Source: a virus
Lineage: Duplodnaviria; Caudoviricetes
IMG/VR virus record: IMGVR_UViG_3300043754_000129
Span: 96,001-160,000 of that record
Reading direction: 5' to 3' (one strand)
Length of the DNA stretch: 64,000 nt
In this document: piece after piece, positions 1-64,000 of the stretch
How the letters are laid out: each line of letters starts with the position of its first letter
Position numbering within the stretch: the first letter of the stretch is position 1
The notes under the pieces: model-generated
The model's database searches: none
What the model was told of the DNA's origin: nothing
The model's input: the letters and a program-made list of their open reading frames with translations, nothing else
Translations under genes and position numbers: made by a program

Positions 1-805
1 TATTGTTCCAATGAAGGAGTTGGGGGAGACCCGCCTCGCCATAGCGATCCTGGGGTCTCCCTCCGTTTTTGCTCTATGCTTACCACGCTGAGCAGTTGCG
101 GTCCCGTCATGACGTCGTACCTACAGGGTTGCAGGAATTATGGCCAGGCAGTCCCATTCCCATGTCAATGCAGCTCAAAGGCGGCGAACAGAGGGGATCG
201 GCGAAAGTGACTCTATATATGCAACTCATCCGGTAGGTCTAGTGTCGCTACCCTACTAAGGGTAGATTTACTCTTGGGAAAGCTTGCGAAAGGGCTAGAT
301 ATGGCCCAGGTTTATGCGTACGCCGGCGATTTCATGCCCCACCCCCTTAGCCTTTTACGCAAGGCCCTTATGCGCGTGTGATAAGTCAATTGGTCGTGAC
401 TAACCGTGCCAGCGAGATCTCGCCTGATGAAGGCCGTCGGCAATGTCAATGCATAGCGGACGATGCCATAGCGAGTTGGCCCCTAATACTCCCGGCGCTC
501 GCCGAGAGGTGTCGCGATACTAGATCCGGTCAATGAGTGCCCGTCCACCACAGTTCCCACACCGCAGTGATCGTCAGAAGCCGCATTCTCGAAGTCTAAC
601 CGCTAATTCCCGTCAAGGAACAAATCGATAATCTAGTCGAACCGTACATCCGTAAAGCTCCGGATCGTTCTCGCGAGCAGCAGCGCGCGTACACCGCGCG
701 GGTACAGGTCAGGGAATTCAGTCAGGCCTCGAATGCTATCGTAAAGTGCACCTACCTGTCCCCGCAAGAGGCCTTTCGCCTCCGAAGAATGCGCGCTGCC
801 CAAAC
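1..805 (+). ncRNA. Candidate large structured non-coding RNA (may begin upstream of the window)
   Basis: No credible ORF over ~800 nt. Nested helices: 119-133/220-238, 248-254/259-265, 583-589/786-792, 605-611/712-718, 724-730/768-774. GNRA-type loops at 201-208 and 283-292. G-U pairs mostly favour the + strand. Confidence 0.5.
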
Positions 806-1273
806 TTAACCCACCACGATCAGCGTGGTGTTCAATGCTTTCTTGTCCCACAGGTACTCGTAGACTGCGCGACGAGCAAAGTGGAACCAGTGACTGGCTT
901 CGTCAATCAGAAACTCGTCAAAGTCGCCCAGAGTACCATCGGCGATACGCACCTTGAGTTCATTGGCGGTGATGAGGCGGGCTTTCACGCTCTCTTCAAG
1001 TTCGCCACGGTCAAACCGGTGCGCCGACAACAGGCCTGTCCTGAGAAAGCTGTCGCGCACCACCATGAGCGCCTTCTCGTTGCCCATGATGCGTTTGACC
1101 ATCCAGTAGGACTTGCCCATCTGCCGCGGCACGTTGAAACCAACCGTGCGGTATTCGCCGAAGAAGGTCGGACCGAACGTATCGATGTGGCCGTACTTCT
1201 CAGCCACTTCTTGACCGTTCTTCAGACCAATCAGCAGCTCATTAACGATGAGATCGAAATCGATTCTTTTCAT
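806..1273 (-). CDS. Small P-loop NTPase resembling a truncated terminase ATPase domain
   Basis: Walker A-like VPRQMGKS and Walker B FLIDEA in a 155-aa ORF. Confidence 0.7.
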   Translation of the reverse strand: MKRIDFDLIVNELLIGLKNGQEVAEKYGHIDTFGPTFFGEYRTVGFNVPRQMGKSYWMVKRIMGNEKALMVVRDSFLRTGLLSAHRFDRGELEESVKARLITANELKVRIADGTLGDFDEFLIDEASHWFHFARRAVYEYLWDKKALNTTLIVVG

Positions 1274-1299
1274 TTGAGTGTGCCCTTGTGGAAAAACTG

Positions 1300-1626
1300 T
1301 TACAGCGAGTCGATGTCGACGGCGACAGCAGCTTCACCCGCGCGCGATTGCACGATGGCTGCCAGTTCTTCGTCTTCGATCTTCAGCGCTTTCTTGACGT
1401 AGTCGATGATCGACTGCGGCGTCGTGAACTTCTCGGCGTCTTCGTCTTCGATACGCAGATCGAATTCGTCTTCCGCAGCCATGGTGAGTTCCACCACGTC
1501 CAGGCTGTCACCGCCCAGGTCTTGTACGAACGACGAATCGTTCTTGACTTCGCTGATGGAAACGCCGAGTTGTTCGGCGACGATTTGCTTGACGCTTTGT
1601 TCGATCTGTTGTGCGGTCTTTGCCAT
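1300..1626 (-). CDS. acpP: Acyl carrier protein with a C-terminal extension
   Basis: IVAEQLGV...[24 protein letters not shown]; DSL phosphopantetheine-attachment motif intact; start placed at MAKTAQQ. Confidence 0.92.
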
Positions 1627-1636
1627 GATGGTCTCG

Positions 1637-2107
1637 TTACATCTTGAACTTGGTGACCACGGGCTCACCCGTATCGAAGGTCACCACCAGGGCCGTGCCG
1701 AAGTCGTCTTCGGGCCACGGGTCAGGATACTCGTGATGCTTGGCCCCGAGACCCTTGAGGAGGTCGGGGATCTTGCCGTGATGCCAACAGATCAGCGTGA
1801 TGGGGTCTGCCAAATCCAGGCAGCTCACCAAGCTCTTGCCCAACTCGCGGGCCTTGTCGTCTTCGATCGAGGCGATCAGTTGCGCGTTTTCGAGAGATTC
1901 GAACAGCGGCAGGATCGTCTGTAACGGCCGGATGCTGTGCGGGCTCGGAGCCGTCGCGTAAATGGTGTCGGGTGTCCCGAAGTTCTGGGGGATGTATTCC
2001 TTCCACTTTTCGGCGCGATGAAGGCCCAGGGCAGACAACCTTTGGTCGCCCTCTCGTATCGGCTTTTCTGCATGGCGAATGATGATGATCTTTTTCTGCG
2101 ACTTCAT
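1637..2107 (-). CDS. Histidine phosphatase superfamily protein (SixA/PGM-like)
   Basis: N-terminal IIIIRHAEK (RHxE motif) and a second His in ICWHHG. Confidence 0.8.
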
Positions 2108-2129
2108 TTCTGTTCCACCTGCTTTTGTA

Positions 2130-2780
2130 ATTAGGTCTCTTCGCTACTAACGCCGAGCCAGTTGGGAATGCCCACCCCGTTTGCGGACATTCCGAACCAG
2201 CCAAGTACGTGATTCGGTCTACACACTACCTCGCCAAAGCGATCCTGAGTGTGCAGATACAACAATGGTCTTCCTGACCTTACGATCTCGTGCGAAGCGG
2301 ATGCATGAGTTGGCCGTACCGACGCAAGTATTGGCGGCTTTCACCGCTGTAAGTCTTATTCGGCTTGACTGCTCCCACACATCAGTAACGTCTGCTCTCA
2401 TTCGGAACACATTAAGCGCGCCGGCGCCTCCCATGCCTGGAAGGTGTGAACTCAAGTCTCAGCAGTCCGTCAGTCCGCGATGATCAACCCACTAATAAGC
2501 GGGCTTGTATTTGTTCGTTTTAGGTTGGAAGAGGTACTGGCAAGCAGACGCGTCATTGTCCCTTTACCACAGTAAGTCTCGCCAGTGGGGGTGATCCATA
2601 CGGTCCCCGTTTGACCGCGGTATCTCGCCACCACTTTAGGCGCATGTGTAAAGGAGGGACGAAAGCCGAACGAACGCCCGTCGTTGGCTCTCTTGACGCG
2701 TTCCACTTGATCGTAAGTCGCTGCCAGCGAAGCGCTTGAATAATCGTGCGCCAGATGCCGTCAGCGAACCTACGAAACCA
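2130..2780. ncRNA. Second candidate large structured non-coding RNA
   Basis: ~650 nt with no credible ORF. Helices at 2165-2173/2185-2193, 2367-2373/2461-2467, 2376-2380/2444-2448, 2486-2492/2499-2505 and 2334-2347 (GAAA loop on - strand). Shares a motif with 25-60. Confidence 0.5.
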
Positions 2781-2781
2781 G

Positions 2782-3786
2782 TTAGAGCACCACGCCCGTG
2801 TCAGTCGCAACGTCGTTCTTGCCGATGATGTTGGCTTGCGCAACGCGCGCACCTTCATCCGTCTTGAACTCGTCGAGCACCTTGTTCAGATGCTTGGCGA
2901 CGTCACCGAACACGCCGTCGCTCGTCACGTAGTGGTACGGGCTCGACAGCGTCTTGCCGTTGAACGTACCATCCACGAAACCGACCTTCTGCATTTCCGG
3001 GCGCTTTGCGAGCGTCGGATCCAGACCGTCGGCGGCCAGCGTGGTGATCGAGATCAGATTGCCGATCTTATTCAGATCGGTATCGACCTTGTCGGTGAAC
3101 AGCGACAGCGCGACCAGGTTCGGCGAGTAGGACGTGACACGATGGAAGTTAATCCAGTTGTACAGGTCCATGCCGTCCAGTTCGCGATTGCGGCGCGAGA
3201 ACAGGAGCAGCAGTGCCGACACGAGGTCTTGCACGCGCGCGTCGACGGCGGCACGGTTCATGTCGCGGCCGTTTTGCAGGTAGTACATGACCACCGGCTT
3301 CTTGCGCGTGTTGATCGCGATGTTCTGGTACGACTTGATCGTCTTCAGCGTGTTCTCGGTCCACGTCTTCGTGGCATCGTCGCCGACCATCACGACGATC
3401 GTGAGCTTGTCGTTGCCGAGCAGTTCCGAGGTCAGGCAGGAAGCGAGCACGGCGCCCGTGCCACCACCGCCCGAGGAGACGACGATGTTCAGATCGGCAG
3501 GCTTGAACAGGTTGAGGATCTCACGCGTGCGTGGCGCGATGTCCTCGTAGTTCTCGGCGCGAATGCCGCCCGAGCCGTCCTTGCCGTCGACCAGGTAAAG
3601 CTTGTCAGCGGGGATGCCTGCGTGCAGGTTGGCCTTCGAGGTGTCCAGGTAGACCGTGTCGAGGTTGGCGAACACGTTCTGATCGGTTTGCTTGGTCAGC
3701 ATCGCGGCGACCTTGCTTCCGATATTGATACCGGCACCACCGCAGGAGAACAGCCGCACGAGACCCAATTCACGTTCGTGAGTCAT
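2782..3786 (-). CDS. phuZ: PhuZ phage tubulin (tubulin/FtsZ family)
   Basis: FSCGGAGINIG and VVSSGGGGTGA tubulin signature, DGSGG loop; start at MTHERELG (334 aa). Confidence 0.93.
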   Translation of the reverse strand: MTHERELGLVRLFSCGGAGINIGSKVAAMLTKQTDQNVFANLDTVYLDTSKANLHAGIPADKLYLVDGKDGSGGIRAENYEDIAPRTREILNLFKPADLNIVVSSGGGGTGAVLASCLTSELLGNDKLTIVVMVGDDATKTWTENTLKTIKSYQNIAINTRKKPVVMYYLQNGRDMNRAAVDARVQDLVSALLLLFSRRNRELDGMDLYNWINFHRVTSYSPNLVALSLFTDKVDTDLNKIGNLISITTLAADGLDPTLAKRPEMQKVGFVDGTFNGKTLSSPYHYVTSDGVFGDVAKHLNKVLDEFKTDEGARVAQANIIGKNDVATDTGVVL

Positions 3787-3850
3787 GTTTTCATTCCTTG
3801 GTGTTGGGGAGATGCTTCCTCCACATACGAGAGTGGAGGCACGTAAAAAA

Positions 3851-4183
3851 CTACCGGAGCCCCAGTTCGCGGAGTTCACGAGACACCAGCGATTGGGAAA
3901 TGTCCAGGTACTGCGCGATCTGCATTTGCGTCTGATGACACGCATGCAGCTTCTTGATCCAGATGCGACGCTCGTCCTTATTGAGGTCGTTCGGATCGAA
4001 GGCGTGACCGTCGAGCGTGTAGCGGTGGATGGCTTCCGTGAACACACCGTCATGCAGCGTGCTGCCATAGGCGACCATCAGGCCACCAGCGCCCGTGACC
4101 GTGAACTGATCGAAGCCTTCGAGTCCCAGCTCTTTGGCCAGTTTCTCGATGCTTTCCATCAGGTTATCCATGTGCGTTACCAT
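3851..4183 (-). CDS. Small protein with a C-terminal helix-turn-helix
   Basis: TQMQIAQYLDISQSLVSRELR HTH pattern; GGAG RBS upstream. Confidence 0.7.
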   Translation of the reverse strand: MVTHMDNLMESIEKLAKELGLEGFDQFTVTGAGGLMVAYGSTLHDGVFTEAIHRYTLDGHAFDPNDLNKDERRIWIKKLHACHQTQMQIAQYLDISQSLVSRELRELGLR

Positions 4184-4201
4184 TGCATTGCTCCTTCAAG
4201 G

Positions 4202-4588
4202 TTAGGGCGGGGTGCCCTCGTCGTAATACTCGCCACCTTCGTCATCCCAACCGAAGTTAGCGGCATCATTGGTTTCCGGGGCCGTACCTTCAATCGGTGC
4301 TTCCATCACGTCCTTCCGCCAGTTGACGTAGGACATCGACGGTGCTCCGACGTAGAACCGATCTTCCGGTTTGTGATTGGTCCAGCGCGCTTCCGTGACG
4401 GTGACCGGCGTCCCCAGCAGAATGCGGGCCACCTGGTCGAGCACCCACGCCTTGTGGTGCGCACCATCGATCTGACCGTACATGGCGATATACGTCATCG
4501 CCCAATCCGATTGCGTGTAAGTCTTGTAGACCGGGTGCGACTTGATGTCGACAGGGAATTCGCCTAGGTACTGGCCGGGGTCTGACAT
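4202..4588 (-). CDS. Hypothetical phage protein
   Basis: GAGG RBS; globular sequence containing YGQIDGAHHKAWVLDQVAR. Confidence 0.7.
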   Translation of the reverse strand: MSDPGQYLGEFPVDIKSHPVYKTYTQSDWAMTYIAMYGQIDGAHHKAWVLDQVARILLGTPVTVTEARWTNHKPEDRFYVGAPSMSYVNWRKDVMEAPIEGTAPETNDAANFGWDDEGGEYYDEGTPP

Positions 4589-4770
4589 GCTGCCTCCTGC
4601 TGGCGCTTGGCATAGATGCGGTCCGCTTCCGCTGAGAGGGCATCGGCGTCTTTGGCCAGCTGATCCATGCCTTTCAGGAAGAGTTCCATGTTCTGCTGAC
4701 GAATGCCTTGAATTGCAGCGTCGCAGGCTTTCTCACTACGGTAAGTTGCGAGGTCGATTACCTGACCCAT
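4564..4770 (-). CDS. Hypothetical protein
   Basis: AAGGAG RBS before MGQVIDL; fills the gap in a minus-strand operon. Confidence 0.6.
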   Translation of the reverse strand: MGQVIDLATYRSEKACDAAIQGIRQQNMELFLKGMDQLAKDADALSAEADRIYAKRQQEAACQTPAST

Positions 4771-4849
4771 TACTGGCTCCTTTGGGAAATCATTTGACAG
4801 GGCTACAAGGTGATGATATATCACCATTTCTTTTTTAGGAGGGGGATAT

Positions 4850-5653
4850 ATGAACCCGGTTCAAAAAGCTCTTGCGGAGGTCAAGTATCGCATTCCTCCA
4901 CAGGTGCTGCACACGGTGTTCGTCAAGCGCACGGAGCGCTGGCGAGATGCGCCAAAGAGTATCGATGAGCAGATCCTGAGTCTCGTCATCCGTCCCCGCG
5001 TGATGGTCGACGCCAATCTCGTGGGGGGTCGCGAAATCTGGATTCTGCTCGATGGCTGCCGTATCGGTGGGGACGATGTCTACGAATCTGTGTTCCGGAT
5101 TCCGAAGAACCGTACGAACGGTGCCTCTATCATGAGCGTGCTAAATATTTCTTTCGCAGATCCGTCGCGTATCAGCGCGGCAGGGGTGGCTGCGAACGGA
5201 CAGAACAACATGATGCTCCAAGCCGGTCAAGCGGTGATGGACGCCATGGGCATGATCCCGCAGACGTCGACGGCCCGTATCGAGTTGATCGGCGAGAACG
5301 TGGTGTTGGTCCGGGACGTGATGACGATGCCCGCCAACGCTTACCTGCGCTGTCTGGTGGGCAACGATGATAACCTGAACAACATCCAGTTGCGCAGCTA
5401 TCATCACTTCAGCAAGCTCGTCGAGTTTGCGGTGAAGTCGTACATCTACAACACGTACATCATCGATCTCGATATGGGTGAGCTGCGTGGTGGTCAGAAC
5501 CTGGGTCGCATCAAGGAGATCATTGACGGTTATGCCGATGCTGAGCAGAACTATCAGGACTACCTGCGCGAGAAGTGGACCAAGGTCGCGTATATGAACG
5601 ACAACGAACGCTGGAACCGCACGATCCGTGCCCTCCAGGGTGGCAATCGCTAA
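4850..5653 (+). CDS. Conserved phiKZ-like protein, probably virion structural
   Basis: Strong AGGAGG RBS, 267-aa ORF with phage codon bias, followed by a hairpin. Confidence 0.7.
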   Translation: MNPVQKALAEVKYRIPPQVLHTVFVKRTERWRDAPKSIDEQILSLVIRPRVMVDANLVGGREIWILLDGCRIGGDDVYESVFRIPKNRTNGASIMSVLNISFADPSRISAAGVAANGQNNMMLQAGQAVMDAMGMIPQTSTARIELIGENVVLVRDVMTMPANAYLRCLVGNDDNLNNIQLRSYHHFSKLVEFAVKSYIYNTYIIDLDMGELRGGQNLGRIKEIIDGYADAEQNYQDYLREKWTKVAYMNDNERWNRTIRALQGGNR

Positions 5654-5667
5654 AAAAAGAAGTAGCG

Positions 5668-5703
5668 GTCATAAGGCCCCGGGGAAACCCGGGGCTCTAT
5701 GCC
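5668..5703. terminator. CATA...TATG-footed GC hairpin between convergent genes
   Basis: CATAAGGCCCCGGG-GAAA-CCCGGGGCTCTATG preceded by an A-tract. Confidence 0.7.
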
Positions 5704-5710
5704 GTTGGCC

Positions 5711-6046
5711 TTAAGCCTTCGCAAGCAGCTTCTCGAGCTGGCGCTCGAGGAACGGACCCATGTACGACTCGCCAAAGCGCTCAGCGAAAGCTTCGGCGCC
5801 CAGCGCGTGATGCGTCAGGTTCACGTAGTTCATCGGCTGGCGATAGAGCTTCTTCGTGTGACGCTGCACGATTTCGATGACAGCCTTGGCCAGCGACGGG
5901 CGTGTGCGGCAAGTTGCGTTGGCGTCACGGATTTCCTGGGCGAGCGTGGGATACTTGTCCAGCCAGCCCTGCACCACCTTACGGGGAGGAACGGCTGCCA
6001 AAGCAGTCTTCGCGGCATCGATATCGACAACACCCTTCTTCTTCAT
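5711..6046 (-). CDS. Hypothetical protein
   Basis: 111-aa ORF between two hairpins; AAAGGT upstream. Confidence 0.65.
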   Translation of the reverse strand: MKKKGVVDIDAAKTALAAVPPRKVVQGWLDKYPTLAQEIRDANATCRTRPSLAKAVIEIVQRHTKKLYRQPMNYVNLTHHALGAEAFAERFGESYMGPFLERQLEKLLAKA

Positions 6047-6071
6047 TTGTTTACCTTTTTTAAAGTTAAGA

Positions 6072-6107
6072 TCATAAAGCCCCGCCGGTGAGGGCGGGGT
6101 CTATGCC
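6072..6107. terminator. CATA...TATG-footed hairpin
   Basis: CATAAAGCCCCGCC...GGGCGGGGTCTATG. Confidence 0.6.
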
Positions 6108-6306
6108 GTCGTTATAACGGATTCAAATTGTAAAAGAACGTTTCAACTACACCCGGGTGTAGCGATACTGCGGCTCATGGAACGAAGAGCGCAACTACCT
6201 TCAATTGTTCCGATCGGGGATCGCATTGGCTTTACGCTGAGGGTCGGGGAACCCTGTACTGCGTCGGAGGTGCGAAGCCCCAATACCTTGAGCGAACTGC
6301 AATTCC

Positions 6307-6567
6307 TTAATGGAGCTCCGTGCGGAACCCATCATTACAGGCGTAGGTGTACTGCTGCTCATCGTGCCAACAGGCCTTGCCGCAGTAGCGACGCTCGCCG
6401 GTGTAGGACACATCGATCAGCTTACACTCATGCGCCTGCATGAATGCTTCGCGATCACGCTGTTCCTTCACGCCGGCGGCAATGCCTGCGACCATCGCTA
6501 GCAGTAAGCCGATGATGAGAACGAACGCCATCCAGCTCTCGTTCTCGGAAGGAGCCGCGAAACTCAC
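6307..6567 (-). CDS. Small membrane-anchored protein with Cys residues
   Basis: TM helix WMAFVLIIGLLLAMVAGIAAGV; overlaps the stop of the upstream gene. Confidence 0.7.
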   Translation of the reverse strand: MSFAAPSENESWMAFVLIIGLLLAMVAGIAAGVKEQRDREAFMQAHECKLIDVSYTGERRYCGKACWHDEQQYTYACNDGFRTELH

Positions 6568-7271
6568 GCTTCAGCCTTCGAGAGTTCCTTTTCCTTCTCG
6601 ATCACTTTGCCGTTGAACGTCGAGGGCAGCGTGACCGCGAGGTACAGGTTCAGGCGATCGTCAGCGAACTCCAGCTCACCGGCTTGCGTGAGGAAGAAGT
6701 GCGCGACACCGTGGCTGTCCTTCCAGGCGTGACCATGGAAGCCGAACGGCAGATCCAGAATCACACGGCGCCATTCGTACAGGAACGTAGCCACCTGGAA
6801 CTTGCTGTCTTCGCCCAACCACCAGTCGCCGCTGCGCTCGGTGCCGAACAACGCGTCGAACGCGCCGATGAGGTCGACCGGGCTCGCGATGAACTCGGGT
6901 GCCTTCGTCGGCTCTTCGCCTTCCACAGCCTTCTTCGGTTGCAGGTACACCGGCAACATCAGCGGGCCATTGAGCATGTGCAGCGAGAAGAACGGCGTCT
7001 CGTCTTGACCGACGGCCGTCACGGTTTCTTGCACGAGGCTCATCGCGTTCTTCGACGTGTCCGAGGGCGACGTCGTGAGCGAGTAGTTCGCACGGAAGCC
7101 GTCGAACGCCGTGAGGATACGTAGCGTTTCACGGATCGCGTCGGTCAGGCGCTTGCTCTTGCCCGCGCCGTCGTACTTCATGAACGCGATCTTGTCGAGG
7201 AACGCCCGGTCTTCGAGCGGGAACTTGTAGTCGTTGAAACGAAGATGATGCGCGTCGGTCTTGTGGCTCAT
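6564..7271 (-). CDS. Hypothetical protein
   Basis: Long ORF with phage codon bias; start at MSHKTD. Confidence 0.75.
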   Translation of the reverse strand: MSHKTDAHHLRFNDYKFPLEDRAFLDKIAFMKYDGAGKSKRLTDAIRETLRILTAFDGFRANYSLTTSPSDTSKNAMSLVQETVTAVGQDETPFFSLHMLNGPLMLPVYLQPKKAVEGEEPTKAPEFIASPVDLIGAFDALFGTERSGDWWLGEDSKFQVATFLYEWRRVILDLPFGFHGHAWKDSHGVAHFFLTQAGELEFADDRLNLYLAVTLPSTFNGKVIEKEKELSKAEA

Positions 7272-7330
7272 TGCTTCACTCAATCCTTGATGAGGTAATC
7301 TGTTCAAAACTGCTCTAGCACAAGATGTGC

Positions 7331-8644
7331 TTAGGCGGCTTTCGGGCGACGCGCGCCGGCAGCTTCCGCGTCGACGAGGAAGTCGAGCGTGTCTTCGACC
7401 TGCGTCGCCAGGTTGTTTTCGATCTGATGCAGCATGTACTCGATCGGGTCACCGAACACGCGGTTCAGCACCATGAGCGAGAGGCCCGGCTGGTCGATGT
7501 CGCAACGCACGAGCGCCGAGAGGGCATGCGGAAGCACCGGCACGAAGTGGAATTCGTACGGATTCTTCTTTTCCTGTTCTTCGATCGTCGCGGCATCCGA
7601 CAGCGGCATGCCCTTGAGCTGCGCCACGAATTCATTCGCTTCGACGACCATGAAGACCGAACCCGCGAACGTGTGTTGCAAGACCACGCGCGTGCCGCAG
7701 GTGAACGTGTAGCGAACGTATTCGCCGTGCTCGAGCAGGCTCGGGCATTCTTCCGCCACGAACTGCATGAACGCATCGCGGTTGAAGATACGGCCGATGT
7801 CCTGACGGTTTTCGATCACGCCCCAGAAGCGCTCGAAGAACACGATGAACGGACGGATCGCCGAACGATCACGCACACGGAACTTCTGCAACGTATCGTC
7901 CGCGCGCTGGAACGCTTCGCCGATCACCTTCGTGAAGTTCATCGGGTGGATGGAGCATTCACGCGACGTGATATTGCCGTTGACTTCGTGCTTCACCACA
8001 CGCGAGATGTCGTGACGCGTGAGATGAGCGCCGCCTTCCTGGGCCCGTGCGAGCAGTTCCTTGATCTCGGCCGTGACCTTGTCCGTGTTCTCGGTACCCG
8101 GTGCCGTGGCGAGCGATGGATCAACCTTCGCGGTGGAGGGTGCGGAAGAAGACGTTGATTGCGTCGAGCTGTTCGGCGCGGTGGTTGCGCTCGGGCTGGA
8201 CGGCTTGCGGCTCTTTACCGCCGTCGACTTTTTTGCCGCCACCTTCTTGGCCGGAGCGTGTGCACCCGAGATGCCCGAGTTCGGGAGCTTCGGTTGTTTC
8301 GGATCGACCACCGGTGCCGGAGCCTTCGCGACCTTTTCGTCGAACAGCTTCTGCTTGGCTTCCTTGCGACCCTTGACCGGTTTCTCGATCAGAGCTGCCG
8401 GCACGCCATTCACGACCTTGCCTTGTTCGACCGACTTCTTGGCCGAGGTACGACGCGTGACGACGGCCGCATCTTGCGGGGTGTCTTTCGCGACAGGCTT
8501 CTTGACTGCCGGGGCTTTCTTCACCGCAGTCTTCTTGGCCACGGGTTTCTTGGCAGCTGCACGCTTAGCCGTCTCGTCGACGATGTGTTGAGCGATTGCA
8601 GCGGTGCCTGCGTTGGAGTTTGCTTTGTTTTTGGTCGTTGCCAT
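7331..8644 (-). CDS. Protein with a Lys/Ala/Pro-rich histone H1-like N-terminus and a globular C-terminus
   Basis: AAKKPVAKKTAVKKAPAVKKPVAK repeats, S/T linker, then an ordered domain. Confidence 0.75.
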   Translation of the reverse strand: MATTKNKANSNAGTAAIAQHIVDETAKRAAAKKPVAKKTAVKKAPAVKKPVAKDTPQDAAVVTRRTSAKKSVEQGKVVNGVPAALIEKPVKGRKEAKQKLFDEKVAKAPAPVVDPKQPKLPNSGISGAHAPAKKVAAKKSTAVKSRKPSSPSATTAPNSSTQSTSSSAPSTAKVDPSLATAPGTENTDKVTAEIKELLARAQEGGAHLTRHDISRVVKHEVNGNITSRECSIHPMNFTKVIGEAFQRADDTLQKFRVRDRSAIRPFIVFFERFWGVIENRQDIGRIFNRDAFMQFVAEECPSLLEHGEYVRYTFTCGTRVVLQHTFAGSVFMVVEANEFVAQLKGMPLSDAATIEEQEKKNPYEFHFVPVLPHALSALVRCDIDQPGLSLMVLNRVFGDPIEYMLHQIENNLATQVEDTLDFLVDAEAAGARRPKAA

Positions 8645-8673
8645 GATTTTGGGTAGCTCGTTTAGTTGGTTGT

Positions 8674-9243
8674 TTACTTACGACGGGATTCGAAGGCAGC
8701 GTGCAGACGTGCGACCTTCTTATCGATGGTGTTCGCGTTGAGCACCTCGGGCGTGGAACCGGGGTTGTTCAGCGCACTCAGGCCAAACGCGTACATGAAG
8801 GTGATGACACTGACACCACCCTTGTGATTCAGTTCCAGCAACTGCGACTGCCAGAAGATCTCGGCCGCATGCAGCTTCAGGTTGCGCAGCTTGCACAGGG
8901 CGAACTTCGTGTACTTCTCGTCCATCGGCACCTTGGTGTCGAGGTCGACTTCGTACAGCGCGACCGGACCCAGATGCGTGGCGATACCGATCACACGCTG
9001 GCCGCCTTGCAGCACGAACTTAAAGCGCGAGCCCGGCTCCGAGATATCGAGCAGCTCCAGGATCGAGTCCGGCAGTTTGTCGTCTTCGGAGATCGGCAGA
9101 TCGTAGAGGATCGGATCCAGCCCTTCCTTCCACTTCTCTTCGAAATACTCAACGTATTCCTTTTGCTGCTTCTTGATGGCTTCCTTCACCCAATTGGGCA
9201 GCGCTGCGTAGGCAATCGTGCCCGGTTGGATATCTTTGCTCAC
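8674..9243 (-). CDS. Hypothetical protein
   Basis: 189-aa ORF, AAGGAA RBS with GTG start. Confidence 0.7.
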   Translation of the reverse strand: MSKDIQPGTIAYAALPNWVKEAIKKQQKEYVEYFEEKWKEGLDPILYDLPISEDDKLPDSILELLDISEPGSRFKFVLQGGQRVIGIATHLGPVALYEVDLDTKVPMDEKYTKFALCKLRNLKLHAAEIFWQSQLLELNHKGGVSVITFMYAFGLSALNNPGSTPEVLNANTIDKKVARLHAAFESRRK

Positions 9244-9304
9244 GGTTCGTTTCCTTGGTTGTTACTACTCGACATACAACTTGACCCATCAAGTAAAGTT
9301 TACC

Positions 9305-9625
9305 CTACTTGGTGGAGCGACCGATGATTTCCTCAGTGAGGGCATCGATGAAGAAGTCCAGCTCGCCGATCTGCTCTTCCGCGACGCGACCGAAGTGACG
9401 CATGCGGTTGTAGATGAGCTCGGTGCGATACGGCAGGCCGACCATGCTCGGCAGGCTCTTCGGATTGGGCGTCGTGGGGCCATTGGCCTTCACGTAGCGC
9501 AGATCGTAGAAAGCCCGTAGGTCATCGCGTGCCTTGATCGCTTCGTCACGGGTGAGCAGCAGCGTCTCGGTGGTTTGATTCTCGAACTGTTTGCGGATGT
9601 GCATGGTGGATTCCGGTGTACGCAC
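9305..9625 (-). CDS. Hypothetical protein
   Basis: 106-aa ORF, AAGGAA upstream. Confidence 0.6.
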   Translation of the reverse strand: MRTPESTMHIRKQFENQTTETLLLTRDEAIKARDDLRAFYDLRYVKANGPTTPNPKSLPSMVGLPYRTELIYNRMRHFGRVAEEQIGELDFFIDALTEEIIGRSTK

Positions 9626-9721
9626 GATGTATTCCTTGGTTGGTTGACAGGGGAGTGATATATGGCTGAGACGGCATAGAGTCCTTTCCCAACCCCCTGC
9701 TCAAAAAATAGGCAGGTGATT

Positions 9722-9891
9722 AAAGAAAGAAAAGAAATAAGAAACAAGAGAAAGAAAAAGAAGAAAAGAAAATAAAGAAAAAGCGGTCTCTCCCCCATTC
9801 GGAGGGCTTCGCCCTCCTCCCCCTCTCCCCAAAAAGAAACAAAAGAAAAGAAGAAAAAGAAAGAGAAAAAAGAACAAAGAAAAGAAAGAAA
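9722..9891. repeat. Two A/G-only low-complexity tracts separated by a C-rich segment containing a hairpin
   Basis: 9722-9783 and 9831-9891 are almost purely A/G; GGAGGGC-TTC-GCCCTCC at 9801-9817. Confidence 0.85.
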
Positions 9892-10412
9892 TCTTTAAAC
9901 TTGAAGGTGCTTTGTTCTGTTGCATAAGAATAACGGTGATAAAGTAAAAAAATACAGTATCACTCTTGCTACGCAAGACAAGAGGAAGTCGCAGGACCGG
10001 GATAGGTCCTGCTCCGAACATCAAGGGCTCTTCCAGAGGGTTGGGTGTTTTTAAAAATCAAGTAGCTTGTCCTAGATCGCTACGGCTGTGTAGCAGCCTT
10101 CGCTAGTGACAGCCTAGACTTGGCAGTCAAAGGCAAAGACACAGCGCACACCGACTATACTCGTAAGTCTACTCGATAGTCCTAAAAGCAAAAACTTAAA
10201 AAACAAAACCTAGCGAGGCGGGATCGGGGGCGCGCGGCCGGCGAGAGGGCGGCTGGGACGCGGCAGGAGGGCGCAGGAGCGGCTCGGGCGCAGCGGCGGT
10301 ACCAACGCATGGTCCGGGGCCGGCAGCCGCTCGTAGAGGCTCTGCTATATATGGGGCATTTTTGATCGTCATGGTGTGTGACGCCAGAGGGCGATATTCT
10401 CAAGGAACGATT

Positions 10413-11279
10413 ATGGCATCTTTACTGAAGCTGGCCCTCGAAGGTCAGCTGGGTGGTATGCTCGGCTACCTCGATACGAGCAATGGTCAGCAACACACCG
10501 GCAGCTGGCTCACGCATGGCCAGAATACCGGAGGGCGTGGCCCGGAGGCCGTCGAACAAGGGCAGCGACAAGATCTCGTGGAACTGAAGGGCCCGTTGGC
10601 CATCCAGTTGCAAGAAGCGCTTGCGAAAGTCTACGACAAGCACGCGGACGATCGCAAGGAAGACGAATTCCAGAAGGAAGCGGAAGTCGCTGTTGAATCA
10701 CAAGCGAACGACGCCCTCATGCAGCAGGAGTTGATCGACAACATCCGCATCATGAGCGAAGGCGAAGAGTCCGATAACAGCACGACCGTCTACGGCGTGG
10801 ATGCAGCGGACGTGAAGCCCGAAGACATCGTCGAAGTCGATCAGGCCAGCGGCGTCGATAAGAAGAATCTCGTCGTGGTGATGGTGGCCGACCAGGATGG
10901 CGATGCGAAGCCGCAACTCGATGCGATGGCGACGGCCCTCGAGAGTCTGTGTGAGCGTAAGGGTATCGCGCTCTACTTCTCGATGGAAGAGCTCGCCCAT
11001 CATGCACTGGGACCCACGGGTAAGGTGCAAGACGATGACCCGTATCTCATCACGGTGATGGAATTCACGCACAAGCTCTTCGATAACACGATGACGCCGG
11101 ATGAGTGGTTCTTCCCGAAGGGCTACGAAGTGAAGTCGATCTATCGGGTGAAAGCGCGTCAGCTGTGCTCGGCACTCACGCAGCACTTCGCCTGCCCGAT
11201 TGACCCGAAGGCGCAGCTCGGCCTGAAGACCCCGCGCAAGCTCGCGGCCTATTTCAAGAAGCACGCTCCCAAGGACTAA
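10413..11279 (+). CDS. Probable internal head/virion protein
   Basis: AAGGAA RBS; acidic N-half with A/S-x-E motifs (ALE, AVE) of the kind cut by gp175-like proteases. Confidence 0.65.
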   Translation: MASLLKLALEGQLGGMLGYLDTSNGQQHTGSWLTHGQNTGGRGPEAVEQGQRQDLVELKGPLAIQLQEALAKVYDKHADDRKEDEFQKEAEVAVESQANDALMQQELIDNIRIMSEGEESDNSTTVYGVDAADVKPEDIVEVDQASGVDKKNLVVVMVADQDGDAKPQLDAMATALESLCERKGIALYFSMEELAHHALGPTGKVQDDDPYLITVMEFTHKLFDNTMTPDEWFFPKGYEVKSIYRVKARQLCSALTQHFACPIDPKAQLGLKTPRKLAAYFKKHAPKD

Positions 11280-11282
11280 GTC

Positions 11283-11372
11283 ATGTTTCTGCCCGTACAG
11301 TTTCAACTCATGGCACCGATCATGATGACGGAGATGTTCACCTTGATGTTCACTCCGATTTGGATGTGGTGA
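11283..11372 (+). CDS. Possible 29-aa Met/Phe-rich hydrophobic peptide
   Basis: MFLPVQFQLMAPIMMTEMFTLMFTPIWMW; AGGA RBS; exactly fills the gap between two + genes. Confidence 0.4.
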   Translation: MFLPVQFQLMAPIMMTEMFTLMFTPIWMW

Positions 11373-11379
11373 GGCTCGC

Positions 11380-11619
11380 GTGAGACCTGGACTTTTCCAA
11401 CTATCCCTGGAGGCTCGGCAGGAAGCACGCCCGAATGCTGAGCGCTTCAAGAACGAACTCGGCAACGAGATCACGCTGGCCGTGTATCCTAAACCTACGG
11501 ATGGCGTCGAAGGCGTGATGATCTTCATTCGCGGTCCTTCGTCGGACACCGAGAACCACATCACCAAGATCGAGGCAGAGCGCATGTACGCACAACTCGG
11601 CAAGGTGTTGGGCAAATAG
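11380..11619 (+). CDS. Hypothetical protein
   Basis: GAGG RBS, GTG start, co-directional in the operon. Confidence 0.6.
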   Translation: MRPGLFQLSLEARQEARPNAERFKNELGNEITLAVYPKPTDGVEGVMIFIRGPSSDTENHITKIEAERMYAQLGKVLGK

Positions 11620-11626
11620 GACAATC

Positions 11627-12913
11627 ATGGCAGAGGAAATCAACAACGGTCTGACCGTGCGCTTCGCAGGCAACAACCCGGATACGACTCGTGGCCTCGT
11701 GGCCAAGGTCTTCCAGGCAGCCTGCGGCTCGCTCGCGATCGACCATAACTTCATCAAGAAGCTCTCGCTCTTCCGGCTGCGCTGGGTGCAGAAGAATCCC
11801 GATCATATCGAGTTCTTCGGTGGCAACCTGCTCGGCGTGCAAGTCGTGCGCTTTACCGATACCGACCGGGATCAATGGTTCGATGAAATTTTAAATGTGG
11901 ACCAGCATCATCTGCGGGATGAGCTGCACGCATTGCCGACCATCAATCCCGAGTTCAAGGTGTCCTCGGATCCGCTGAACCTCTCGTGTGCCTGGTTGAT
12001 GCATGCCATCTTCCGCGCACCGAAGCTCACGAAGGAACAAAAGCATCAGGGCATGATGGATGTCGCCCTCGTGCTTCAGTACAAGTTCTTGACGTCGCGC
12101 CTGTACCAGCACTTCCGCTATCCGGCAGATCGGGAAACGGCAGAGGCCACGTATGCGTCGCTCTCGAACAAGTACGCGATCAAACAGCTGGGAAGCTGGA
12201 ACGCGGTGCTCAACCAACGGAGCGAAGATTTGATCTCGCCCGAAGGTCTGCACTTCAACGCCATCAACAAGATGGACAATGACCTGGAAGTGATCTACCT
12301 GTTGAACGACACACAGGGCCGGATCCGGGACATGCTGAAGAACATCTACGATGTCTTCCTCACGATCCACCACCAGGGCATTCGCATCCAGTCGACGTCC
12401 TCGATTGTGGACTACGATGGCGAAGCGGTCTTGAAAGACAAGAGTCGTAACCTCTTGGCCTACACGCGCTACCTGCATGCGATCGTGACGGACAAGGGGT
12501 CGTTTGTGCGTGAGGAGTTGCTCGGCATCATCGAGAAGCTGATGTACACGACGCCACCGCGCCTGTTCCGTGAAACGCTCTCCTGGATTTCGGATAACTA
12601 CCGACAGTCCGGGGCCAAGAAGATTGAAGAGCTGCTGAATGAAGTCTTGATTCATGCCTTCGATTACCTGGCCGAGGAGCGCAGCATGGTGGCAGCGCAT
12701 CCGGACTTGCCGACGCTCTTAGCACGTCTGCGCGGTGTCTACACATCGAGCCGCTCGATTGACCCGGCGCTTTTCTCGTTGCGGGAGAAAACCGAGTGGT
12801 GTGTGCGACAAGCCACCGGTAACAAAAATGATAGCGTTATCGCATCGGTCCGAACTGCTGTACTTTTGTACATCGTCGCGCGCACCATGACCATGACCTA
12901 TTACACGAAGTAA
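11627..12913 (+). CDS. Conserved phiKZ-like virion structural protein
   Basis: 428-aa ORF in the position beside terL recalled for phiKZ-like phages. Confidence 0.7.
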   Translation: MAEEINNGLTVRFAGNNPDTTRGLVAKVFQAACGSLAIDHNFIKKLSLFRLRWVQKNPDHIEFFGGNLLGVQVVRFTDTDRDQWFDEILNVDQHHLRDELHALPTINPEFKVSSDPLNLSCAWLMHAIFRAPKLTKEQKHQGMMDVALVLQYKFLTSRLYQHFRYPADRETAEATYASLSNKYAIKQLGSWNAVLNQRSEDLISPEGLHFNAINKMDNDLEVIYLLNDTQGRIRDMLKNIYDVFLTIHHQGIRIQSTSSIVDYDGEAVLKDKSRNLLAYTRYLHAIVTDKGSFVREELLGIIEKLMYTTPPRLFRETLSWISDNYRQSGAKKIEELLNEVLIHAFDYLAEERSMVAAHPDLPTLLARLRGVYTSSRSIDPALFSLREKTEWCVRQATGNKNDSVIASVRTAVLLYIVARTMTMTYYTK

Positions 12914-12956
12914 AACCAGCGTAGGGTAATTCCACCACTATCGACAGGTTGTCATC

Positions 12957-13343
12957 ATGGTTCTGAAGTTATTGCGTTGGCTCGCAGGGCCGTCGCAGGT
13001 ATCGTTAGATACCACAGTGGAGAATCACGTCTCGAGTCTGACCGCGGTAAGCGTGCATGGCTACGAGATGACGATCCACTGCAAAGCCGTATATTTCAAG
13101 CGGCGGTATCAGCGTTTCTTCATGCCGACAAAGCGTTTGGCTGTGTATTCGATCAGCAACACCGTGACGGCGGATGCACCCGAGCGTCTGCGCGAGATCG
13201 CGGCTCCGTTCACTGTGAACTGGCCACGTGAGTGCACGTACTACCTTGACGAAGACCGTCAGAAACAGGGCGCCGTTGAAGCGTACCTGGATCTGCTCTT
13301 AGCGAAACTGGATCGACGAGACCCGGCTCGCTTTGACTGGTAA
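12957..13343 (+). CDS. Hypothetical protein
   Basis: 128-aa ORF ending at the hairpin shared with the convergent terL. Confidence 0.6.
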   Translation: MVLKLLRWLAGPSQVSLDTTVENHVSSLTAVSVHGYEMTIHCKAVYFKRRYQRFFMPTKRLAVYSISNTVTADAPERLREIAAPFTVNWPRECTYYLDEDRQKQGAVEAYLDLLLAKLDRRDPARFDW

Positions 13344-13350
13344 GTCGACA

Positions 13351-13385
13351 GCATAGACCCCGCCCGGTTGGGCGGGGCTTATGCC
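13351..13385. terminator. CATA...TATG-footed hairpin between convergent genes
   Basis: GCATAGACCCCGCCC-GGTT-GGGCGGGGCTTATGC. Confidence 0.7.
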
Positions 13386-13386
13386 G

Positions 13387-15651
13387 TTAGCGGAAATGCC
13401 GGCCAAACTGACTGAAGCCACCCCGGATCGGACCACGACCCAGTGAGCCCACAGGCGGGGTATCGGTAAAGCTCGATTCGACGTTCCCGTACGCCACACC
13501 CGTCTTACGCGAGAGACCCTTGCCTTCCCGGATCTTCTCCCGACGCTGCTCGCGCGACTTCGCGATAAGAGTGTCGAGCGAGAACACTTCACCTTCTTCG
13601 CGCACAATCCCCTTATTCAGAATCCGCAGCTGATGCTCCAGACGCATGATGACCCACTCATCGTCTTCCTTCGAGAGTTGCGTGACGAGATCATTCATCT
13701 CTTCGCGCAGGCGCTCTTGCTCCTGACGGAACATGAGGTCGGCTGTGTACTCTTCCGAGGCTTGGCTGGAAATCCCCATGCCGATACGACGCTGGTCGAT
13801 GCCGTAGAAGGCGAGTTGCTTGCCCTTGGTGATGAGCCAGTGGCAGAGCAGCCAACCAATCACCATGTCGTCGTGCGAGCCGTCTTCGTGGTCGATCCGG
13901 CCGTTCTTGGTCACGAGTCCCGTGATCTGATCGATCAGGGTCTTGTCGATGATGAAGTTGCACGAACGCTTGGCTGCGAGTTGCAGCGTCGTCGAGTAGA
14001 GCTCCATCCGCGAGTTCTGACCAAGGCCACCCGAGGTCGCGAAACCGAACGTCTTCTTGTAGCGCACGTAGACGTCTTGACCGCGACGCACCATCGGCAC
14101 TTGGATTTCCTTGAAGCGATCGGGCATCTCATCGTACTCTTGCACGACGCGATTGTAGATGCGCTTGAAGGGATCAATACCCAGGCTCGGCAGCATGAGC
14201 AACAGGTAGTCCATGAGCATACCGCCCGTGGAGCGCCGCTCAATAATGCCAGTCGTCGTGTCCCAGCGCGTGAACCAACTGCACACCCACTTACAGAAAG
14301 TGATCAGGTTGGTTTCGTTGTACGTGCCACCGGCCACGACTTCGAGCGTTTCCACGTCCAGCAACACGAGCGAGATATCATCGCCACCCGACGCTTCAGA
14401 CGTATCCATGCCGAAGATGTAGCGACCATGACGCATACGCGACTCGATCTCTTCCTCAGGAATGTACCAGCGCGTGATGTAGCCTTCGGGGCTGATCTCG
14501 GTGTACTTGACTTCTTGCACCGACTTCGAGATCGCTTCCAGAATGTAGATCGGCAACGGGTTCGATTGGCTACCCGAGGTCCACATGTTAAAGTAGTCTC
14601 GGTTTGCGTCGTCACCCGACACGGTCGCTTCTTCCAGTTTCTGACGCAACCACTTGTCGTCCTTACCCAGTTGCCGGTGGTTCAGGGTGATGTTCACCCG
14701 GTACACGCCACCGTGCTCACCCTTGGATGCTTTCCGCACCATGTCTTCGAGTTCTTCCGGACCCTTCGCGTCGTAGAACTTCTCGGTCCACACGGCCGCA
14801 CCACTTACCAGCTTAAAGACGAACTTGCCGTCCTTGTCGTCCTTCTTGCCGGCCGTCGTTGTGATGATGGTACCGTAAGGCGAGCCGTTAGCTTTCGCCT
14901 TATCAACTGCCGCACCGGTTGCAGCCAGGGCCGAACCCATGGCGATTTCGATGTTCGGCTGGAATGGCGCCTCGTCGATGTGGAAGATGGGTGAGGTCAA
15001 ACCGCGACCCAGCTTGTACGCGCCCTTTTCCGACGACTGTGGTACGTGCGTCTTGTACTTGTTGTTCAGCGAATTGACGGTAATGACTTCCCCGTTATTC
15101 GTGTCGTCCTTGCCCCGTTGCTGGAGATAGCCCGGGAGCTCCGACATGATGTTCTTAATCCGGTCAATGTTGGCACGACGCAGAATGTCGTCCTTCGTCA
15201 ACAGGTTGATGTCGGTGTTCTGGCACATGAAGTTCATGAGCAGCGTCATCAACATGTCGGTGTTCAGTGACTTACCCGTCTGACGGATCTGGATGAGGAA
15301 AGTCATGATGTGGTTAAAGAAGCACCAGAACAGTGCGACGTTACCACGGTTGCCCAAGAGCTGGGTAGCCGGACCGCCACCGATGGCAGGTACGCGCGCA
15401 ATCTCGCGCATGAAGTACCACGGGTTGTTGGCGATCTCCACTGCAATCGACGCCATCTCTTCGAGGGTGAGGTCGGGCGCAAAGGGATCGAGCCCCTGGA
15501 GGTCAGGGTTCAAGAGGGCGAGACAGAACGCGTTGTTGATCACGCCCATCTTGCGATAAAGCCCTGCGAGCCGCACAAAGCTTTCATTCGACGTTTTCAT
15601 GTCGATGATGGCACGGGGGTGTTTGTACCAGTCGTCTGCAAAAAGAATCAT
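13387..15651 (-). CDS. terL: Terminase large subunit (phiKZ gp25-like)
   Basis: IRQTGKS Walker A, FHIDEAPF Walker B, nuclease motifs FGMDTS and HDDMVIGW; start at MILFADDW. Confidence 0.93.
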   Translation of the reverse strand: MILFADDWYKHPRAIIDMKTSNESFVRLAGLYRKMGVINNAFCLALLNPDLQGLDPFAPDLTLEEMASIAVEIANNPWYFMREIARVPAIGGGPATQLLGNRGNVALFWCFFNHIMTFLIQIRQTGKSLNTDMLMTLLMNFMCQNTDINLLTKDDILRRANIDRIKNIMSELPGYLQQRGKDDTNNGEVITVNSLNNKYKTHVPQSSEKGAYKLGRGLTSPIFHIDEAPFQPNIEIAMGSALAATGAAVDKAKANGSPYGTIITTTAGKKDDKDGKFVFKLVSGAAVWTEKFYDAKGPEELEDMVRKASKGEHGGVYRVNITLNHRQLGKDDKWLRQKLEEATVSGDDANRDYFNMWTSGSQSNPLPIYILEAISKSVQEVKYTEISPEGYITRWYIPEEEIESRMRHGRYIFGMDTSEASGGDDISLVLLDVETLEVVAGGTYNETNLITFCKWVCSWFTRWDTTTGIIERRSTGGMLMDYLLLMLPSLGIDPFKRIYNRVVQEYDEMPDRFKEIQVPMVRRGQDVYVRYKKTFGFATSGGLGQNSRMELYSTTLQLAAKRSCNFIIDKTLIDQITGLVTKNGRIDHEDGSHDDMVIGWLLCHWLITKGKQLAFYGIDQRRIGMGISSQASEEYTADLMFRQEQERLREEMNDLVTQLSKEDDEWVIMRLEHQLRILNKGIVREEGEVFSLDTLIAKSREQRREKIREGKGLSRKTGVAYGNVESSFTDTPPVGSLGRGPIRGGFSQFGRHFR

Positions 15652-15737
15652 TTCTGAATCCTGCTTAATTTTTAGTCTATCTTCATCTGCCGTCCAGCCC
15701 GCCCTCGTGAGAAGGCGAGCCAGACGACAGACGTCGG

Positions 15738-17456
15738 TTAGATAGGACCGTTCGTCATGTTGGTGATTTGGACCGGAAGGCCCGCGACCGACAGCTGCAA
15801 GTCGTTCGTGGTCGTGCGCAGGAAGAACGTCACGAACAGAGTCGTCACATTCGCCAGCGAGACCGTGCTCGTTTGCGTGCTGTTCCACTGCGAGATCGGG
15901 CACTCGATGGACGAGCCATCGGGCAACTGAATCGCGAAGTAGTTCGGCATCGGCAGTGCAGCTTCTTGCGACGGGTCGGTGAGCGGTTGCGTGTTGGTGT
16001 ACAGCGCAGCCAGCCACGCAGCTTGCGTTGCGTAACCCGACGTCAGATTGATCGACCAGTCGTTCGCGGCGATCTCTTGCACTGCGGCCAGGTTGCCCGG
16101 ACCGAACGGCGGTTGCTGACCCGGGGTGAACTGCACTTCCCACGGGTTGGTGTTGGTGCCCGGTTGCAGCAGCGTGATGTACACCGTCTGCGAGAAGATG
16201 TACTCGGTGAAGGTATTCTCCACACTGTTCAGTTGCACCGACGCGGTGATGGCTTGCGTCGTACCGTACGTCAACGGCTGGAACGCCGGCGTCGTCGAGG
16301 TGAAGGTCACCAGACTCGTGACATCCCACCACTCGCTGCGATCCAAGTCGTACAGGTACCATTCCAGACGGTAACCCGACACGGCGTTGATCCACACCGG
16401 GAAGGCGTAGAGCTTGAGCGTGTAGGCGCCATCGTTGTTCGTGGTCTGGGCCGTGTACGTTTCCGTGATGAACAGCTGGTTGTTCACCGAGTTCGCCCCG
16501 TAGACCGCCTCGTCCGAAGACAGGTTGTACTTCAGGATCACCGGGAACTGCTGACCGACCACGGAGCTCACGAACGAATCGAAGCCAAAGATCTGGAACT
16601 TCGTGCCGTCCACCGGCAGCTTCGCCGTCGAGCCGTCGCTGTAATTCACCACACCCATCAAGTTCAACCCGCTCGTGAGAGCGTTAATGGGGAACTGGAT
16701 AAGATTGGGGTTGGTTTGCGAGAGGAAGGCGCATTCGAGCGAGATGCCCGACACGTACTTCACGCTCGTATCCGCGCTGCGAATGAACGCCGAGTTCTCG
16801 ATCAGGAGCTGACGCTTGCTGACCACACCACCCGACGAACTGTAGGCGATCAGCGTGACACACGTGCCGTCGGCCAAGGCCACGTTCGTGTAACACACCG
16901 GCACCGTCATCGCCGTGCCCGTCGAACCATCCGGGTAGGTGACCGTCATCGGCACCGTCGGAATCGCTTGACTGAGCAGCGTACCGTTCTGGTTGTAGAG
17001 CGCGCTGATACAGTTGTTGTTGTTCGAGAAGTCGTCGCCCGTGAAGATCTTGATCGAGGCGACTTCCGGACCCGGGAAGTAGAGTGCCTGATCGACACCC
17101 AGCTCGAATGGGATCACGCTTTGATCCAGGTACACGCGGAACGTGTCCGCTTGCGTGCCCGGACCCACGCCTTGCAGCAAGTCGCCCGTGGTCATCACCG
17201 CGTTCGGCGCCGTGGTCAATGCGACCAGCGTCGGGATATACGTGGTCGGGTCCACATACGTCACCCGGTACCACGCGTTCGCCCCCTTGTTGTCCACGAC
17301 GTAATCGTTGACACTCGGGATGTACATGTTGCTGCCCGCTTGGCCGCGATAGATCTGGTACAGCGACCAGATCGTGAACAGACCATTGTTGATGCTGCTA
17401 CCGAGAATCGGCACAGCACCATCGGAGCCAGTCGGTAAGTTTACCGTCGTTGCCAT
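15738..17456 (-). CDS. Virion structural protein (gp26-like, baseplate region)
   Basis: 572 aa, T/N/S/Q-rich; syntenic between terL and the sheath. Confidence 0.7.
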   Translation of the reverse strand: MATTVNLPTGSDGAVPILGSSINNGLFTIWSLYQIYRGQAGSNMYIPSVNDYVVDNKGANAWYRVTYVDPTTYIPTLVALTTAPNAVMTTGDLLQGVGPGTQADTFRVYLDQSVIPFELGVDQALYFPGPEVASIKIFTGDDFSNNNNCISALYNQNGTLLSQAIPTVPMTVTYPDGSTGTAMTVPVCYTNVALADGTCVTLIAYSSSGGVVSKRQLLIENSAFIRSADTSVKYVSGISLECAFLSQTNPNLIQFPINALTSGLNLMGVVNYSDGSTAKLPVDGTKFQIFGFDSFVSSVVGQQFPVILKYNLSSDEAVYGANSVNNQLFITETYTAQTTNNDGAYTLKLYAFPVWINAVSGYRLEWYLYDLDRSEWWDVTSLVTFTSTTPAFQPLTYGTTQAITASVQLNSVENTFTEYIFSQTVYITLLQPGTNTNPWEVQFTPGQQPPFGPGNLAAVQEIAANDWSINLTSGYATQAAWLAALYTNTQPLTDPSQEAALPMPNYFAIQLPDGSSIECPISQWNSTQTSTVSLANVTTLFVTFFLRTTTNDLQLSVAGLPVQITNMTNGPI

Positions 17457-17470
17457 CTAGTCACTCCAGG

Positions 17471-20101
17471 TTAAACGGAACCGGTCTGATCGCCCGTGCC
17501 TTGAGTACCACCCAAGACCGTGACAGTCACCAAACCGCTGAGGCTCACCAGCCCATTCGTGTAAAGCGCCATCACGCGGGTCAAGAAGTTGTACGCGTAC
17601 AACGAGAGCGCGATCGGCACATTCTGATTGTGCGGGCGAATCACCACAAAATTCGGATCCGGTTGCAGGTTGGGCTGCGTCGGATCGAAGGCGAGCAGGT
17701 ACTCATACTGCGAGCACACACTGCGCACCAACGTGTCGTTATAGAACGACTTGAACTGCGTCTGGTCGATCGTGCCGTTGACCAGGTCGTAGATGATCTT
17801 GCACAGGAACGGACTGAAGATCTGGTACTTGCCGTTGATCACATCCGGCCCCGACGCTTCAGGCAGCGGATAGAACTTCGTCATGTAGTCCGTGAGCGCA
17901 GCATCGACGGCCTTCGACTTGGCGCGGTAGCTGTAGGTGTCTTCATTGGTCACCCCCAGCATCGGCACCACCTGGCGCTGGATCATGTACGGTTGCCCGT
18001 TGTCTGCACTCGGCGACAGAATCTGTGCACTCGTTTCCGGGAACTTGAGCGAGCTCATCGGGAACACGCCACCGCCGACCGTGAATCGCAGCACCTCATC
18101 GTCGAGGATGGTGTACTGGTTCGTGTTGGCCAAGAGACCATACTGCACGAAGCCCACTTGCGTGTCGTCGGTTGGCATCGACAGATCTGAGTTGCAGAAA
18201 CCCTGCCAGCGAATCGTGATCGCCTGCTGGTTCGTGCCCGGGAAGTAGAGCGCGTTGATGTTGTTGATCATGAGGCTCGGGAAGTTGAGCACATAATCCA
18301 AACCCGGGATGAGCGTACGCCCATTCAGGAACACATCGAACTGTCCCATCGGAATCTGCATCCCGAAGAGTTGCAGCAGGAAGTTGCGGATCCCCAGCTG
18401 TTGCAGCTGAATCTCCAGCGCCCCTTCCGTCGGCTCAATGAAGAGCGTGTAGGCAAGCATCGACTTGTTGCTGCGCACACAGGTGTAGTACTCAGTCGTG
18501 CTGAGGTTCCACGTGAGCGTGCCGTTCAGAATCGAGTAGTAGGCCGACCCCGTCACATCTTGCCAGACATACGTGGGCTGACCCGTCACCTGATTGATCG
18601 GACAGATGTACATCCGGTAGTCGAGCGCAGTGTTCACCGTTTGCGTCGCTTGGCCGTAGGTGTCATCGATCTGCTGGCTGGCCGAACCCGAGAGCACTTC
18701 CACGAGCGCACAGTTGCTGTTGGCACACGTGTAAGCGCCACCCGACGTATGACCATAGAAGCCGAGCAGCGTACCGTTGCTGTCGTATTCCCACGCCGTA
18801 GAGTTGTCTTGCAGGTTGTAGGGCAGCGTCACAATCAACTGGCCCGATTCCAACACTGGCACCAGCGGACAGGCTCCCACCAAATTGGCTACGGCATTAT
18901 AGCCGTACGCATCTTCCACGTTCTGACGCGTGATGCCCGTGCCCGGCTTGCTCATGATCTGGGCGTACTGGCTTGCTTCGAGCGTCGCCGCTTGCCAGTT
19001 CGTGAGCGTCGAATTCACCCCCACCATCGCCGACATGATCTCTTGATCGGGCAGCGTGTAGAGATCCAGAATCCGGTTGTTCTCGTAGACGAGCGGGCGT
19101 GCAAACGCACCCTTGCGGATATGCAGCCGCACCGTCACATTCGCGGCGCTATCCCACGTCGGTTGCGCGGCCACGTAGCCTGCCACGTAAGCCGTCGGAA
19201 TCGAGTAGTCGCGGTGCGTCACGTTACGGATCGCGTCGCCCAGATTGTGGTGGTAGTACACACCCTTCGTCACGCCGTTGCCGACGTTGTAGTACACGAA
19301 CACATCGACGTCGTTGGCGAAGTCAATGTAGTTGTCGCTAGAGCCCTCGTAGTGCAAGAGGTACTTGTACTTGTTGTCGAGCGTCGAGTTGAAACTCGGC
19401 AGGTTCTCGAACGGGAAGTCCACCACCCGGTAGATGGAGGTGTCGTAGACGTATTCCACCACGTCGCCGATCTTCACCGTCTGGATGTTGATCTGGTTGA
19501 CCTTGTAGCCATTCACGAAGGCGTACACGGCCCCCACTCCCGAATTCGAGAGCGAAGCGATCGTGTTCTGAATCGTGAGGATATCCTTGTTGACTGCTGG
19601 CACCGCACCCGCAGTCTGGATGGAGTTCTGTGCGGACCCCGCATGTGCACGTGCACTACGGAAGAACGCGTTGCTGTACACCCGCATGAAGAGTGCGTTG
19701 GTGTCCAGGCTCACCGGAATCGTCGGCTGCACCTTCACCGCCACGATGATCGCCTTGTCCGGTGTGACCATGTAGTAGCTTTGGAAGCGCGGCCATTCGT
19801 AACCGTTTGCCGTGTACAGATCGACCATCAGATTCATCGCGTTCATCGCGCTGCTGATCGTCTGCCAGGTCGACGCTTTGGGGAAGAGCCCCAACATGCG
19901 CGGGTTGACCTGACCAATCCAGTACACGTGATAGAGTTCACCTTGCGTAGGCAACGTGATGTTCTGCCACATGACCTGGTAACTGTTCAACTCTCCGCCA
20001 TCGGGAGTCAAACGTGCAAGCTCAAAGTAGTCTTGCTTTTCATTCGTCGGGGAGCACCACACGTTGCGCAGTGCATTGTCGACTAAGTAATCAAAAGCCA
20101 T
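17471..20101 (-). CDS. Virion structural protein (gp27-like, baseplate)
   Basis: Starts MAFDYLVDNALRNVWCSP; synteny with terL and the sheath. Confidence 0.72.
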   Translation of the reverse strand: MAFDYLVDNALRNVWCSPTNEKQDYFELARLTPDGGELNSYQVMWQNITLPTQGELYHVYWIGQVNPRMLGLFPKASTWQTISSAMNAMNLMVDLYTANGYEWPRFQSYYMVTPDKAIIVAVKVQPTIPVSLDTNALFMRVYSNAFFRSARAHAGSAQNSIQTAGAVPAVNKDILTIQNTIASLSNSGVGAVYAFVNGYKVNQINIQTVKIGDVVEYVYDTSIYRVVDFPFENLPSFNSTLDNKYKYLLHYEGSSDNYIDFANDVDVFVYYNVGNGVTKGVYYHHNLGDAIRNVTHRDYSIPTAYVAGYVAAQPTWDSAANVTVRLHIRKGAFARPLVYENNRILDLYTLPDQEIMSAMVGVNSTLTNWQAATLEASQYAQIMSKPGTGITRQNVEDAYGYNAVANLVGACPLVPVLESGQLIVTLPYNLQDNSTAWEYDSNGTLLGFYGHTSGGAYTCANSNCALVEVLSGSASQQIDDTYGQATQTVNTALDYRMYICPINQVTGQPTYVWQDVTGSAYYSILNGTLTWNLSTTEYYTCVRSNKSMLAYTLFIEPTEGALEIQLQQLGIRNFLLQLFGMQIPMGQFDVFLNGRTLIPGLDYVLNFPSLMINNINALYFPGTNQQAITIRWQGFCNSDLSMPTDDTQVGFVQYGLLANTNQYTILDDEVLRFTVGGGVFPMSSLKFPETSAQILSPSADNGQPYMIQRQVVPMLGVTNEDTYSYRAKSKAVDAALTDYMTKFYPLPEASGPDVINGKYQIFSPFLCKIIYDLVNGTIDQTQFKSFYNDTLVRSVCSQYEYLLAFDPTQPNLQPDPNFVVIRPHNQNVPIALSLYAYNFLTRVMALYTNGLVSLSGLVTVTVLGGTQGTGDQTGSV

Positions 20102-20167
20102 CTGCGTTCCCGATGTGAGAATAAAACCTGGAGCAGGGCCTTTCGGCACCCGCCCCAGGCATCGTTC

Positions 20168-21088
20168 TTAGGCCGTCGCCATTTGCGTGAGGTTCGTCAC
20201 CGCGCGCACGAATTGCTGACCGCTATCGCGCTTGGCTTGACGCTCCACGAGCTTGGCCAGGGCCGAGTTCTTGTAGGTGCGATCCACGTGCGCGGCGAGC
20301 AACACAGCCAACCACGTCGGCGGATGCTCCGTTGCCACGGCGAGGAGTTCTTGCGAGTGGTAGCCGAACCACGTACCCTTCAGGATCGAGACCAGCACGC
20401 CCGGGTTGAAGTCGTTCAGCCGCACGCTCTTCGTCGCTTCCTTGGCGAGCGCACAGAACACATCGATCTGACCCATCGGGCCACCGATACGATCGAGCAC
20501 TGCGAGCACGTCTTGTGCCGAAGCCTTCGTTGCCCGGGAGACAGCTTGCACGATCTTCATGCGCTTGTCTTCCTTGAAGTCCTCGTTCTCGATGAAGAGA
20601 CCGCCGTAGTAGATACCGGCGCAGATGGCCAGATCCAGTTGCTCACGCATGTCGAGGGCGAAGCGGCGCGCCACGTTCTCACTGATCCACGATGCGTAGA
20701 ACTGCATCGCAGCCGGCGACACGTCGCGCAGCAAACCGAAGTTGCCGTCGATCCACAGGTCGTTGAGTTTCGCACGGTGCACGAGCAGCTCGTACTCCAC
20801 GTTGTTGCGAATCAAGAACTGGCCCTTGACGCGGTCGAACGAACCGAAGGGACGCACGTCGATCGCCAGGCACATTTCGCCTTGGTACTCGAACGGATAC
20901 GGGTGCGCGAACTCCGGAATGGCGCTCGAAGTCGAGCCCACAGCCCGCACTTCGAAGACCCGCGAATTCGGAATACGGCAGAACGCCAGGTCACCTTTGA
21001 CCAGGGCCAACTGGATTCCTTCCGCGACTTTATCCAGCTGATAGCCACTGCACACGGTGGTGTCGTAGGCTGTTGCGAAACGAGTCAT
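20168..21088 (-). CDS. Conserved phiKZ-like virion-associated protein (gp28-like)
   Basis: Starts MTRFATAYDTT; divergent from the sheath; GAGG RBS. Confidence 0.7.
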   Translation of the reverse strand: MTRFATAYDTTVCSGYQLDKVAEGIQLALVKGDLAFCRIPNSRVFEVRAVGSTSSAIPEFAHPYPFEYQGEMCLAIDVRPFGSFDRVKGQFLIRNNVEYELLVHRAKLNDLWIDGNFGLLRDVSPAAMQFYASWISENVARRFALDMREQLDLAICAGIYYGGLFIENEDFKEDKRMKIVQAVSRATKASAQDVLAVLDRIGGPMGQIDVFCALAKEATKSVRLNDFNPGVLVSILKGTWFGYHSQELLAVATEHPPTWLAVLLAAHVDRTYKNSALAKLVERQAKRDSGQQFVRAVTNLTQMATA

Positions 21089-21134
21089 GATCAGATGCCT
21101 CACGTGTTTGTTATGTTAGGCAATTTTTACCTAG

Positions 21135-21146
21135 CATGATATGTCA
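21135..21146 (+). promoter_or_regulatory. Candidate late promoter (TATG core)
   Basis: CATGATATGTCA, identical to 51375-51386; phiKZ late promoters have a TATG core. Confidence 0.45.
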
Positions 21147-21287
21147 TAAAAAAGAATCGATCGGACGTCCCCACGAAGGGATGCCCGTGCGCAAGCATGG
21201 GACACACACGTACAGCGTGCGTTCGAATTGTTATGATGCGGCGCATCGTCTTCGAAACCATACCATTTGTTAAACAGGAACACTACC

Positions 21288-23432
21288 ATGACGTCTGCTC
21301 AGATTGTCAATGGCGCTCCGATGACCATCATGCGCGGTACTCAGGATCTGAGCACCGAGCAGGTCACCCCGACGCCGGAACAGATTCCTCAGCATCTTCC
21401 GCTGATCTATCTGTACGCTCAGCAAGGCCCGTTGACGACCGAGCTCGTCTCCGGTGCGGACCTGACCAACATGTACGGTTCGGACACGTTCGACCTGCGC
21501 AAGAAGTGGGCGAACCACGCGACCGTACTCGCGAGCACCGTGAACGCCCAAGGCAACGCTATCCAAGTGAAGCGTATGCAACCGGCCGACGCGGCTCCGC
21601 CCGCCACGCTGCGTCTGTACCTCGACGTGCTGCCCGCGCAGATCACGCAGTACCAGCGCAACAGCGACGGCTCGTTCAAGACCGATGGCTCGGGCAACCC
21701 CGTGCCGGTCACGGGCTCGACGACGACCGCAGCTGGCTACGTGGCCAAGTGGGTCGTGGAACAAGTCACGGAAACGACCACGGACGGCGTGACGACGGAC
21801 GACTTCGGCTCGGCTGAAATCGTTGCCGGCGACCTGACGTACACGGGCGCTTCGGGCACGTCGCAACGCTACCCGATCATGGATCTGCGCGTGCCGTCGT
21901 TCGGCGCGTACGGTAACCTGAACGGTATCCGTCTGTGGGCACCGACGACGCAATCGTCGACGCCGATCAATTCGAACTACCTCGAAACGGACGGCGTGTA
22001 CCCGTTCCGGATCGCTTGCGCGCGCAAGTCGGCAGCGACGGGCACGAGCTCGGTGGTTTCGACGATCAACGGCCAGCAGTACCTGGACTTCACGTTCAAG
22101 CCGAACATGATCGACCTCGACACCGATTCGCAGATCAGCCTGGGTGACATCTTCATCCCGGCCTGGCAAGCACTGAATCAGACGTCGGGTGCGGCAGACC
22201 AGTACGGTCCGTTCGGCCAGCTGTCGATCTACAACGCGAACATCGCCACGCTGCTCGGCATGTTCTACGCAGCGGAATACGCTGTGAACAGCCAGCTCGG
22301 TTCGTTCTCGGACTTCTCGGGCGCGGCTGACGAGCTGTGGAAGTTCAACTTCGTGGGCGGTACGACGTCGCAAGGCGCTCCGTACTCGACGTTCACGATC
22401 AACACGTCGGCCAACGACGCGGCTTACCTGTCGCAAGCCAGCACGCTGTACGCAGCGGGCGGCACGGACGGCACGATGAGCGATACGCTCTTCGCCGGCC
22501 TCGTGACGGATGCCATCGCGGCCTACGCCGATCCGACCAATCCGGTCATGGACATGGTGGGTTCGCCCGAGTCGATCTTCTGGGATTCGGGTTTCCCGTT
22601 GACCACGAAGCAAGCGCTCGCGCAGTTCATCAGCCAGCGTAAGGACACGTTCGTGGTCCTCTCGACGTTCTCCACGCTCAGCCCGATCCTGACGGCCAGC
22701 GAAGAATCGTCGATGGCAGTGGCACTGAAGTCGTACCTCCAGCAGTTCCCGGAGTCCGACTACTTCGGCACGCCTTGCATGCGCGGCATGATCGTCCCGG
22801 GTTCGGGTACGCTCACCGGTTCGCTGTACAACGGTCCGGTCACGGCCAACCTGCCGCTCACGATCGAGCTCGCCTCCAAGGCAGCTGCGTACATGGGCGC
22901 CGGTAACGGTAAGTGGAAGTCGGGCTTCGCGTTCGATTCCGTGCCGGGTTCGGAGATCAACCTGTTCAGCAACATCAACGTGACGTTCTGGCCGGCTACG
23001 GTGCGCAACACCGACTGGACCAACGGCATGGTGGGTGTCGAGCTGTACCAACGTCGCCAGGCGTACTTCCCGGCGCTGAAGACGATTTACGACAACGACA
23101 CGTCGGTGTTGAACTCGTTCTTCAACGCATTCGCGATCTGCTACCTCGAGAAGATCGGGGACATGGCACGCCGCACGTTCTCGGGCATCACGTCCCTGAC
23201 GAACGCGCAGCTGATCACGAACGTGAACAAGTACGTCACGAACGCGGTCAACGGCATCTTCGACAACCGCTTCGTGATCACGCCGAACTGCCAGATCACC
23301 GGCGGCGACGCTCAGCGCGGTTACAGCTGGACGCTGGTCATCGAAATCTTCGCTCCGTCGATGAAGACGGTGGCGACGCTCGAGATCCAGTCGTACCGTC
23401 TGGACAGCCTGTCGGCCACGTCGACGCAGTAA
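21288..23432 (+). CDS. Tail sheath protein (gp29-like)
   Basis: ~714 aa; PQHLPLIYLYAQQGP, FWDSGFP and AYFPALKTIYDNDTSVL; precedes the tube gene. Confidence 0.9.
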   Translation: MTSAQIVNGAPMTIMRGTQDLSTEQVTPTPEQIPQHLPLIYLYAQQGPLTTELVSGADLTNMYGSDTFDLRKKWANHATVLASTVNAQGNAIQVKRMQPADAAPPATLRLYLDVLPAQITQYQRNSDGSFKTDGSGNPVPVTGSTTTAAGYVAKWVVEQVTETTTDGVTTDDFGSAEIVAGDLTYTGASGTSQRYPIMDLRVPSFGAYGNLNGIRLWAPTTQSSTPINSNYLETDGVYPFRIACARKSAATGTSSVVSTINGQQYLDFTFKPNMIDLDTDSQISLGDIFIPAWQALNQTSGAADQYGPFGQLSIYNANIATLLGMFYAAEYAVNSQLGSFSDFSGAADELWKFNFVGGTTSQGAPYSTFTINTSANDAAYLSQASTLYAAGGTDGTMSDTLFAGLVTDAIAAYADPTNPVMDMVGSPESIFWDSGFPLTTKQALAQFISQRKDTFVVLSTFSTLSPILTASEESSMAVALKSYLQQFPESDYFGTPCMRGMIVPGSGTLTGSLYNGPVTANLPLTIELASKAAAYMGAGNGKWKSGFAFDSVPGSEINLFSNINVTFWPATVRNTDWTNGMVGVELYQRRQAYFPALKTIYDNDTSVLNSFFNAFAICYLEKIGDMARRTFSGITSLTNAQLITNVNKYVTNAVNGIFDNRFVITPNCQITGGDAQRGYSWTLVIEIFAPSMKTVATLEIQSYRLDSLSATSTQ

Positions 23433-23440
23433 GCTCTTAA

Positions 23441-23465
23441 GGGGAGGGCTTCGGCCCTTCCCGTT
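23441..23465 (+). terminator. C(UUCG)G hairpin between sheath and tube (weak U-tract)
   Basis: GGGAGGGC-TTCG-GCCCTTCC. Confidence 0.5.
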
Positions 23466-23492
23466 ACCCTCAGCTTTTAGGAGCAAACCAAA

Positions 23493-24470
23493 ATGGCACG
23501 TCTTGCAAACGCCATTCTGCAAAACACGTCGGCGTTCGCCCAAGGGCACAACTCGCCGATGCTGGACTTGCAGTATGGTGGTCAGATGGGCTTCACGCCC
23601 AACTACACGCAGTGGGTCAGCAACCAGCAGTACATTCGCAAGAACCTGATCTGCTTGCTGATCGAAGCCCCGATCGGCTTCCAGTACCTGCCGAACCCGG
23701 ATGTGTGGGTCGGTACGCTGCGCGCCCTCGTTGAACTGCACGCAATCCGCATCACGGGCCTGAACGCTCGTCTGACGGTGGAAGTTGCCGAAACGCCGGT
23801 CGGCGGTGGCGGTAACATGCAGCAGGATCCGACGAACGTCACGCGTGAGCGTTCGGTGCCTCAGTTCTCGTGGAACGAAAAGTACGGCATGCCCGTCAAC
23901 ATGTTCCACCAGGGCTGGATCACGAACCTCATCATGGATCCGGACACGAAGTTCGCGAATGTCGCGACTCTGTCGACGGACAGCACGTATGGTCCTCCGA
24001 CCGACATGCTGGCGGACATGTACTCGGCCACGATGATCTTCATCGAACCGGATCCGACCCACACGCGTGTGGTGAAGAGCTGGCTGGTCACGAACATGTT
24101 CCCGCTCTCGACGGGCGACATCACGGGTCAGCGCGACCTCACGACGGCTCAGGAAAACCTGACGGTCGACATCACGTACTCGGGCATCGCTCAGTACTCG
24201 CTCGGCGTGGATGCGTTCGCTCAGCAGCTGCTCACCTCGATCAGCATCGCGGGCGCGAACCCCTACACCGAGAACGCCTTCGTTCAAGCGATCGAAGCCG
24301 TGGTGTCGTCGACGACGACGGGTTACCAGAACGAAGTGGCCGACATCGCTGCCAACCAAGTGGATCCGGTTTCGGATACGCTGGCAACGGGCGAAGCCAT
24401 CTCGTCGAGCATGGTGACGGACGCGCAGGATTCGACGACGGCAGTCGGTACGTCGGGCGTCTTCGCTTAA
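23493..24470 (+). CDS. Tail tube protein (gp30-like)
   Basis: GGAG RBS; follows the sheath; EKYG...WI and FIEPDP...WLVTNMFP motifs. Confidence 0.85.
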   Translation: MARLANAILQNTSAFAQGHNSPMLDLQYGGQMGFTPNYTQWVSNQQYIRKNLICLLIEAPIGFQYLPNPDVWVGTLRALVELHAIRITGLNARLTVEVAETPVGGGGNMQQDPTNVTRERSVPQFSWNEKYGMPVNMFHQGWITNLIMDPDTKFANVATLSTDSTYGPPTDMLADMYSATMIFIEPDPTHTRVVKSWLVTNMFPLSTGDITGQRDLTTAQENLTVDITYSGIAQYSLGVDAFAQQLLTSISIAGANPYTENAFVQAIEAVVSSTTTGYQNEVADIAANQVDPVSDTLATGEAISSSMVTDAQDSTTAVGTSGVFA

Positions 24471-24491
24471 CCGCCAAAAAAAGAAGTAGGC

Positions 24492-24530
24492 GGCATAATG
24501 CCCCAGCCTCACGGCTGGGGCTTTTATGAC
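24492..24530. terminator. CATA...TATG-footed hairpin between convergent genes
   Basis: GGCATAATGCCCCAGCC-TCAC-GGCTGGGGCTTTTATG with an upstream A-tract. Confidence 0.7.
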
Positions 24531-24536
24531 GTCAGC

Positions 24537-24722
24537 TCACAAGAGGTAGAGTTCACCCGAGATGATCAGGCTGGCATAGAAGCGCATGTCGCCACGAACA
24601 GTCAGGGGCAGTCTGCGTTGCCGATCGCTTTCGATATGAAACACGAGCCAGCGAATGATGCCGCGCGAGTTGGCGAGAGCAGGAAACTTCTGCACGACAT
24701 CTTCAACATATCTGAGACGCAT
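24537..24722 (-). CDS. Small hypothetical protein
   Basis: GGAG RBS; bounded by two hairpins. Confidence 0.6.
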   Translation of the reverse strand: MRLRYVEDVVQKFPALANSRGIIRWLVFHIESDRQRRLPLTVRGDMRFYASLIISGELYLL

Positions 24723-24741
24723 GGTAACTCCTCAGGAGAGA

Positions 24742-24775
24742 GCATAAAGCCCGGGTTGCCCCGGGCGCCTATGCC
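24742..24775. terminator. CATA...TATG-footed hairpin
   Basis: GCATAAAGCCCGGG-TTGC-CCCGGGCGCCTATG; near-identical to 28441-28476. Confidence 0.65.
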
Positions 24776-24782
24776 GTTAGCT

Positions 24783-26129
24783 TTACGCCGTTGCTTCAGC
24801 AGGTTGTGCAGCTTCTGCTTCCACAGCCGCTGCTTCTTCCTTCGCTTCCTTTTCCAGCCAAGCGTTGGAGATGACCTTGAAGCTCTTGCCCGTTTCGTTG
24901 TCCTTGTAGACGACGCCTTCGCGCTTGCGCTTGCTGTCGAAGTAGCCCGGACCGTCGGCCTTCTTCAGCAAGTCCTTCATGTCTGCCGGCAGCTTCAGGT
25001 TTGCATCCAGCACGGGGATGTAGTCCAGCCCCAGTTGGTAAGCGATCTGACGCGCTTGACGCGGGTTGCACAAGAGGTTGCCGTTCAGGTAAGCACGGTA
25101 CATGTAGAACCGCACTTCGTTCAGACCTTCCTTGTTCTTGTTGTAACCCGGGCCAACCATCTCGCCCTGGATCGTGATCTTCTTGTCGCCCACGAACGGA
25201 ATGGCGCTGCTGTTCGCGTTCAGGGCTGCCAGACGACCACCGATGTCGTTGCGATGGAAGTAGGCCACCGTGGCATGCGACTGTGCAATGAAGCCCGACT
25301 TGTAGACCGGACGGGTCACTGCACCACCGCGCAGCTTACGCCACACGAAGCGGATCCAGTCGCTCACGAACACCCGCCGGCTTTCGCTCTTGGTGTACGG
25401 CACGTCCTTCACACGCAGGGCGTGGTTACGCGAGGCGGCACCGATTTCGCTCGTGTCCAGGTTCGTGTAGAATGTGGTGGATTCGCCGTCGAGTTTGATC
25501 GACAGTTCGCCATCACCACCAGCTTCCACCATCTGCTCGTAGAAGCCCTTCAGGTTCTGCACGCGCTCTTCGTCGGACTTCACGTGACCGTTCGGCCACG
25601 GCAGCTGCCCGTGTTGCACGATGCCCTTCGTCAGACGCGCACGGAAGCGCTCGAGCACGCCACTGAAACCCTTGCGCTCTTGTTCTTCACCAGCGGCCGC
25701 AGCATAGAGCTTGGCTTCTTCCGGCGAGACGTACTTGAGCACGCCGAGCGCATTGGTGACGTTCTGGCCGATCGACGCGCCTTCGGCATCCGTACCCACC
25801 AGATAGCTCATCGGCAGCGCCAGGCCCTGGGAAAGCGCCCCACGCAGGCGAATCGTCTTGATGGTGGCGAACTCCTTGTTCGTCCCCTTCTCGACGCGCA
25901 CGCGCAGGTACTTCTTGTCGAAGTCTTTCCACAGCGGATGATCCAGCGGAATCGCTGCATCGATTTCGAAGTAGACCACCGGTTCGCCGACCTGGTGTTC
26001 ACCCTTCATCACCACCACTTCCCAGCCCCCAACGACTGCGATCTCCAGGCGATCTGCCTTGGGGACCGGAAGCAGCTTTTCAATCTGCACAATCCGTGCC
26101 AGTTCCCGCGTATCTTCTTTGACGAACAT
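24783..26129 (-). CDS. RNA ligase, DRB0094/Rnl5-like family
   Basis: N-terminal ADRLEIAVVGGWEVVV...VVYFEIDA; motif I KLDGES; QGEMVG, EGVVYK and FKVISNAWL. Confidence 0.85.
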   Translation of the reverse strand: MFVKEDTRELARIVQIEKLLPVPKADRLEIAVVGGWEVVVMKGEHQVGEPVVYFEIDAAIPLDHPLWKDFDKKYLRVRVEKGTNKEFATIKTIRLRGALSQGLALPMSYLVGTDAEGASIGQNVTNALGVLKYVSPEEAKLYAAAAGEEQERKGFSGVLERFRARLTKGIVQHGQLPWPNGHVKSDEERVQNLKGFYEQMVEAGGDGELSIKLDGESTTFYTNLDTSEIGAASRNHALRVKDVPYTKSESRRVFVSDWIRFVWRKLRGGAVTRPVYKSGFIAQSHATVAYFHRNDIGGRLAALNANSSAIPFVGDKKITIQGEMVGPGYNKNKEGLNEVRFYMYRAYLNGNLLCNPRQARQIAYQLGLDYIPVLDANLKLPADMKDLLKKADGPGYFDSKRKREGVVYKDNETGKSFKVISNAWLEKEAKEEAAAVEAEAAQPAEATA

Positions 26130-26166
26130 CGTGTTGTTTCTCGTTCTAAGTTGTAGAGAGTACTGC

Positions 26167-26394
26167 TTACCGCTTGCGATTCATCGTGCGGCAGTAATAG
26201 AGGAACAAGCCGATGCGCTTGTAAATCCAGTACGGCCACGCGAGAATCAAGAAAACCGTCGCCATCCAGTAAGCGAGCCTACTGTTTTGGCAAGTGTCTA
26301 CGAGGGCCTGGTGTGCGTCCTTCTCCCGGCTAAACCAGAAGAGCCCCAGAATCAGGTAGATGACGCCAGCGTAGAGGAGTATCGTTTTAATCAC
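26167..26394 (-). CDS. Small membrane protein
   Basis: Two hydrophobic segments; LILAWPYW. Confidence 0.7.
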   Translation of the reverse strand: MIKTILLYAGVIYLILGLFWFSREKDAHQALVDTCQNSRLAYWMATVFLILAWPYWIYKRIGLFLYYCRTMNRKR

Positions 26395-26411
26395 AGTCAG
26401 GCCCCGTATGG

Positions 26412-26645
26412 TTATTTGGACTTCTTACGCGAGAAGGTGCAGAAATACACCGCTCGCCAGATCCAGCGACTCACCGGCCAGAAGACGATGAGCAACAGCG
26501 CGACGAGCGGTGCTACGCGCGGATGGTAACGACTGAATGCCACCATCGGGTCGTGCAACAGCGGTACACGGCGAAGGTGTCGGATCCCCAGATAGAACCA
26601 TACCAAAGCTATCGCGAGGACCACGAGGTCATGCTTCAGATACAT
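26412..26645 (-). CDS. Small membrane protein
   Basis: Two TM-like segments ending LIVFWPV, similar in layout to the neighbouring gene. Confidence 0.65.
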   Translation of the reverse strand: MYLKHDLVVLAIALVWFYLGIRHLRRVPLLHDPMVAFSRYHPRVAPLVALLLIVFWPVSRWIWRAVYFCTFSRKKSK

Positions 26646-27051
26646 GTTCTTGCAACTCCTGATTGTTATCGACATAACCCACGATCTCCCGACCGTCGGT
26701 TGCTTCCACGTCGTGTCGACCAAGATACTCAGTCAAGATTTCGCGAAAGAGGTATCGGTGACACTTCGCACCTGCGGGACAGTAACAGGCGAGTGCCACG
26801 TTCTCTGGAAGATCGACCAGCTTCTGCCATTCGTCCGGAGCATCCCGCTGCGTCTCCCGCATATGCAAACGATAACGACGCTCGTACTCGTCCCAGGTCA
26901 TGCCGTGGTGCTTGTAGGCGCGCAGATCGCTATAGACAGGAGCGAAGGCAGGATTGCCAGACTTGGCCGTGATGTCAAGAAGATGTATGCCAAGCTCACG
27001 CACCAAACGCCACTTGGCCAGCTGTACCGTGTGGAGTCTAATCCGTTTCAT
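26629..27051 (-). CDS. DUF488-like protein
   Basis: VALACYC...KCHRYL motif; start at MKRIRL. Confidence 0.6.
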   Translation of the reverse strand: MKRIRLHTVQLAKWRLVRELGIHLLDITAKSGNPAFAPVYSDLRAYKHHGMTWDEYERRYRLHMRETQRDAPDEWQKLVDLPENVALACYCPAGAKCHRYLFREILTEYLGRHDVEATDGREIVGYVDNNQELQEHVSEA

Positions 27052-27080
27052 GTTCTTCCCCAACAAAAAGAAAAGGTGGT

Positions 27081-27118
27081 GGCATAAGGCAGGAAGGTCG
27101 CCCCTCCCGCCTTATGCT
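27081..27118. terminator. CATA...TATG-footed hairpin
   Basis: GGCATAAGGC...GCCTTATGC with an upstream A-tract. Confidence 0.6.
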
Positions 27119-27142
27119 TGGCATGACTCAGCCCAGGGCCGA

Positions 27143-27637
27143 TTACTCGGCGAAGGCCTTGGCCGCCGACGCGACGGACAGCTGCTTGACCTTCTTCAGC
27201 TCGCCGACCGATTCGGCCGCGTACATGCGGTGCGCAACACGCAGCGCGCCGTGCTGGACAGCCGTGCCCGTCGTACCGTCTTCGTTGCGCGACGGAACCG
27301 TGCGCGAGCGATCGTACGTCATTTCGAACGCGTCCTTCTTGACCGTCGGGATCTCGAAGGTGGCGCGTTGCACGTCGGCGTGCTTCTTCAGCGACGCTTC
27401 GGCGACCTGGCTGAACGCGTGCGCCGCGGCGGCCGCGAAACGAGCGTTGTGGTTCTGGAGGTCTTCGATGTGCTTGACGGTGATGTGCTCGGGCAGCGTC
27501 GACGCGTAGAAGTTCGTGTCGATCGAGGCGACGCCCGTCTTGTGGTCGATCGTGATCGCTTTCTTGATCTGGTTCGCGAACTCGATGGTTTCCGGCTTCA
27601 GGGCGATTTCTTTGACAGCAGTGGTGGCTTCGGACAT
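27143..27637 (-). CDS. Conserved phage hypothetical protein
   Basis: 164-aa ORF with very strong codon bias. Confidence 0.75.
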   Translation of the reverse strand: MSEATTAVKEIALKPETIEFANQIKKAITIDHKTGVASIDTNFYASTLPEHITVKHIEDLQNHNARFAAAAAHAFSQVAEASLKKHADVQRATFEIPTVKKDAFEMTYDRSRTVPSRNEDGTTGTAVQHGALRVAHRMYAAESVGELKKVKQLSVASAAKAFAE

Positions 27638-27719
27638 GATGCTTTCTCTCTTGTGAAAAATGGATGGGAACTAAACCTTGCGCAAGGTTCGGTTTGGGGA
27701 AGTTACTGCACAGGACGCA

Positions 27720-28313
27720 TTACGACTTGCGAAAGTCTCCCCGGGTATTGGTCCTGTTGTTGGAAGGAGGGGGTGCGCGTCGCTGCGTGCGGTCGCCGTA
27801 GGGTCGGTTATTTTCCAGACCACGACGCGGCGCGGTAGTACGACGATCGGAATCCGTGGTGGACGGGTTGCGACGATCGACAACACGAGGTGCGTTGAAT
27901 TGCGGAGCAGGGGCAGCCGGCGGGACTTCGATCACCGGGGCGGCTTCTTTCTCGATGCGGCACTTCTTGAGTACCGGACCGGAGATGAGTTTGCCCTTGA
28001 TGACCGTGTTGCCAGCTTCGAGTGCTTGGCGCACTTTGATGTGGCCGAGCAACACCGTGAACTTGCCTTCTTGCTTGTAGAACACGACAAACTGTTCGAC
28101 GTACTCGGGCAGGACCGGTTCGTGCTTGGCGACCGTGAGTTCCGCATGGGCGGGATCTTGTTGGTCAGCGGCAAGCTTGGTCAGGCCGACGAGGTTGAGG
28201 TCGTCCAGCTTTACTTCGATCGGAGGGGCCGTCTTCACTTGGGCGTGAAGCTGACCCAGGCGATACTCCTCACCCTTGAAGAGGAGTTTGTGACCGTCGC
28301 GATTTTTTTCCAT
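27720..28313 (-). CDS. Hypothetical protein, degenerate ParB/Srx-like core with an R/P-rich tail
   Basis: VVFYKQEGKFTVLLGHIKVRQALEAG resembles the ParB-N G(H)R region. Confidence 0.55.
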   Translation of the reverse strand: MEKNRDGHKLLFKGEEYRLGQLHAQVKTAPPIEVKLDDLNLVGLTKLAADQQDPAHAELTVAKHEPVLPEYVEQFVVFYKQEGKFTVLLGHIKVRQALEAGNTVIKGKLISGPVLKKCRIEKEAAPVIEVPPAAPAPQFNAPRVVDRRNPSTTDSDRRTTAPRRGLENNRPYGDRTQRRAPPPSNNRTNTRGDFRKS

Positions 28314-28440
28314 TGTCTCGTTTAAAAAGGTAGGTTGTATTGAACCATACTAGACGGGTGTTGGGTAAGAAATACCTAGATTTCTCAGGTATGCGTCAGT
28401 AGAGTGATATGTGGTTATTTCATCTTTGAATCGAGTAGGC

Positions 28441-28476
28441 GGCATAAACGCCCGGGTTGCCCCGGGCGCCTATGAC
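28441..28476. terminator. CATA...TATG-footed hairpin
   Basis: GGCATAAACGCCCGGG-TTGC-CCCGGGCGCCTATG. Confidence 0.65.
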
Positions 28477-28482
28477 GTGATC

Positions 28483-29241
28483 TTACCAGTTCAGGTAGAT
28501 CGGCTTCGTTTCACCCGGGATCTGATCCCAGCCCAGGCTCGTGAAGAGCTCGGCCGTGTTCAGGCGGATCGACTCTTGGGCTACACCATGCGTGGGCAAC
28601 TCCAGCGCACGTTCAAAGTGACGCTTGCTGAACGTGAGGTCGCTGATCTCTTCCAGAGCAGGCGATTGGAACTTGTTCGCAATTGCGATGCCCGGCTCGT
28701 TCACGTAGTCCCACGTGACGATGTTGCGCAAGATGCGGTTGGTCGTGCGACCATAGCTCTCATCACGCGTGAACGCACGAATCGAGAAGCTCACGTTCTC
28801 ATTCGGGTTCTCGAACGAGGCAGCGAGCGCCGGACCATTCGGCCCCATCGGCTTGACCTTCCCGATGATGGCGATGATGGGGCGACCGTCCTTGTCCTTG
28901 TAGTCGTCGAAGTTCAGCTCCACACTCTTGATGTGGTGGCTCACGCACTCTTCGTAGATCGAGAGAATGCGCTGAGCAAAGCTGTCCATCGACTGACCCG
29001 GCATCAACTTCGGGTGACCATACTCACCGCGCAGTGCGCCCGATGTCACACGCCGCATGAGTTGGCTGGAACCGAGGAACAGTTCCTTGGCCGGTTCGTA
29101 CGGGTAGTACTGGTTGGCCGAGTTGTAGACGTTCAGCCCACCGAGGACCACTTCGTAGTAGCCATCAGCGTCGGCACGGATGATCCCGGCCTTGTTGGTC
29201 CCATTGAGGGCCGTGAATCCGAATCGGATAAAGTTGCTCAT
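28483..29241 (-). CDS. Prohead maturation protease (phiKZ gp175-like)
   Basis: LRGEYGHP, FSIRAF and TWDYVNEPG motifs; synteny. Confidence 0.88.
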   Translation of the reverse strand: MSNFIRFGFTALNGTNKAGIIRADADGYYEVVLGGLNVYNSANQYYPYEPAKELFLGSSQLMRRVTSGALRGEYGHPKLMPGQSMDSFAQRILSIYEECVSHHIKSVELNFDDYKDKDGRPIIAIIGKVKPMGPNGPALAASFENPNENVSFSIRAFTRDESYGRTTNRILRNIVTWDYVNEPGIAIANKFQSPALEEISDLTFSKRHFERALELPTHGVAQESIRLNTAELFTSLGWDQIPGETKPIYLNW

Positions 29242-29258
29242 GACGATGCACCAAACAG

Positions 29259-29984
29259 TTAGGCTTGGAGGATCGCGTCGAGACGTTCCAGGCGATCGGT
29301 GGGGTTCACCAATGCACTGACCACCCCGCGGCTGAAGTAACTACCAGCCAGCTTGTTAAGGGTGTTACTCGCTGCGAATTCCACCGAGCGCAAGGGAATG
29401 AAGACGGGCGGACTCGTGACCAGATCATGCAAACCCGTGATCGTGGTCCGGTAGTGCTTGTTACGGTCCTTGGCATCCCGTGCCACGAGCGACACCAGCA
29501 ACTCTGTCACTTCGTGGTTCTGGCCGATGTTCGCGCCAGCATGTTCTTTGGCAGTGTCAAAGATCAGCGCCATGTCCGTGTACGACAGGTACCACGGCGT
29601 GTGACCTCCGGCAATGATTTCGTTATAGATCTTGTAAACAAACGAGTCCGTCTTGAGCAGATCCAGCAACGGAATCACCGTCGAGCCTTTCTCGAATTCG
29701 AATTCGTAATACTCGTCTTCGTCGATCAACACCTTGATCATCGACGTCGGCGAGATCGGAACCATCGCATTGATGAGCGAGACGGCGTAGAACGAGTCGT
29801 CCACCGTCATCGCATACACGCCACAGATCTGCGTCTCAATCCCAATCGAAGCCAACCCCCGCTCGGCGAACCGAGTGGGGATATAGATCTTCACCGGCTT
29901 GAGCGCCACCAGGCGCCCATCCTCTGTTTCTGTCAAGGCAGCCTTCACCTTGTTGGCATCACGCACGAGGTGATGAAAGTTCAT
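29259..29984 (-). CDS. Virion protein (gp176-like)
   Basis: Synteny between the protease and vRNAP genes. Confidence 0.65.
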   Translation of the reverse strand: MNFHHLVRDANKVKAALTETEDGRLVALKPVKIYIPTRFAERGLASIGIETQICGVYAMTVDDSFYAVSLINAMVPISPTSMIKVLIDEDEYYEFEFEKGSTVIPLLDLLKTDSFVYKIYNEIIAGGHTPWYLSYTDMALIFDTAKEHAGANIGQNHEVTELLVSLVARDAKDRNKHYRTTITGLHDLVTSPPVFIPLRSVEFAASNTLNKLAGSYFSRGVVSALVNPTDRLERLDAILQA

Positions 29985-30024
29985 TACTACTCTCCACAGT
30001 TAGACAGAGGATGGATCGAAAGGC

Positions 30025-31458
30025 TTAGATGGGGGTGACCCGCATCATGCCCGCCACCCAATCCGCCACGTAGTTGATGGTGGAAATCGTCGCGGCTTCA
30101 CGCACGCTCAGACTCGGGTTCTCGCGCTTGGCTTGTTCCATGCCGAGCAGGATCTGTTCTGCATCGGTCTTCCAGAAACGCGCACGGCAGACGACCTTCA
30201 GGCACAGCGTCCAGAGGTCATCGACGTCGGTGCTGCGGATGCCCGCGAGCACGTTCTCGAACAGACGACGAACCGTGGCCAGGTTGTTTTCCAGGCCGTC
30301 TTCATTCGCCGCCAGTTCTTGCAGCTGCGAGTTGAAGTGCAGTTCGATGAAGTCCTTCGTCTTGTTGAAGCGCTTGTTGGCTTCGGCCGTCTTCACGAGA
30401 CCAGCGTGCAGGGCCCACTTCTCGCCGAGCGCTTGCTTCTCGTTCGTGAGATCCGACAGGCTCACGAGGAAGCTCTTGCCGCGCAGGGCGTTGGCGAACA
30501 GCATCTCGTTGGTGCCGCCGCTTTCGAGGAACTTGCGGTACAGCGGATCGTACACGACCGTCTTCGTGCCACCGATCACATCACGCACCAGGATGCCGTT
30601 CTTGATCGAGCGTTCGATCTTGTCCAGCGCACGCGAGAGTTGACCGGCTGCCTGATTGCGGAAGTCGACGATCTGTTGCTTGTACGAGTTCAGGCCCATC
30701 TGCGTACCCGGCAGCGGCTTGCTGTCGGTGAGCTTGCGCGCGAACAGGAAGATGGCCAGTGCGTTTTGCACGCCGTACTGACGATCGGTGATGAGACCGA
30801 GGAAGCTCTTCGGTTGCTCGACCGGCTTCTGTTGGAACACATGCGTCCAGATGTAGCGCAGGAGCATGTCGTCCTTCGAAAGCCATTCGGCGATCGACGC
30901 ATCGATTTGGGCCGAGCCCGTCGACACGAGTTCACGCAGTTCGTCGTCGCTCTGGTCCGGCAGGTTCAGCGTGAGCGGCAGGTCTTCGATGTGCATGTCC
31001 TCGAACTTGCGGATCGACGCTTGGAACTGCGGGTTCTCGAGCGGCGCCGGTTCGCACATCACGTCGACTTCCATGCCCAGCAATGCCGAGGCGTCGATTT
31101 CTGCAAGCGAGGCCTTGACGCGCGTGTACAGGTCGTTCACGACCGGCACCACCACCGTCTTGGCGAAGTTCAGGTGGTTGCGCACGTGGGTGATCACGTT
31201 GCCGGCCACTTCGTCCATCGTGGCGTTGTGATGCGACACGCCGCCGAAGACTTCTTGCACCTTGTTAGCCATCATCGCAACCTTGGCGACGAAGACTTCG
31301 TTGTTGCCACCCGACGCATCGAGCAGCGCGGGGTCCGAGCGCGTCGCGGTCACGAGCGCAGCCAGCGGGCTGCCCGAAACCGGATAGAGCGCTTGGCGTT
31401 GACCTTCCAGACGCTCAGCCAGTGCGAGCGCGGACATCAGGGTATTCTGATTCAGCAT
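30025..31458 (-). CDS. Virion protein (gp177-like)
   Basis: 477 aa, AAGGAG RBS, synteny. Confidence 0.65.
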   Translation of the reverse strand: MLNQNTLMSALALAERLEGQRQALYPVSGSPLAALVTATRSDPALLDASGGNNEVFVAKVAMMANKVQEVFGGVSHHNATMDEVAGNVITHVRNHLNFAKTVVVPVVNDLYTRVKASLAEIDASALLGMEVDVMCEPAPLENPQFQASIRKFEDMHIEDLPLTLNLPDQSDDELRELVSTGSAQIDASIAEWLSKDDMLLRYIWTHVFQQKPVEQPKSFLGLITDRQYGVQNALAIFLFARKLTDSKPLPGTQMGLNSYKQQIVDFRNQAAGQLSRALDKIERSIKNGILVRDVIGGTKTVVYDPLYRKFLESGGTNEMLFANALRGKSFLVSLSDLTNEKQALGEKWALHAGLVKTAEANKRFNKTKDFIELHFNSQLQELAANEDGLENNLATVRRLFENVLAGIRSTDVDDLWTLCLKVVCRARFWKTDAEQILLGMEQAKRENPSLSVREAATISTINYVADWVAGMMRVTPI

Positions 31459-31468
31459 GGGGCGCTCC

Positions 31469-31693
31469 TTAGACAGCCTGGGCCGTGGTGTTCGAGTCCG
31501 GGGCCGTGATGAACGGCTTCAGACCCGCCTGGAATCGTGCCAGGGCGATTTCGTTGATCAGGTCGCCAGAGAGGGCCGAGCCTTCGATCGTGTCTGCGAC
31601 GTCGTTGCCGACAACGCCCTGAATGATGACGCGCGTGAGTTCCGTGGCATTCGCCAACGTCACCAGCGTCTTTTCAGTTTCCCGATTCTGCAT
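31469..31693 (-). CDS. Small hypothetical protein
   Basis: AAGGAA RBS; directly precedes the RBS of 31458. Confidence 0.65.
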   Translation of the reverse strand: MQNRETEKTLVTLANATELTRVIIQGVVGNDVADTIEGSALSGDLINEIALARFQAGLKPFITAPDSNTTAQAV

Positions 31694-31725
31694 GAAAGTT
31701 CCTTGTCAGCAATGACAACACAAAC

Positions 31726-31768
31726 AAAAAAAGATAGACAGTCCCCGGAGCCCGAAGACTCCGAGGAC
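31726..31768 (-). terminator. Rho-independent terminator after the vRNAP beta-like gene
   Basis: Minus strand GTCCTCGGAGTC-TTCG-GGCTCCGGGGAC followed by a T-tract. Confidence 0.7.
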
Positions 31769-31779
31769 CATCCAGGGGC

Positions 31780-34700
31780 TTACGTTTGACCGTTATAGAT
31801 CTTGACGGCCTTGCTGGCGATCACCTTCAGCAGCGTGGTGGTTGTGCCGATGATGTCAGGCGAGGACACGATCCGGTTTGCAACCGAGGTTGCCCCGAAC
31901 ACTGCATCCACCTCCACTCCCGACTCCGTGAGCAGCTCGTGCTCCATGATCTCACCGAACACGGTCTTCAGCTGATTGCCAAAGACGCCCTTATCACCGA
32001 TACCCACAGCCACGTCACCCGTGATGTAGATCTTGATCGCCGCAGTATCGAGCAGCAGAGGATTGCCATCGACGCGGAAGCCTTCGTCCACACTACCCGT
32101 GTAGCCCTTGTGTCCAACCGAGCGGCTCTTCTTCAAGAACAGTCGATCCGACTCAACGGCCAGAGCACGCAGGCTCTCGCTCATGTCTTCGAGTTCACCG
32201 TGGTAGAACACCTCGATGCGCTCGATGAAACCCTTGGACTTCGCCTTGGGAGTCTGAGCCGACAGGATACGCAGTGTGTCGAGCGATTGCTCGTCAAACA
32301 GGCGATTGCCCGCGGTGACGGCGTCCTCAATGACGCATAAAATATCCTCGCTTTCCACCCCCGTGCCCACTTTCAACAGCTTGTGGACCTGTTGGTCGAA
32401 GTTCACCACGATGGTACGCGTCTTGGTAAGCTTCGTCGACAGCAGCTCGGCTGTCTTCTTGGAAATCGCCGAGGAGTCTTCCAGCGTCGTCATTGCTTCC
32501 ATCAGAACCGTCTTCACCGTGATGGTGTTCTTCATCATCACGCCGCCCGGGTTCAGAGGATCCTTGGTGAAGAAGCCATCGTTGTAACAGATGAGTTCGC
32601 CCGGCATGAAGGTGTGACCTGCCTTCATGTCCGACTTCACCAGGTGCGGGACCGTCAGGCCAGCAGCGTCACCAAAGCGGCGACCCAGCTCAAAGCCCTT
32701 GACCTCGCCGTCGTCATACTGCACGACGATCCCGTGTTCATTCGCCGACACCACCTTGCCGCCCTTCTTCGCCGTCATGGCAAAGAGGTCGCCGGTACGG
32801 TGCGCGATCACCTGTTCATAGCCCGTGCGCACCTGAGCCGGTTGGTAACCCTTACAGGCCAGCAAGTGCGAGTTCTGAATCGAGGTGAAGTTCGTCCGCT
32901 TCGGGTCATCCCGATCCAGACCCGGACCGAGCAATGCCGAGGAGGACAGCAGAGGTGTTGCACCCTGCTCCTCAAACTTGTACGTCTTGGACAGTCCACG
33001 CAACGACGTGAACTGCGGATCCGCCGACGTGTACGTGTTGATTGCCACGTCCGAGGAGTCCACCGTTGCTTCCGAGATCGTGCCCATGTCGTTCTTATGG
33101 TAGACACGCGTGGCCTTCGTCATGGAGCGCCCACCACGACCACCCGTACCTGCATAGGTGACCGCTTCAATCTCCTTCAAGTTCTGAATCGGATTGATTT
33201 CGCTGATCTGGACTTTCGCCGGATCCTGCGTGATGTTCTTCCAGACTTGGAACGGGTTCAGGTCGATCGGCGTACGGCTCTTACCAATCTTGCCGTTGTG
33301 CACCCGAATCGAGCGCACGATTTCCGAGTAGACGGCACCCGCCATCCGTTCGTAACCCTTGATGCGCATCCACTTCGAGTCGAGCTCGTCGGGGTGCGTT
33401 TCCACGAGCAACATGTCGCAGGCGCGCATGAGCAAGCCTTGGTAGTCCGTCGGCTCCTTCATGTCCTCGAGCAGTTCCTTCGTGATCGGATCGATGAACA
33501 GCTGATACTGCAAATCGATCTCACGCAGGTAGCGCTGGCTTGCACCACCGCCTTCGAGAATGTTCAGGTACACGCCACGCTTGTCGAACTCATGCACCGG
33601 ATACAGACGAATCTGACGATGATACTCATTGAAGCCCGCGAGCACCATCGAAGCAAACGCATCCGTGCGCTTGAAGACGAGCGTTTCGTCTTGGAAGACG
33701 ATCGCGTACTCATCCGGACCCAGACCCACACGCATGCCAGCCGGCACCCGACGCGGCTCCACACGCAAGAGCTTCACGAGCTTGGAGATACCCATCTCGT
33801 AACCGAGCACCACGGCGAGCGGCACGTCGCGACCGAGGATCTTCACTTGCGCGAATTCCACCGGCGCCTTCTCAGGCGGCAGGTTGAGCAGGTGCTCCAT
33901 CGGACCCAAAGCGATCAGCGGATTCTGCAACTTCATGCCGCCAACCATCGGACCATCGGCCAGCACGTAGACCGTACCCATCTTGTCCATGAGCACTGCC
34001 CGGTTGGCATTGTCCCGACCGCAGACTGTCATGCCGTCCTTTTCCCACTTCTTGATGACTGCCGGCCCCACGAGCGCTTCACGCTGCGTGTGATCGAAGT
34101 TGAAGTGCAGGGCGAGCGCACCGGTCGTGCGCGGATACGTCGTCGGCGTGATCACGAACTCCTTAAAGCTCATGGCCAGCGTCGAGTACATCTTCGGAGC
34201 CGGGAACAGATTGTCAAAGACATCGGCCGTGTGCATGTCGGTGACGAGACCATCTGCACGGTCCAGACCCATCGACATGATGTTGTTGGTGACCCACGCA
34301 CCGTAGTCGTTCACCTTCTTGGTCGAACGCGACACGAACACCTTACCGTAGTAAGAGGTCAGTGCCACACGGTCTGGGGCGATCTTGCGAATCGGCAAGT
34401 CACCACGTTGCTTACGCACCCGATACTTCACGCCGTTGCTCGTGAAGGTACCGTCGTCGTTGATCACCGGCAGGCGGAAGCGCAGCGTCGAGCTCGCACC
34501 ATCGACCGGAGTGACCCGTGCCGTATAGATGCGGTACTGACCCATGATGTCATCCACGTCTTCCACATCGTAGTCCGTGAGACACAGACCCGCCTGTTGA
34601 AGGTTGAGCACCATGCTCGCCACGTCCTTCTGCATGACCTTCTTGATGTAGTCCGAATCGAACGTCAAGAGCGTCGACTTGAGCATCGACTTATCGGTCA

Positions 34701-36201
34701 CGCCTTTGATGTCGCCAATCGCAGGCGACTCAGCAATCTGCACGTCTTCCTTCGCCACTTTCACGAAGTTCTCGAGCGTGCTCTGACCATCCGGAGCCAC
34801 GATCCGCTTGTAGGCCTGCGAGAGGTTCTGATAGCGACGGTGTTCACCGGCTGAGAGCAGACCGTCTTGTGCCAAGCGATCGCAGATCTTCATGACCGCT
34901 TGATCCGGCGGCAGTGCCACAGGCGCTTCGACGATCACTTCATGCAGCTGGTCTTCTTCCGGCGCAGCCAGATTCGCGATGTGCTCCAGGCGCTCCAGGT
35001 CGGCATCGAGTTGCTTCTCGAGTTCATGGTTGCGCTTGATGTCGGCACCGCGTTCTTCCGGCATCGCCATGGCGGCGGCAATCGTCGCAGCGTCCACGTG
35101 TTGCTTGATCGAGTCCTGGAAGAGCTCCTCGTGCATGCCCACGATGTCCATGTGGTCCGCTTCCACCTTGGATCCCACTTCCTTCGCACCGATCACCGGA
35201 TCCTGGAACGGCTGTTGCACCGTCGTGGAACCATCCGGATTCTGGATGACGTTCGGCGGCGTCTGCGGCGTAGCAATGCTCGGCTCGTCGCCATCCGTGC
35301 TTTGCGCTTCGACTTCCGGCGCGGCAGCCGTACGCACTTCCATCACGCTCATCAGGAGCTTGAGGAAATACTTCTGGATGATCTTCGGCTCCAACCCGTG
35401 CTGGTTCGCCAGCGGGTTCAGCGCCACTTCCGCCGCAGTCGCCACACGCCAGCTATTCAGGAGGCCCAGGTTCAGGACCGCAAAGCGACCCGCTTCCTCG
35501 ATCAGGATGTTCACCCGACCCAGACGATCGTCGGAGATGTGGCTGAGCATCGAACTCTGACGGTTTTCCCCGAGCCACTTCCAGATCTCCAGGATCATCA
35601 GCGATTCATGCGTCGTGAACCGCTTGACCGTGCGCGGGGTCATCGTGTTCAGTTCTGCGGTTTGCAGATCGATCAGCGACGGCAGCACCTTCGGCAGGTT
35701 CAGCGCGAGGAACTGGTGACGATGGCTGTCGTGCGTGAGACTCGACACCTTGCCCCAGAGCGTCTCGGCGATGTTGTGCCACTGATTCAGGTTCGCAAAG
35801 AGCGAACGCGGATAACGGTACAGGCGCCAGAGGAACGCGTAGTTAAAGACGATCATGATCGTCTCGTCACGCGAACCCGTATCGAAGTTGATGAGCTTCT
35901 TGTAGCGACGGTTCTTCTGGAACCATTGCGACGTGAGTGCTTGTGTCGACGTGATGGCAGGGCGTGGGTTGCCAAGGCTCACCGTTTGCTGCATCACGTG
36001 ACTCACCAGGATCGGCTTGGTGATTGCATGGAATTCGGCCTGACGAGCATCAGGTCCCGAATCGATCGGACTGTTCCCCATGAAGTGGAAGATCGACCCG
36101 CGCGGCAGCACGATGTCATTCATCCCCGACAGGAGAGGGCGGATCAGCTGCGACGTGCGTCGAATGCCGAACCGCTTGTAAAACTGATCGAACAGAATCA
36201 T
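31780..36201 (-). CDS. Virion RNA polymerase beta-like subunit (phiKZ gp178-like)
   Basis: 1473 aa; GDKGVFGNQLK, DDPKRTNF, QVRTGYE and LEDSSAIS RpoB-like motifs. Confidence 0.9.
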   Translation of the reverse strand: MILFDQFYKRFGIRRTSQLIRPLLSGMNDIVLPRGSIFHFMGNSPIDSGPDARQAEFHAITKPILVSHVMQQTVSLGNPRPAITSTQALTSQWFQKNRRYKKLINFDTGSRDETIMIVFNYAFLWRLYRYPRSLFANLNQWHNIAETLWGKVSSLTHDSHRHQFLALNLPKVLPSLIDLQTAELNTMTPRTVKRFTTHESLMILEIWKWLGENRQSSMLSHISDDRLGRVNILIEEAGRFAVLNLGLLNSWRVATAAEVALNPLANQHGLEPKIIQKYFLKLLMSVMEVRTAAAPEVEAQSTDGDEPSIATPQTPPNVIQNPDGSTTVQQPFQDPVIGAKEVGSKVEADHMDIVGMHEELFQDSIKQHVDAATIAAAMAMPEERGADIKRNHELEKQLDADLERLEHIANLAAPEEDQLHEVIVEAPVALPPDQAVMKICDRLAQDGLLSAGEHRRYQNLSQAYKRIVAPDGQSTLENFVKVAKEDVQIAESPAIGDIKGVTDKSMLKSTLLTFDSDYIKKVMQKDVASMVLNLQQAGLCLTDYDVEDVDDIMGQYRIYTARVTPVDGASSTLRFRLPVINDDGTFTSNGVKYRVRKQRGDLPIRKIAPDRVALTSYYGKVFVSRSTKKVNDYGAWVTNNIMSMGLDRADGLVTDMHTADVFDNLFPAPKMYSTLAMSFKEFVITPTTYPRTTGALALHFNFDHTQREALVGPAVIKKWEKDGMTVCGRDNANRAVLMDKMGTVYVLADGPMVGGMKLQNPLIALGPMEHLLNLPPEKAPVEFAQVKILGRDVPLAVVLGYEMGISKLVKLLRVEPRRVPAGMRVGLGPDEYAIVFQDETLVFKRTDAFASMVLAGFNEYHRQIRLYPVHEFDKRGVYLNILEGGGASQRYLREIDLQYQLFIDPITKELLEDMKEPTDYQGLLMRACDMLLVETHPDELDSKWMRIKGYERMAGAVYSEIVRSIRVHNGKIGKSRTPIDLNPFQVWKNITQDPAKVQISEINPIQNLKEIEAVTYAGTGGRGGRSMTKATRVYHKNDMGTISEATVDSSDVAINTYTSADPQFTSLRGLSKTYKFEEQGATPLLSSSALLGPGLDRDDPKRTNFTSIQNSHLLACKGYQPAQVRTGYEQVIAHRTGDLFAMTAKKGGKVVSANEHGIVVQYDDGEVKGFELGRRFGDAAGLTVPHLVKSDMKAGHTFMPGELICYNDGFFTKDPLNPGGVMMKNTITVKTVLMEAMTTLEDSSAISKKTAELLSTKLTKTRTIVVNFDQQVHKLLKVGTGVESEDILCVIEDAVTAGNRLFDEQSLDTLRILSAQTPKAKSKGFIERIEVFYHGELEDMSESLRALAVESDRLFLKKSRSVGHKGYTGSVDEGFRVDGNPLLLDTAAIKIYITGDVAVGIGDKGVFGNQLKTVFGEIMEHELLTESGVEVDAVFGATSVANRIVSSPDIIGTTTTLLKVIASKAVKIYNGQT

Positions 36202-36211
36202 GTTTTTCTCG

Positions 36212-37834
36212 TTAGGAAGTCATATTGAAGAGCACGAGATTGACCGTGTCGATAGCGACGCTGGCGAGAGGACGACCATCGGTCCCCACGTAGGCGCGCT
36301 TCGAAGCGAGGAACTCATCGACCTCACGCACCGACTCGTCCGTGTACGTCACGGTAAAGCTGGACGTGTCACCGTCAAAGTCAGCCCCGAGGCGTGCAAG
36401 CTTCGAGGTGTGCGGGCTGATGGAGTTGACGAACTCGCCCCCAGTGATCGGGAACTCATAGGCCACATAGTCTTCCCCGAGCGGACTCCAGTCCGGACCG
36501 AGTTCCTTGCGCACTTCGCGCCGGATCGTGGTCTTCACCTTCATCTTGCTTGGCACGATCGAGCCCACACCCGTAATCGGGTAACGCGTCACAAACGCGG
36601 GGAGCTTGTCCAGTTCCCGGTAGACCGACAGATACAGCAGCTGACAGAACGTGAGCGGCGAGAGATCCTTGGGATCCCGGTCAGCGGGCAACTCATCCAC
36701 GTCCTGCACGAAACGGAACGTACCGTCCGGGCCCTTATACATCAGACCGAGCCAGCGACCGTCAATCTCGAGCGGCTTGTGTCGCATGTCTTCTTCGCTG
36801 AACGCCGTGAGCAACTTCTCGATGCCCTCGTTGGTCATCCAGCGATCGTAGTACTCGGGACGCAGATCGACCGACTCCGCATGCAGGGTCTTCTTGTTCA
36901 CGAGTTTCACCGCACTGCTCGGACCATTGAAGACCTTCGAGAGAAAGCCGTTCTTGATGTGGTAGACGGCTACCGGGCGGGCAGCTTTAACTGCCTGATA
37001 CAAACCGGTCACGGAACTGTTGTAGCCCACGTTACCGGGTGAGCCCAGGTAGTCGCTCGACGTGTTCATCGCCGTGATCACGTTACGCGTGCCGTCGAAG
37101 ATACGTCGGGCTGCCCACTTACTCATGATCAGCTTGCGCTTACCTTCCACCATCGACTCGAGCAAGTCGTAGAGTTGGTTGAAAGTGTTCTGCAAATGCC
37201 AGCGCACCGTGTTCACCATCTCGGGTGTCGTCTTGAGCACTTGCTCGGTGACGGCGTTGCTCTTGGCGATGAGCGAGCGGTAGATCGTGTTGATCTCGTC
37301 TTCGCGCATCCGGCCGTCCGGACCGTACTCCAAGTCACGCATCCCCGCGGGCATCACGAGGATCTTGCTGGTGAGTGCCTTGTCCTTGTACTTCTTGATC
37401 ATGAGGATGTTCTGCTCACGCGTGTCACTCTTCGTGTCCGCGTAGGCGATCTCCTTCCAGTGGCTCACGAAGAACTGAAAGCCCGTGTGACCGTTGATCA
37501 CATCGCTGCGTTCAAAGTCCTTGATCTCGGGGTTCCACGTGGCGTACTGCGTGCCGTTCATGATGTCGGCGTAGAGGCGCTTCAGGGCAACCAGTGCCCG
37601 GAAGATCACCGGGTGAAACACCGGCACCTTGATGTTGATGTAACTGAATCGCCGCATGCGAGCCTCGTCACCGACCTTGCCAAAGATCTCGGTGGAGAAG
37701 AGGCCATTCGGATGCGGCTGCGTGCTGCTGCCTTCCAGAAAATCCAAACTGGTGACCGGCCGCATGTGGGCGACCTTCGCATTAGTCAAGTCCAACAGAC
37801 TGATGTTAAAGGGAATGGCCTGACGCTCGGGCAT
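36212..37834 (-). CDS. Virion RNA polymerase beta-prime-like subunit (phiKZ gp180-like)
   Basis: Catalytic LGADFDGDT; HPNGLFSTEIFG and RYPITG. Confidence 0.92.
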   Translation of the reverse strand: MPERQAIPFNISLLDLTNAKVAHMRPVTSLDFLEGSSTQPHPNGLFSTEIFGKVGDEARMRRFSYINIKVPVFHPVIFRALVALKRLYADIMNGTQYATWNPEIKDFERSDVINGHTGFQFFVSHWKEIAYADTKSDTREQNILMIKKYKDKALTSKILVMPAGMRDLEYGPDGRMREDEINTIYRSLIAKSNAVTEQVLKTTPEMVNTVRWHLQNTFNQLYDLLESMVEGKRKLIMSKWAARRIFDGTRNVITAMNTSSDYLGSPGNVGYNSSVTGLYQAVKAARPVAVYHIKNGFLSKVFNGPSSAVKLVNKKTLHAESVDLRPEYYDRWMTNEGIEKLLTAFSEEDMRHKPLEIDGRWLGLMYKGPDGTFRFVQDVDELPADRDPKDLSPLTFCQLLYLSVYRELDKLPAFVTRYPITGVGSIVPSKMKVKTTIRREVRKELGPDWSPLGEDYVAYEFPITGGEFVNSISPHTSKLARLGADFDGDTSSFTVTYTDESVREVDEFLASKRAYVGTDGRPLASVAIDTVNLVLFNMTS

Positions 37835-37911
37835 GTTTCATTCCTTTTACAAGAAAAAAAGCCAAAATCTATGAGGGGTGGTGTACCACTCAAACTTTAG
37901 GTGGGAGCCAT

Positions 37912-40900
37912 ATGGCTAAAGAGTTGAAATTCAAAGATGACAATGACATCGGATTCGACTCCGACCTCAAGATCCCCAGTTTCAGCATGCGCGAGGGGAA
38001 GGTCGGTAAAGATCGAAACCCGGTGCTCAAGGGCATCAAGGATGCTGGCGAAGGCGTGGTAACAGGCATCTGGGATGCCGCTACGTCCGAGAGCTTCATC
38101 AAAAAGGTTCTGAAGCAAGCCCTGCCGGATGGCTATGGGGCTGCTATCGATACCTTCGATTTGGCTGGCCAGAATCTGAAGAAGCTATACGATTCTTCGG
38201 AAAAACAGTTCAAGCCGCTCACGAACGACATCAAGCGCACCGTCGCACGCCTTCTGCCGCAACAAAACAAGGTGATGCCCAAGTCGCTGTACGACGGGCT
38301 TAAGCGCTGGTCGGATTCGGCCGAGGGTTCCTCGACCGGGATGTCGCAGTCGCAGATGCGGGAGAACAACCTCACGGGCACGCTCGGTGAGGTCTTCAAG
38401 TATCAGATCGAAACGGACGCGAAGAACCGCGCCGAAGATCAAGCACGGGCGAACATCAAGGAACAGATTGATACGAACCGGGCCTCCTTCAATATGGAAG
38501 CCCTGAACAGTATCAAGTTCAGCCTGCAACGTCTGGTGGACTACCAAGACAAGGTGACGATCAACTACCAGCGCCGGTCGCTGGAGCTCCAGTATCGTCA
38601 GTACTTCGTGCAACTCGATGCGTTCCAGCATCAGCGCGAAACGAGCATGCAAACGCGTCAGCTGCTCGAAGGCATTCAGAAGAACACAGGTCTGCCCGAC
38701 ATCCGTAAGATCCAGGGTCTCGGGGATTACAAGGACCTGATTCGCAACAAGTTCTTCAACAACATCGGCGGGATGATGTTTGGCGAGCGCTCGATGTTCA
38801 TGCAGCGGATCGTCGAGAACATCCAGAAGGCGTTGGCGGAAAACGTGACGGGCTTCATCAACACGGCCCGCACCAGCATCGCCGGTGCCAACGAGATGGC
38901 GGAGTTCGCCAAGAGCTCGGGGGACATGGGTGGTCCGTCGGGTGCCAACCTCGCCGGTAACATGGCAGGGGACCTGGTCTTCTCGAACCTGGGTGAGAAG
39001 CTCGGCTACAAGGCCTATCAGCACATCCAGAAGATGCCGCAAGCCAAGCACATCAACAAGCTCGGTAAGTGGCTCGACTATCACTTCGGCAATGGTCCGC
39101 AACATCTGACGGAGCTCGCGCACTCGAAGAAGGGTGACGACCTGCCGATGGGTCTGGGCTGGATGGTTCAGTTCGCCAAGCAGATGGTGCACCAGTCGAA
39201 TGTGGTCGACACGGGTCTGCGTCAGGATGACATCCGCAACCTGCAAGAGCCGGCGGTGTTTAACGGCATGGCGCGCAAGTCGCTGACCGAGATCATCCCG
39301 GGCTACCTCGCTCGCATCTATCAGGAACTCCAGATCATCCGCACGGGTGATGCGAAGACGGACCTGATGCTCTTTGACCCGACGAGCAATCGCTTCAAGT
39401 CGGCCAAGGAGACGAGCCTCGGTATCCACAAGCTTCTCTTCAAGAAAGAAGAGATGGCAGCCAACAAGAAGAATCAAGACGACCTGATCACCGAGCTTCA
39501 AAAGAAGAGCGGCATCGAGATCACGCCTGAGATGCGTAAGGACGTGATTGGTCACTTGATGAATCTGAACTTCCAGAACCGTTTGGGCACGCCGAAGAAC
39601 CTGGCGGACCGTTACGCGTACATGGGCGTGAAGGGTGTCAGCAATCCGGGTGCGATGGCGGACATGTTCGCTAAGTACTTTGGCTCGAAGCCGACGCAGG
39701 ACCAGCTGGCGAAGTTCCAGCGCATGATGAATGGTCTCTCTTACGGGATGACCGACAATCGCGGCACGGTGCAGGGTCTGCTCAACATGGGCTACGGGAG
39801 CAATCTCGAAGCCATGGGCATGCTCACGCCGAAGGGGAACTTCAACCTTGATCAGTTCGGCAAGTACTATCAGGGTACGACGTTCGATCCGCAGGGGATG
39901 TACGCGCAAGGTGCGCTCAATACACATCTGGGTCGTGGCAAGACCAAGGTCACGATCAACCGTAACAACTCCACGACGCACAACACGTCGAATACGACCA
40001 ACAACTCGACGGTCAACAACAACATCGAGAATGTGGTCCACAACATCGCGACCGAGATCGCAGCGCGTTTGCATCAGGAATTCACGGTGCAGCCGCCTTC
40101 GGCTCCGAGTTCGATTCCGCCGGTAGCGGCTGCTGTCCACGCCATTCGTCGCAAGAAGTTCCAGACGAGTGCATTGGCGCGTCAGCCGAAGGCAAGTGAG
40201 CACATCACGACGCTCACGGGTCGTCAGATCCATAAGGACCATAACGACGCGTACGTGGCCGCACAAGCGCGTGTACACCGTCTGGCCAATTCTGGCTTTG
40301 GTCGAGCTGCACTCAAGAAGCGTTATCCGGATTGGATGCCGGGCCTCGAACAGTTCCCGCACGCTGCGGTGGACGACGAGTTCCATAAGGCGACGGGTCT
40401 GGATCACCAGAGTGCGATGCATCCGAAGGGATTCGTTGCGTCCGCATTTGGTGCTGGTGCTGTTCCGCGTGGGGATACGATCGGCATGTCGCGTCTGGAG
40501 CAGGCTATTAAGGCTGCAAGCTCCAAGAGTGTGGCAGAACAGATCCTGGAAGAGCTTAAGAAGCTCTCCAGCGGGATCAAGAGCGGCAAGGGTGTCCAAG
40601 TATTCCAGATCAACGGCGAGGACGTTGGAGACCTTCTCCAGCGGTCTGCGCGTCGTGGCACGAACTTCATGGATCAGTCGCTGCGCAATTTCGGCACGGA
40701 CATGGTGAACAACACCGTCAATGTCGGGAAGTGGATCCTGGGTCGCCCCGCTGCGATGGGTCGCATGGCCATGGGTGCCTGGAAGGGTACAAAGGGGCTG
40801 CGTGACAACATCAAGCTCTTCGGTAAGAAGACGGGTGAAGCTGCGCTGAAGGTCGCGTCGCGCTGGGATGACGTGTATCTGCCGGGCGTGGATGAGCCGG

Positions 40901-43900
40901 TGCTCGAAGCGTGGAAGCTGCGTGCTGGCTACTACATCAACGAGAAGGGCGACGCGATCCGTTCGTGGAAGGACATCAACGGCACGATTCGCGATACGAG
41001 CGAGAATAGTGAAGTGCGCCTCTCGGGCTCACAGATCGATCGCGCTTATATCCGCAGCCAAGTCGGTCCGAAGATGCTCAAGGCACTCGGTTCGGTGTGG
41101 AGCTTCGGCTGGAAGAACCTCATGCGCATGAAGCGCGGGATCTTCTCGGTCGTTCCCATGGCTGTCACGATGGCCAAGAAGGGCTGGAACCTCACCAAGA
41201 ACTTGCTGGATCAACCCCAAGACATCTACGTCAAGGGTAAGAGCGATCCGGTGATGAATGCGCGCACGATGCGTGCAGGCTTGTATCGCTCGGCACGGGA
41301 TCTGAATAAGGTCATCCACCGTCCGGGTGATATCGACGGTCCAGTCATTGACACGTCGGTGAATCCGCCGGTGATTGCTCTGACGCGCGAAGATCTGCAA
41401 AACGGGATCTACGATGCGATGGGTAAGCCGATCAAAACGCCGATGCAGAAGATCCTGGGTGCCGCGATGGCCCCACTGCGTTGGTTGAAGAACACGACCA
41501 AGTTTGGGTTTGAGTTCGCCATGGGACTGCTCAAGAAGCCGTTCCAGTATATCGGTCAGTTCTTCACGAACTGGTTTGGTCCGGATGGCCTCGTGATTGC
41601 TGGTTCCAAGACCATCATCACACGCTTGACGGAAATCCGTGACGTGTTGAAGGATCGCCTACCCAATCCGAAGAAGATTCGTCGGGGCTCCTGGGAAGAT
41701 CTGGAGTCGAAGGCGAAGAAGACTGTTGGCGCTGGCTCGAAGGCCTCAGGGCCTAACGTGGACAAGGGCTTCCTCGGCAAGGCTGAGGGCGTCGCTGGGA
41801 ACATGGCCACGGGTCTGCTCGAAAAGCTCGGTCTCATCAAGAAGCAAAAGAAGCCGGGTGAGAAGAGCTGGTGGGATAAGACCGTCGACTGGGGGAAGGA
41901 CAAGGTCGAAGAAGGGGTGAAGGGCTGGGCCTGGGAGAAGGGTGCCGAGAAGGCGAAGGACGTCGGTGGCCGTGTGAAGGACAGCGTCTGGAACCGTATC
42001 AAGAACCGCGGCAAGGCTGCGGCAGGCGATGTGGTTGAAGGCGTGGAGCACGGTGGCAAGAAGGGCTTCTTCCGAGGCGCACTGCATGGTGCCAAGGATC
42101 TGGTGTTTGGTCCGTCGGGTGCAAGCGGCATTGCGGGTAAGGTGGGCGACACGTCGTCGAGCATCTATAAGGCAGTCCGTGAAGGTGTGGCGGACGGCAT
42201 GCAAGATGCGAACGGTGGTGGTATTGGTGACGCCATCAAGAACAAGCTCGAAGACAAGATGCTTGACAAGTTCGGTAAGTTCCGAAAGGCCGGGAAGCTG
42301 GCCCGTCAAGCGCGTACGGCTGGTAAGGTCGTACGGACTGCGCGTGCCGTGGGTACCGCAGCCGAAGTCGCCGAAGCAGGTCTTGGGGCAGCCGAAGTCG
42401 CGGGTGGTGTTGCCGGTGGTGCGGGGCTAGCCACGGGCGCGGGTGGGTTGCTGGCTGAGATGGGCCTGACTGCTGCGGCAGCGGGTGCTGGTATCGGCGG
42501 CACACTCCTGACTGGCGTGACGCTTGCAGCTGGTGTGGCAGCGTCGCTGGGTACGGCAGCACTGGGTATCCTTGCGTCGCCGGTGGTGATCACAGCGGGT
42601 CTGATTGCGGGTGGGATGTATCTCGCGAACAAGGCTCACAATGGCTTGAAGAGTTTCATGCTGCATCGCAAGCTCGGCAAGCTCGGTTTCATGCGGATGG
42701 CGCAGTACGGCTTTACCGAAGATGATACCGATCACATCCGCACCATCCTGGAGTTTGAGCAGACGTTGATGGAGCACGTGACCTACGACGCAGGTGGTCG
42801 CGCACAGCTTGATCACAAGAAGCTCAACTTCAAGGAAGCCCTCGAGCCGTTCGGTATTGATGCAAAGAACCAAGACGATCTGAAGAGCTGGCTCGTTTGG
42901 TTTGCGCAGCGCTTCCGTCCGGTCTTCTTGAACAGCTTGAACGCACTGCGTCAAGTCGACAAGAAGAAGAAGCTCATCGATGTCGACGACCTGAAGAAGG
43001 AAGACAAGGCAGAGTACTTCAAGACTGCCTCGTTCGCAGGGGGTCCGTATCGGATCAACCTGAGTCCTTTCCATCGCTCGAAGTTCCTCTTCATCCACTT
43101 TGGTAGCGACAAGTTGCAAGCCGGTCCGAAGGAAGTTGCCGCAGCAGTCGCGGCCGCTCACAAGGAAGTCGGCGATCCGGATCCGAAGAAGTTGGCAGAG
43201 AAGCAAAAGAAGCTGGCAGCAGCCGGCGTGACTGCTACGGCCTCCGCGATCAACAAGAAGGATGGCAAGAAGGAAGAGCCGCATTCGTTCCTCGGCAAGA
43301 TCGGGGCGAAGGTAGGTTCGGGTCTCGCGATGATTGGCGGGGCCATGCTGGGAGGCGGTCTTGCAGCCATGGCAGGCAAGTGGCTCAAGAACGAGTGGGG
43401 GAAGATTTCGAACAACGCGGACACCAAGGGCATGAGCTTCGGTGACAAACTCGCGGTGTTTCTCTCGCCCTCGCTGCATCACCTGATGACGGGTACGAAG
43501 CTGCATCCGTTCCAGGCGTTGCGCTACCAGGCGTACGGTCTGCACGACTATGACCAAGATAAGGTTGCTGCGCTCGCCGCGCTGGAAGGTCACCTCGGTA
43601 CTCGCCTGAAGTTCTCGGGTGAGGGTGACAAGTCCAAGGTGGAGTTCGTGGGTGACCCGATGGATGTGCTGATGCACTTTGGCGCATCCTTCGATCCGTC
43701 GAATGTGAGTGAGAAGGGTAACAGCAACGCGCATGAATGGTTGGAGTGGTTCATCCGTCGCTTCTTGCCAGTCTACCTCACGTACCGTGGCTCGTTCATG
43801 AAGATCGCCGGTTTCGTCAACTCGGTTGGCGGGGAACCGAACGATGCTCAGGCAGCGCAGCTCGCACCGCTCGTCAATGCGGCTAAGGGTCAAGATGGCG

Positions 43901-45552
43901 TGTCGGCTTGGAAGATCAAGTCGAGCCCGTGGCCGAAGTATCACCTGAATACGGATCCGGATTCGGTGAGCGCAATCCTTGCCTTCATCAAGGAGAAAGC
44001 CAAGACGAAGAAGTTGTCGGATGGCGTAACCAAGAAGAAGGAAGGTGACGGCGGGAAGGGTTGGACGGATATCTTCTCGGGTAAGTCTCTCAAGGAAAAG
44101 GTCGATCAGATCAAGGACTGGGGGAAGAAGACCTGGGATAAGGTTGAGTCGGGTGTGAGCCATGCGTGGTCTGCTACGAAGGATGCGGCAGGCAAGGCGT
44201 GGACCGCGGCGAAGAACACCAAGGTGGGGAAGGCGATCACCGGGGTGGCAGACCGCGTGGGTGACTCCATGAAGGGCTTTGGCGCGTCACTGGGTAAGGG
44301 TTATAAGGCTGTCGTAGGCGATGCGAAGAAGGTGAAGGATGCAGCGCTTGCAGCACTCAAGGGTGCCGGCATTACGAACCCCACGGAAGTGGCGATGTTC
44401 ATGGCGCAAATGGACACGGAGTCGGGTGGTTTCAAATCCCTCTCCGAGAACCTGAAGTACAGTGCTGCGACACTGATGAAGCTCTTTGGTAAGAAGCTGT
44501 CGGGTGGGATGCAACAAGCCCAGCAGATTGCAAGCCAAGGCGCCGAAGCAGTGGCGAACTTCATCTACGGTAACCGCATGGGTAACAGCGCACCGGACGA
44601 TGGGTTCAAGTACCGTGGCCGCGGGATCATCCAGTTGACGGGTAAGGATAACTACACGAAGTACGGGAAGATGTTGGGTCTCGACCTTGTGAACAATCCG
44701 GACCTGGCAGCAGATCCGAAGGTAGCAGCGCAGATCGCAGTGGCGTACTGGAAGACGCGGGTTTCGAGCTCGGCCGCACAAGCAGGTAATGTGCAACAGG
44801 TCACGCAAGAAATCAACGGCGGACAGAACGGCTTGGCATCGCGCCAGCAGAACTTCCAGAAGTACATGCAAGAAGCGAAGTCTGGTCAACTCCAGCCTTC
44901 GGACGCAAGCCCTGATGACAAGAAAGCGCAGCAGACTGCGGCGTCAGGTGCAGGCGGTTCAGGTGTGGGTGCTGCCACGCCGAGTAAGGCGACAGCCGGT
45001 GCATTGCCTACGGGTGGTGCCAACTCGGTGGTAGCAGGTGCTACGGCTCCGGCTAGCGGTAAGGATTCGAGCGCACCAACCGTCGCGTCGATGGGGTCAG
45101 CCCAACCGACTCCAAGTGTCACGAGCACGGCGTCGTCGATCAACAAGGTCTCGACGTCGGATGTGGCTGCGGCAGCATCGCAGCCGAGTGGTGGTGGAGC
45201 CAGCCCGTTTGGCTTTAACATGGCTTCGGCCAAGAGCACCACGCCTCCTGCCAAGAACATCCTGGCAGTGCAACAGGCACAGCACGAGGAAAAGATGAAC
45301 GCGATGGGCAACCATAGCGATCTCATGCAGCAGTCGCTGGACGTTCAAACGGACGCCCGTGACATCCTCAAGACGATCCTCTCGACCGTTCAAGAACTCC
45401 AGAAGAAAGGAGGGGACGGTAGCGATGGGTCGACGCCTTCGAGTAACGGGGCAGGTGGCAATCAGGTATCAGCAGGCGCGCCGAAGTCTTCGCTTCGTGG
45501 ACAGCGCCAGCCGATGCCGACGCCACCCGTGTCGATGCTCAACGAGGTTTAA
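37912..45552 (+). CDS. Tape-measure / tail-associated muramidase protein (gp181-like) with a GH19 domain
   Basis: 2546 aa, G/A/K-rich repeats and hydrophobic stretches; FMAQMDTESGG...YRGRGIIQLTGKDNY...INGGQNG near the C-terminus. Confidence 0.88.
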   Translation: MAKELKFKDDNDIGFDSDLKIPSFSMREGKVGKDRNPVLKGIKDAGEGVVTGIWDAATSESFIKKVLKQALPDGYGAAIDTFDLAGQNLKKLYDSSEKQFKPLTNDIKRTVARLLPQQNKVMPKSLYDGLKRWSDSAEGSSTGMSQSQMRENNLTGTLGEVFKYQIETDAKNRAEDQARANIKEQIDTNRASFNMEALNSIKFSLQRLVDYQDKVTINYQRRSLELQYRQYFVQLDAFQHQRETSMQTRQLLEGIQKNTGLPDIRKIQGLGDYKDLIRNKFFNNIGGMMFGERSMFMQRIVENIQKALAENVTGFINTARTSIAGANEMAEFAKSSGDMGGPSGANLAGNMAGDLVFSNLGEKLGYKAYQHIQKMPQAKHINKLGKWLDYHFGNGPQHLTELAHSKKGDDLPMGLGWMVQFAKQMVHQSNVVDTGLRQDDIRNLQEPAVFNGMARKSLTEIIPGYLARIYQELQIIRTGDAKTDLMLFDPTSNRFKSAKETSLGIHKLLFKKEEMAANKKNQDDLITELQKKSGIEITPEMRKDVIGHLMNLNFQNRLGTPKNLADRYAYMGVKGVSNPGAMADMFAKYFGSKPTQDQLAKFQRMMNGLSYGMTDNRGTVQGLLNMGYGSNLEAMGMLTPKGNFNLDQFGKYYQGTTFDPQGMYAQGALNTHLGRGKTKVTINRNNSTTHNTSNTTNNSTVNNNIENVVHNIATEIAARLHQEFTVQPPSAPSSIPPVAAAVHAIRRKKFQTSALARQPKASEHITTLTGRQIHKDHNDAYVAAQARVHRLANSGFGRAALKKRYPDWMPGLEQFPHAAVDDEFHKATGLDHQSAMHPKGFVASAFGAGAVPRGDTIGMSRLEQAIKAASSKSVAEQILEELKKLSSGIKSGKGVQVFQINGEDVGDLLQRSARRGTNFMDQSLRNFGTDMVNNTVNVGKWILGRPAAMGRMAMGAWKGTKGLRDNIKLFGKKTGEAALKVASRWDDVYLPGVDEPVLEAWKLRAGYYINEKGDAIRSWKDINGTIRDTSENSEVRLSGSQIDRAYIRSQVGPKMLKALGSVWSFGWKNLMRMKRGIFSVVPMAVTMAKKGWNLTKNLLDQPQDIYVKGKSDPVMNARTMRAGLYRSARDLNKVIHRPGDIDGPVIDTSVNPPVIALTREDLQNGIYDAMGKPIKTPMQKILGAAMAPLRWLKNTTKFGFEFAMGLLKKPFQYIGQFFTNWFGPDGLVIAGSKTIITRLTEIRDVLKDRLPNPKKIRRGSWEDLESKAKKTVGAGSKASGPNVDKGFLGKAEGVAGNMATGLLEKLGLIKKQKKPGEKSWWDKTVDWGKDKVEEGVKGWAWEKGAEKAKDVGGRVKDSVWNRIKNRGKAAAGDVVEGVEHGGKKGFFRGALHGAKDLVFGPSGASGIAGKVGDTSSSIYKAVREGVADGMQDANGGGIGDAIKNKLEDKMLDKFGKFRKAGKLARQARTAGKVVRTARAVGTAAEVAEAGLGAAEVAGGVAGGAGLATGAGGLLAEMGLTAAAAGAGIGGTLLTGVTLAAGVAASLGTAALGILASPVVITAGLIAGGMYLANKAHNGLKSFMLHRKLGKLGFMRMAQYGFTEDDTDHIRTILEFEQTLMEHVTYDAGGRAQLDHKKLNFKEALEPFGIDAKNQDDLKSWLVWFAQRFRPVFLNSLNALRQVDKKKKLIDVDDLKKEDKAEYFKTASFAGGPYRINLSPFHRSKFLFIHFGSDKLQAGPKEVAAAVAAAHKEVGDPDPKKLAEKQKKLAAAGVTATASAINKKDGKKEEPHSFLGKIGAKVGSGLAMIGGAMLGGGLAAMAGKWLKNEWGKISNNADTKGMSFGDKLAVFLSPSLHHLMTGTKLHPFQALRYQAYGLHDYDQDKVAALAALEGHLGTRLKFSGEGDKSKVEFVGDPMDVLMHFGASFDPSNVSEKGNSNAHEWLEWFIRRFLPVYLTYRGSFMKIAGFVNSVGGEPNDAQAAQLAPLVNAAKGQDGVSAWKIKSSPWPKYHLNTDPDSVSAILAFIKEKAKTKKLSDGVTKKKEGDGGKGWTDIFSGKSLKEKVDQIKDWGKKTWDKVESGVSHAWSATKDAAGKAWTAAKNTKVGKAITGVADRVGDSMKGFGASLGKGYKAVVGDAKKVKDAALAALKGAGITNPTEVAMFMAQMDTESGGFKSLSENLKYSAATLMKLFGKKLSGGMQQAQQIASQGAEAVANFIYGNRMGNSAPDDGFKYRGRGIIQLTGKDNYTKYGKMLGLDLVNNPDLAADPKVAAQIAVAYWKTRVSSSAAQAGNVQQVTQEINGGQNGLASRQQNFQKYMQEAKSGQLQPSDASPDDKKAQQTAASGAGGSGVGAATPSKATAGALPTGGANSVVAGATAPASGKDSSAPTVASMGSAQPTPSVTSTASSINKVSTSDVAAAASQPSGGGASPFGFNMASAKSTTPPAKNILAVQQAQHEEKMNAMGNHSDLMQQSLDVQTDARDILKTILSTVQELQKKGGDGSDGSTPSSNGAGGNQVSAGAPKSSLRGQRQPMPTPPVSMLNEV

Positions 45553-45564
45553 TGTTGTAGTTCG

Positions 45565-45607
45565 GGCAAGTGGGGGCCTACGGGTTCCTCACTTGCCTTT
45601 TTATTTT
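45565..45607 (+). terminator. Rho-independent terminator
   Basis: GGCAAGTG...CACTTGCC followed by TTTTTATTTT. Confidence 0.75.
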
Positions 45608-45630
45608 GCGTGAGACAAGGAGTCTGTGCA

Positions 45631-47823
45631 ATGAGCACACCGGCTACCGGTAACTTAACGAATAACCCGAACTTGACACCGTCCTGGGTCAAGCAGTCGT
45701 TCCTGTTGCATTCGAAAGATCTCGCAGCCATCGATCAACAGAATCGTTTCTTCACGAGCGCGTCGCTCAAGTACACGGATACCACACCGGGTGGTAACCA
45801 CTGCATTAACCCGCCGCCCCAGTTCACGCGCTTTGCCGACCCGAAAGCGGGTTCGCGTTTTGCGGGCAGCAAGGGTCTGGGTATCTATTACTCGGAAGCC
45901 ATCGACGACAACTCGCAGCTCATCCACATGAGCTTTGGAGTGCCGCAGTTCAACTCGATGACGCAGTTCTTCACGAACTTCTACAACACGGGTGCCGCCA
46001 CCCTCGCTCGAACCGGTCGTGATCCGAACGGGATTATGTACATGATCGGGCGCGCAGCGTTTGCGGTGGTGGCAGTCGCCTTCTGGCCTCTGGCCGCGAT
46101 TCACATCGCCGGTATGGCGTTGCGCTTCCTGAGTGAGAAGCCCTCGACGAAGTACTACTACCTCAAGCGCACGATGCCGGTGTACTGGCAGGTGGTGACC
46201 ACGATCGTCAACCAGATCGCCGTCAACAAGGGGATCATCCAACGTCAGATCTCCCAACCGGTCGCAACGGGCGTGGACCCGATCAACGCAGCAACGGGTG
46301 GCGATCCGAACTACAACGACGGTGCGGATCTTGCCAACGGCTACCAGTTCGACGCCAAGGGTATTCAGGCGATGAACAACCTGGCCATGCAGATGCAGCT
46401 GCCGGACATCTTCATGCCGGGTGGCGGTATCGACGTGTTCGCGATGGCGAATCGCGCCAAGCGGCTGGAGCAGCAACAGATCAAGCAGTACTACCAAGCG
46501 TTGAATGACACGCAGGGTAACCTCGATCTGGGTGCCAAGATTCAGCAGATCTTCAGCCCGAGCAACATGCTTCAGGATACGACCAAGATTAACTTCTTGC
46601 AGTATCTGGACAAGTGGCGTCAGACGCCCGCTGGTGTGGCAGCCTCCAACGAGACGGCCATTGCAGGTGACGCGAACAACGACAGCACCACGGAAGGCAT
46701 TGACCCGAGCCAAGCCAATGCAACGCAACTCGGTAACTTCTTCCAGGCGGAAATGGATGACGGTAGCGCGTACGTGACGTTCCGCGTGAATGCTACCGGT
46801 GCCGTGACCGATAGCTTCCAGAACTCGGCCGCGGACTCCGAACTCGCCAACCAGATTAACAGCATGTCGAGCCAGTCGCGCTCCACGCGCTTCGACCTGG
46901 AAGACGGGGACATCTCGGACTCGGGTATCGCCAAGGTCGCCGGTCACCTGGCTAAGGGTCTGTCGGACATCGTGTCGGGCTTTGCTGCTGGTTTCGGTCT
47001 GTCGGGTATTGCAGCGCTCGGTGGTTCCGCTTTCGTGGATATCCCCAAGCACTGGCAGTCGGCTACGGCCAACCTGTCGCGCTCGACGTACACCATGAAT
47101 TTGGTGTGTCCGTACGGCAATCCGATCTCGCAGCTGATCAACCTCTACATCCCGGTGGCGATGCTGGTCGCAGGCACGTTGCCGCTCGCTACGGGCCAAC
47201 AGTCGTACACCTCGCCGTTCATCTGCGAACTGTACGACCGGGGCCGCTGCCAGATTCGTCTGGGTATGATCGACAGCCTCCAGATCACACGCGGCACGAG
47301 CAATCTGCCGTTTGACCGCGAAGGCAATGCATTGGCGATTGACGTGACGTTCACGGTGCTCGATCTCTCGAACCTCGTGTACCTGCCGATCTCCCAAGGC
47401 ATGACGAGCGCAGCTTCGTCGCTCTTGGCGTCCATTGGCATGACGGGTGGTGTCGTCGCAGGTGTGGCGAACTACGTGTCGGGCAATGAAGGCAGCCTCG
47501 CGAGCAACATCAGCGATCAAGCGGCTTCCAGTGGTGCAGCTGCTGCGGACGTTGGTGCAGTCCCGGATGGTATTGCGAATCTGGTGACGTCGCTGAACGG
47601 TCTGTTCGACGGTGACAATCCGTTCTCGGACTACATGGCAGTCTTGGGTGGTCTGGGTCTGGCCGATCAGATCTACGTGCTGCGTCGCTTTAAGCTGAAC
47701 CTGACCATGCAGATGCAGCAGTGGCGTAGCTGGCGCTCGCCGTCGCGTTACGCGAGCATGATGGGTGACGTGTTGCCTGCCCGCCTGATCAAGGGCTTCT
47801 TCGCAGGTGTCGATAACAACTAA
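45631..47823 (+). CDS. Tail/baseplate hub-associated protein (gp182-like)
   Basis: AAGGAG RBS; follows the tape measure; INPPPQFTR and PYGNP motifs. Confidence 0.72.
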   Translation: MSTPATGNLTNNPNLTPSWVKQSFLLHSKDLAAIDQQNRFFTSASLKYTDTTPGGNHCINPPPQFTRFADPKAGSRFAGSKGLGIYYSEAIDDNSQLIHMSFGVPQFNSMTQFFTNFYNTGAATLARTGRDPNGIMYMIGRAAFAVVAVAFWPLAAIHIAGMALRFLSEKPSTKYYYLKRTMPVYWQVVTTIVNQIAVNKGIIQRQISQPVATGVDPINAATGGDPNYNDGADLANGYQFDAKGIQAMNNLAMQMQLPDIFMPGGGIDVFAMANRAKRLEQQQIKQYYQALNDTQGNLDLGAKIQQIFSPSNMLQDTTKINFLQYLDKWRQTPAGVAASNETAIAGDANNDSTTEGIDPSQANATQLGNFFQAEMDDGSAYVTFRVNATGAVTDSFQNSAADSELANQINSMSSQSRSTRFDLEDGDISDSGIAKVAGHLAKGLSDIVSGFAAGFGLSGIAALGGSAFVDIPKHWQSATANLSRSTYTMNLVCPYGNPISQLINLYIPVAMLVAGTLPLATGQQSYTSPFICELYDRGRCQIRLGMIDSLQITRGTSNLPFDREGNALAIDVTFTVLDLSNLVYLPISQGMTSAASSLLASIGMTGGVVAGVANYVSGNEGSLASNISDQAASSGAAAADVGAVPDGIANLVTSLNGLFDGDNPFSDYMAVLGGLGLADQIYVLRRFKLNLTMQMQQWRSWRSPSRYASMMGDVLPARLIKGFFAGVDNN

Positions 47824-47834
47824 AAAAAGAAGAC

Positions 47835-47870
47835 GGCATAAAGGCCCGGCGTAATGCCGGGCTTCTATGC
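47835..47870. terminator. CATA...TATG-footed hairpin between convergent genes
   Basis: GGCATAAAGGCCCGGC-GTAAT-GCCGGGCTTCTATGC with an upstream A-tract. Confidence 0.7.
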
Positions 47871-47873
47871 TGC

Positions 47874-49394
47874 TTAGTGCACAACCTGCAAGGTGTTGGG
47901 GTCGACTGGCTGATAGAAGTTCTTGCCGTCGCTGTACTCCACCCCGTAGCCCCAGTTGATGGCCGTACTCGTGGCTTCCACACCCGAGTTCGTTTCCGTC
48001 ACGAGATATGTTTCCGTGCCACCAAAGCCGTTGGGCTTGGTCATGTACGTCTTGCCACCCACGGTCTTATAGGTAGCGGGATTCGGCGTTTCCGACACCG
48101 GATCGTTCTTCGCCGGTGGATCCCACACCATCATGCCGTCGTTGTAGCCATTATCCAGATTGGCTTGGTGCTCCGCCGAGGTCTCAAAGCCACTGGGCAT
48201 GCTGGTGCTGCTGGGCGTCTGTTGGATCGCCGTGGCACTGGTGGCAGCACTCACGACCGACGAGGTATCCGTTTGCAGCTGTGTTGGCTGAACCGGCGTG
48301 GCGGTCGAGCGCAATGCAGGATCGATGTACGTGTTCGGGTACATGTCCTTCAACTGTTGATCCGGGTCAACCGAATCGTAGACCGGCCCCAGTGCATAGA
48401 AGGGCGTGGTCGTATCTGTCGGCGGTTGCGAAGGATCGGTTTGAGCCGAAGCAAACACACCGGCCGTCAGTGCGCTATTGAAATCGTCCGTCCCACTTTG
48501 CAGCGAGGTCAGATCAATCGTGGAGTCGCCCACATAACGCGACACGTTGTTCCAGCCCGGGTTGGCGGCATCGTAGCAATCGATGATCGATTGGTAGTTA
48601 TCCGCATCGCTCGACGGCAGCGCCTGCTGCGCATTACCCGACGCCGACCGACTGTAGTTCTGCGTGATTGACAAACAGATCGACGGATTGATCGCGCGCA
48701 GATTCCCGGTTGCCACAGCCCCGGCGATCGCACTGAGACTGTTGATGTCACTCACCGACACCAGACCCGGCATCGTCTGTTGCACAATCCCGTTCAGGAT
48801 GTACGGGCTCGTGATCCCCTTGACCATCGCATTGAAGGCGCCCGAGACGCCATAACGCGAGGCTTGGTTGATGACACCTGCCGCCATGCTGATGAGTGCC
48901 TGGTTGTCCACCATCATGAACTCAGCGGAGCCCGCAAAGCCATTGATCAGCGAACCCAAAGCTTGGATGTCGTTGACTGCGCCATTGGCAATCGTGGAGA
49001 CCACACCACCCACCGTGGCGGTCACATCCCCCAGAATCTGCCCACCGGCAGCGATCGCACTCTGAACACCGTCAGAGAGGCTATTAAACAGCCCGCCAAG
49101 GCTCGTGCCGTTCGCGGCTGCTACCAAGGTATTACTTGCTGTCAGAATCCGTGCAATCGCGTTTGCGGGGTTCATAAGCAGTCGACCGTTGGCGATCCCT
49201 TCCACCACCGGCAGCACCTGGGCGGCTGCGGCACCGGCACGCAACATCCCAATCAAATCGACGTCGTACTGCGAGGCCAGCGAAGAGATCGAATTAACGA
49301 TACCAGACGAAGTACCACTGAACACGTCAATGGTAATCAGCGCATCATTCGGGCCCGTGACAAAACTTGGTTTCGCTAATACATTCGACCCCAT
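47874..49394 (-). CDS. Probable virion structural protein with a T/S/P-rich C-terminal extension
   Basis: 506 aa; LAKPSFVTGPND start; composition like the other outer virion proteins. Confidence 0.6.
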   Translation of the reverse strand: MGSNVLAKPSFVTGPNDALITIDVFSGTSSGIVNSISSLASQYDVDLIGMLRAGAAAAQVLPVVEGIANGRLLMNPANAIARILTASNTLVAAANGTSLGGLFNSLSDGVQSAIAAGGQILGDVTATVGGVVSTIANGAVNDIQALGSLINGFAGSAEFMMVDNQALISMAAGVINQASRYGVSGAFNAMVKGITSPYILNGIVQQTMPGLVSVSDINSLSAIAGAVATGNLRAINPSICLSITQNYSRSASGNAQQALPSSDADNYQSIIDCYDAANPGWNNVSRYVGDSTIDLTSLQSGTDDFNSALTAGVFASAQTDPSQPPTDTTTPFYALGPVYDSVDPDQQLKDMYPNTYIDPALRSTATPVQPTQLQTDTSSVVSAATSATAIQQTPSSTSMPSGFETSAEHQANLDNGYNDGMMVWDPPAKNDPVSETPNPATYKTVGGKTYMTKPNGFGGTETYLVTETNSGVEATSTAINWGYGVEYSDGKNFYQPVDPNTLQVVH

Positions 49395-49410
49395 TGTTCA
49401 TCCTTGAGAC

Positions 49411-49440
49411 AAAAAAAAAGAGAGGGCGACTGCCCTCTCG
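49411..49440 (-). terminator. Rho-independent terminator
   Basis: GAGAGGGC-GACT-GCCCTCTC next to a 9-nt A-tract. Confidence 0.75.
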
Positions 49441-49456
49441 ATTTTGCGGTTGTGGT

Positions 49457-50017
49457 TTAGCGCGGACGGAACCACTCTTCTGCGCGTTGCGTGAAGTCCA
49501 CGATAGGTTGGGCTTCCACACGCTGGCCTGCCTTCAAGGCACGACGAATTTCTTCGAAGATGGAGCACAACCACGGCGCGTGCTGCGGCGTGATACGAAT
49601 CTGCTCCGGACCATACAGGTAGTAGTACTCGAACGGCAGCGTCGAGGCAATCATCAATTCCTTCAGACCGTGCGTCTGCTCGATCTTGTGGAAGTTCGCT
49701 TCCTTGATGATGTTGATGAAGTTCGGACGCTTCACCGTGCGCTTGGTCTTCGCGTAGGCTTTCGCCTTGCCACCCGTCATCGACCGGAATGCATCGTCCG
49801 GGTCTTCCGACTTGATGTAGTGCCAGAAGCCTTCCATCGTCTTGAAGTGGCCGTAGATCGGATGGATGAACGGCGTGAACGCGAAGTGCGTCAGTTGTCG
49901 ACCAAGCTCGGTTGCCCCCGTCGAGGAGATGTTGATGTGCGTCTTGCCGTCTTCATCCGGATTCGCCGGAGCGCGAGGAGTCAGGAGGGCCGGGAGTTTC
50001 TCGATAGTGCTGGTCAT
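49457..50017 (-). CDS. NADAR-fold protein (YbiA / T4 gp30.3-like)
   Basis: INISS...LTHFAFTPF...TMEGFWHYIK; HKIEQTHGLKELMIAST and SIFEEIRRAL align by eye with YbiA segments. Confidence 0.6.
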   Translation of the reverse strand: MTSTIEKLPALLTPRAPANPDEDGKTHINISSTGATELGRQLTHFAFTPFIHPIYGHFKTMEGFWHYIKSEDPDDAFRSMTGGKAKAYAKTKRTVKRPNFINIIKEANFHKIEQTHGLKELMIASTLPFEYYYLYGPEQIRITPQHAPWLCSIFEEIRRALKAGQRVEAQPIVDFTQRAEEWFRPR

Positions 50018-50022
50018 AATTG

Positions 50023-50733
50023 CTAAACCTGTTGTTGTGTGTCGGCCAGGTACTGATCGTAGACGCGCTTCCCTAAGTAGCTGCCTGCGAAATCTTCCGT
50101 CCCGGCCTCAAAACCCCGGGAAGGCTGTCCCTCCTCCCAGGGTGGTGCTTTGGTGGTTGTTTCAAGTTCAAACGGTTCCGAATACGGATTGCACAACTCG
50201 TAGATGAGACCACGAACATGCGAGTCGTCTTCCAGCTCCGTGTAGACCGGCGTCTCCAAGGGAGCCGCTGCCGCGAGTTGGGCGAGGGCTGCCAGCTGAA
50301 GCATGCTCGGCTCTTGACGGATCTCCTGAATGAAGTTCGGCTTCACAGGCGCAGGCGCCGGCGTACCAAAGTTCACAGGCGTGCTGTGGACGCTACGCTT
50401 GCCACTGAGATAGTTGCACTCAATAGCAATCGTCATATCAGACACACCCAAAAAGCGCTGTGCCTTCATGAAGACTTTCCATGTCATCTGCGGTCGTGCC
50501 AATTCCTTGACGAGGTTCCCACGCGCACTTTGCTGATCACGCTTATTAGCAGGATAGCCGTTACGGGGATCGGTCACGAACGTGTACATCAAATCGTTCC
50601 AGCGCTGGATATTAATTCCCAGATCTTTGAGTTGTTGGCGCCAGAGACGAGAAAGCACTCCGCCTGCCCCGCTAGTGCCAGAGGCACCTTTGTCGGCTTG
50701 GCTGAGCAAACGCATAACCTGATTGCGTGCCAT
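50023..50733 (-). CDS. Conserved phiKZ-like hypothetical protein
   Basis: AAGGAA RBS; RGNLVKELARPQMTWKVF. Confidence 0.7.
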   Translation of the reverse strand: MARNQVMRLLSQADKGASGTSGAGGVLSRLWRQQLKDLGINIQRWNDLMYTFVTDPRNGYPANKRDQQSARGNLVKELARPQMTWKVFMKAQRFLGVSDMTIAIECNYLSGKRSVHSTPVNFGTPAPAPVKPNFIQEIRQEPSMLQLAALAQLAAAAPLETPVYTELEDDSHVRGLIYELCNPYSEPFELETTTKAPPWEEGQPSRGFEAGTEDFAGSYLGKRVYDQYLADTQQQV

Positions 50734-50774
50734 GATTCGTTTCCTTGGTTTTCACTTGTTTCATTGGTTATAAC

Positions 50775-51305
50775 CTAGGCCTGCGGGGACAGGTCCAGGC
50801 TGACTGCAATCAACGATTGCAAGATGCTCTCGAGGCTAAAGACAAACCGCGTGAGCATACGACGATTGTGTTCTTGCACACCGAACTTTGCATGTTCGAT
50901 TTGTTGAAGCTGTGCGGCAAACACAAGCGCATCGTTCTTGAAAGCTTGCACCGATTCAAACACATCGATGTAAAAGCCATCGGCCGAGGTGAGGAAGTCC
51001 GCAATCGCCATGATGCGACTGTCGCGACCGGCCCACTCGTGGGTGATCATCTGCTCGTTCATGATGCGGGTTCCCACCAGCTTCATTTCCTTGCAGTAGG
51101 CGTCGATGCACGGGAAGAGTGCGGTGATCTCGATTCCCATGACCGCGTCTTTCTTGTAGTGACGGAAGGCTTCGGGCTCCAGGGTGCGTGCCAGCACTTC
51201 GAGGCGGCTGCGCTCCATGTTCTCGTCAATGCGCTTCATCACTGCTTCTTTGATCTTATCCCGGGTGTGGATGCCACTGAATACCCGGCTGATCCATGCT
51301 CTCAT
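50775..51305 (-). CDS. Hypothetical protein
   Basis: AAGGAG RBS before MRAWISR. Confidence 0.7.
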   Translation of the reverse strand: MRAWISRVFSGIHTRDKIKEAVMKRIDENMERSRLEVLARTLEPEAFRHYKKDAVMGIEITALFPCIDAYCKEMKLVGTRIMNEQMITHEWAGRDSRIMAIADFLTSADGFYIDVFESVQAFKNDALVFAAQLQQIEHAKFGVQEHNRRMLTRFVFSLESILQSLIAVSLDLSPQA

Positions 51306-51374
51306 AAACCACTCCTTCGTTTCGTTGGTTATCATTCGTTATCGAGAAGGCCATTTTTATTGGGCTCTCAAGAA

Positions 51375-51386
51375 CATGATATGTCA
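51375..51386 (+). promoter_or_regulatory. Candidate late promoter (TATG core)
   Basis: CATGATATGTCA, identical to 21135-21146, upstream of a + gene in a divergent gap. Confidence 0.45.
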
Positions 51387-51416
51387 CTCAAAATATCTAC
51401 TTTCCGGAGGGTCCCC

Positions 51417-51920
51417 ATGGACGAGTATGATAACTTCCCGCCTATCGAGCCACCCAAGGGTGGTAGCGTCCTTCGTAACGACGGCAATCCCCCTCAAAAT
51501 ATTGAGGTGCAAGTCATCGAGAAGGAAGATGATGTTCTTCTCTTTACCCAGAAAGCACGACAGCAAATCGTCAAGTCGCTCATGGGCAAGGATCTCAACG
51601 ATCTGAATTCGGCACAGATCAGTCTTCTCGCTGGTATGCTCGACGGCATGGATCGCTCGGCGCTGGGCCGCAAGCGTCTGCAAACCGATGAGAAGATGGG
51701 CGCGAATAATGCAGTCGCCGCTGCGCTTATCGCCAAGGTGCTCGCAACGCCGGGTGCATTGACGGCAGGTCAAGTCGATGTGGCAGTAACGCCGCGCAAG
51801 GCCATTCCCATGTTGCCGGATGTGGGTGAACCCGCAACTGTTCCGGGTGAAATGGAATCCGATGCGCGGCAAATGAACTACGACACCTTCATGACCCAGA
51901 CGTCCGGTGAGAGCGTCTGA
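51417..51920 (+). CDS. Hypothetical protein
   Basis: GGAGG RBS before MDEYDNF; 167 aa. Confidence 0.72.
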   Translation: MDEYDNFPPIEPPKGGSVLRNDGNPPQNIEVQVIEKEDDVLLFTQKARQQIVKSLMGKDLNDLNSAQISLLAGMLDGMDRSALGRKRLQTDEKMGANNAVAAALIAKVLATPGALTAGQVDVAVTPRKAIPMLPDVGEPATVPGEMESDARQMNYDTFMTQTSGESV

Positions 51921-52013
51921 GTCATTGCCAACACGTAGCGCACTCAATGCAATTTACTCCCTGCCCTTCTAGCCTGCCCACGGATATGGGTTTGGCTAGA
52001 GGGGGTGGGCGTT

Positions 52014-52775
52014 TTATGCCGTCGCTGTGTTGGTGGTGCTTGTGGGTACTGCTTGCGAGTCGAAGTGGGGAGGTGCCACAACGCTGAAATACTTAACGTC
52101 AACGAGGTCTAAGCCAATGAATTGTCCTGCAACCATCATGGTCGCTTGGAACGGGTGTGCAGCTTCACGGATCATCTCCTCAAGAGACTTTTCATCCGGT
52201 TTCTCGTTGAAGTACAGGGCGGGCGCGATGAGGTGAACCTCAGTGCAACGAATCGTGTCCAACGCCTTGGTGTGGTGTTTCCACCACGCGCCATAGTCGT
52301 ACATGACCATAGCAGCAAACTTCTCTTTCACGAACATCGGGCTCAGATGTTCCGGCGGGATATTAATCAGCTCCACGGGGACGAATCCACCGCACCATGC
52401 CGATATCGCTTGCCGTATTTCCGAGAGCACCGACTCGTTGAGTCGATACGGATATACGTTCACCGCAATCTTGACCCCGTCGTACTCGGGTCGCGCGACT
52501 GCGAACTCGCTCAGAAGCTGCGTGAGATTCTGAAGGCGAGGCACGAAAGCCGTAATGGCCGAGTATTGCAGAGTTTCCTCATCCCGGTCATTGTACATCT
52601 GCTTGAACTGCTCAGGGTCTACGCCCGCGAACTTGTCTTCGTCACGCTGAATGTAATCAGGTGAGAACACTTTGTCCGCCAGCTCGGCGCCCATTTTCCG
52701 GATTGTGCCAAGACGGGTATCGAGCAGGGCATCCAGCTCGAAGTAAACCGTCTCGATGATAGCACTGGTAGACAT
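52014..52775 (-). CDS. Conserved hypothetical protein with a degenerate HAD-like N-terminus
   Basis: VYFELDALLDTRLGT. Confidence 0.6.
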   Translation of the reverse strand: MSTSAIIETVYFELDALLDTRLGTIRKMGAELADKVFSPDYIQRDEDKFAGVDPEQFKQMYNDRDEETLQYSAITAFVPRLQNLTQLLSEFAVARPEYDGVKIAVNVYPYRLNESVLSEIRQAISAWCGGFVPVELINIPPEHLSPMFVKEKFAAMVMYDYGAWWKHHTKALDTIRCTEVHLIAPALYFNEKPDEKSLEEMIREAAHPFQATMMVAGQFIGLDLVDVKYFSVVAPPHFDSQAVPTSTTNTATA

Positions 52776-52873
52776 TGTTAGAGTTTGTTAAGTCTGTCGA
52801 CTCGGGGCCGAAGCCCCGGAGGCCTTTCTTACTGCTACTGCTGTGAGTCCCCTACTACAACAACAACGAAAGA

Positions 52874-53419
52874 CTACTGAACCACAGGGAGAGGAGCAGC
52901 CTGATTACGACGGCTGTTCTTCGCCGGTGCCTTGAGGTCCGGCATCGCCACAACCAGCTGAAGCAGGAGGATGATGACAATCCACTTGTTAGCCAGCAGC
53001 GTAGGCCGAACTGTTTCGGACGACGCCATGTCGTCCTGGACCTGAGGTGGAATCCCCGACTGATACGGCAGAGCCGTGTTCGAAGCGGGAGGTCCGTCGA
53101 CGCTTACGGCAAACGCCAACGTATCCACCAGGTGGAGAAACTTCTCGTTGGTAGTACCCCAACGAGAGTAGAAGTGATAAGTGAGCGACAAAACAAAGTC
53201 GCGCAGAATCTCATCACCAAAGACCATCTCGATCGCGCTCTTCACACCTTGCGGCGTCACGAGCATGTAAGGCTTCTTGTAGAAGGCTTCCACATAGACG
53301 AATCGTTGAATCCGATCCTGGGTCGCCTGCTCCAAGGCCTGTGCGTTTCGAAGGACGTGTTCGAGACTGTCCTTAAAGACTTGCCCGAGTTCAATCCAAT
53401 CACCAACTTCCAAAGCCAT
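52874..53419 (-). CDS. Hypothetical protein
   Basis: 181-aa ORF in a minus-strand operon. Confidence 0.7.
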   Translation of the reverse strand: MALEVGDWIELGQVFKDSLEHVLRNAQALEQATQDRIQRFVYVEAFYKKPYMLVTPQGVKSAIEMVFGDEILRDFVLSLTYHFYSRWGTTNEKFLHLVDTLAFAVSVDGPPASNTALPYQSGIPPQVQDDMASSETVRPTLLANKWIVIILLLQLVVAMPDLKAPAKNSRRNQAAPLPVVQ

Positions 53420-53439
53420 CGTTCGATCCGAATTGGTTG

Positions 53440-54126
53440 TTATTGTGTCAGCGTGTTGCTCAAGTGCATCGAGAGCAGGATGGTGTGCAAAGTCTGCGTG
53501 GAGCGCACCCCACCAGCCAAATGCTTGATCGCTTCTTGCGACGCACCACCAGTCTTCGCGAAGCTGTCGTTCATGGCGTTAAAGCCTTGCGTATCCCCGC
53601 CGCGATACTTCAGCAGCTCGTTCAACGTCTTGTCCAGATTCAGTGCAGCCAGAATCTGGGTTTCCGGATACGAAATCTTCGCCGCTTCCGATTTGCCCGA
53701 CGGCTGACCCGTCAGATCGTCCACGCTCTGATTGTCCTCCGGAATGGAGATCTTCTTCACCAGCACCTGAGCCTGACGGCGCAGCGGCAAATCCATCACC
53801 AGGTACTCCTTGGGCGTGAGATAAGCCGGCGAGTTATCGTCGGGCTTGATCCACAGACGCTCAAAGAAGTTGTGCCCCAACTCCTTAGCCAACGCCAGGT
53901 TGTTCTCGACCGTCAACTGCACCTTCGAGAAGTTCGGTGCGATGATCGACAGCGTCACCTCACCTCGGTCGAGCTCTTCCATAAACTGCTTGAAAGCCGC
54001 GTCATCCATGGAGGCAAAGAGATCCTGATAGAGCTTGGTGTTTTCACTACCAGGCATCAGTTTCTCGATGTACTCCAGGATGTAAGCTTCAGCTGCTTGG
54101 CGGTTGCCAGTTTTCTTCTCGGCCAT
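53440..54126 (-). CDS. Virion RNA polymerase beta C-terminal subunit (phiKZ gp149-like)
   Basis: LPLRRQAQ...DDLTGQ...ISYPETQIL...ELLKYRGGD matches the RpoB C-terminal pattern. Confidence 0.82.
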   Translation of the reverse strand: MAEKKTGNRQAAEAYILEYIEKLMPGSENTKLYQDLFASMDDAAFKQFMEELDRGEVTLSIIAPNFSKVQLTVENNLALAKELGHNFFERLWIKPDDNSPAYLTPKEYLVMDLPLRRQAQVLVKKISIPEDNQSVDDLTGQPSGKSEAAKISYPETQILAALNLDKTLNELLKYRGGDTQGFNAMNDSFAKTGGASQEAIKHLAGGVRSTQTLHTILLSMHLSNTLTQ

Positions 54127-54622
54127 TGTCATTGCCCCATTTCCGTTTATCGATGTTCAGATCACGGTTCACGAGGATAACCTTGGGAACGATGCCCTGC
54201 TTCTCAGCTTCGTCGATCATGTTCTTCGTACCGGGTGAACTGCAATCCCAGAAACAAAGCACATGTGACCCCGCTTCAGCCATCTTTGCATTACGCATGT
54301 GGCCGGCTCGAGCGTTGTACTTCACGCCCAAACGGTTGGTCTTAACGAAAGCACCCGGAGCAGAGATATCGTCCCAGTCGGCCTTGAACTCTGTCCAGGC
54401 ACGACCGTTCTCGCGACACCAACGAATGATCATATCATCCGGGCCTTTCTTGGCCTTACCGGAAATGAAGATGATCGACTCTTTCGGAAAGTACTCGATG
54501 ATGTACTGCTCGAGCTGATCCCGAAATTGGTCGTAATCGTTGTAGTCACGAGAACCGGCGACTACGAGCGCGATGTCGAAGTCGCCGATGGCGTCATGCG
54601 AGAGAGCTTGGTGCCCAATCAA
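54089..54622 (-). CDS. SLOG / YspA-like (DUF2493) protein
   Basis: VVAGSRDY, ISGKAKKGPD, ADWD, AGHMRNAKM and FWDCSSPGTKNMI; TTG start overlaps the upstream TGA. Confidence 0.8.
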   Translation of the reverse strand: MIGHQALSHDAIGDFDIALVVAGSRDYNDYDQFRDQLEQYIIEYFPKESIIFISGKAKKGPDDMIIRWCRENGRAWTEFKADWDDISAPGAFVKTNRLGVKYNARAGHMRNAKMAEAGSHVLCFWDCSSPGTKNMIDEAEKQGIVPKVILVNRDLNIDKRKWGNDNGREENWQPPSS

Positions 54623-54981
54623 CGACTGAGCGGGAGTTGATGCTTGATGATGCACGGCAGCGCTCCTTTCTCGAACGCTTCTTTCCAGTTGACAACCGGA
54701 CACTTGTCGATGAGCGAGTACCGCACATCCATCGACTCTTCCGCGTTGAGCATCTCCTTGCCGATCGTCTCAGCAATGGCGTTGCGCCACGCGCGGTTGA
54801 TCTCGAAGGCTTGATAGTCGGGATCGGGCAGACCCGCGATACCAGGCTTCAGCAGACGCAACCAAGCTTCCGGTGCCGAGTGGCCATTCGAAGCGAGCAG
54901 ACCCGTGACCCAATTCACCAAATCTTCCGGTTGTTCGGGCTGTTGATCTGCGTTGTTATTTACATCCAGAGTATGATCCAT
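54619..54981 (-). CDS. Hypothetical protein
   Basis: 120-aa ORF coupled to the downstream gene. Confidence 0.65.
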   Translation of the reverse strand: MDHTLDVNNNADQQPEQPEDLVNWVTGLLASNGHSAPEAWLRLLKPGIAGLPDPDYQAFEINRAWRNAIAETIGKEMLNAEESMDVRYSLIDKCPVVNWKEAFEKGALPCIIKHQLPLSR

Positions 54982-55024
54982 GGTAATAAGTTTTTACTGC
55001 AATCTTATTCAGAGCGTTGATTGA

Positions 55025-55384
55025 TCAGGCTTTTTGCAGCCAAGCGTCGTAGTTGCCAGGGGTGTTCAGCCATGCAATAGCGGCACCCGGCTCGGCCTCT
55101 TCGAAGCGTCCGTCTTCCATCTCCGCCTGGGAGCGCACACAGGTGCGACCATCAGGCATGAGGTAGGCGTAGGCCGGTTCCCGAGTCGCTTCAATCACGA
55201 ACTCATGGGGCGTACCCGTAATGAGGTAGATGCCGCCACTCTTGATGTGGCGGACCTCGGTACCCTCAAGAAACTTGAAGGTACGGCACTGAAGCGAGCA
55301 AGCCCGCTCCAGCTGTTTCTGGATGAAAGGATGAACGTTAGCAATCGCGTTCATCCGCTCCAAGAAGTCCTTGGGATCGCTCAC
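55025..55384 (-). CDS. DUF1653-like protein
   Basis: VRHIKSGGIY...YAY...CVRSQAEMEDGRF. Confidence 0.6.
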   Translation of the reverse strand: MSDPKDFLERMNAIANVHPFIQKQLERACSLQCRTFKFLEGTEVRHIKSGGIYLITGTPHEFVIEATREPAYAYLMPDGRTCVRSQAEMEDGRFEEAEPGAAIAWLNTPGNYDAWLQKA

Positions 55385-56952
55385 TCGGCCTCCAATTCCG
55401 TCATGGCGTAGGGGTTGGGTTCGGCAATCTTGCCGCCCTTTGCTTTCTTGATCACCGCCGCGGCTTGCACCTTGGCTTCTTCGACCAGCTCAGCCATCTC
55501 GTACGGATTGGACTGACGGTATTCGACCTTCACGGTCTTCTTATCGTCTTCCAGCCAGTACGGGTGGTACAGACCCTTGCGCATACGCAGCAAGTCCATC
55601 GTCGACAAGAATGGCAGTTCGTCCTTCTCGCCGAGCATGTGCGTCCACCAGCCGCGCGACTCGAGCAGCACGTCCCAGTCGTAGCCGAGCTCCTTCAGGT
55701 CGTCGTAGAGTTCCTTCGGCGTGCACAGCAGACCTTCTTGGAGCGTGTGCCACAGGTAGGACATCTGGCACATTTCCGACGTGATGTTCAACGCACGGCG
55801 CAGCTTCGGATCAGCGTCGATCTTCGAGCGTACCGTCGTACGGCCGAGCTTGACTTCCGGACGCAGCGACAGGCTGTAGGAGACGTTCGAGCCTTCCATG
55901 CCGTACTTGTCGTTGTCCTTGATGTGGTGGAATTCCGTGAGCGACGGAAGCACACCTTCTTGCTGCGACACGATGAGCGTGAGCGCCATGCCCGACGCAC
56001 CCGACTTCGAACGCAGATTGCGGATGAGCACCGTGTTCAGGTCCGTGTCGAGCAGCAGATCGTCTTCCGAGTTGCGCGGGTATTCCGGCGCCTTCGTCGA
56101 CTGGTTGATCAGCGGGCTTGCGTTGAATGCGTGCCAGCAGTTGTGGGTGACGAACGTGAACTTGTCGGTCGTACCCTTGATCTTGTCGCCGTTCTTCAGA
56201 TGCTTGAGCTTGGTGATCGGTACCGAGCCAGCCGGACCAGCGTTCTGCATCGTCGTTTCCTTGCCCAAGTGCGCGGTCATGAGCAGGTAGTCGTAGACCG
56301 AACCGTGGATGCGCGGCGCTTCCATCAGGATACGGGTCTTTTGCAGACCTTGACGCATGTGGATGGTGTTCGCACCCGACTCGCCCAGACTGTTCTTGTC
56401 TTGCATCTCGACCACGTCCGACGTTTCGAATTCCGAGAAGGAATCGATTTCGGTCATCGTCGGCACCATCATGGTCATCGCGGCCGAACGCTCGCGGTTC
56501 CAGAACGGCGTATCGACGATCACGTCCTTGCGCTTGCCCTTTTCCTCGAGCTCCTTCTTGTGCGCATCGTACCACTCGTCGCCGATGTACATCGTCTTGT
56601 CGGTAATCGACCAGCGTTGCGTTTGCAGCACGTCTTCGCCGTGGAAGGCTTCGGTGCGCGACACGATGTTGGCCAAGTGCCACTCGTGAATGTTCACTTC
56701 GGTATCGTACGTCTTGCCGGCCGAGTACTTCATGCGACTCATGGCCATCAAGGTCATGAAGTGCATCAGAGTCGACTTGAAGTTGTTACCGATACCCACG
56801 ATCCCGGTGAGCGGTGCAAGACCACCAACCAGAATCATTTCACCCCGCTTGCCTTCGACGTAATGCCCCGTCGGAATGTCCAGCAGCGCACCCAGGTTGA
56901 TCAGCAACTTGATGTGTGGCGCAGGAGTCATCTTAGTTCTCAAATCAATCAT
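55381..56952 (-). CDS. uvsX: UvsX/RecA-like recombinase (phiKZ gp152-like)
   Basis: GIVGIGNNFKST P-loop, IDSFSEF, RNLRSKSG. Confidence 0.82.
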   Translation of the reverse strand: MIDLRTKMTPAPHIKLLINLGALLDIPTGHYVEGKRGEMILVGGLAPLTGIVGIGNNFKSTLMHFMTLMAMSRMKYSAGKTYDTEVNIHEWHLANIVSRTEAFHGEDVLQTQRWSITDKTMYIGDEWYDAHKKELEEKGKRKDVIVDTPFWNRERSAAMTMMVPTMTEIDSFSEFETSDVVEMQDKNSLGESGANTIHMRQGLQKTRILMEAPRIHGSVYDYLLMTAHLGKETTMQNAGPAGSVPITKLKHLKNGDKIKGTTDKFTFVTHNCWHAFNASPLINQSTKAPEYPRNSEDDLLLDTDLNTVLIRNLRSKSGASGMALTLIVSQQEGVLPSLTEFHHIKDNDKYGMEGSNVSYSLSLRPEVKLGRTTVRSKIDADPKLRRALNITSEMCQMSYLWHTLQEGLLCTPKELYDDLKELGYDWDVLLESRGWWTHMLGEKDELPFLSTMDLLRMRKGLYHPYWLEDDKKTVKVEYRQSNPYEMAELVEEAKVQAAAVIKKAKGGKIAEPNPYAMTELEAE

Positions 56953-57071
56953 GACTTCGTTCCGTTCCTTCGAATTATCTTGATTAGTTATGCCCTACCA
57001 AAGGATGCTTGATGGGCGTACAATTTTATAGCAACCATTTCTTTCACGCCCCAGTGCTACAGGAAACGCTT

Positions 57072-57902
57072 ATGACTACGTTTGACATTACCGAATTGGA
57101 AGCCCAGCGCACCATTGCACTGGAGTCCATGATTCTGCCCAACGCGTTCGAACGCCTCACGAGCTTGCTGCCGATCGCTGTGAAGTCGTTCCAGAGCATG
57201 ATGGGCCTGATGTCCACCGATGCTCCCGCGGCTAACCCGCTCACGTCGGCTCAAGCCAAGTTCACGAAGACCGTGGCGAACCGTAACTACCTCAATCTGT
57301 CGCAGATGCCGGCCCGTGTCCCCGAAGGCATGAAGGGTACGTATCTGGCGTACCTGCACATCCTCTCGGAGGCTAGCACCCATGCCAGCCAGATTGTGGA
57401 CAAACTCTCGGCCTACACCCTCTTTTTGGGAACGCTCATTAACGAGCACGGCGCAGAGCTCAACACCAAGTTCAACCGCAGCATGTACAGCGGCATGGCC
57501 GCGGAGCGCGACGACCGCACCCGCATGCTCGGCACTGTCCACCAGCCCGGCTCGACCAAAGCCGACACCGTCTACAGCGCTGTGGTCGAACGCAACGCCG
57601 ACTGGCAAGCAATCTTCGAAGCCCTCAATCTGGTGACGAGCCAGATCAACGGCGTGAACAAGCGCACGATCAACAAGAAGGTCGAGGAAGCCTCGCACTA
57701 CTTGCAGATCATCGAGACGAAGGTCTCGCGTGGCGAGCTCGCCCACATCTCCCCGCAGATGGTTGCCGAGCTCGCCGACGGCGCCTTCCAGATGGGCAAG
57801 GAAGTCGAGTACTTCGTCGCCATCTGGTACAAGGTGCAAGCGATTACCGAAGCGATCAACGCCACGGTGACGACGCTCAACAGCGTCTACGAAGAACGTT
57901 AA
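57072..57902 (+). CDS. Probable internal head protein
   Basis: AGGA RBS; N-terminal IALES fits an A-x-E protease site. Confidence 0.6.
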   Translation: MTTFDITELEAQRTIALESMILPNAFERLTSLLPIAVKSFQSMMGLMSTDAPAANPLTSAQAKFTKTVANRNYLNLSQMPARVPEGMKGTYLAYLHILSEASTHASQIVDKLSAYTLFLGTLINEHGAELNTKFNRSMYSGMAAERDDRTRMLGTVHQPGSTKADTVYSAVVERNADWQAIFEALNLVTSQINGVNKRTINKKVEEASHYLQIIETKVSRGELAHISPQMVAELADGAFQMGKEVEYFVAIWYKVQAITEAINATVTTLNSVYEER

Positions 57903-57915
57903 AATCCCCGAGAGG

Positions 57916-57964
57916 GGCATAAGGGCCACTGAGCGCTTCGTGGGCGCTCAGTGGCTTGTATGAC
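57916..57964. terminator. CATA...TATG-footed hairpin between convergent genes
   Basis: GGCATAAGGGCCACTGAGCGC...GCGCTCAGTGGCTTGTATG. Confidence 0.7.
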
Positions 57965-57971
57965 GTCTTGT

Positions 57972-58397
57972 TTAGACGCCCACGTTTGCCAGTTCCGGCT
58001 GGTGCAAGTTGTGAAGAAGGTCCTCGACATCTTGCGACATCTTGGCTTCCTCATCATAGCGCAGCCACTCCGGCATAGCGGCGATAACCTTGCGTGCAAC
58101 CGCATGTGCGCGATCCCGAACGGCTTCGGTCTTGAGCGAGAGCTTGACCCCGGGTTCCAGAGGACGATTTCGCCAAATCGCGTGGGACAAGTGCACCGGG
58201 AACTTCAGCGCATTGTCGTCCGCGCTCAACGAAAGTACCTTGTTGAGCTTGTGCAGCAACTCGCGATTGATCTCCTTGGGATCTTTCAGTTGGGCGCTGA
58301 ATGAAGCCAAGAACATGAGCCGCTTGGTGCGCACGGGTAGGTACTTTGTCGCAAGACTCGCCATACTACCCGTAATCACGTCAGTGACAGGTTTCAT
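57972..58397 (-). CDS. Hypothetical protein
   Basis: GGAG RBS before MKPVTDV. Confidence 0.65.
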   Translation of the reverse strand: MKPVTDVITGSMASLATKYLPVRTKRLMFLASFSAQLKDPKEINRELLHKLNKVLSLSADDNALKFPVHLSHAIWRNRPLEPGVKLSLKTEAVRDRAHAVARKVIAAMPEWLRYDEEAKMSQDVEDLLHNLHQPELANVGV

Positions 58398-58473
58398 TAA
58401 AGAAAACTCCGTAGAGCCGCCGAATCCGAAGAATGGGCGGCTGCGGTGGACTGATTGCGCTACTTGCCGTGCG

Positions 58474-60006
58474 TTAGATGACACGCAGGTTCGAGTACTC
58501 GCTGATCCAGATACCGATGTCTTCCCCTGCCTCGACGACCGTGGCATAGCGAAACGCGCGCGGTGATTCGAGCCACGTGATCAGCGTCACCTTAGGTGAC
58601 TGCTTTTCAAGTCGCTTGAGGCTATTGCGATGAAGCATGTCCATACCGAGAACAAGAGTCACAGGAACTTGCGCCACGCCACCTTCCGTCTGGTAGTTGG
58701 CCTGTACTTCAAGTTTTGCAAACCCGACCCCGTACTGCTCGCGCAGCTCCGTGGTCAAGACGACGTCGCCCTTCTTACCGATGGGCTTCTCCTTCGTCTC
58801 ATAAAGTATCGGTGTAAGATCGGTGCGCACGAACTCCGGTTTGTTGTCTTCGAACGCATTCAAGCGCTCGATCAACGCAGAGATCGATTCCACTGCTCGC
58901 ATCGCCAGACGGGCCGGTTCGAAGTGACGCGTAAGCGGTTTGCGCACACCCTTGGCTGCCGGATCGAACTGCAACGAGTTCAGGTCCAGCTTGTAGGCGT
59001 TCGCCCGCGGCATCGCAATCGAGCCATAGGTGATGACGTCGTTGTGCGTCTCGCTGTTGTACAGCTGGTTCAGACGGATCATGATGATCGTGTCCAGTCC
59101 TTCTGCCAAGACGGTCGAGTAGTCGCGCACGATTTCGATCGCTTCTTCTTCCTTCTTCAGGCGCACCACCGCATAGCAACCATCGGCCATGCGCTTGCCC
59201 AGCATGTCGTCTTCCGTACCGTGGTTGCCCAGGTAGTATTCGCCACGCGTTTGGTAGCCCTTCATCGTGTTGAAGTAGCAGCTCGGCAGCGAGATAAACG
59301 GATGCTTCTCGTTGTCGTACTTCCAGTAGCCTTCGGAGACCTTGGTGTTGATCTCCGCACGCACCGTGCCTTGGCCCGACGTCAGACTGCCGATGCCCGC
59401 GAGCTTATCAGCGATCTCGTTACCCAGGTGAGCGTCGTGCCCCTTCACCCAGCTGAACTTGACCTCGATGCCCTTGTCGGTCAGAAAGCGCCGCGTCTTC
59501 AGGAAGTGCTGCCAGCTTTGCATGTTCTTCGGCTCCACCCCGGTCGAGGTGAGCCAGCCCGCTGCTTCCCATTTCTCCACCCGACCATCGGCGTTGTCGC
59601 ACACGTACTTGCTGTCGGTGCGGATGTGCAACGTCTTGATCGCGTAGTTACCTGCGTGCTCCATCGCGGCAATCGCGCCATGGAGTTCACCCAGGTTGTT
59701 CGTTCCGATTCCCGGCAACGCCCCGTATCCATCCACATAGTGAACAGGTGTGACTTCGCCCAGGCTACCCTTCTGACTCGGGTGAGTCTTCTCGATGTAA
59801 CCCTTGGCGGTGAGGTTCCAGTTTGAATTACCGGTTCCTTTCTTCGGCTTCACGTTTGCATACAGAAAGCCGTGCATGCCCCAGCCGGACGGACCCGGAT
59901 TCGTGGGTGCAGCGGAGCCGTCTGCGTAGATCATCATGCCGTGTTCAACTTCGGCTGCAACCTCAGCGACTGCTTCCTTCACGACTTCTTTGATTTGTTC
60001 TTCCAT
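58474..60006 (-). CDS. rnhA: Ribonuclease HI with a C-terminal extension (phiKZ gp155-like)
   Basis: YADGS, TNNLGEL, TDSKYV and WVKGH...GNEIADKLA motifs. Confidence 0.9.
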   Translation of the reverse strand: MEEQIKEVVKEAVAEVAAEVEHGMMIYADGSAAPTNPGPSGWGMHGFLYANVKPKKGTGNSNWNLTAKGYIEKTHPSQKGSLGEVTPVHYVDGYGALPGIGTNNLGELHGAIAAMEHAGNYAIKTLHIRTDSKYVCDNADGRVEKWEAAGWLTSTGVEPKNMQSWQHFLKTRRFLTDKGIEVKFSWVKGHDAHLGNEIADKLAGIGSLTSGQGTVRAEINTKVSEGYWKYDNEKHPFISLPSCYFNTMKGYQTRGEYYLGNHGTEDDMLGKRMADGCYAVVRLKKEEEAIEIVRDYSTVLAEGLDTIIMIRLNQLYNSETHNDVITYGSIAMPRANAYKLDLNSLQFDPAAKGVRKPLTRHFEPARLAMRAVESISALIERLNAFEDNKPEFVRTDLTPILYETKEKPIGKKGDVVLTTELREQYGVGFAKLEVQANYQTEGGVAQVPVTLVLGMDMLHRNSLKRLEKQSPKVTLITWLESPRAFRYATVVEAGEDIGIWISEYSNLRVI

Positions 60007-60042
60007 GTCCTGTCCTGGTTAGACTTGTACTAGAGGATGACT

Positions 60043-60546
60043 CTAGCCAGTCTTTTTTGCCGGCCGACGTTGCTCACGCTCGCAGTTGGTGATATAGTCC
60101 TTGTACGACTTGGCGAGCGTCGCCTGACTGGTCGCAATGTACTGGTGGAGTTCCTGAATATGGTTCCGGGTCAGCGCATCGATTTGAGCGGTGTCTGTGG
60201 GCTTCAGTTGACTGAGCTTGTCCAAGGGTGCTGCGGGCGGTGCCGGCAGCGTAGGCGGCCTGTAGACCGGGCAGAAGCCCTTTGGCACGCGTTCGATAAT
60301 CTTGGGCTCGTCTGCCGAGGCCGGAGGTTGCTTCACGAGCTTCGGATCCACGGGCGCCGGCACGATCTCAGTCGTTCCCGAGACCACGATCTTGGCCATG
60401 ACCGGTTCCCCGGACTTGGTGCGGTCCGTCACCAGTTCACTGGCGGTGGGCACCTGCACGTAGGTGATGTTGCGGTTCACACAAGACGAGGACACCACAG
60501 CCAACAGCACGAGCACAACGGCCCGGCGAAAGAAACGGTTCATCAT
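60043..60546 (-). CDS. Lipoprotein, candidate outer-membrane spanin
   Basis: Signal RRAVVLVLLAVVSSS-C lipobox; Pro-rich mature chain. Confidence 0.65.
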   Translation of the reverse strand: MMNRFFRRAVVLVLLAVVSSSCVNRNITYVQVPTASELVTDRTKSGEPVMAKIVVSGTTEIVPAPVDPKLVKQPPASADEPKIIERVPKGFCPVYRPPTLPAPPAAPLDKLSQLKPTDTAQIDALTRNHIQELHQYIATSQATLAKSYKDYITNCEREQRRPAKKTG

Positions 60547-60565
60547 GATAAGGTTCTCAAAAGGG

Positions 60566-60588
60566 AAAAGGGGAGCCGAAGCTCCCCC
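60566..60588 (-). terminator. UUCG hairpin with a short U-tract between the spanin-like genes
   Basis: Minus strand GGGGAGC-TTCG-GCTCCCC-TTTT. Confidence 0.6.
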
Positions 60589-60597
60589 TACGGGTCA

Positions 60598-61008
60598 TCA
60601 GTGCGAGTTCACGTTGGAGAACGTGTTCTTTAGGAGGTTGTAGTCAGTCGTGCTGACTTCCTCCACACCGCTTGTTTCCACCGTTGCACTGGCAGCCACA
60701 GGGGCCACGACAATGGGCGGCTTGCAGCTGCTGGTGACCAGCTGCGTCTTAAGGTTGTCATCGCTCGCCTTGAGCGCCTTGTAGTCCTTCTGCAACGCCA
60801 CATACGACATCAGGAGCCGGACCATCCGGGTGTCTGCGCCGATGTTGACGATATTGAAGAAGAAGCTTGCCATGATGGCAATGCCAAACAGCGCCCTACG
60901 CCGGTTGAACACCAGCGCGTGTTTGAGAGTGTGCCCTTCGAGCACCATCTCTTTCACGAAAGGCCAAGCGCTCCACAACAACTTGACTACGAACTCAATG
61001 GGATTCAC
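60598..61008 (-). CDS. Membrane protein with a coiled coil, candidate inner-membrane spanin
   Basis: GAGG RBS with GTG start; TM ALFGIAIMASFFFNIV; heptad region VALQKDYKALKASDDNLK. Confidence 0.6.
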   Translation of the reverse strand: MNPIEFVVKLLWSAWPFVKEMVLEGHTLKHALVFNRRRALFGIAIMASFFFNIVNIGADTRMVRLLMSYVALQKDYKALKASDDNLKTQLVTSSCKPPIVVAPVAASATVETSGVEEVSTTDYNLLKNTFSNVNSH

Positions 61009-61113
61009 AATGGTCCTCGTGGTTAATTTTATAGTTAGCGTTTTACCGACATAAAGGGTAACTGTCAAGCCCTTTGTGTAGGTTTATTTTCATGCCCCGT
61101 TAGTGAGGACACG

Positions 61114-63213
61114 ATGTCAGTTACGACGTACGTCTTAAAAGGGTTCATCGAGAACAACGCCTTCCTGGACGCTACACCTGGTGCGGTGTCCACGATCGGT
61201 GAGCTCTCGACGCTGTCGAGCACGTACTCGACGACCAAGGCGGAATACTTCCAGGAAAGCATTTCGCCCGACCTTACCCTGACCACCTTTACCAGCAACG
61301 ATTCGAGCACGGGTAACGTTCAGGTCCCCCAGAACCTGGTGACCCAGATTCTCGAAATCGCTGCTTGGGTGTTCGCTCAAACTCAAGCGATCCCCAATCC
61401 TGGCAAAATTGCGGCCGCGACGATCACTGCCGGTCTCTTGGCGCAATTCGAGACCAGTGCACAGAATTTCACGTGTGGCAACATGGTCACCGACGGAACC
61501 TACTGGGTTCCCGAGTGGGTGCAGTGGGAAAACACCACCGACAGCACCTACGGCTCGATCTCGACGGGCAAGGCCAACATCATCAAGATCTGGTTTGACG
61601 ACGCCTCGTTCAAGACCGAGTACGACGGCTACCAGATCGTGGTGATCCCGCCGATCACGCCGCTGGACAACTTCTTCACGACGTCCGCGAACGTGCTGGC
61701 CCTGATTGATGGTGTCTCGTATATCGAGAACATCAACAACATCCAGGCCGCAAAGAACGGCAACCCGGAAACCGTGCTCGTGGGTGAGACCTACGATTAC
61801 GTGGATCCGACCAATCAGACGAACCTGATCCCGACGAACTGGTCGCTCCTGATCTACGGGCCGGCCGGTAACAACATCGACGCGATCCAGAACGCGCTGA
61901 TCAACTACATCCTCGCGAACAGCTCGCACACGCAAGCTGAGTGGACGAACATTCTGCCGAGTCTTTTCAAGCAGACTGAGTTCACGCTGATCCCGATGTG
62001 GGACCAGTACGCGATCCCGAACCGCAACCAGGTCACGGGCATCTACTCGCCGCAGGCTAACGCCTCGCGCGCATTGTCGATGATGAATAGCGTCGCGCAA
62101 GCCTACCCGGCCGCACACATCGCCAGCAACACGGTGGTGCAGTCGTTCCCGTACAACTGCGTGGCGCTCGTCTCGTGCGGCTCGCCGAACAACTCGGGCA
62201 ACAACTTCCAGCTGGAAGACGTGTACCTGGATCTGCTCTCGGTGCCGTCGACCAATGTGAACTTCTCGAAGATGTCGCAGGCCACGCAGACGTTCTTCCT
62301 GATGCTCGACCAGATGTTGATCGCCGCGGAATCGCTGACCGAGTACGGTAACGTGCCGGTGGGGATGTCGACGCTCATGCGTGACGGCATCTTCTATCTG
62401 GTGTCGACGCTGAACAACATCAACTACCTGATGGTCTGCAAGTCGAACTTCCCGCTCGCCAATGTGAATGGCTTCGGTTCGGACGGCGTGTGGTCTTCGG
62501 GCAGCACGGGCAGCGATGGCTCGTCGGGTTCGGGCAGTGACGGTAGCTCGGGCAGCTCCGGTAGCGGCGTGACCAATACGCTCAACCCGGATCGTCTGGG
62601 CAACAACGGCACGCTCACGAACAACAACCTCTCGCTCTCGACGTCGGGCAGCAGCTGGACGGCAGCGCAATCGCTCCTCGGGGCGAAGACGGGTCAGTTC
62701 TACGTGGAAGCCACGGTGAACAAGATCGGTGCAGGTGTGGCGCTGGGTCTGTGCAACGGCGTGGAAAGCATGAATGCGTTCATCGGCAATGATCCTTCGG
62801 GTATCGTCGCCTACGACGAAGTCATCACGTCCGTCAACAGCGGGGTGTTCACCAACGGCGCGTTTGTCTCGGCTGGCACGACGGCCACGGAAGGTCACTT
62901 CCAGATGGTCGCGGGTGACGTGATCGGGATTGCAGTGAACCTGACCGAACAACTCGTGTGGTTCTACAACGCGCAAACGGGCCTGTGGAATAACGACGTG
63001 CTGGCGAACCAGAACCCGGTCGGCAACATCGGCGGTATCAGTATCCAGTCGCTCGTGAACGCGGGCTACCAGGACATCGTCTATCTGGCTGTGGGCGTCA
63101 TGAGCGGCAACGACCAGATCACCGTGAACCTGGGCGCGACGACGTTCGCACACACGCAGCCTTCGGGTTACGCGTCGTGGGCAGACACCTCGGGCCAGGT
63201 GGTGACGAGCTAA
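61114..63213 (+). CDS. Virion structural protein with a G/S linker and C-terminal SPRY/B30.2-like domain
   Basis: GAGG RBS; GQFYVEAT...ALGL...GDVIGIAVNLTEQLVWF SPRY pattern. Confidence 0.72.
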   Translation: MSVTTYVLKGFIENNAFLDATPGAVSTIGELSTLSSTYSTTKAEYFQESISPDLTLTTFTSNDSSTGNVQVPQNLVTQILEIAAWVFAQTQAIPNPGKIAAATITAGLLAQFETSAQNFTCGNMVTDGTYWVPEWVQWENTTDSTYGSISTGKANIIKIWFDDASFKTEYDGYQIVVIPPITPLDNFFTTSANVLALIDGVSYIENINNIQAAKNGNPETVLVGETYDYVDPTNQTNLIPTNWSLLIYGPAGNNIDAIQNALINYILANSSHTQAEWTNILPSLFKQTEFTLIPMWDQYAIPNRNQVTGIYSPQANASRALSMMNSVAQAYPAAHIASNTVVQSFPYNCVALVSCGSPNNSGNNFQLEDVYLDLLSVPSTNVNFSKMSQATQTFFLMLDQMLIAAESLTEYGNVPVGMSTLMRDGIFYLVSTLNNINYLMVCKSNFPLANVNGFGSDGVWSSGSTGSDGSSGSGSDGSSGSSGSGVTNTLNPDRLGNNGTLTNNNLSLSTSGSSWTAAQSLLGAKTGQFYVEATVNKIGAGVALGLCNGVESMNAFIGNDPSGIVAYDEVITSVNSGVFTNGAFVSAGTTATEGHFQMVAGDVIGIAVNLTEQLVWFYNAQTGLWNNDVLANQNPVGNIGGISIQSLVNAGYQDIVYLAVGVMSGNDQITVNLGATTFAHTQPSGYASWADTSGQVVTS

Positions 63214-63230
63214 ACAAGGAGAAGTAACGC

Positions 63231-64000
63231 ATGGCTTCGGTCCTCAATCCGAACATTGGGGCGAAGGGTGTGTGGACGTTGAACGCACCCTTCAATGCCG
63301 CAGTGCAAGCGAATGTGTCCTACACGTGTATGGCCATTCGCAAGCTGAGCGACATCATTGCGGCGGGAGGTGATCCATTCACCACGTACTACTCGCCCAA
63401 TTCGCTTACGCAAGCGCAGTACCAAGCGGACGTGCAGGCCGGAGCCTCCATCGTTTCGCTGCAAGCCTCGGGTAGCAGCTGGCTGTATGTGCCGAATACG
63501 TACATCGCCCAGATGCCCAATCCGAACAACATCCCGTATCGCTCCATTGTGCTCGGTGCGATGCTCGGACCCCTGCCTGATAACTACGACCTGTCGTATG
63601 TGAAGTCGCAGGTGGCGCTGGCCATTAAGGATGCGGTGGGTATTGCCAATCCAGTGATCAATTCGATTGCGGTCTCCCCGCAGTTGATGATCAGTGCCAC
63701 GGAAGACACCTCACTGAAAGCGGCGCGTGCCGCAGTGGTGAGCGCAGCCGGTACGCCCACGGCGCAACTCATCGCGCTGCAAGCCAAGTACGACGCGCTG
63801 CAACAACAGATGCAAACGCTCGTCACGTGGCTGCAAGGTGAGATCGGCTCCGGTGCGATTGTGATCACCAATCCGGGCGGTGGCTCCGATGGTGGTACAG
63901 GTCCGATTACGGTCACGGTCAACTCGACCTTCAACCCGGCAACGCTGCCAGGTGGCCTGGAGTTGGCGAACACCAACATGAAGGTGATTGCGACCGCCAA
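63231..64000 (+). CDS. Virion structural protein, 5' part (runs off the window)
   Basis: AAGGAG RBS; MASVLNPNIGAKGVW..., open to the window end and therefore absent from the ORF track. Confidence 0.75.
   Translation, partial: MASVLNPNIGAKGVWTLNAPFNAAVQANVSYTCMAIRKLSDIIAAGGDPFTTYYSPNSLTQAQYQADVQAGASIVSLQASGSSWLYVPNTYIAQMPNPNNIPYRSIVLGAMLGPLPDNYDLSYVKSQVALAIKDAVGIANPVINSIAVSPQLMISATEDTSLKAARAAVVSAAGTPTAQLIALQAKYDALQQQMQTLVTWLQGEIGSGAIVITNPGGGSDGGTGPITVTVNSTFNPATLPGGLELANTNMKVIATA

Follow-up and report, generated by a model that had tools for sequence, protein, structure and literature searches.

The locus described here raises the question of what is specified by some 800 nucleotides of a phage genome in which no gene can be recognized, and in particular whether they encode a large structured RNA, as the original prediction had proposed. 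The DNA analysed, referred to throughout as the window, is 64,000 nt long and corresponds to bases 96001-160000 of a 323,678-bp virus genome, in which window position 1 is internal and not an end. A PhuZ-type tubulin gene is located at window positions 2782-3786 on the minus strand (Pfam Tubulin/TubZ_C), and relatives of the window phage encode chimallin, which together identify this phage as a nucleus-forming jumbo phage. The non-coding tract occupies positions 1-805 and is read here on the minus strand, where it lies between the stop codon of a 155-aa gene (at 806) and the start of a 74-aa gene. The latter, likewise on the minus strand, starts 4 nt outside the window on its left side and is followed by a minus-strand tRNA cluster. 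To the right of the tract, the 155-aa gene (806-1273), an acyl carrier protein (ACP) gene assigned by Pfam PP-binding, a 156-aa gene, a second gene-free tract (2108-2781) and phuZ follow one another, all of them on the minus strand.

The tract is conserved, non-coding and rich in helices, and on the gene strand it covaries in the way expected of RNA; the proposed large structured RNA locus is borne out by the conservation of multiple helices in relatives. We consider it probable, though well short of certain, that the tract represents a hitherto undescribed RNA family, whose members are large (0.6-1.1 kb), structured and composed of several domains, would be read from the minus strand and occur in a clade of soil nucleus-forming jumbo phages with Burkholderiaceae-type hosts.

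That the tract is free of genes, as predicted, is confirmed by a codon model, by substitution phase and by indel lengths. A codon model derived from 74 long genes of the phage assigns strongly negative scores to all six frames of 1-805 and positive scores to the flanking genes, and the longest open reading frame within the tract measures 72 aa. Mismatches against the homologue L080 are spread evenly over the three phases (90/80/73), the gaps in the same comparison (1, 3, 5, 7, 16 and 40 nt) are not confined to multiples of three, and a strain variant of 99% identity carries 1-nt indels inside the tract. The description of the genome as tightly packed holds roughly, since some 50 gaps of at least 300 nt remain after crude gene calling. 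At the 5' border of the tract, a pattern scan recovered a terminator-like minus-strand hairpin (812-830) that overlaps the final codons of the 155-aa gene upstream, and the T-run directly after the stop codon of this gene is kept in relatives. No canonical promoter motif was found at this border, and a sigma-70 promoter scan returned no site.

Homologous tracts were obtained from the contigs of PhuZ relatives, which the PhuZ search returned at 41-77% identity, from pattern scans of the conserved blocks in IMG/VR, metagenomes and species genomes, and with a covariance model; the 99% strain variant was reached via protein cluster members and the contigs encoding them. Altogether, 13 homologous tracts of 0.6-1.1 kb each are available, none with a credible gene, and they start directly after the ACP gene or after one gene inserted behind it. 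Two of them come from assemblies of Caballeronia arationis and Paraburkholderia sp. BCC1886, and the sequencing runs found to contain the tract of the window itself are three soil DNA metagenomes, with no RNA run among them. The conserved-block scans gave one true match out of 120 in metagenomes and one out of 99 in genomes, the others being due to chance, and a hairpin-core pattern scan of IMG/VR was discarded, all of its 70 matches being chance matches. A blastn search of the tract against 50,697 cultured-phage records and single-protein locus searches of IMG/VR with the 155-aa protein and PhuZ gave no match, and no paralogue other than a 19-nt hairpin core was found in the phage's own 324-kb genome.

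Conservation is unevenly distributed along the tract. L080 is 73% identical to it over 688 nt, with rewritten segments between perfectly identical blocks, of which one spans 56 nt; the PhuZ protein of the L080/L204 lineage shows 65% identity. In the 99% strain variant, a 44-nt patch of the tract (549-592) is rewritten; the other differences are a few substitutions, three 1-nt deletions and a 1-nt insertion. The variant's patch is the version present in L080 and L079, and the 155-aa gene (window 806-1273 against L073:4727-5194) differs by about 13% between strains that are about 99% identical elsewhere, a combination which looks like recombination mosaicism. The 155-aa protein, for which no Pfam hit was found, displays Walker A- and Walker B-like motifs by eye and resembles the N-terminal part of proteins from Klebsiella, Serratia and Pseudomonas jumbo phages, one of which is annotated as a terminase large subunit.

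The original prediction had been built on six helices, all of which are found in the window at the positions given for them. As a set, they are no more frequent than in dinucleotide shuffles, with 92, 22 and 7 perfect complementary 6-, 7- and 8-mers compared to 78±11, 20±6 and 5±3. Folding energy relative to shuffles, which had been suggested as a check, is modestly favourable on the plus strand (z -2.3) and not on the minus strand (z +0.3). The single-sequence case for structure is therefore weak, with complementary words at chance level, a modest plus-strand energy and a minus strand that folds no better. Full-length MFE z-scores are negative on average and inconsistent across strands and sequences, and windowed single-sequence stability z-scores and the SCI of a four-sequence alignment are no better than in a PhuZ coding control, measures that we judge uninformative at about 45% identity. 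Comparison with relatives divides the six helices. Three of them (119-124/233-238, 126-133/220-227 and 248-254/259-265) are retained with compensatory changes and one (724-730/768-774) is weak. The remaining two are chance complementarities specific to the window: 605-611/712-718 is missing from relatives, and 583-589/786-792 is missing from every relative and broken even in the 99% variant. The two GNRA-type loops that had been pointed out (203-206 and 286-289) fall, in the alignments, in segments that are unconserved or without conserved closing stems.

A covariance model, R1, was built on the 3' module of the tract (window 11-144, minus strand). R1 matches all relatives at E-values of 1e-24 to 1e-45, on the gene strand every time, and does not match two more distant phages with PhuZ identities of 48% and 41%; on 99 loci (732 kb) pattern-fetched from unrelated genomes, it gives one true match and otherwise none. 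In the R1 alignment 98.2% of cells pair, compared to 79.5% in shuffles and 50-58% with slid partners, and both sides have changed in 10 of 19 pairs (47 cells). On four of five measures none of 500 shuffles scored as high, and one of 500 did so for the number of pairs altered on both sides, statistics which are inflated by the kinship of the 13 related sequences. Covariation among homologues, another check put forward with the prediction, is thus present, with compensatory changes far above both the slid-partner and the shuffle controls.

The structural parts can be followed along the minus strand from the 5' end. A 5' domain (679-800), recognized by a model-free covariation scan, is closed by an 8-bp G+C-rich long-range helix (793-800/679-686), which over 12 sequences comprises 91 Watson-Crick, three G.U, one A.C and one broken cell, with three pairs changed on both sides. 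The same scan uncovered a G.U-rich hairpin at 549-566 (stem 561-566/549-554; 42 Watson-Crick, 16 G.U, three A.C and four broken cells; four covarying pairs). About 14 positions of this segment differ in the 99% strain variant, which still pairs in the RNAalifold register 562-566/549-553 with one compensatory change, one one-sided change and no broken pair. A third element from the covariation scan, the hairpin at 384-401 (stem 397-401/384-388), has a nearly invariant 8-nt loop and a stem with 45 Watson-Crick, two G.U and no broken cells and three covarying pairs, including an exchange of A-U for G-C in L075 and L205. The hairpin at 248-265, the third helix of the original prediction, shows six pairs changed on both sides in RNAalifold, and in L080 three compensatory pairs, one of which is G.U on the minus strand only.

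The 3' domain (119-238) consists of the nested helices 220-227/126-133 and 233-238/119-124, in which L080 and L099 show compensatory changes. In the former helix, 9 of 12 sequences in an anchor-based table keep 6-7 of the eight pairs, with GC/AT/TA exchanges at positions 3-7, and the helices of the domain are flanked by conserved motifs on the minus strand, a CATATATAG-like one at 211-219 and a TAATTNCTG-like one at 134-145. The most conserved block of the tract (72-145) contains a small hairpin at 83-101 (stem 98-101/83-86) with an invariant loop of 11-12 nt, in which 100% of cells pair, one pair being G.U in seven sequences and C-G in five and another being C-G or U-A. The terminal, terminator-like stem-loop at 24-61, defined in the R1 alignment, combines an invariant apical stem (44-47/36-39) and purine-rich internal loop with a freely covarying outer stem (53-61/24-32), in which 8 of 11 pairs have changed on both sides and 97.7% of cells pair. 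A reading of the internal loop as a K-turn, made by eye, was rejected, the G.A/A.G positions being unconserved. In most relatives, a 40-nt insert is also present (A4 columns 79-125; e.g., L077:13280-13330), which is deleted in the window lineage and in L205; it comprises two interleaved stems resembling an H-type pseudoknot, with apparent compensatory changes.

Consensus folding, expressed as the z-score of RNA folding energy against column-shuffled alignments in 250-column windows, gave minus-strand values of -6.6, +0.4, -2.7, -6.5, -4.6, -1.0, -2.7 and -3.1 for 12 sequences; a further 12-sequence window at -53 is not meaningful, the shuffle variance being near zero. With four sequences, six of eight minus-strand windows range from -3.0 to -4.1 and the others score +1.0 and -1.5, and the values for two alignments of coding sequence from these phages lie between +1.2 and -2.3. 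A complete secondary structure was not obtained because the alignment of the variable part is uncertain. RNAalifold on the module 100-300 recovered the 248-265 hairpin alone since the helix arms are out of register, and on a plain MAFFT alignment of the whole tract it did not separate the strands.

Within the invariant block at 312-378, which includes the 56-nt identity with L080, a Shine-Dalgarno (SD)-like purine run (336-347) precedes a minus-strand mini-ORF of seven codons, MKSPAYA (ATG 335-333, stop 314-312). SD, ATG, 2-7 codons and a stop are kept in 10 of 11 homologues, and the peptides vary (MK, MKR, MRK, MKSK, MKRK). This conservation fits expression from the minus strand and suggests a putative ribosome contact. 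The arrangement is reminiscent of the lambda bar minigenes and of bacterial start-stop upstream mini-ORFs, which likewise combine a strong SD with an ATG and an early stop, here after 2-7 codons and kept across lineages. Minigenes of two and three codons cause peptidyl-tRNA drop-off. Unlike the lambda bar minigenes, the present mini-ORF sits in a large structured RNA, and its codons specify Lys and Arg rather than Ile.

The 3' border is defined by the terminal stem-loop and by what follows it. A G+C-rich terminal stem is present in all 12 sequences and its tails are C/U-rich, with runs of at least three U in most relatives but no more than CCCCCAACUCCUU in the window. Genome-wide, 53 intergenic sites carry a G+C-rich hairpin with TTTATGCCGTC immediately after it, usually 15-170 nt before the start of a same-strand gene, and these sites often stand back-to-back on both strands (for example G000 93768-, 101698+ and 102102+). 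They look like a compact terminator-promoter cassette, and the TATG core of the TTTATGCCGTC signal presumably resembles phiKZ-type promoters. In six lineages without tRNAs, such a hairpin-plus-TTTATGCCGTC signal lies a few to about 15 nt past the terminal stem, after the short C/U-rich tail; in four lineages, the place of the TTTATGCCGTC word directly behind the RNA is taken by a tRNA array, alone or together with a small gene, and in one tRNA-bearing lineage the first tRNA begins a few bases past the tail. As the signal or the tRNAs follow after the tail, the stem-loop can be taken as the end of the conserved RNA. A position weight matrix of the TTTATGCCGTC signal found no site within the tract on either strand, and the internal loop and apical stem of the terminal hairpin occur in only two copies in the 324-kb genome, so that this hairpin is not a general terminator motif.

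In line with the predicted novelty, none of the 4227 Rfam 15 models reached its gathering score in a cmscan of the 64-kb window, and no family, including GOLLD, ROOL, OLE, raiA and HEARO, matched the tract. At E<=10, L001 yielded nothing meaningful over the tract, apart from a chance match to mir-96 at E 8; the tracts of L077, L205, L208 and L209 have no match at E<=1. The absence of tmRNA, RNase P and group I/II intron hallmarks was also upheld, in that ARAGORN finds the neighbouring tRNAs only and Rfam has no hit in 1-805; moreover, the flanking ORFs are complete genes, and thus no split exons are present.

In bacteria and phages, large non-coding RNAs with an intricate fold are rare, and each new family, such as GOLLD, ROOL, OLE and raiA, has raised questions about RNA-only architecture and function. 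With GOLLD and ROOL, the present RNA shares a length of hundreds of nucleotides, many helices, closed domains and an occurrence in phage genomes. GOLLD and ROOL are often found beside tRNA genes, with which they are possibly co-transcribed (PMC5737381), and in four of the present lineages a tRNA array lies directly behind the RNA. The likeness is one of context only, however, with no Rfam model match for the window or four homologues. In contrast to GOLLD and ROOL, the RNA described here occurs in nucleus-forming jumbo phages with Burkholderiaceae-type hosts, carries an SD-ATG mini-ORF and, together with a second RNA, flanks a small protein cassette. For GOLLD and ROOL, cryo-EM has revealed multimeric cages (bioRxiv 10.1101/2024.12.08.627333), an assembly that would be hypothetical for the present RNA.

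Among giant phages, 201phi2-1 and phiKZ use intrinsic terminators with conserved sequence motifs (PMC11512511), which the long G+C-rich 3' stem-loop with its U/C-rich tail and the genome-wide TTTATGCCGTC-bearing hairpins resemble; unlike those terminators, the present stem-loop caps an 800-nt conserved structured region. For giant Pseudomonas phages, sRNAs and 5'-UTR-derived RNAs have been mapped, one just upstream of a tRNA (PMC11512511, PMC8244752). These are likewise non-coding RNAs of chimallivirus-type phages, but they are short and defined by transcript ends, whereas the present tract is defined by sequence comparison. The giant-phage transcriptome papers report short sRNAs and motif-bearing terminators and no RNA resembling the present tract. 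A new covarying family in nucleus-forming jumbo phages would come from a setting in which RNA must cross the nucleus shell and structured RNAs have hardly been described.

The proposed RNA would begin just behind the ACP gene block and run in gene direction. It may exist on its own, as a free or processed stable species, or remain part of the ACP operon message. The terminal stem-loop would end and/or protect it, as suggested by the U/C-rich tails and the terminator-promoter signal that come after, and the tRNA arrays inserted right behind the stem-loop in four lineages would be co-transcribed with it. Its fixed loops and SD-ATG mini-ORF would engage a conserved partner in the cytoplasm, most simply the ribosome or a cassette protein, and the RNA would act together with the tract at 2108-2781 and the cassette proteins.

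The alternative that competes most seriously, although we regard it as unlikely, is a giant structured UTR: the tract would then belong to the ACP operon message as its 3' UTR, or as a 5' leader precede the downstream genes (the 74-aa gene with the tRNA array, or a 124-aa gene), and would act in cis on stability, processing, nuclear export or translation. All neighbours lie on the same strand, and one long transcript is possible since no canonical hairpin-plus-TTTATGCCGTC signal occurs on the minus strand from G000 100614 to 93768. In both tracts, the hairpin core precedes the next gene by 30-110 nt, and the mini-ORF could be a regulatory upstream ORF. Against this, the terminator-promoter signal intervenes between the terminal hairpin and the next gene in six lineages, thereby separating the RNA from that gene, and the downstream content varies (tRNAs, 74-aa gene, 124-aa gene) while the RNA is constant. 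In addition, 600-1100 nt with closed domains far exceed ordinary leaders. In chimalliviruses, transcription takes place inside the phage nucleus and translation outside, a separation that would exclude coupled attenuation.

Nine relatives share the tract at 2108-2781, which separates phuZ from the 156-aa gene, at coding-like identity. Its minus-strand consensus-fold z-scores (-11, -27 and -11; weaker on the plus strand) are even stronger than those of the tract at 1-805, and no Rfam 15 model matches it or its homologues. Judging from these alignments, this tract, too, probably encodes a new large structured RNA. Near its 3' end, a second minus-strand copy of the terminal hairpin core (2219-2256) retains 18 of the 19 nt of the core, and the outer stems of the two hairpins (24-61 and 2219-2256) are unrelated in sequence, each being self-complementary. 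R1 matches 2219-2256 at E 5e-4, together with the equivalent place in L205 and L208. In the two distant phages with PhuZ identities of 48% and 41%, phuZ is directly followed by a homologue of the 124-aa gene, which in other phages follows the tract. Since the block is missing there, the second tract, the 156-aa gene, the ACP gene and the first tract constitute an accessory module, for which the proposed order is RNA2, 156-aa protein, ACP, an optional small P-loop protein and RNA1, between phuZ and the next conserved gene. More speculatively, and in our estimate improbably, the two tracts could be RNA subunits of one module gained as a unit, working either with these proteins as a ribonucleoprotein machine or with the ribosome via the mini-ORF; if true, the tracts would be no passive UTRs, and nucleus-forming phages would harbour large RNAs of a new functional class. 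Independently of this, the paired RNAs flanking the ACP cassette and the mini-ORF offer concrete experimental handles.

The original prediction had placed the RNA on the plus strand, antisense to its neighbours, a reading that did not hold and that we now consider very unlikely. In the supported helices, about 34 G.U cells are counted on the minus strand compared to about nine A.C cells, and together with the fold z-scores, the tails and the mini-ORF this leads us to conclude from the alignments that the RNA would be a minus-strand transcript, in the sense orientation of the flanking genes. The plus strand has in its favour the window's own folding energy, set against a value of about zero on the minus strand, yet the minus strand of the homologues is equally or more stable. 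Full-length MFE z-scores are -3.4 on the minus strand against -0.1 on the plus strand for L080, -5.1 against -1.3 for L077 and -3.9 against -2.5 for L208, with markedly better minus-strand folding in three of six full-length homologues. Consensus-fold z-scores are also lower on the minus than on the plus strand in most windows. In three sequences, an A.C pair of helix 126-133/220-227 on the minus strand would be G.U on the plus strand; conversely, the 83-101 hairpin would hold A.C in 7 of 12 sequences if read from the plus strand, and the G.U pairs of the 549-566 hairpin outnumber its A.C pairs on the minus strand. Terminator-like plus-strand sites at 51-65 and 248-265 and a TATATG-like motif at 213-218 also fit plus-strand transcription, whereas the plus-strand T-run after the 22-61 hairpin is confined to the window lineage.

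An element acting as DNA, such as an origin, a packaging site or a cluster of protein-binding sites, in which the inverted repeats form DNA hairpins or sites for dimeric binders, has a slightly smaller chance still of being the correct explanation. The tract is long, non-coding, conserved and rich in inverted repeats, it contains an ATTGAC-like word four times, and a short AT-rich patch lies at 211-219, all of which such an element might display. The covarying stems, however, tolerate G.U in alternation with C-G and differ between the strands, neither of which is expected of DNA; cumulative GC skew has no extremum near 96 kb, tandem iterons were not found, and the tract is part of an accessory cassette missing in more distant relatives, unlike an origin. 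That the tract is a decayed gene or neutral spacer with hairpins arising by chance is scarcely credible: the single-sequence complementary words are at chance level and part of the tract segments are lineage-specific, but identical blocks persist between phages whose PhuZ proteins are merely about 65-77% identical, compensatory changes exist, no frame retains a relic coding signal, and the covariance-model matches are specific.

The structured RNA favoured here may also become accessible in the laboratory, as related contigs occur in assemblies of cultured Paraburkholderia and Caballeronia. Clade contigs L206 and L246 (144 kb and 286 kb) stem from assemblies labelled Caballeronia arationis and Paraburkholderia sp. 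BCC1886, which provides a host hint and possibly a culturable system. Two further observations concern the surroundings of the locus. In a more distant relative, a gene of the IS605 OrfB/TnpB type (Cas12f-like; L211:1869-3077) is located a few kilobases from phuZ. On the minus strand at L001:1-540 (G000 94501-95040), tRNA-like genes of 130-150 nt are found, which are called neither by ARAGORN nor by the Rfam tRNA model; their acceptor, D and T arms are normal, and the place of the anticodon arm is taken by a large insert with a second T-arm-like element.

Follow-up and report, generated by a model that had tools for sequence, protein, structure and literature searches.

A two-helix RNA hairpin with a fixed internal loop flanks the acyl carrier protein gene in a group of PhuZ-encoding jumbo phages of Burkholderiaceae

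Two non-coding tracts at this locus contain nearly the same 19 nucleotides, which raises the question of whether the pair is a coincidence or a genuine RNA element and, in the latter case, what might read it. The window, that is, the whole 64-kb stretch of DNA that was analyzed, comprises bases 96,001-160,000 of a 323,678-bp IMG/VR virus record. Its ORF at 2782-4068 on the minus strand matches Pfam Tubulin and TubZ_C_2, the C-terminal domain of phage TubZ. The PhuZ homologues are 331-339 aa long and span 78% of this ORF; therefore, the true phuZ gene corresponds to 2782-3786. The nearest named phage is Burkholderia phage FLC9, with 38% PhuZ identity, and more similar homologues were found in soil metagenomes and among the contigs of Paraburkholderia and Caballeronia assemblies; the Caballeronia arationis assembly includes a nearly complete relative. 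The tubulin match and the origin of the PhuZ homologues from Burkholderiaceae contigs and soil indicate that the window belongs to a PhuZ-encoding, phiKZ-like jumbo phage of Burkholderiaceae. The minus strand carries all genes surrounding both hairpins, and the order of transcription is phuZ, tract B, a 156-aa protein, an acyl carrier protein (ACP), a 155-aa protein, and tract A. The features are given below in window coordinates, except for the tRNA genes.

2782-3786, minus strand: phuZ tubulin gene (334 aa), the upstream anchor of the module
2108-2781, minus strand: tract B, structured non-coding RNA of ~670 nt, from phuZ to the next gene
2218-2257, minus strand: hairpin copy B; 42.8 bits (model R1), 38.8 bits (model R2)
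1637-2107, minus strand: 156-aa protein with an N-terminal RHAE motif (histidine-phosphatase-like)
1300-1626, minus strand: ACP gene (PF00550, E = 4e-16)
806-1273, minus strand: 155-aa protein with Walker A-like GKS and Walker B-like DEAS motifs
1-805, minus strand: tract A, the portion within the window, downstream of the ACP cassette; conserved non-coding RNA region
24-61, minus strand: hairpin copy A; 44.7 bits (model R1), 43.5 bits (model R2)
Genome 93,912-95,569 (L009 1912-3569), minus strand: seven tRNA genes (Thr, Ile, Asn, Ser, Glu, Asp, Gln)

The ACP of the window phage bears a C-terminal extension of ~25 aa. A Pfam search with the 155-aa and 156-aa proteins that flank it matched no family, and hence no transposase family.

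The 19-mers at 34-52 and 2229-2247 are identical at 18 of 19 positions, with the sole mismatch in the loop. As the original prediction had it, the stems that close them differ in sequence but pair, and we could extend them to 9 bp in copy A (24-32 paired with 53-61) and to 10 bp in copy B (2218-2227 paired with 2248-2257). One position of the copy B outer stem is an A-C on the plus strand, which corresponds to a G-U pair on the minus strand. Read on the minus strand, copy A consists of the 9-bp outer stem, CAGGA, UCGC-UAUG-GCGA, GGC, and the second strand of the outer stem. Copy B is composed in the same order of the 10-bp outer stem with its one G-U pair, CAGGA, UCGC-UUUG-GCGA, GGU, and the outer stem. 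The likelihood of a chance match had been put at about 1e-4; the arithmetic is right for two 700-nt tracts, but about one 18/19 match is expected by chance when the 64-kb window is compared with itself, so that sequence identity alone is weak evidence. Both window hairpins are more stable than shuffled sequence (z = -3.1 to -4.3), and the covariance model detects the two copies with E values of 1e-7 to 1e-10. Together with the in-register complementary flanks and the syntenic copies with differing stems in relatives, described below, these values make chance untenable. Comparative sequence evidence thus confirmed that the hairpin pair is not due to chance and is a genuine RNA element.

Relatives were sampled as phuZ neighbourhoods with 47-77% PhuZ identity. 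The gene strand was searched with a descriptor that consisted of an outer stem of at least 4 bp, CAGGA, an inner stem of 3-5 bp, a loop, GGN, and the outer stem. Exactly two copies were found in the window genome and in each of L004, L006, L011, L012, L043, L252, L253, and L255. In L008, copy B was found and the contig ends past it, and in L010, copy B was found by the descriptor and a variant copy A (AGC for GGC) by the covariance model. The hairpin occupies the same two places, i.e., after phuZ and after the ACP gene, in 11 related genomes or contigs. Copy B is always situated near the 3′ end of the tract that follows phuZ, and copy A always near the 3′ end of the tract that follows the ACP gene. 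The outer stem sequences are wholly different among genomes and also between the two copies of one genome. The inner stems observed were UCGC/GCGA, UCC/GGA, GGGU/ACCC, GCC/GGC, UCGG/CCGA, and UCCGA/UCGGA. In the internal loop, CAGGA is invariant, and its 3′ side is GG followed by A, C, or U and never by G (AGC in copy A of L010). In the model-based alignment, 99% of the cells are paired, and changes on both sides were observed in 10 out of 10 pairs. The covariation score, which was obtained from this alignment fitted to the covariance model, was 0.807; shuffles scored 0.185, and slid registers no more than 0.12. Independently, alignment of the tract A 3′ domain with MAFFT followed by RNAalifold recovered an 11-bp outer stem of hairpin A, with compensatory changes in 8 of the 11 pairs. 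The conserved structural module that had been proposed to be common to both tracts is borne out by these covarying stems and invariant internal-loop bases. The comparison describes it as a two-helix hairpin, in which the stems vary freely and the asymmetric internal loop (5′-CAGGA / GGH) is fixed.

The comparison also bears on how the 19-nt identity of the window copies arose. The inner stem of copy B in the window phage is that of copy A (UCGC/GCGA), and in its closest relative, L008, copy B has GGGU/ACCC. In relatives, copies A and B mostly share only CAGGAUC and GG. Judging from these differences, the identity is partly lineage-specific, and either conversion between the copies or convergence could have produced it.

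The original prediction did not decide between the two strands. Across the copies, 11 G-U pairs are present on the gene strand, each of them an A-C mismatch on the other strand, and 14 of 20 copies fold more stably on the gene strand. Loops UUCG, UCCG, UACG, and GAAA, which are of the UNCG and GNRA types, are frequent among the B copies. These three lines of evidence settle the strand as minus and indicate that the hairpin is an RNA structure read on the gene strand.

The specificity of the element was assessed with covariance model R2. The 19 recovered copies score 26.7-43.8 bits, and nothing else was found at E ≤ 1 in 181 kb of the relatives; the B copies of L006 and L253, which have 4-bp stems, were identified by the descriptor alone. 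The scan showed the same two sites to be conserved in relatives, and in the whole 323,678-bp genome just two copies, A and B, score, with the next best candidates at 14-17 bits. No hairpin was detected in the complete genome of FLC9, in L254, or in L013 by the covariance model with filters off. A search of 151 Burkholderiaceae genomes with R2 at E ≤ 0.01 yielded one phage contig only, plus two chance matches, of which one is within a coding sequence and the other has an outer stem of only 4 bp. We rejected mimicry of a host RNA (SRP RNA, rRNA, or similar), since none of the 151 genomes has a host chromosomal copy. Viral, genome, and metagenome collections were also scanned with exact and gapped patterns; the matches are nearly all due to chance in GC-rich DNA, and the true ones were limited to L043, L265-L267 (partly duplicates), and L270. 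The pattern match in L003 was rejected as a chance one, located inside a signal-peptide coding sequence. When the 64-kb window was searched against Rfam 15, there was no gathering-score match for the hairpins or the tracts. At E ≤ 5 over 7 kb, no match was obtained on either hairpin or on tract B, and the matches seen were tRNAs and weak sub-threshold YrlA-like, tmRNA-like, and other ones in or before the tRNA cluster. A full-text literature search returned no description of the hairpin element. By these searches, it is a clade-specific RNA element of PhuZ-encoding jumbo phages (Burkholderiaceae, soil) with two copies per genome. It appears to be an undescribed element of a known general kind, that is, a cis-acting phage hairpin with a conserved recognition loop.

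The hairpins are part of larger RNAs, which contain many covarying helices and a pseudoknot. Neither tract A nor tract B shows codon periodicity in a frame-specific GC plot. For tract B, an alignment of 10 relatives gave 73 consensus pairs, 39 of them with compensatory changes, long-range helices included. Hairpin B is located ~110 nt ahead of the downstream start codon in the window and is enclosed by a predicted long-range helix inside the larger fold. A loop-strand pairing in this tract covaries, GGAAGA/UCUUCC being replaced by GUGAGA/UCUCAC in other genomes; AGGAA just upstream of copy B, which takes part in the covarying pairing with the distant UCUUCC segment, is therefore not a free GGA site. 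Across relatives, tract B measures ~0.5-0.7 kb, directly follows phuZ, and has at least eight helices with compensatory changes and long-range closing helices. We consider tract B a candidate for a new large phage RNA or a structured leader. Tract A shows conserved blocks and helices across 10 relatives, with a strongly conserved 3′ domain closed by hairpin A. It extends past the window start (L009 3570-4000) to a small ORF and the cluster of seven tRNA genes. The blocks of its 3′ domain are near-invariant, and relatives have in it a 12-nt self-complementary stretch, CACGACGUCGUG, the window version of which is at ~104-121 on the plus strand.

The two tracts had also been taken for one RNA family, and this part of the original prediction did not hold. 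A blastn comparison of tract A with tract B detected only the shared 19-mer, and an HMM of tract B (nhmmer) found nothing significant in tract A. Moreover, no 6-mer is present in all but at most one tract of both sets, A and B. The hairpin is the sole similarity between the tracts; thus, they do not belong to one family. We also observed gene-free tracts of ~760 nt after phuZ in L254 (7003-7761) and in FLC9 (L309, 8156-8925), despite the absence of ACP from both, and the tract of L254 has no detected sequence similarity to the window tracts. The site downstream of phuZ seems to be preferred for long non-coding sequence in this phage group.

The gene content between the hairpins was compared across relatives with tblastn. 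ACP is the only gene found between the hairpins in every genome carrying both, and in G002, a complete relative, the one ACP gene present occupies the between-hairpin place. In L011 and L252, ACP is the sole gene between the copies. The ACP gene is absent from FLC9, L254, and L013, and so is the hairpin. The 156-aa protein is missing in some of the motif-bearing genomes and is present in L013, which is motif-less, and the 155-aa protein was found in some relatives only. Judging from the gene contents of L013, L011, and L252, it is ACP and the two tracts that the hairpin pair accompanies, rather than the other genes. A single evolutionary gain may have brought in the motif, the tracts, and ACP together, in which case their co-occurrence in 11 genomes does not amount to 11 independent events.

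The surroundings of copy A were compared with other hairpins of the window genome. The genome has about 40 mostly intergenic sites at which (U)UUAUGCC directly follows a plain GC-rich hairpin. Examples in the window are at 13379(+), 24498(-), 27087(-), 28447(-), 47841(-), and 57922(-). The loop at the hairpin-UUAUGCC(G) sites is often UUCG, and GGCAUA often precedes the hairpin, extending the stem. Such sites are probably a phage terminator and/or a TATG-type promoter signal. In L010, L011, L012, L252, and L253, copy A is positioned 8-14 nt upstream of a UUUAUGCC(G/C)UCA tail, and UUUAUGCC is the tail of the ~40 sites in the window genome. In L254, which is hairpin-less, this UUUAUGCC(G/C)UCA tail is also found ahead of the same downstream operon. 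The UUAUGCC tail is absent after both window copies and after all B copies. The window copies were not called as intrinsic terminators on the minus strand, and their 3′ flanks are not U-rich; a U-rich 3′ flank accompanies copy A in L006, L010, L012, L253, and L255. From its position, copy A is considered to mark the 3′ boundary of the ACP module, and it may be part of a terminator in some genomes, though not demonstrably in the window.

Starting 27 nt past hairpin A is a conserved small ORF of ~74 aa whose paired cysteines are zinc-ribbon-like (genome 95,773-95,997 on the minus strand, L009 3773-3997). It is also found in L004 and probably in L270, and it has no Pfam match. In the window copy A, the loop contains an AUG that lies 5-6 nt after AGGA and is in frame with this ORF. 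A role of copy A as the start site of the small ORF was rejected because the loop AUG occurs in the window only and is absent in relatives. The tRNA genes come after the small ORF in the window phage and in L004, and in L255 a tRNA directly follows copy A. Between the tRNA genes of the window phage, there are sub-threshold Rfam matches to YrlA (Y RNA-like) of 34.7 and 28 bits. The tRNA cluster of L004 is similar, and one of its tRNAs has a 4-base anticodon call.

What could read the element? Two RNA contexts that are unrelated to each other retain identical unpaired bases and have no partner sequence in common, which favors a trans-acting factor. We regard as most likely, with roughly an even chance of being correct, that a shared trans-acting reader, probably a protein, recognizes the internal loop and acts on both ends of the ACP module. 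A single factor of the phage or the host would bind the loop of both hairpins and treat both boundaries of the RNA-ACP-RNA module alike. On the ACP transcript, its effect would be on 3′-end formation or termination, on processing, on stability, or on translation. Structure, strand, copy number, synteny, and the link to ACP are direct results of the comparison, and from them we infer the factor and its effect. Binding of a protein to the hairpin is plausible. Genes for L7Ae (PF01248), CsrA, and TROVE proteins were searched for in the 323,678-bp phage genome, and none was found. A co-occurrence screen for ORFs shared with motif-bearing G002 and absent from FLC9 returned 88 ORFs and has little power. 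The 19 strongest of them and the small ORF after copy A gave nothing RNA-related in Pfam; for these 20 ORFs, two sub-threshold matches only were obtained, to a weak HTH and to Peptidase_M48. Cleavage by RNase III was rejected as a role of the hairpin, since the upper stem is no longer than 3-5 bp and the outer stem is 4-6 bp in several B copies.

The hairpin could instead be a purely architectural module, whose loop takes on a specific three-dimensional shape or helps the large RNA to fold through a tertiary contact. Both copies do lie within large RNAs with covarying helices and a pseudoknot, and the long-range helix predicted around hairpin B would suit such a role. However, the host RNAs are unrelated and offer no shared 6-mer or profile match as a common receptor, there is no conserved UCCUG-type complement, and identical loop bases in two different folds are hard to explain by self-contacts alone. 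We consider this explanation unlikely, although it deserves attention. The preferred reading, a factor that binds both loops, may also be taken further. The hairpins might serve as address tags for a dedicated RNA-binding protein that handles the two large RNAs and the ACP message as one unit. Such a protein would sort, retain, or export the RNAs across the phage nucleus, or would assemble a ribonucleoprotein. This extended version is speculative and rather doubtful.

It is improbable that the element is a riboswitch-like sensor of an ACP- or CoA-linked metabolite, which would tune termination at copy A and folding of the leader at copy B. The constant link to the ACP gene and the punctuation or terminator signal that adjoins copy A in half of the relatives agree with a sensor, and a shared UUYGG just after copy B could pair upstream or downstream. 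On the other hand, a 5 × 3 loop, of which seven bases are fixed, would make a very small aptamer, none of the riboswitch families in Rfam matched even at E ≤ 5, and a copy at the 3′ end of an operon is unusual for riboswitches.

The invariant GGA of the loop, and a second AGGAA 20 nt upstream of copy B, bring to mind sites of a host CsrA/RsmA-type regulator. CsrA sites typically present GGA in the apical loop of a short hairpin, and they tend to be multiple and to overlap a ribosome-binding site. Here, GGA is in an internal and not an apical loop, and the upstream AGGAA is the covarying pairing partner of the distant UCUUCC segment. There are only two sites, at distances of 27 to ~200 nt from start codons, and the phage has no CsrA gene; regulation of this type is very improbable.

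Kink-turns require tandem sheared G-A/A-G pairs, with G-A on the bulged strand and also on the opposite strand, where it adjoins the C helix, and A at position 1n. The original prediction called the loop loosely kink-turn-like, and indeed an asymmetric purine-rich internal loop separates two helices, and the 5′ side on the minus strand (outer stem, CAG, GA, inner stem) can be read as a 3-nt bulge followed by G-A. However, the opposite strand is G-G-H (3 nt) rather than G-A and has one extra unpaired base, and the A at position 1n that kink-turns conserve is absent in most copies. H is A in only ~8 of 20 copies, and there the kink-turn register would break the covarying inner stem. The phage has no L7Ae-family gene, and we find a kink-turn bound by an L7Ae-type protein scarcely credible. 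Equally scarcely credible is a DNA-level element, whether as ssDNA hairpin sites or as the ends at which a mobile ACP cassette recombines or transposes. In its favor, the copies are direct repeats on either side of a cassette that is missing from some relatives. Against it, the hairpins are placed near the 3′ ends of the tracts rather than where the variable unit begins and ends, all of the intergenic sequence is different in L254 and FLC9, RNA is indicated by the G-U pairs and the RNA-type tetraloops, the relatives' copies share only CAGGAUC and GG, and the flanking proteins match no transposase family.

In nucleus-forming jumbo phages, to which the hairpin-bearing group belongs, RNA is made inside a protein shell by the phage's own multisubunit polymerases. 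To our knowledge, very little is known about cis-acting RNA signals in these phages. The hairpin pair flanks a conserved module, composed of two large structured RNAs and a phage ACP, next to the spindle tubulin gene, and the comparative support for it is unusually clean. At ~35 nt, the element is a mutable handle with which its reading factor could be isolated and the role of the large RNAs and the phage ACP probed. The address-tag reading, if true, would make the hairpin the first known signal for sequence-specific RNA handling in this phage family.

Small cis-acting RNA hairpins present in two copies per genome are exemplified by boxB of the lambda nutL and nutR sites (N antitermination) and by putL and putR of phage HK022. 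The boxB hairpin has a 5-bp stem and a GNRA-like pentaloop with no internal loop, and put is a two-hairpin element. Their copies are located in leader or untranslated regions, and they combine variable stems with specific conserved unpaired bases that a protein or the polymerase recognizes. The element described here resembles them in its two copies per genome, varying stems, and kept unpaired bases. It differs from them in that neither sequence pattern is present in the hairpins and one copy is at the end of an operon, not at its start. The tracts that host the hairpins are, like GOLLD and ROOL, structured phage RNAs of 0.6-1 kb, one of which adjoins tRNA genes; at E ≤ 5, however, they match neither GOLLD, ROOL, nor any other structured-RNA family of Rfam, and their sequences and helices are unrelated. 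The IS200/IS605 and REP/RAYT systems combine a Y1 (HUH) transposase with border hairpins, whereas here there is no transposase match and the hairpins are not at the borders. Conserved stem-loop motifs occur at transcript ends in phages 201phi2-1 and phiKZ (PMC11512511), and the hairpin-UUAUGCC sites of the window genome recall these terminator motifs (PMC11512511). Copy A in five relatives is like the generic terminator motif in being a GC-rich hairpin just before a UUUAUGCC tail. At the generic sites, an uninterrupted plain stem directly adjoins the tail, whereas copy A carries the CAGGA/GGH module and stands 8-14 nt from the tail.

What the first reader, a model, noticed from the sequence alone, without database searches (positions are those of the whole stretch)
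2130..2780. Second ~650-nt structured tract directly downstream of phuZ
Seen: no credible ORF. GGAATGCCC 2165-2173/GGACATTCC 2185-2193, GACTGCT 2367-2373/AGCAGTC 2461-2467 enclosing CACAC/GTGTG, AACCCAC 2486-2492/GCGGGCT 2499-2505, and GCGG-CTTTCA-CCGC 2334-2347. A-C mismatches on + become G-U pairs on -, and the last hairpin has a GAAA loop on -, favouring the - strand (co-directional with phuZ). A few + strand GNRA candidates leave some doubt. (T/C)AAGTC recurs four times. Inference: an ncRNA or very long structured leader for the phosphatase-ACP-ATPase operon.
Basis: partly seen in the sequence, partly recalled or inferred. Interest (0 to 1): 0.75.

Follow-up and report, generated by a model that had tools for sequence, protein, structure and literature searches.

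The report
Conserved structured RNA after phuZ
The 674 bases after the tubulin gene phuZ of this soil jumbo phage are a conserved, pseudoknotted RNA element of no described family, and about its first third is also read as a small basic protein, so the stretch is real and new, but its job is unknown.

Summary
The tract (window 2108-2781, RNA on the minus strand) is real. The same element follows the phuZ stop codon in 14 distinct related jumbo-phage sequences (PhuZ 51-77% identical). A weaker match occurs in one more distant phage.

Structure is well supported. In the 5' domain 91.5% of cells pair, against 77% when shuffled and about 38% when slid. 29 of 45 pairs show compensatory changes, including a pseudoknot. 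G-U outnumbers A-C 66 to 16, which fixes the strand. Permissive Rfam scans find no family: no intron, riboswitch, GOLLD or ROOL.

The +1 frame after the phuZ stop has 0 stop codons in all 14 sequences, against 33 and 31 in the other frames. All seven indels there are multiples of three. An ATG or GTG sits 37 nt before the stop in 13 of 14. The product is basic, with a predicted N-terminal helix.

A stem/CAGGA-loop/hairpin module of the 3' domain recurs in the neighbouring tract (window 24-61) and in relatives.

Best reading: a cis-acting structured intercistronic RNA, dual-coded with a small ORF, inside a phuZ-to-ACP-cluster transcript. Its function is inferred, not shown, and no RNA data exist. 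This scan's other notes on this genome flagged similar large RNA candidates.

The parts
2782..3786 (-). phuZ (334 aa tubulin-like protein); its stop codon abuts the element
   Evidence: Pfam Tubulin and TubZ_C_2. 40 homologues, 13 of them at 51-100% identity.
2108..2781 (-). Whole conserved element, from the phuZ stop to the ribosome-binding site of the next gene
   Evidence: nhmmer E 1e-55 to 1e-122 against 13 other distinct sequences, always directly after phuZ. No Rfam match.
2553..2858 (-). orfX: ORF in the +1 frame relative to phuZ. The listed form starts at ATG 2858; an alternative TTG lies at 2810. Stop codon TGA at 2553-2555. The part from 2595 to 2781 is kept open and in phase in all relatives.
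   Evidence: 0 stops in this frame in 14 sequences, against 33 and 31 in the others. All indels are multiples of 3. ATG or GTG at -37 in 13 of 14 relatives. Synonymous and conservative changes in the W-L-R-D-L-F and D-T-A-V-K-R blocks. AlphaFold2 predicts a helix at residues 2-31 with pLDDT about 87-90.
2711..2775 (-). H1: long imperfect hairpin starting 4-7 nt after the phuZ stop
   Evidence: All 14 members fold their first 60-100 nt into one long hairpin although the sequences differ.
2695..2701 (-). H2, 5' strand (ACGCGUC); pairs with 2548-2554
   Evidence: 97.6% of cells paired. Compensatory U-A to G-C in this phage. L016 has CUCUCGG/CCGAGAG, read from the alignment.
2661..2692 (-). H3 hairpin
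   Evidence: All 11 pairs show changes on both sides.
2656..2660 (-). H6, 5' strand (GUCCC); pairs with GGGAC at 2558-2562 and stacks on H2
   Evidence: 83% of cells paired. GUCUC/GAGAC in L016 and GUCCU/AGGAC in L011. Moderate support; an alternative partner GGAC at 2597-2600 is not excluded.
2595..2621 (-). H4 hairpin (ACCGC-GGUC-AAACGGG-GACC-GUAUGGA)
   Evidence: All 4 inner pairs covary: GGUC/GACC, CGUA/UACG, ACCA/UGGU. GCGU/ACGC in the distant L277.
2578..2586 (-). H5, 5' strand; pairs with 2536-2544 and crosses H2/H6, which makes a pseudoknot
   Evidence: Six of 9 pairs change on both sides; 95% of cells paired.
2536..2562 (-). 3' strands of H6 (2558-2562), H2 (2548-2554) and H5 (2536-2544)
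   Evidence: positions, with the H6 3' strand taken at the second GGGAC.
2513..2533 (-). Conserved unpaired pyrimidine-rich block (CUCUUCCAACCUAAAACGAAC)
   Evidence: Conserved in alignments A1 and A5. Pairing with the downstream Shine-Dalgarno site was tested and rejected.
2486..2506 (-).
   Evidence: Six of 8 pairs change on both sides.
2295..2475 (-). Variable middle domain. It is closed by GAUC...GCG (2476-2485) pairing with CGC...GAUC (2284-2294).
   Evidence: RNAalifold consensus. AAUC/GAUU in L023 is one compensatory case. Length varies from 87 to 204 nt between members.
2267..2279 (-). H9 hairpin GGUC-AGGAA-GACC (GUUC-AGUGA-GAAC in other members)
   Evidence: One pair switches G-C to U-A in 4-5 members.
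2218..2257 (-). H10 module: 10-bp stem, CAGGA internal loop, 4-bp stem with tetraloop, GGU on the return strand
   Evidence: All 13 members that were folded give the same shape with different stem sequences. The same module lies at window 24-61 and in the second tract of 8 relatives.
2156..2202 (-).
   Evidence: 92% of cells paired; 5 of 14 pairs change on both sides; 0 of 500 shuffles reach the covariation score.
2105..2120 (-). Shine-Dalgarno site AGGUGGA (2114-2120) and ATG (2105-2107) of the 156-aa gene

Best explanation
The tract is a conserved, multi-domain structured RNA segment on the minus strand. It most likely lies inside a transcript that runs from phuZ into the 156-aa / ACP / 155-aa gene cluster.

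Shown by comparison:
(1) The element is present, in the same place and orientation, in 14 related jumbo-phage sequences. A weaker match occurs in one more distant phage.
(2) It folds into a 5' domain (long hairpin H1, then H2-H6 forming a pseudoknot, then H7), a variable middle domain, and a 3' domain (H9, the CAGGA-loop module H10, and the long hairpin H11).
(3) About its first third is also a reading frame (orfX). It starts inside the 3' end of phuZ and is kept open and in phase through H1-H4. It encodes a small, very basic peptide with a predicted N-terminal helix.

Inferred:
The element acts in cis on this transcript, as a folded platform for processing, stability or translational control of the flanking genes. 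It probably works by binding a protein at conserved loops such as the CAGGA module. Ribosomes reading orfX would have to melt the 5' domain. Translation and folding of that domain are therefore mutually exclusive, which would give a natural switch.
For: Family and position.

Covariation in the 5' domain: 91.5% of cells paired against 77.3% shuffled and 37-45% slid. 29 of 45 pairs change on both sides. 0 of 500 shuffles reach the observed value on any of the five measures.

3' domain: 89.9% paired against 78.8% shuffled. H10 has the same shape in 13 of 13 members. H1 forms in 14 of 14.

Strand: G-U 66 against A-C 16. Fold z-score -3.2 against -1.6.

No sigma-70-type promoter or intrinsic terminator on the minus strand inside the tract. 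A terminator-like hairpin comes only after the 155-aa gene, at 812-830. The element runs from the phuZ stop to the next gene's ribosome-binding site.

Reading frame: 0 stops against 33 and 31. 0 against 14 and 14 distinct stop sites. Seven indels, all multiples of 3. ATG or GTG at -37 in 13 of 14, made by a T-ending phuZ codon (AAT, AGT, GGT or GAT) whose T-ending usage is only 17-31%.

In the distant L277, a 77-codon ORF starts with ATG directly after the phuZ stop. It reads the conserved ACCGC...GUAUGG hairpin in the same codon phase.

The CAGGA module recurs in the second tract.
Against: No expression data. Only soil DNA runs hold the sequence, and no RNA run was listed. Transcript ends, processing and translation are therefore all inferred.

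Promoters of the phage's own RNA polymerases were not searched for, so an internal start is not excluded.

Amino-acid change in orfX is close to neutral overall: 2-10 synonymous against 8-37 non-synonymous codon changes per pair. There is no consistent Shine-Dalgarno site before the -37 start. This phage itself lacks the -37 start codon.

The one concrete cis mechanism I could test, pairing of the pyrimidine block with the downstream Shine-Dalgarno site, failed.

The sample is 14 sequences from one clade. Shuffle controls do not remove relatedness, although the slid controls do.
Confidence: 0.5

Rival explanations
1. A stand-alone, stable large non-coding RNA. It would be cut out of the transcript, for example at the long H1 hairpin by RNase III, and act in trans. 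That would make it functionally comparable to the large ornate phage-associated RNAs GOLLD and ROOL.
For: Size of 0.5-0.7 kb, many covarying helices, a pseudoknot and conserved loops. No known family matches. A tRNA array lies 1.9 kb further along the same strand, and tRNAs follow the second tract in two relatives. H1 has the shape of a double-strand-specific processing site in all 14 members. By the abstract of a cryo-EM study (doi 10.1101/2024.12.08.627333, listed; I did not read the full text), GOLLD and ROOL are large ornate bacterial RNAs with solved structures. Their link to phages and tRNA genes is from my own knowledge.
Against: About the first third is kept as an open reading frame, which is not expected of a free structural RNA. 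No terminator or promoter frames the element. Its 3' end runs into the next gene's ribosome-binding site. It fails the Rfam models. No abundance data exist.
Confidence: 0.25
2. Essentially an unannotated small protein gene (orfX) with a long 3' untranslated spacer. On this reading the RNA helices are incidental.
For: Frame conservation and the conserved start codon. Synonymous changes in two peptide blocks. Confident N-terminal helix. The helix is amphipathic in 9 of 14 members.
Against: Compensatory changes inside the ORF (H3 11 of 11 pairs, H4 4 of 4) and far beyond it (H5, H7, H9-H11) cannot come from protein selection. Third codon positions are invariant in the RNA blocks. Amino-acid change is near neutral. 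orfX has no homologues outside the clade. The 300-450 nt after the ORF are as conserved as the ORF itself.
Confidence: 0.1
3. A programmed +1 frameshift at the phuZ stop codon, stimulated by hairpin H1 4-7 nt downstream. It would make a minor PhuZ isoform with a basic, amphipathic C-terminal extension.
For: The open frame begins exactly at the stop. UAACUGG is conserved in 11 of 14. The hairpin sits at the spacing usual for recoding signals. This phage lacks the -37 start. FLC9 also has 64 open +1 codons after its phuZ stop.
Against: The last sense codon varies (CUC, CUG, UUG, CUU) and offers no re-pairing in +1. An ATG or GTG at -37 is conserved in 13 of 14. In L277 the equivalent ORF is in frame 0 with its own ATG right after the stop.
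Confidence: 0.07
4. A self-splicing intron, a decayed mobile element or gene, or non-functional spacer DNA.
For: Jumbo phages do carry introns and homing elements (review PMC13282480). The tract is ORF-poor.
Against: No group I or II intron model matches, even at E up to 10. phuZ ends at its conserved C-terminus, so no gene is interrupted. There is no similarity to the genes that follow phuZ in other phages. Conservation with covariation excludes neutral spacer.
Confidence: 0.03

Closest known systems
GOLLD and ROOL large ornate RNAs of bacteria and phages
   Same: Several hundred nucleotides long, with many conserved helices and pseudoknots. Carried by phage DNA, with tRNA genes in the neighbourhood. 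Function unknown.
   Different: No match to either Rfam model. Here about the first third is also a conserved reading frame, and the element sits between two genes with no transcription signals of its own. Whether it forms oligomers is unknown.
RNase III processing hairpins between genes of phage T7 (from my own knowledge)
   Same: H1 is a long imperfect hairpin right after a stop codon in a polycistronic phage transcript.
   Different: This covers only the first 70-100 nt. T7 sites are single hairpins, not 0.5-kb pseudoknotted elements. Cleavage is untested.
Structured leaders with a translated leader ORF (attenuator-type control; from my own knowledge)
   Same: A short ORF is read through RNA that can fold in other ways, upstream of an operon.
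   Different: The ORF is 75-100 codons rather than about 15. There is no terminator/antiterminator pair and no run of regulatory codons. The structure extends 300-450 nt beyond the ORF.
3'-end +1 frameshift extensions of phage structural proteins, e.g. Listeria phage PSA (from my own knowledge)
   Same: An open +1 frame starting at a stop codon, with a stable structure just downstream.
   Different: No conserved shift-prone codon. A conserved internal start codon is present. A distant relative has a separate ATG-started ORF in frame 0.

Membership tests
Any Rfam 15 family (including GOLLD, ROOL, group I and II introns, riboswitches, RNase P, tmRNA, 6S) | Match to the family covariance model at or near its gathering score | tested here: not met
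   No hit at E up to 1 in window 1-6000. Only three chance-level hits of 11-13 bits at E up to 10 in the tract alone. Nothing relevant in relative L014 across both tracts.
Group I or II self-splicing intron | Interrupts a host gene whose exons join to an intact reading frame | tested here: not met
   phuZ ends at the conserved C-terminal G-[VLM]-V-L in all members and in relatives that lack the element. The next gene starts with its own Shine-Dalgarno site and ATG.
Conserved structured RNA (generic criterion) | Base pairs kept through compensatory changes, beyond shuffled and slid controls | tested here: met
   29 of 45 pairs, 92 cells, 0 of 500 shuffles; 0 of 500 shuffles for pairing and covariation score. 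Searches agree.
Cis-regulatory leader or intercistronic element | Same strand as the flanking genes, no promoter or terminator of its own, and it abuts the downstream ribosome-binding site | tested here: inconclusive
   No sigma-70-type promoter or intrinsic terminator inside on the minus strand. The element ends at the ribosome-binding site. Promoters of the phage's own polymerases are not covered by the scan, and no RNA data exist.
Cis-regulatory leader or intercistronic element | A conserved pairing that hides the downstream ribosome-binding site | tested here: not met
   Duplex energy between the pyrimidine block and the Shine-Dalgarno region averages -6.4 kcal/mol for matching pairs and -6.6 for mismatched pairs.
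Protein-coding gene (orfX) | Frame kept open, indels in threes, start codon conserved | tested here: met
Protein-coding gene (orfX) | Purifying selection on the amino-acid sequence | tested here: inconclusive
   Overall counts are near neutral. Two blocks show synonymous and conservative changes. The overlapping RNA constraint confounds the test.
Programmed +1 frameshift site | Conserved shift-prone codon before the stop, plus a downstream stimulatory structure | tested here: not met
   The structure is present. The codon before the stop varies and cannot re-pair in +1. L277 has a separate ATG-started ORF.
RNase III processing site | Cleavage by RNase III within a hairpin of about 20 bp or more | not testable with these tools
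   Only the hairpin shape is shown.

The most novel reading that the evidence does not exclude
The element is the RNA half of a phage-made ribonucleoprotein. On this reading the small, very basic orfX peptide, encoded within the RNA's own 5' domain, binds conserved loops of this RNA and of the neighbouring tract, such as the shared CAGGA module. Together they would form a large ornate particle comparable to the GOLLD and ROOL assemblies. It might act on the fate of phage transcripts or tRNAs after they leave the phage nucleus.
Probability: 0.12. Interest if true: 0.85.

Novelty: new variant of a known kind. Interest (0 to 1): 0.66.

Why it matters
Large conserved structured RNAs of unknown function are rare, and several of the known ones are tied to phages.

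This one belongs to nucleus-forming jumbo phages. In these phages transcripts are thought to be made inside a ribosome-free compartment and translated only after export (review PMC13282480). An RNA whose 5' domain must be melted by ribosomes is therefore an interesting object in that setting.

The element gives RNA biologists a compact target of 0.5-0.7 kb. It has a covariation-supported secondary structure with a pseudoknot, and a repeated loop module that looks like a binding site.

It also adds an unannotated, dual-coded small ORF next to phuZ. Gene callers missed it in most of the contigs examined; only the Caballeronia-type contigs (L014, L015) carry a 72-aa call in this frame, and two similar calls are on record.

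Members occur on contigs of Caballeronia arationis LMG 29324 and Paraburkholderia sp. BCC1886 assemblies, so experiments may be possible.

Tried and rejected
- Similarity to phage GenBank records: none.
- Similarity of the tract to the 770-nt gap after phuZ in Burkholderia phage FLC9, the nearest cultured relative (PhuZ 41%): none by blastn, nhmmer or covariance model. That gap has no tRNA and no credible Rfam match (one chance-level microRNA hit of 24.8 bits against a gathering score of 82).
- Decayed copy of the genes that follow phuZ in RSF1, RP12, RTH11 or FLC9: no tblastn signal.
- Paralogy between this tract and window 1-805: only the 19-nt core of the CAGGA module is shared.
- Pairing of the conserved CUUCCACCU block with the downstream Shine-Dalgarno site: energies for matching and mismatched pairs are equal.
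- Homologues of orfX outside the clade: none. No Pfam, PHROG or NCBIfam match.
- Expression evidence: five soil DNA runs only; no RNA run was listed.
- A 14-base motif scan of viral contigs was too unspecific.
- Most of the 89 metagenome and genome hits to the H4 pattern were chance. The covariance-model hits in L098, L053, L021 and L025 were selected by that pattern and have no phuZ nearby.
- Relatives with PhuZ at 41% identity or less have their next ORF 16-265 nt after phuZ, apart from two outliers (an overlapping ORF in L239; 1159 nt in L264), and give no match.
- A covariance model of the 3' domain was not built, because MAFFT misaligns H10. H10 rests on single-sequence folds.

Full report
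**Setting**

The window is bases 96001-160000 of a 323,678-bp virus record rated 100% complete. All genes near the finding lie on the minus strand:
- phuZ at 2782-3786 (Pfam Tubulin and TubZ_C_2).
- The tract at 2108-2781.
- A 156-aa gene at 1637-2107.
- An acyl carrier protein at 1300-1626 (NCBIfam acyl carrier protein above cut-off).
- A 155-aa gene at 806-1273.
- A second ORF-poor tract that runs from window 805 to 430 nt before the window start.
- Seven tRNA genes.

The 156-aa and 155-aa proteins match no named family.

**The observation**

The minus strand of the tract folds better than shuffles (-258 kcal/mol, z -3.2). The plus strand does so less (-222 kcal/mol, z -1.6). Rfam finds nothing, in window 1-6000 at E up to 1 or in the tract alone at E up to 10. 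GenBank phages hold nothing similar.

**Relatives**

PhuZ homologues at 51-77% identity exist in soil metagenomes and in two bacterial assemblies. Their contigs all show an ORF-poor gap of about 485-730 nt directly after phuZ. In most, the same 156-aa and ACP genes follow.

A profile of the gap finds 14 distinct sequences at E 1e-55 to 1e-122, always starting at the phuZ stop. Phages with PhuZ at 41% identity or less have their next ORF 16-265 nt after phuZ, apart from two outliers (an overlapping ORF in L239; 1159 nt in L264), and give no match. FLC9 has a 770-nt gap with no detectable similarity.

A covariance model of the 5' domain (R1) does find a weak but correctly placed match in L277 (E 1.3e-4). 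L277 is a phage with PhuZ at 46% identity that lacks the ACP cluster.

**Structure**

RNAalifold on the 5' domain gives 37 pairs, 23 of them with compensatory changes. I curated a structure on alignment A5 that includes a pseudoknot. It scores as follows:
- 91.5% of cells paired, against 77.3% after shuffling and 37-45% when partners are slid.
- 29 of 45 pairs, and 92 cells, change on both sides.
- 0 of 500 shuffles reach the observed value on any measure.

The helices, in window coordinates:
- H1, 2711-2775: a long hairpin found in all 14 members.
- H2, 2695-2701 with 2548-2554.
- H3, 2661-2692.
- H6, 2656-2660 with 2558-2562.
- H4, 2595-2621.
- H5, 2578-2586 with 2536-2544. It crosses H2 and H6.
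- H7, 2486-2506.

H2 and H6 rest on fewer events, seen in this phage, L016 and L011. An alternative partner for GUCC is not excluded.

A variable middle domain of 87-204 nt follows. It holds a lineage-specific insertion.

The 3' domain has three parts:
- H9, 2267-2279.
- H10, 2218-2257.
- H11, 2156-2202.

H9 and H11 give 89.9% of cells paired against 78.8% shuffled. H10 folds to the same shape in 13 of 13 members with different stem sequences: a stem, a CAGGA internal loop, a short stem with a tetraloop, then GGN on the return strand.

G-U cells outnumber A-C cells 66 to 16, so the RNA is the minus strand.

- Helices 1 and 3 are parts of H11 and H7 and are confirmed.
- Helix 2 and the GAAA hairpin lie in the lineage-specific insertion and are not conserved. 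A competing pairing for helix 2 has compensatory changes in L008 and L016 (by eye).

**A reading frame**

The frame shifted by +1 from phuZ is open from inside phuZ to well past H4 in every member. From the stop codon to the GUAUGG motif it has 0 stop codons in 14 sequences. The other two frames have 33 and 31. In the rest of the tract the three frames have 70, 68 and 74. Counted as distinct alignment sites, the figures are 0 against 14 and 14.

All seven indels in this stretch are multiples of three. After GUAUGG the phase is scrambled.

Thirteen of 14 members have ATG or GTG 37 nt before the phuZ stop. It is formed by a phuZ codon that varies in meaning (Asn, Ser, Gly or Asp) but always ends in T. 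Such T-ending codons make up only 17-31% of usage in these phuZ genes. This phage lacks that start. It has ATG at 2858 and TTG at 2810 instead.

Amino-acid change is close to neutral overall. Two blocks nevertheless show synonymous or conservative changes:
- W-[LIW]-R-D-L-F.
- D-T-A-V-K-R, where GCG GUC AAA CGG becomes GCC GUA AAG AGG.

The peptides are basic (pI 9.3-12.0). AlphaFold2 with the 14-sequence alignment gives a confident helix for residues 2-31 and disorder after it. The helix is amphipathic in 9 of 14 members. No homologues exist outside the clade.

In L277 the equivalent ORF starts with ATG directly after the phuZ stop. It reads the conserved hairpin in the same codon phase. This favours an independently started small gene over a +1 frameshift fusion to PhuZ.

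**A shared module**

A scan for the H10 architecture finds two strong copies in the whole genome, both on the minus strand: 2218-2257 and 24-61. About 0.7 weak matches are expected by chance. Eight relatives also carry a second copy, in the tract after the ACP cluster.

**Transcription context**

No sigma-70-type promoter or intrinsic terminator lies on the minus strand inside the tract. A terminator-like hairpin follows the 155-aa gene at 812-830. The element ends at the ribosome-binding site of the next gene. Promoters of the phage's own polymerases could not be searched. No RNA run holding the sequence was listed.

**Interpretation**

Conservation and structure are shown. Translation of the +1 frame is strongly indicated by comparison. 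Function is inferred.

- I favour a cis-acting intercistronic element in which ribosome passage through orfX and folding of the 5' domain exclude each other, with conserved loops as protein-binding sites (0.5).
- A released, stand-alone large RNA comes next (0.25).
- The one specific cis mechanism I could test, hiding of the ribosome-binding site, failed.

A 2026 review of jumbo phages notes only that phiKZ expresses non-coding RNAs and that ChmC binds phage mRNA and small RNAs. It describes no element of this kind (PMC13282480).

**Limits**

- There are 14 sequences, all from one clade.
- The alignments are from MAFFT, partly hand-interpreted.
- H10 is supported by single-sequence folds rather than column counts.
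- E-values from R1 are rough.

Noticed in passing
window 24-61 (minus) and the tract from window 805 to 430 nt before the window start: The second ORF-poor tract carries a near copy of the H10 module (GGGAGACCC-CAGGA-UCGC-UAUG-GCGA-GGC-GGGUCUCCC). Eight relatives have the same module, with a 12-bp GC-rich stem, near the 3' end of their second tract. In two of them it lies just before a tRNA or a gene.
   Followed up: partly
genome 93912-95569 (2089 to 432 nt before the window start), minus strand: An array of seven tRNA genes (Gln, Asp, Glu, Ser, Asn, Ile, Thr) lies downstream of the second tract. L011 has a similar array of seven and L013 a tRNA 8 nt after the module. The other nine relatives examined have none there.
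   Followed up: partly
window 812-830 (minus): A terminator-like hairpin with a partial T run lies right after the stop of the 155-aa gene. It is the only such site on the minus strand between phuZ and the second tract.
   Followed up: no
L014/L106 (Caballeronia arationis LMG 29324 contig, 143,740 bp) and L023/L088 (Paraburkholderia sp. BCC1886): Members of this phage clade sit on contigs of cultured Burkholderiaceae assemblies. This hints at the host range and at strains in which the element could be studied.
   Followed up: no
L003 6994-7763 (Burkholderia phage FLC9): FLC9 also has a 770-nt unannotated gap after phuZ. It has no tRNA and no similarity to this family, but 64 open codons in the +1 frame after the stop. 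Its next two genes (gp10, gp9) are homologous to genome 93336-93707 and 92642-93319 here. The ACP cluster, both tracts and the tRNAs therefore lie between conserved neighbours.
   Followed up: partly
L275, L276, L277 (PhuZ 46-49% identical): These intermediate relatives lack the ACP cluster but keep a single gap of 314-668 nt after phuZ. Only L277 matches the 5'-domain model. The two tracts of this clade might descend from one tract split by insertion of the ACP cluster; this is untested.
   Followed up: partly
L011/L012 about 7610-7700: These two members carry an insertion of about 130 nt in the loop of H11. It holds a called 46-aa ORF and shows that the loop tolerates large insertions.
   Followed up: no
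window 1637-2107 and 806-1273 (minus): The genes flanking the ACP have no Pfam or NCBIfam match. One hits only PHROG 2586, of unknown function.
   Followed up: partly
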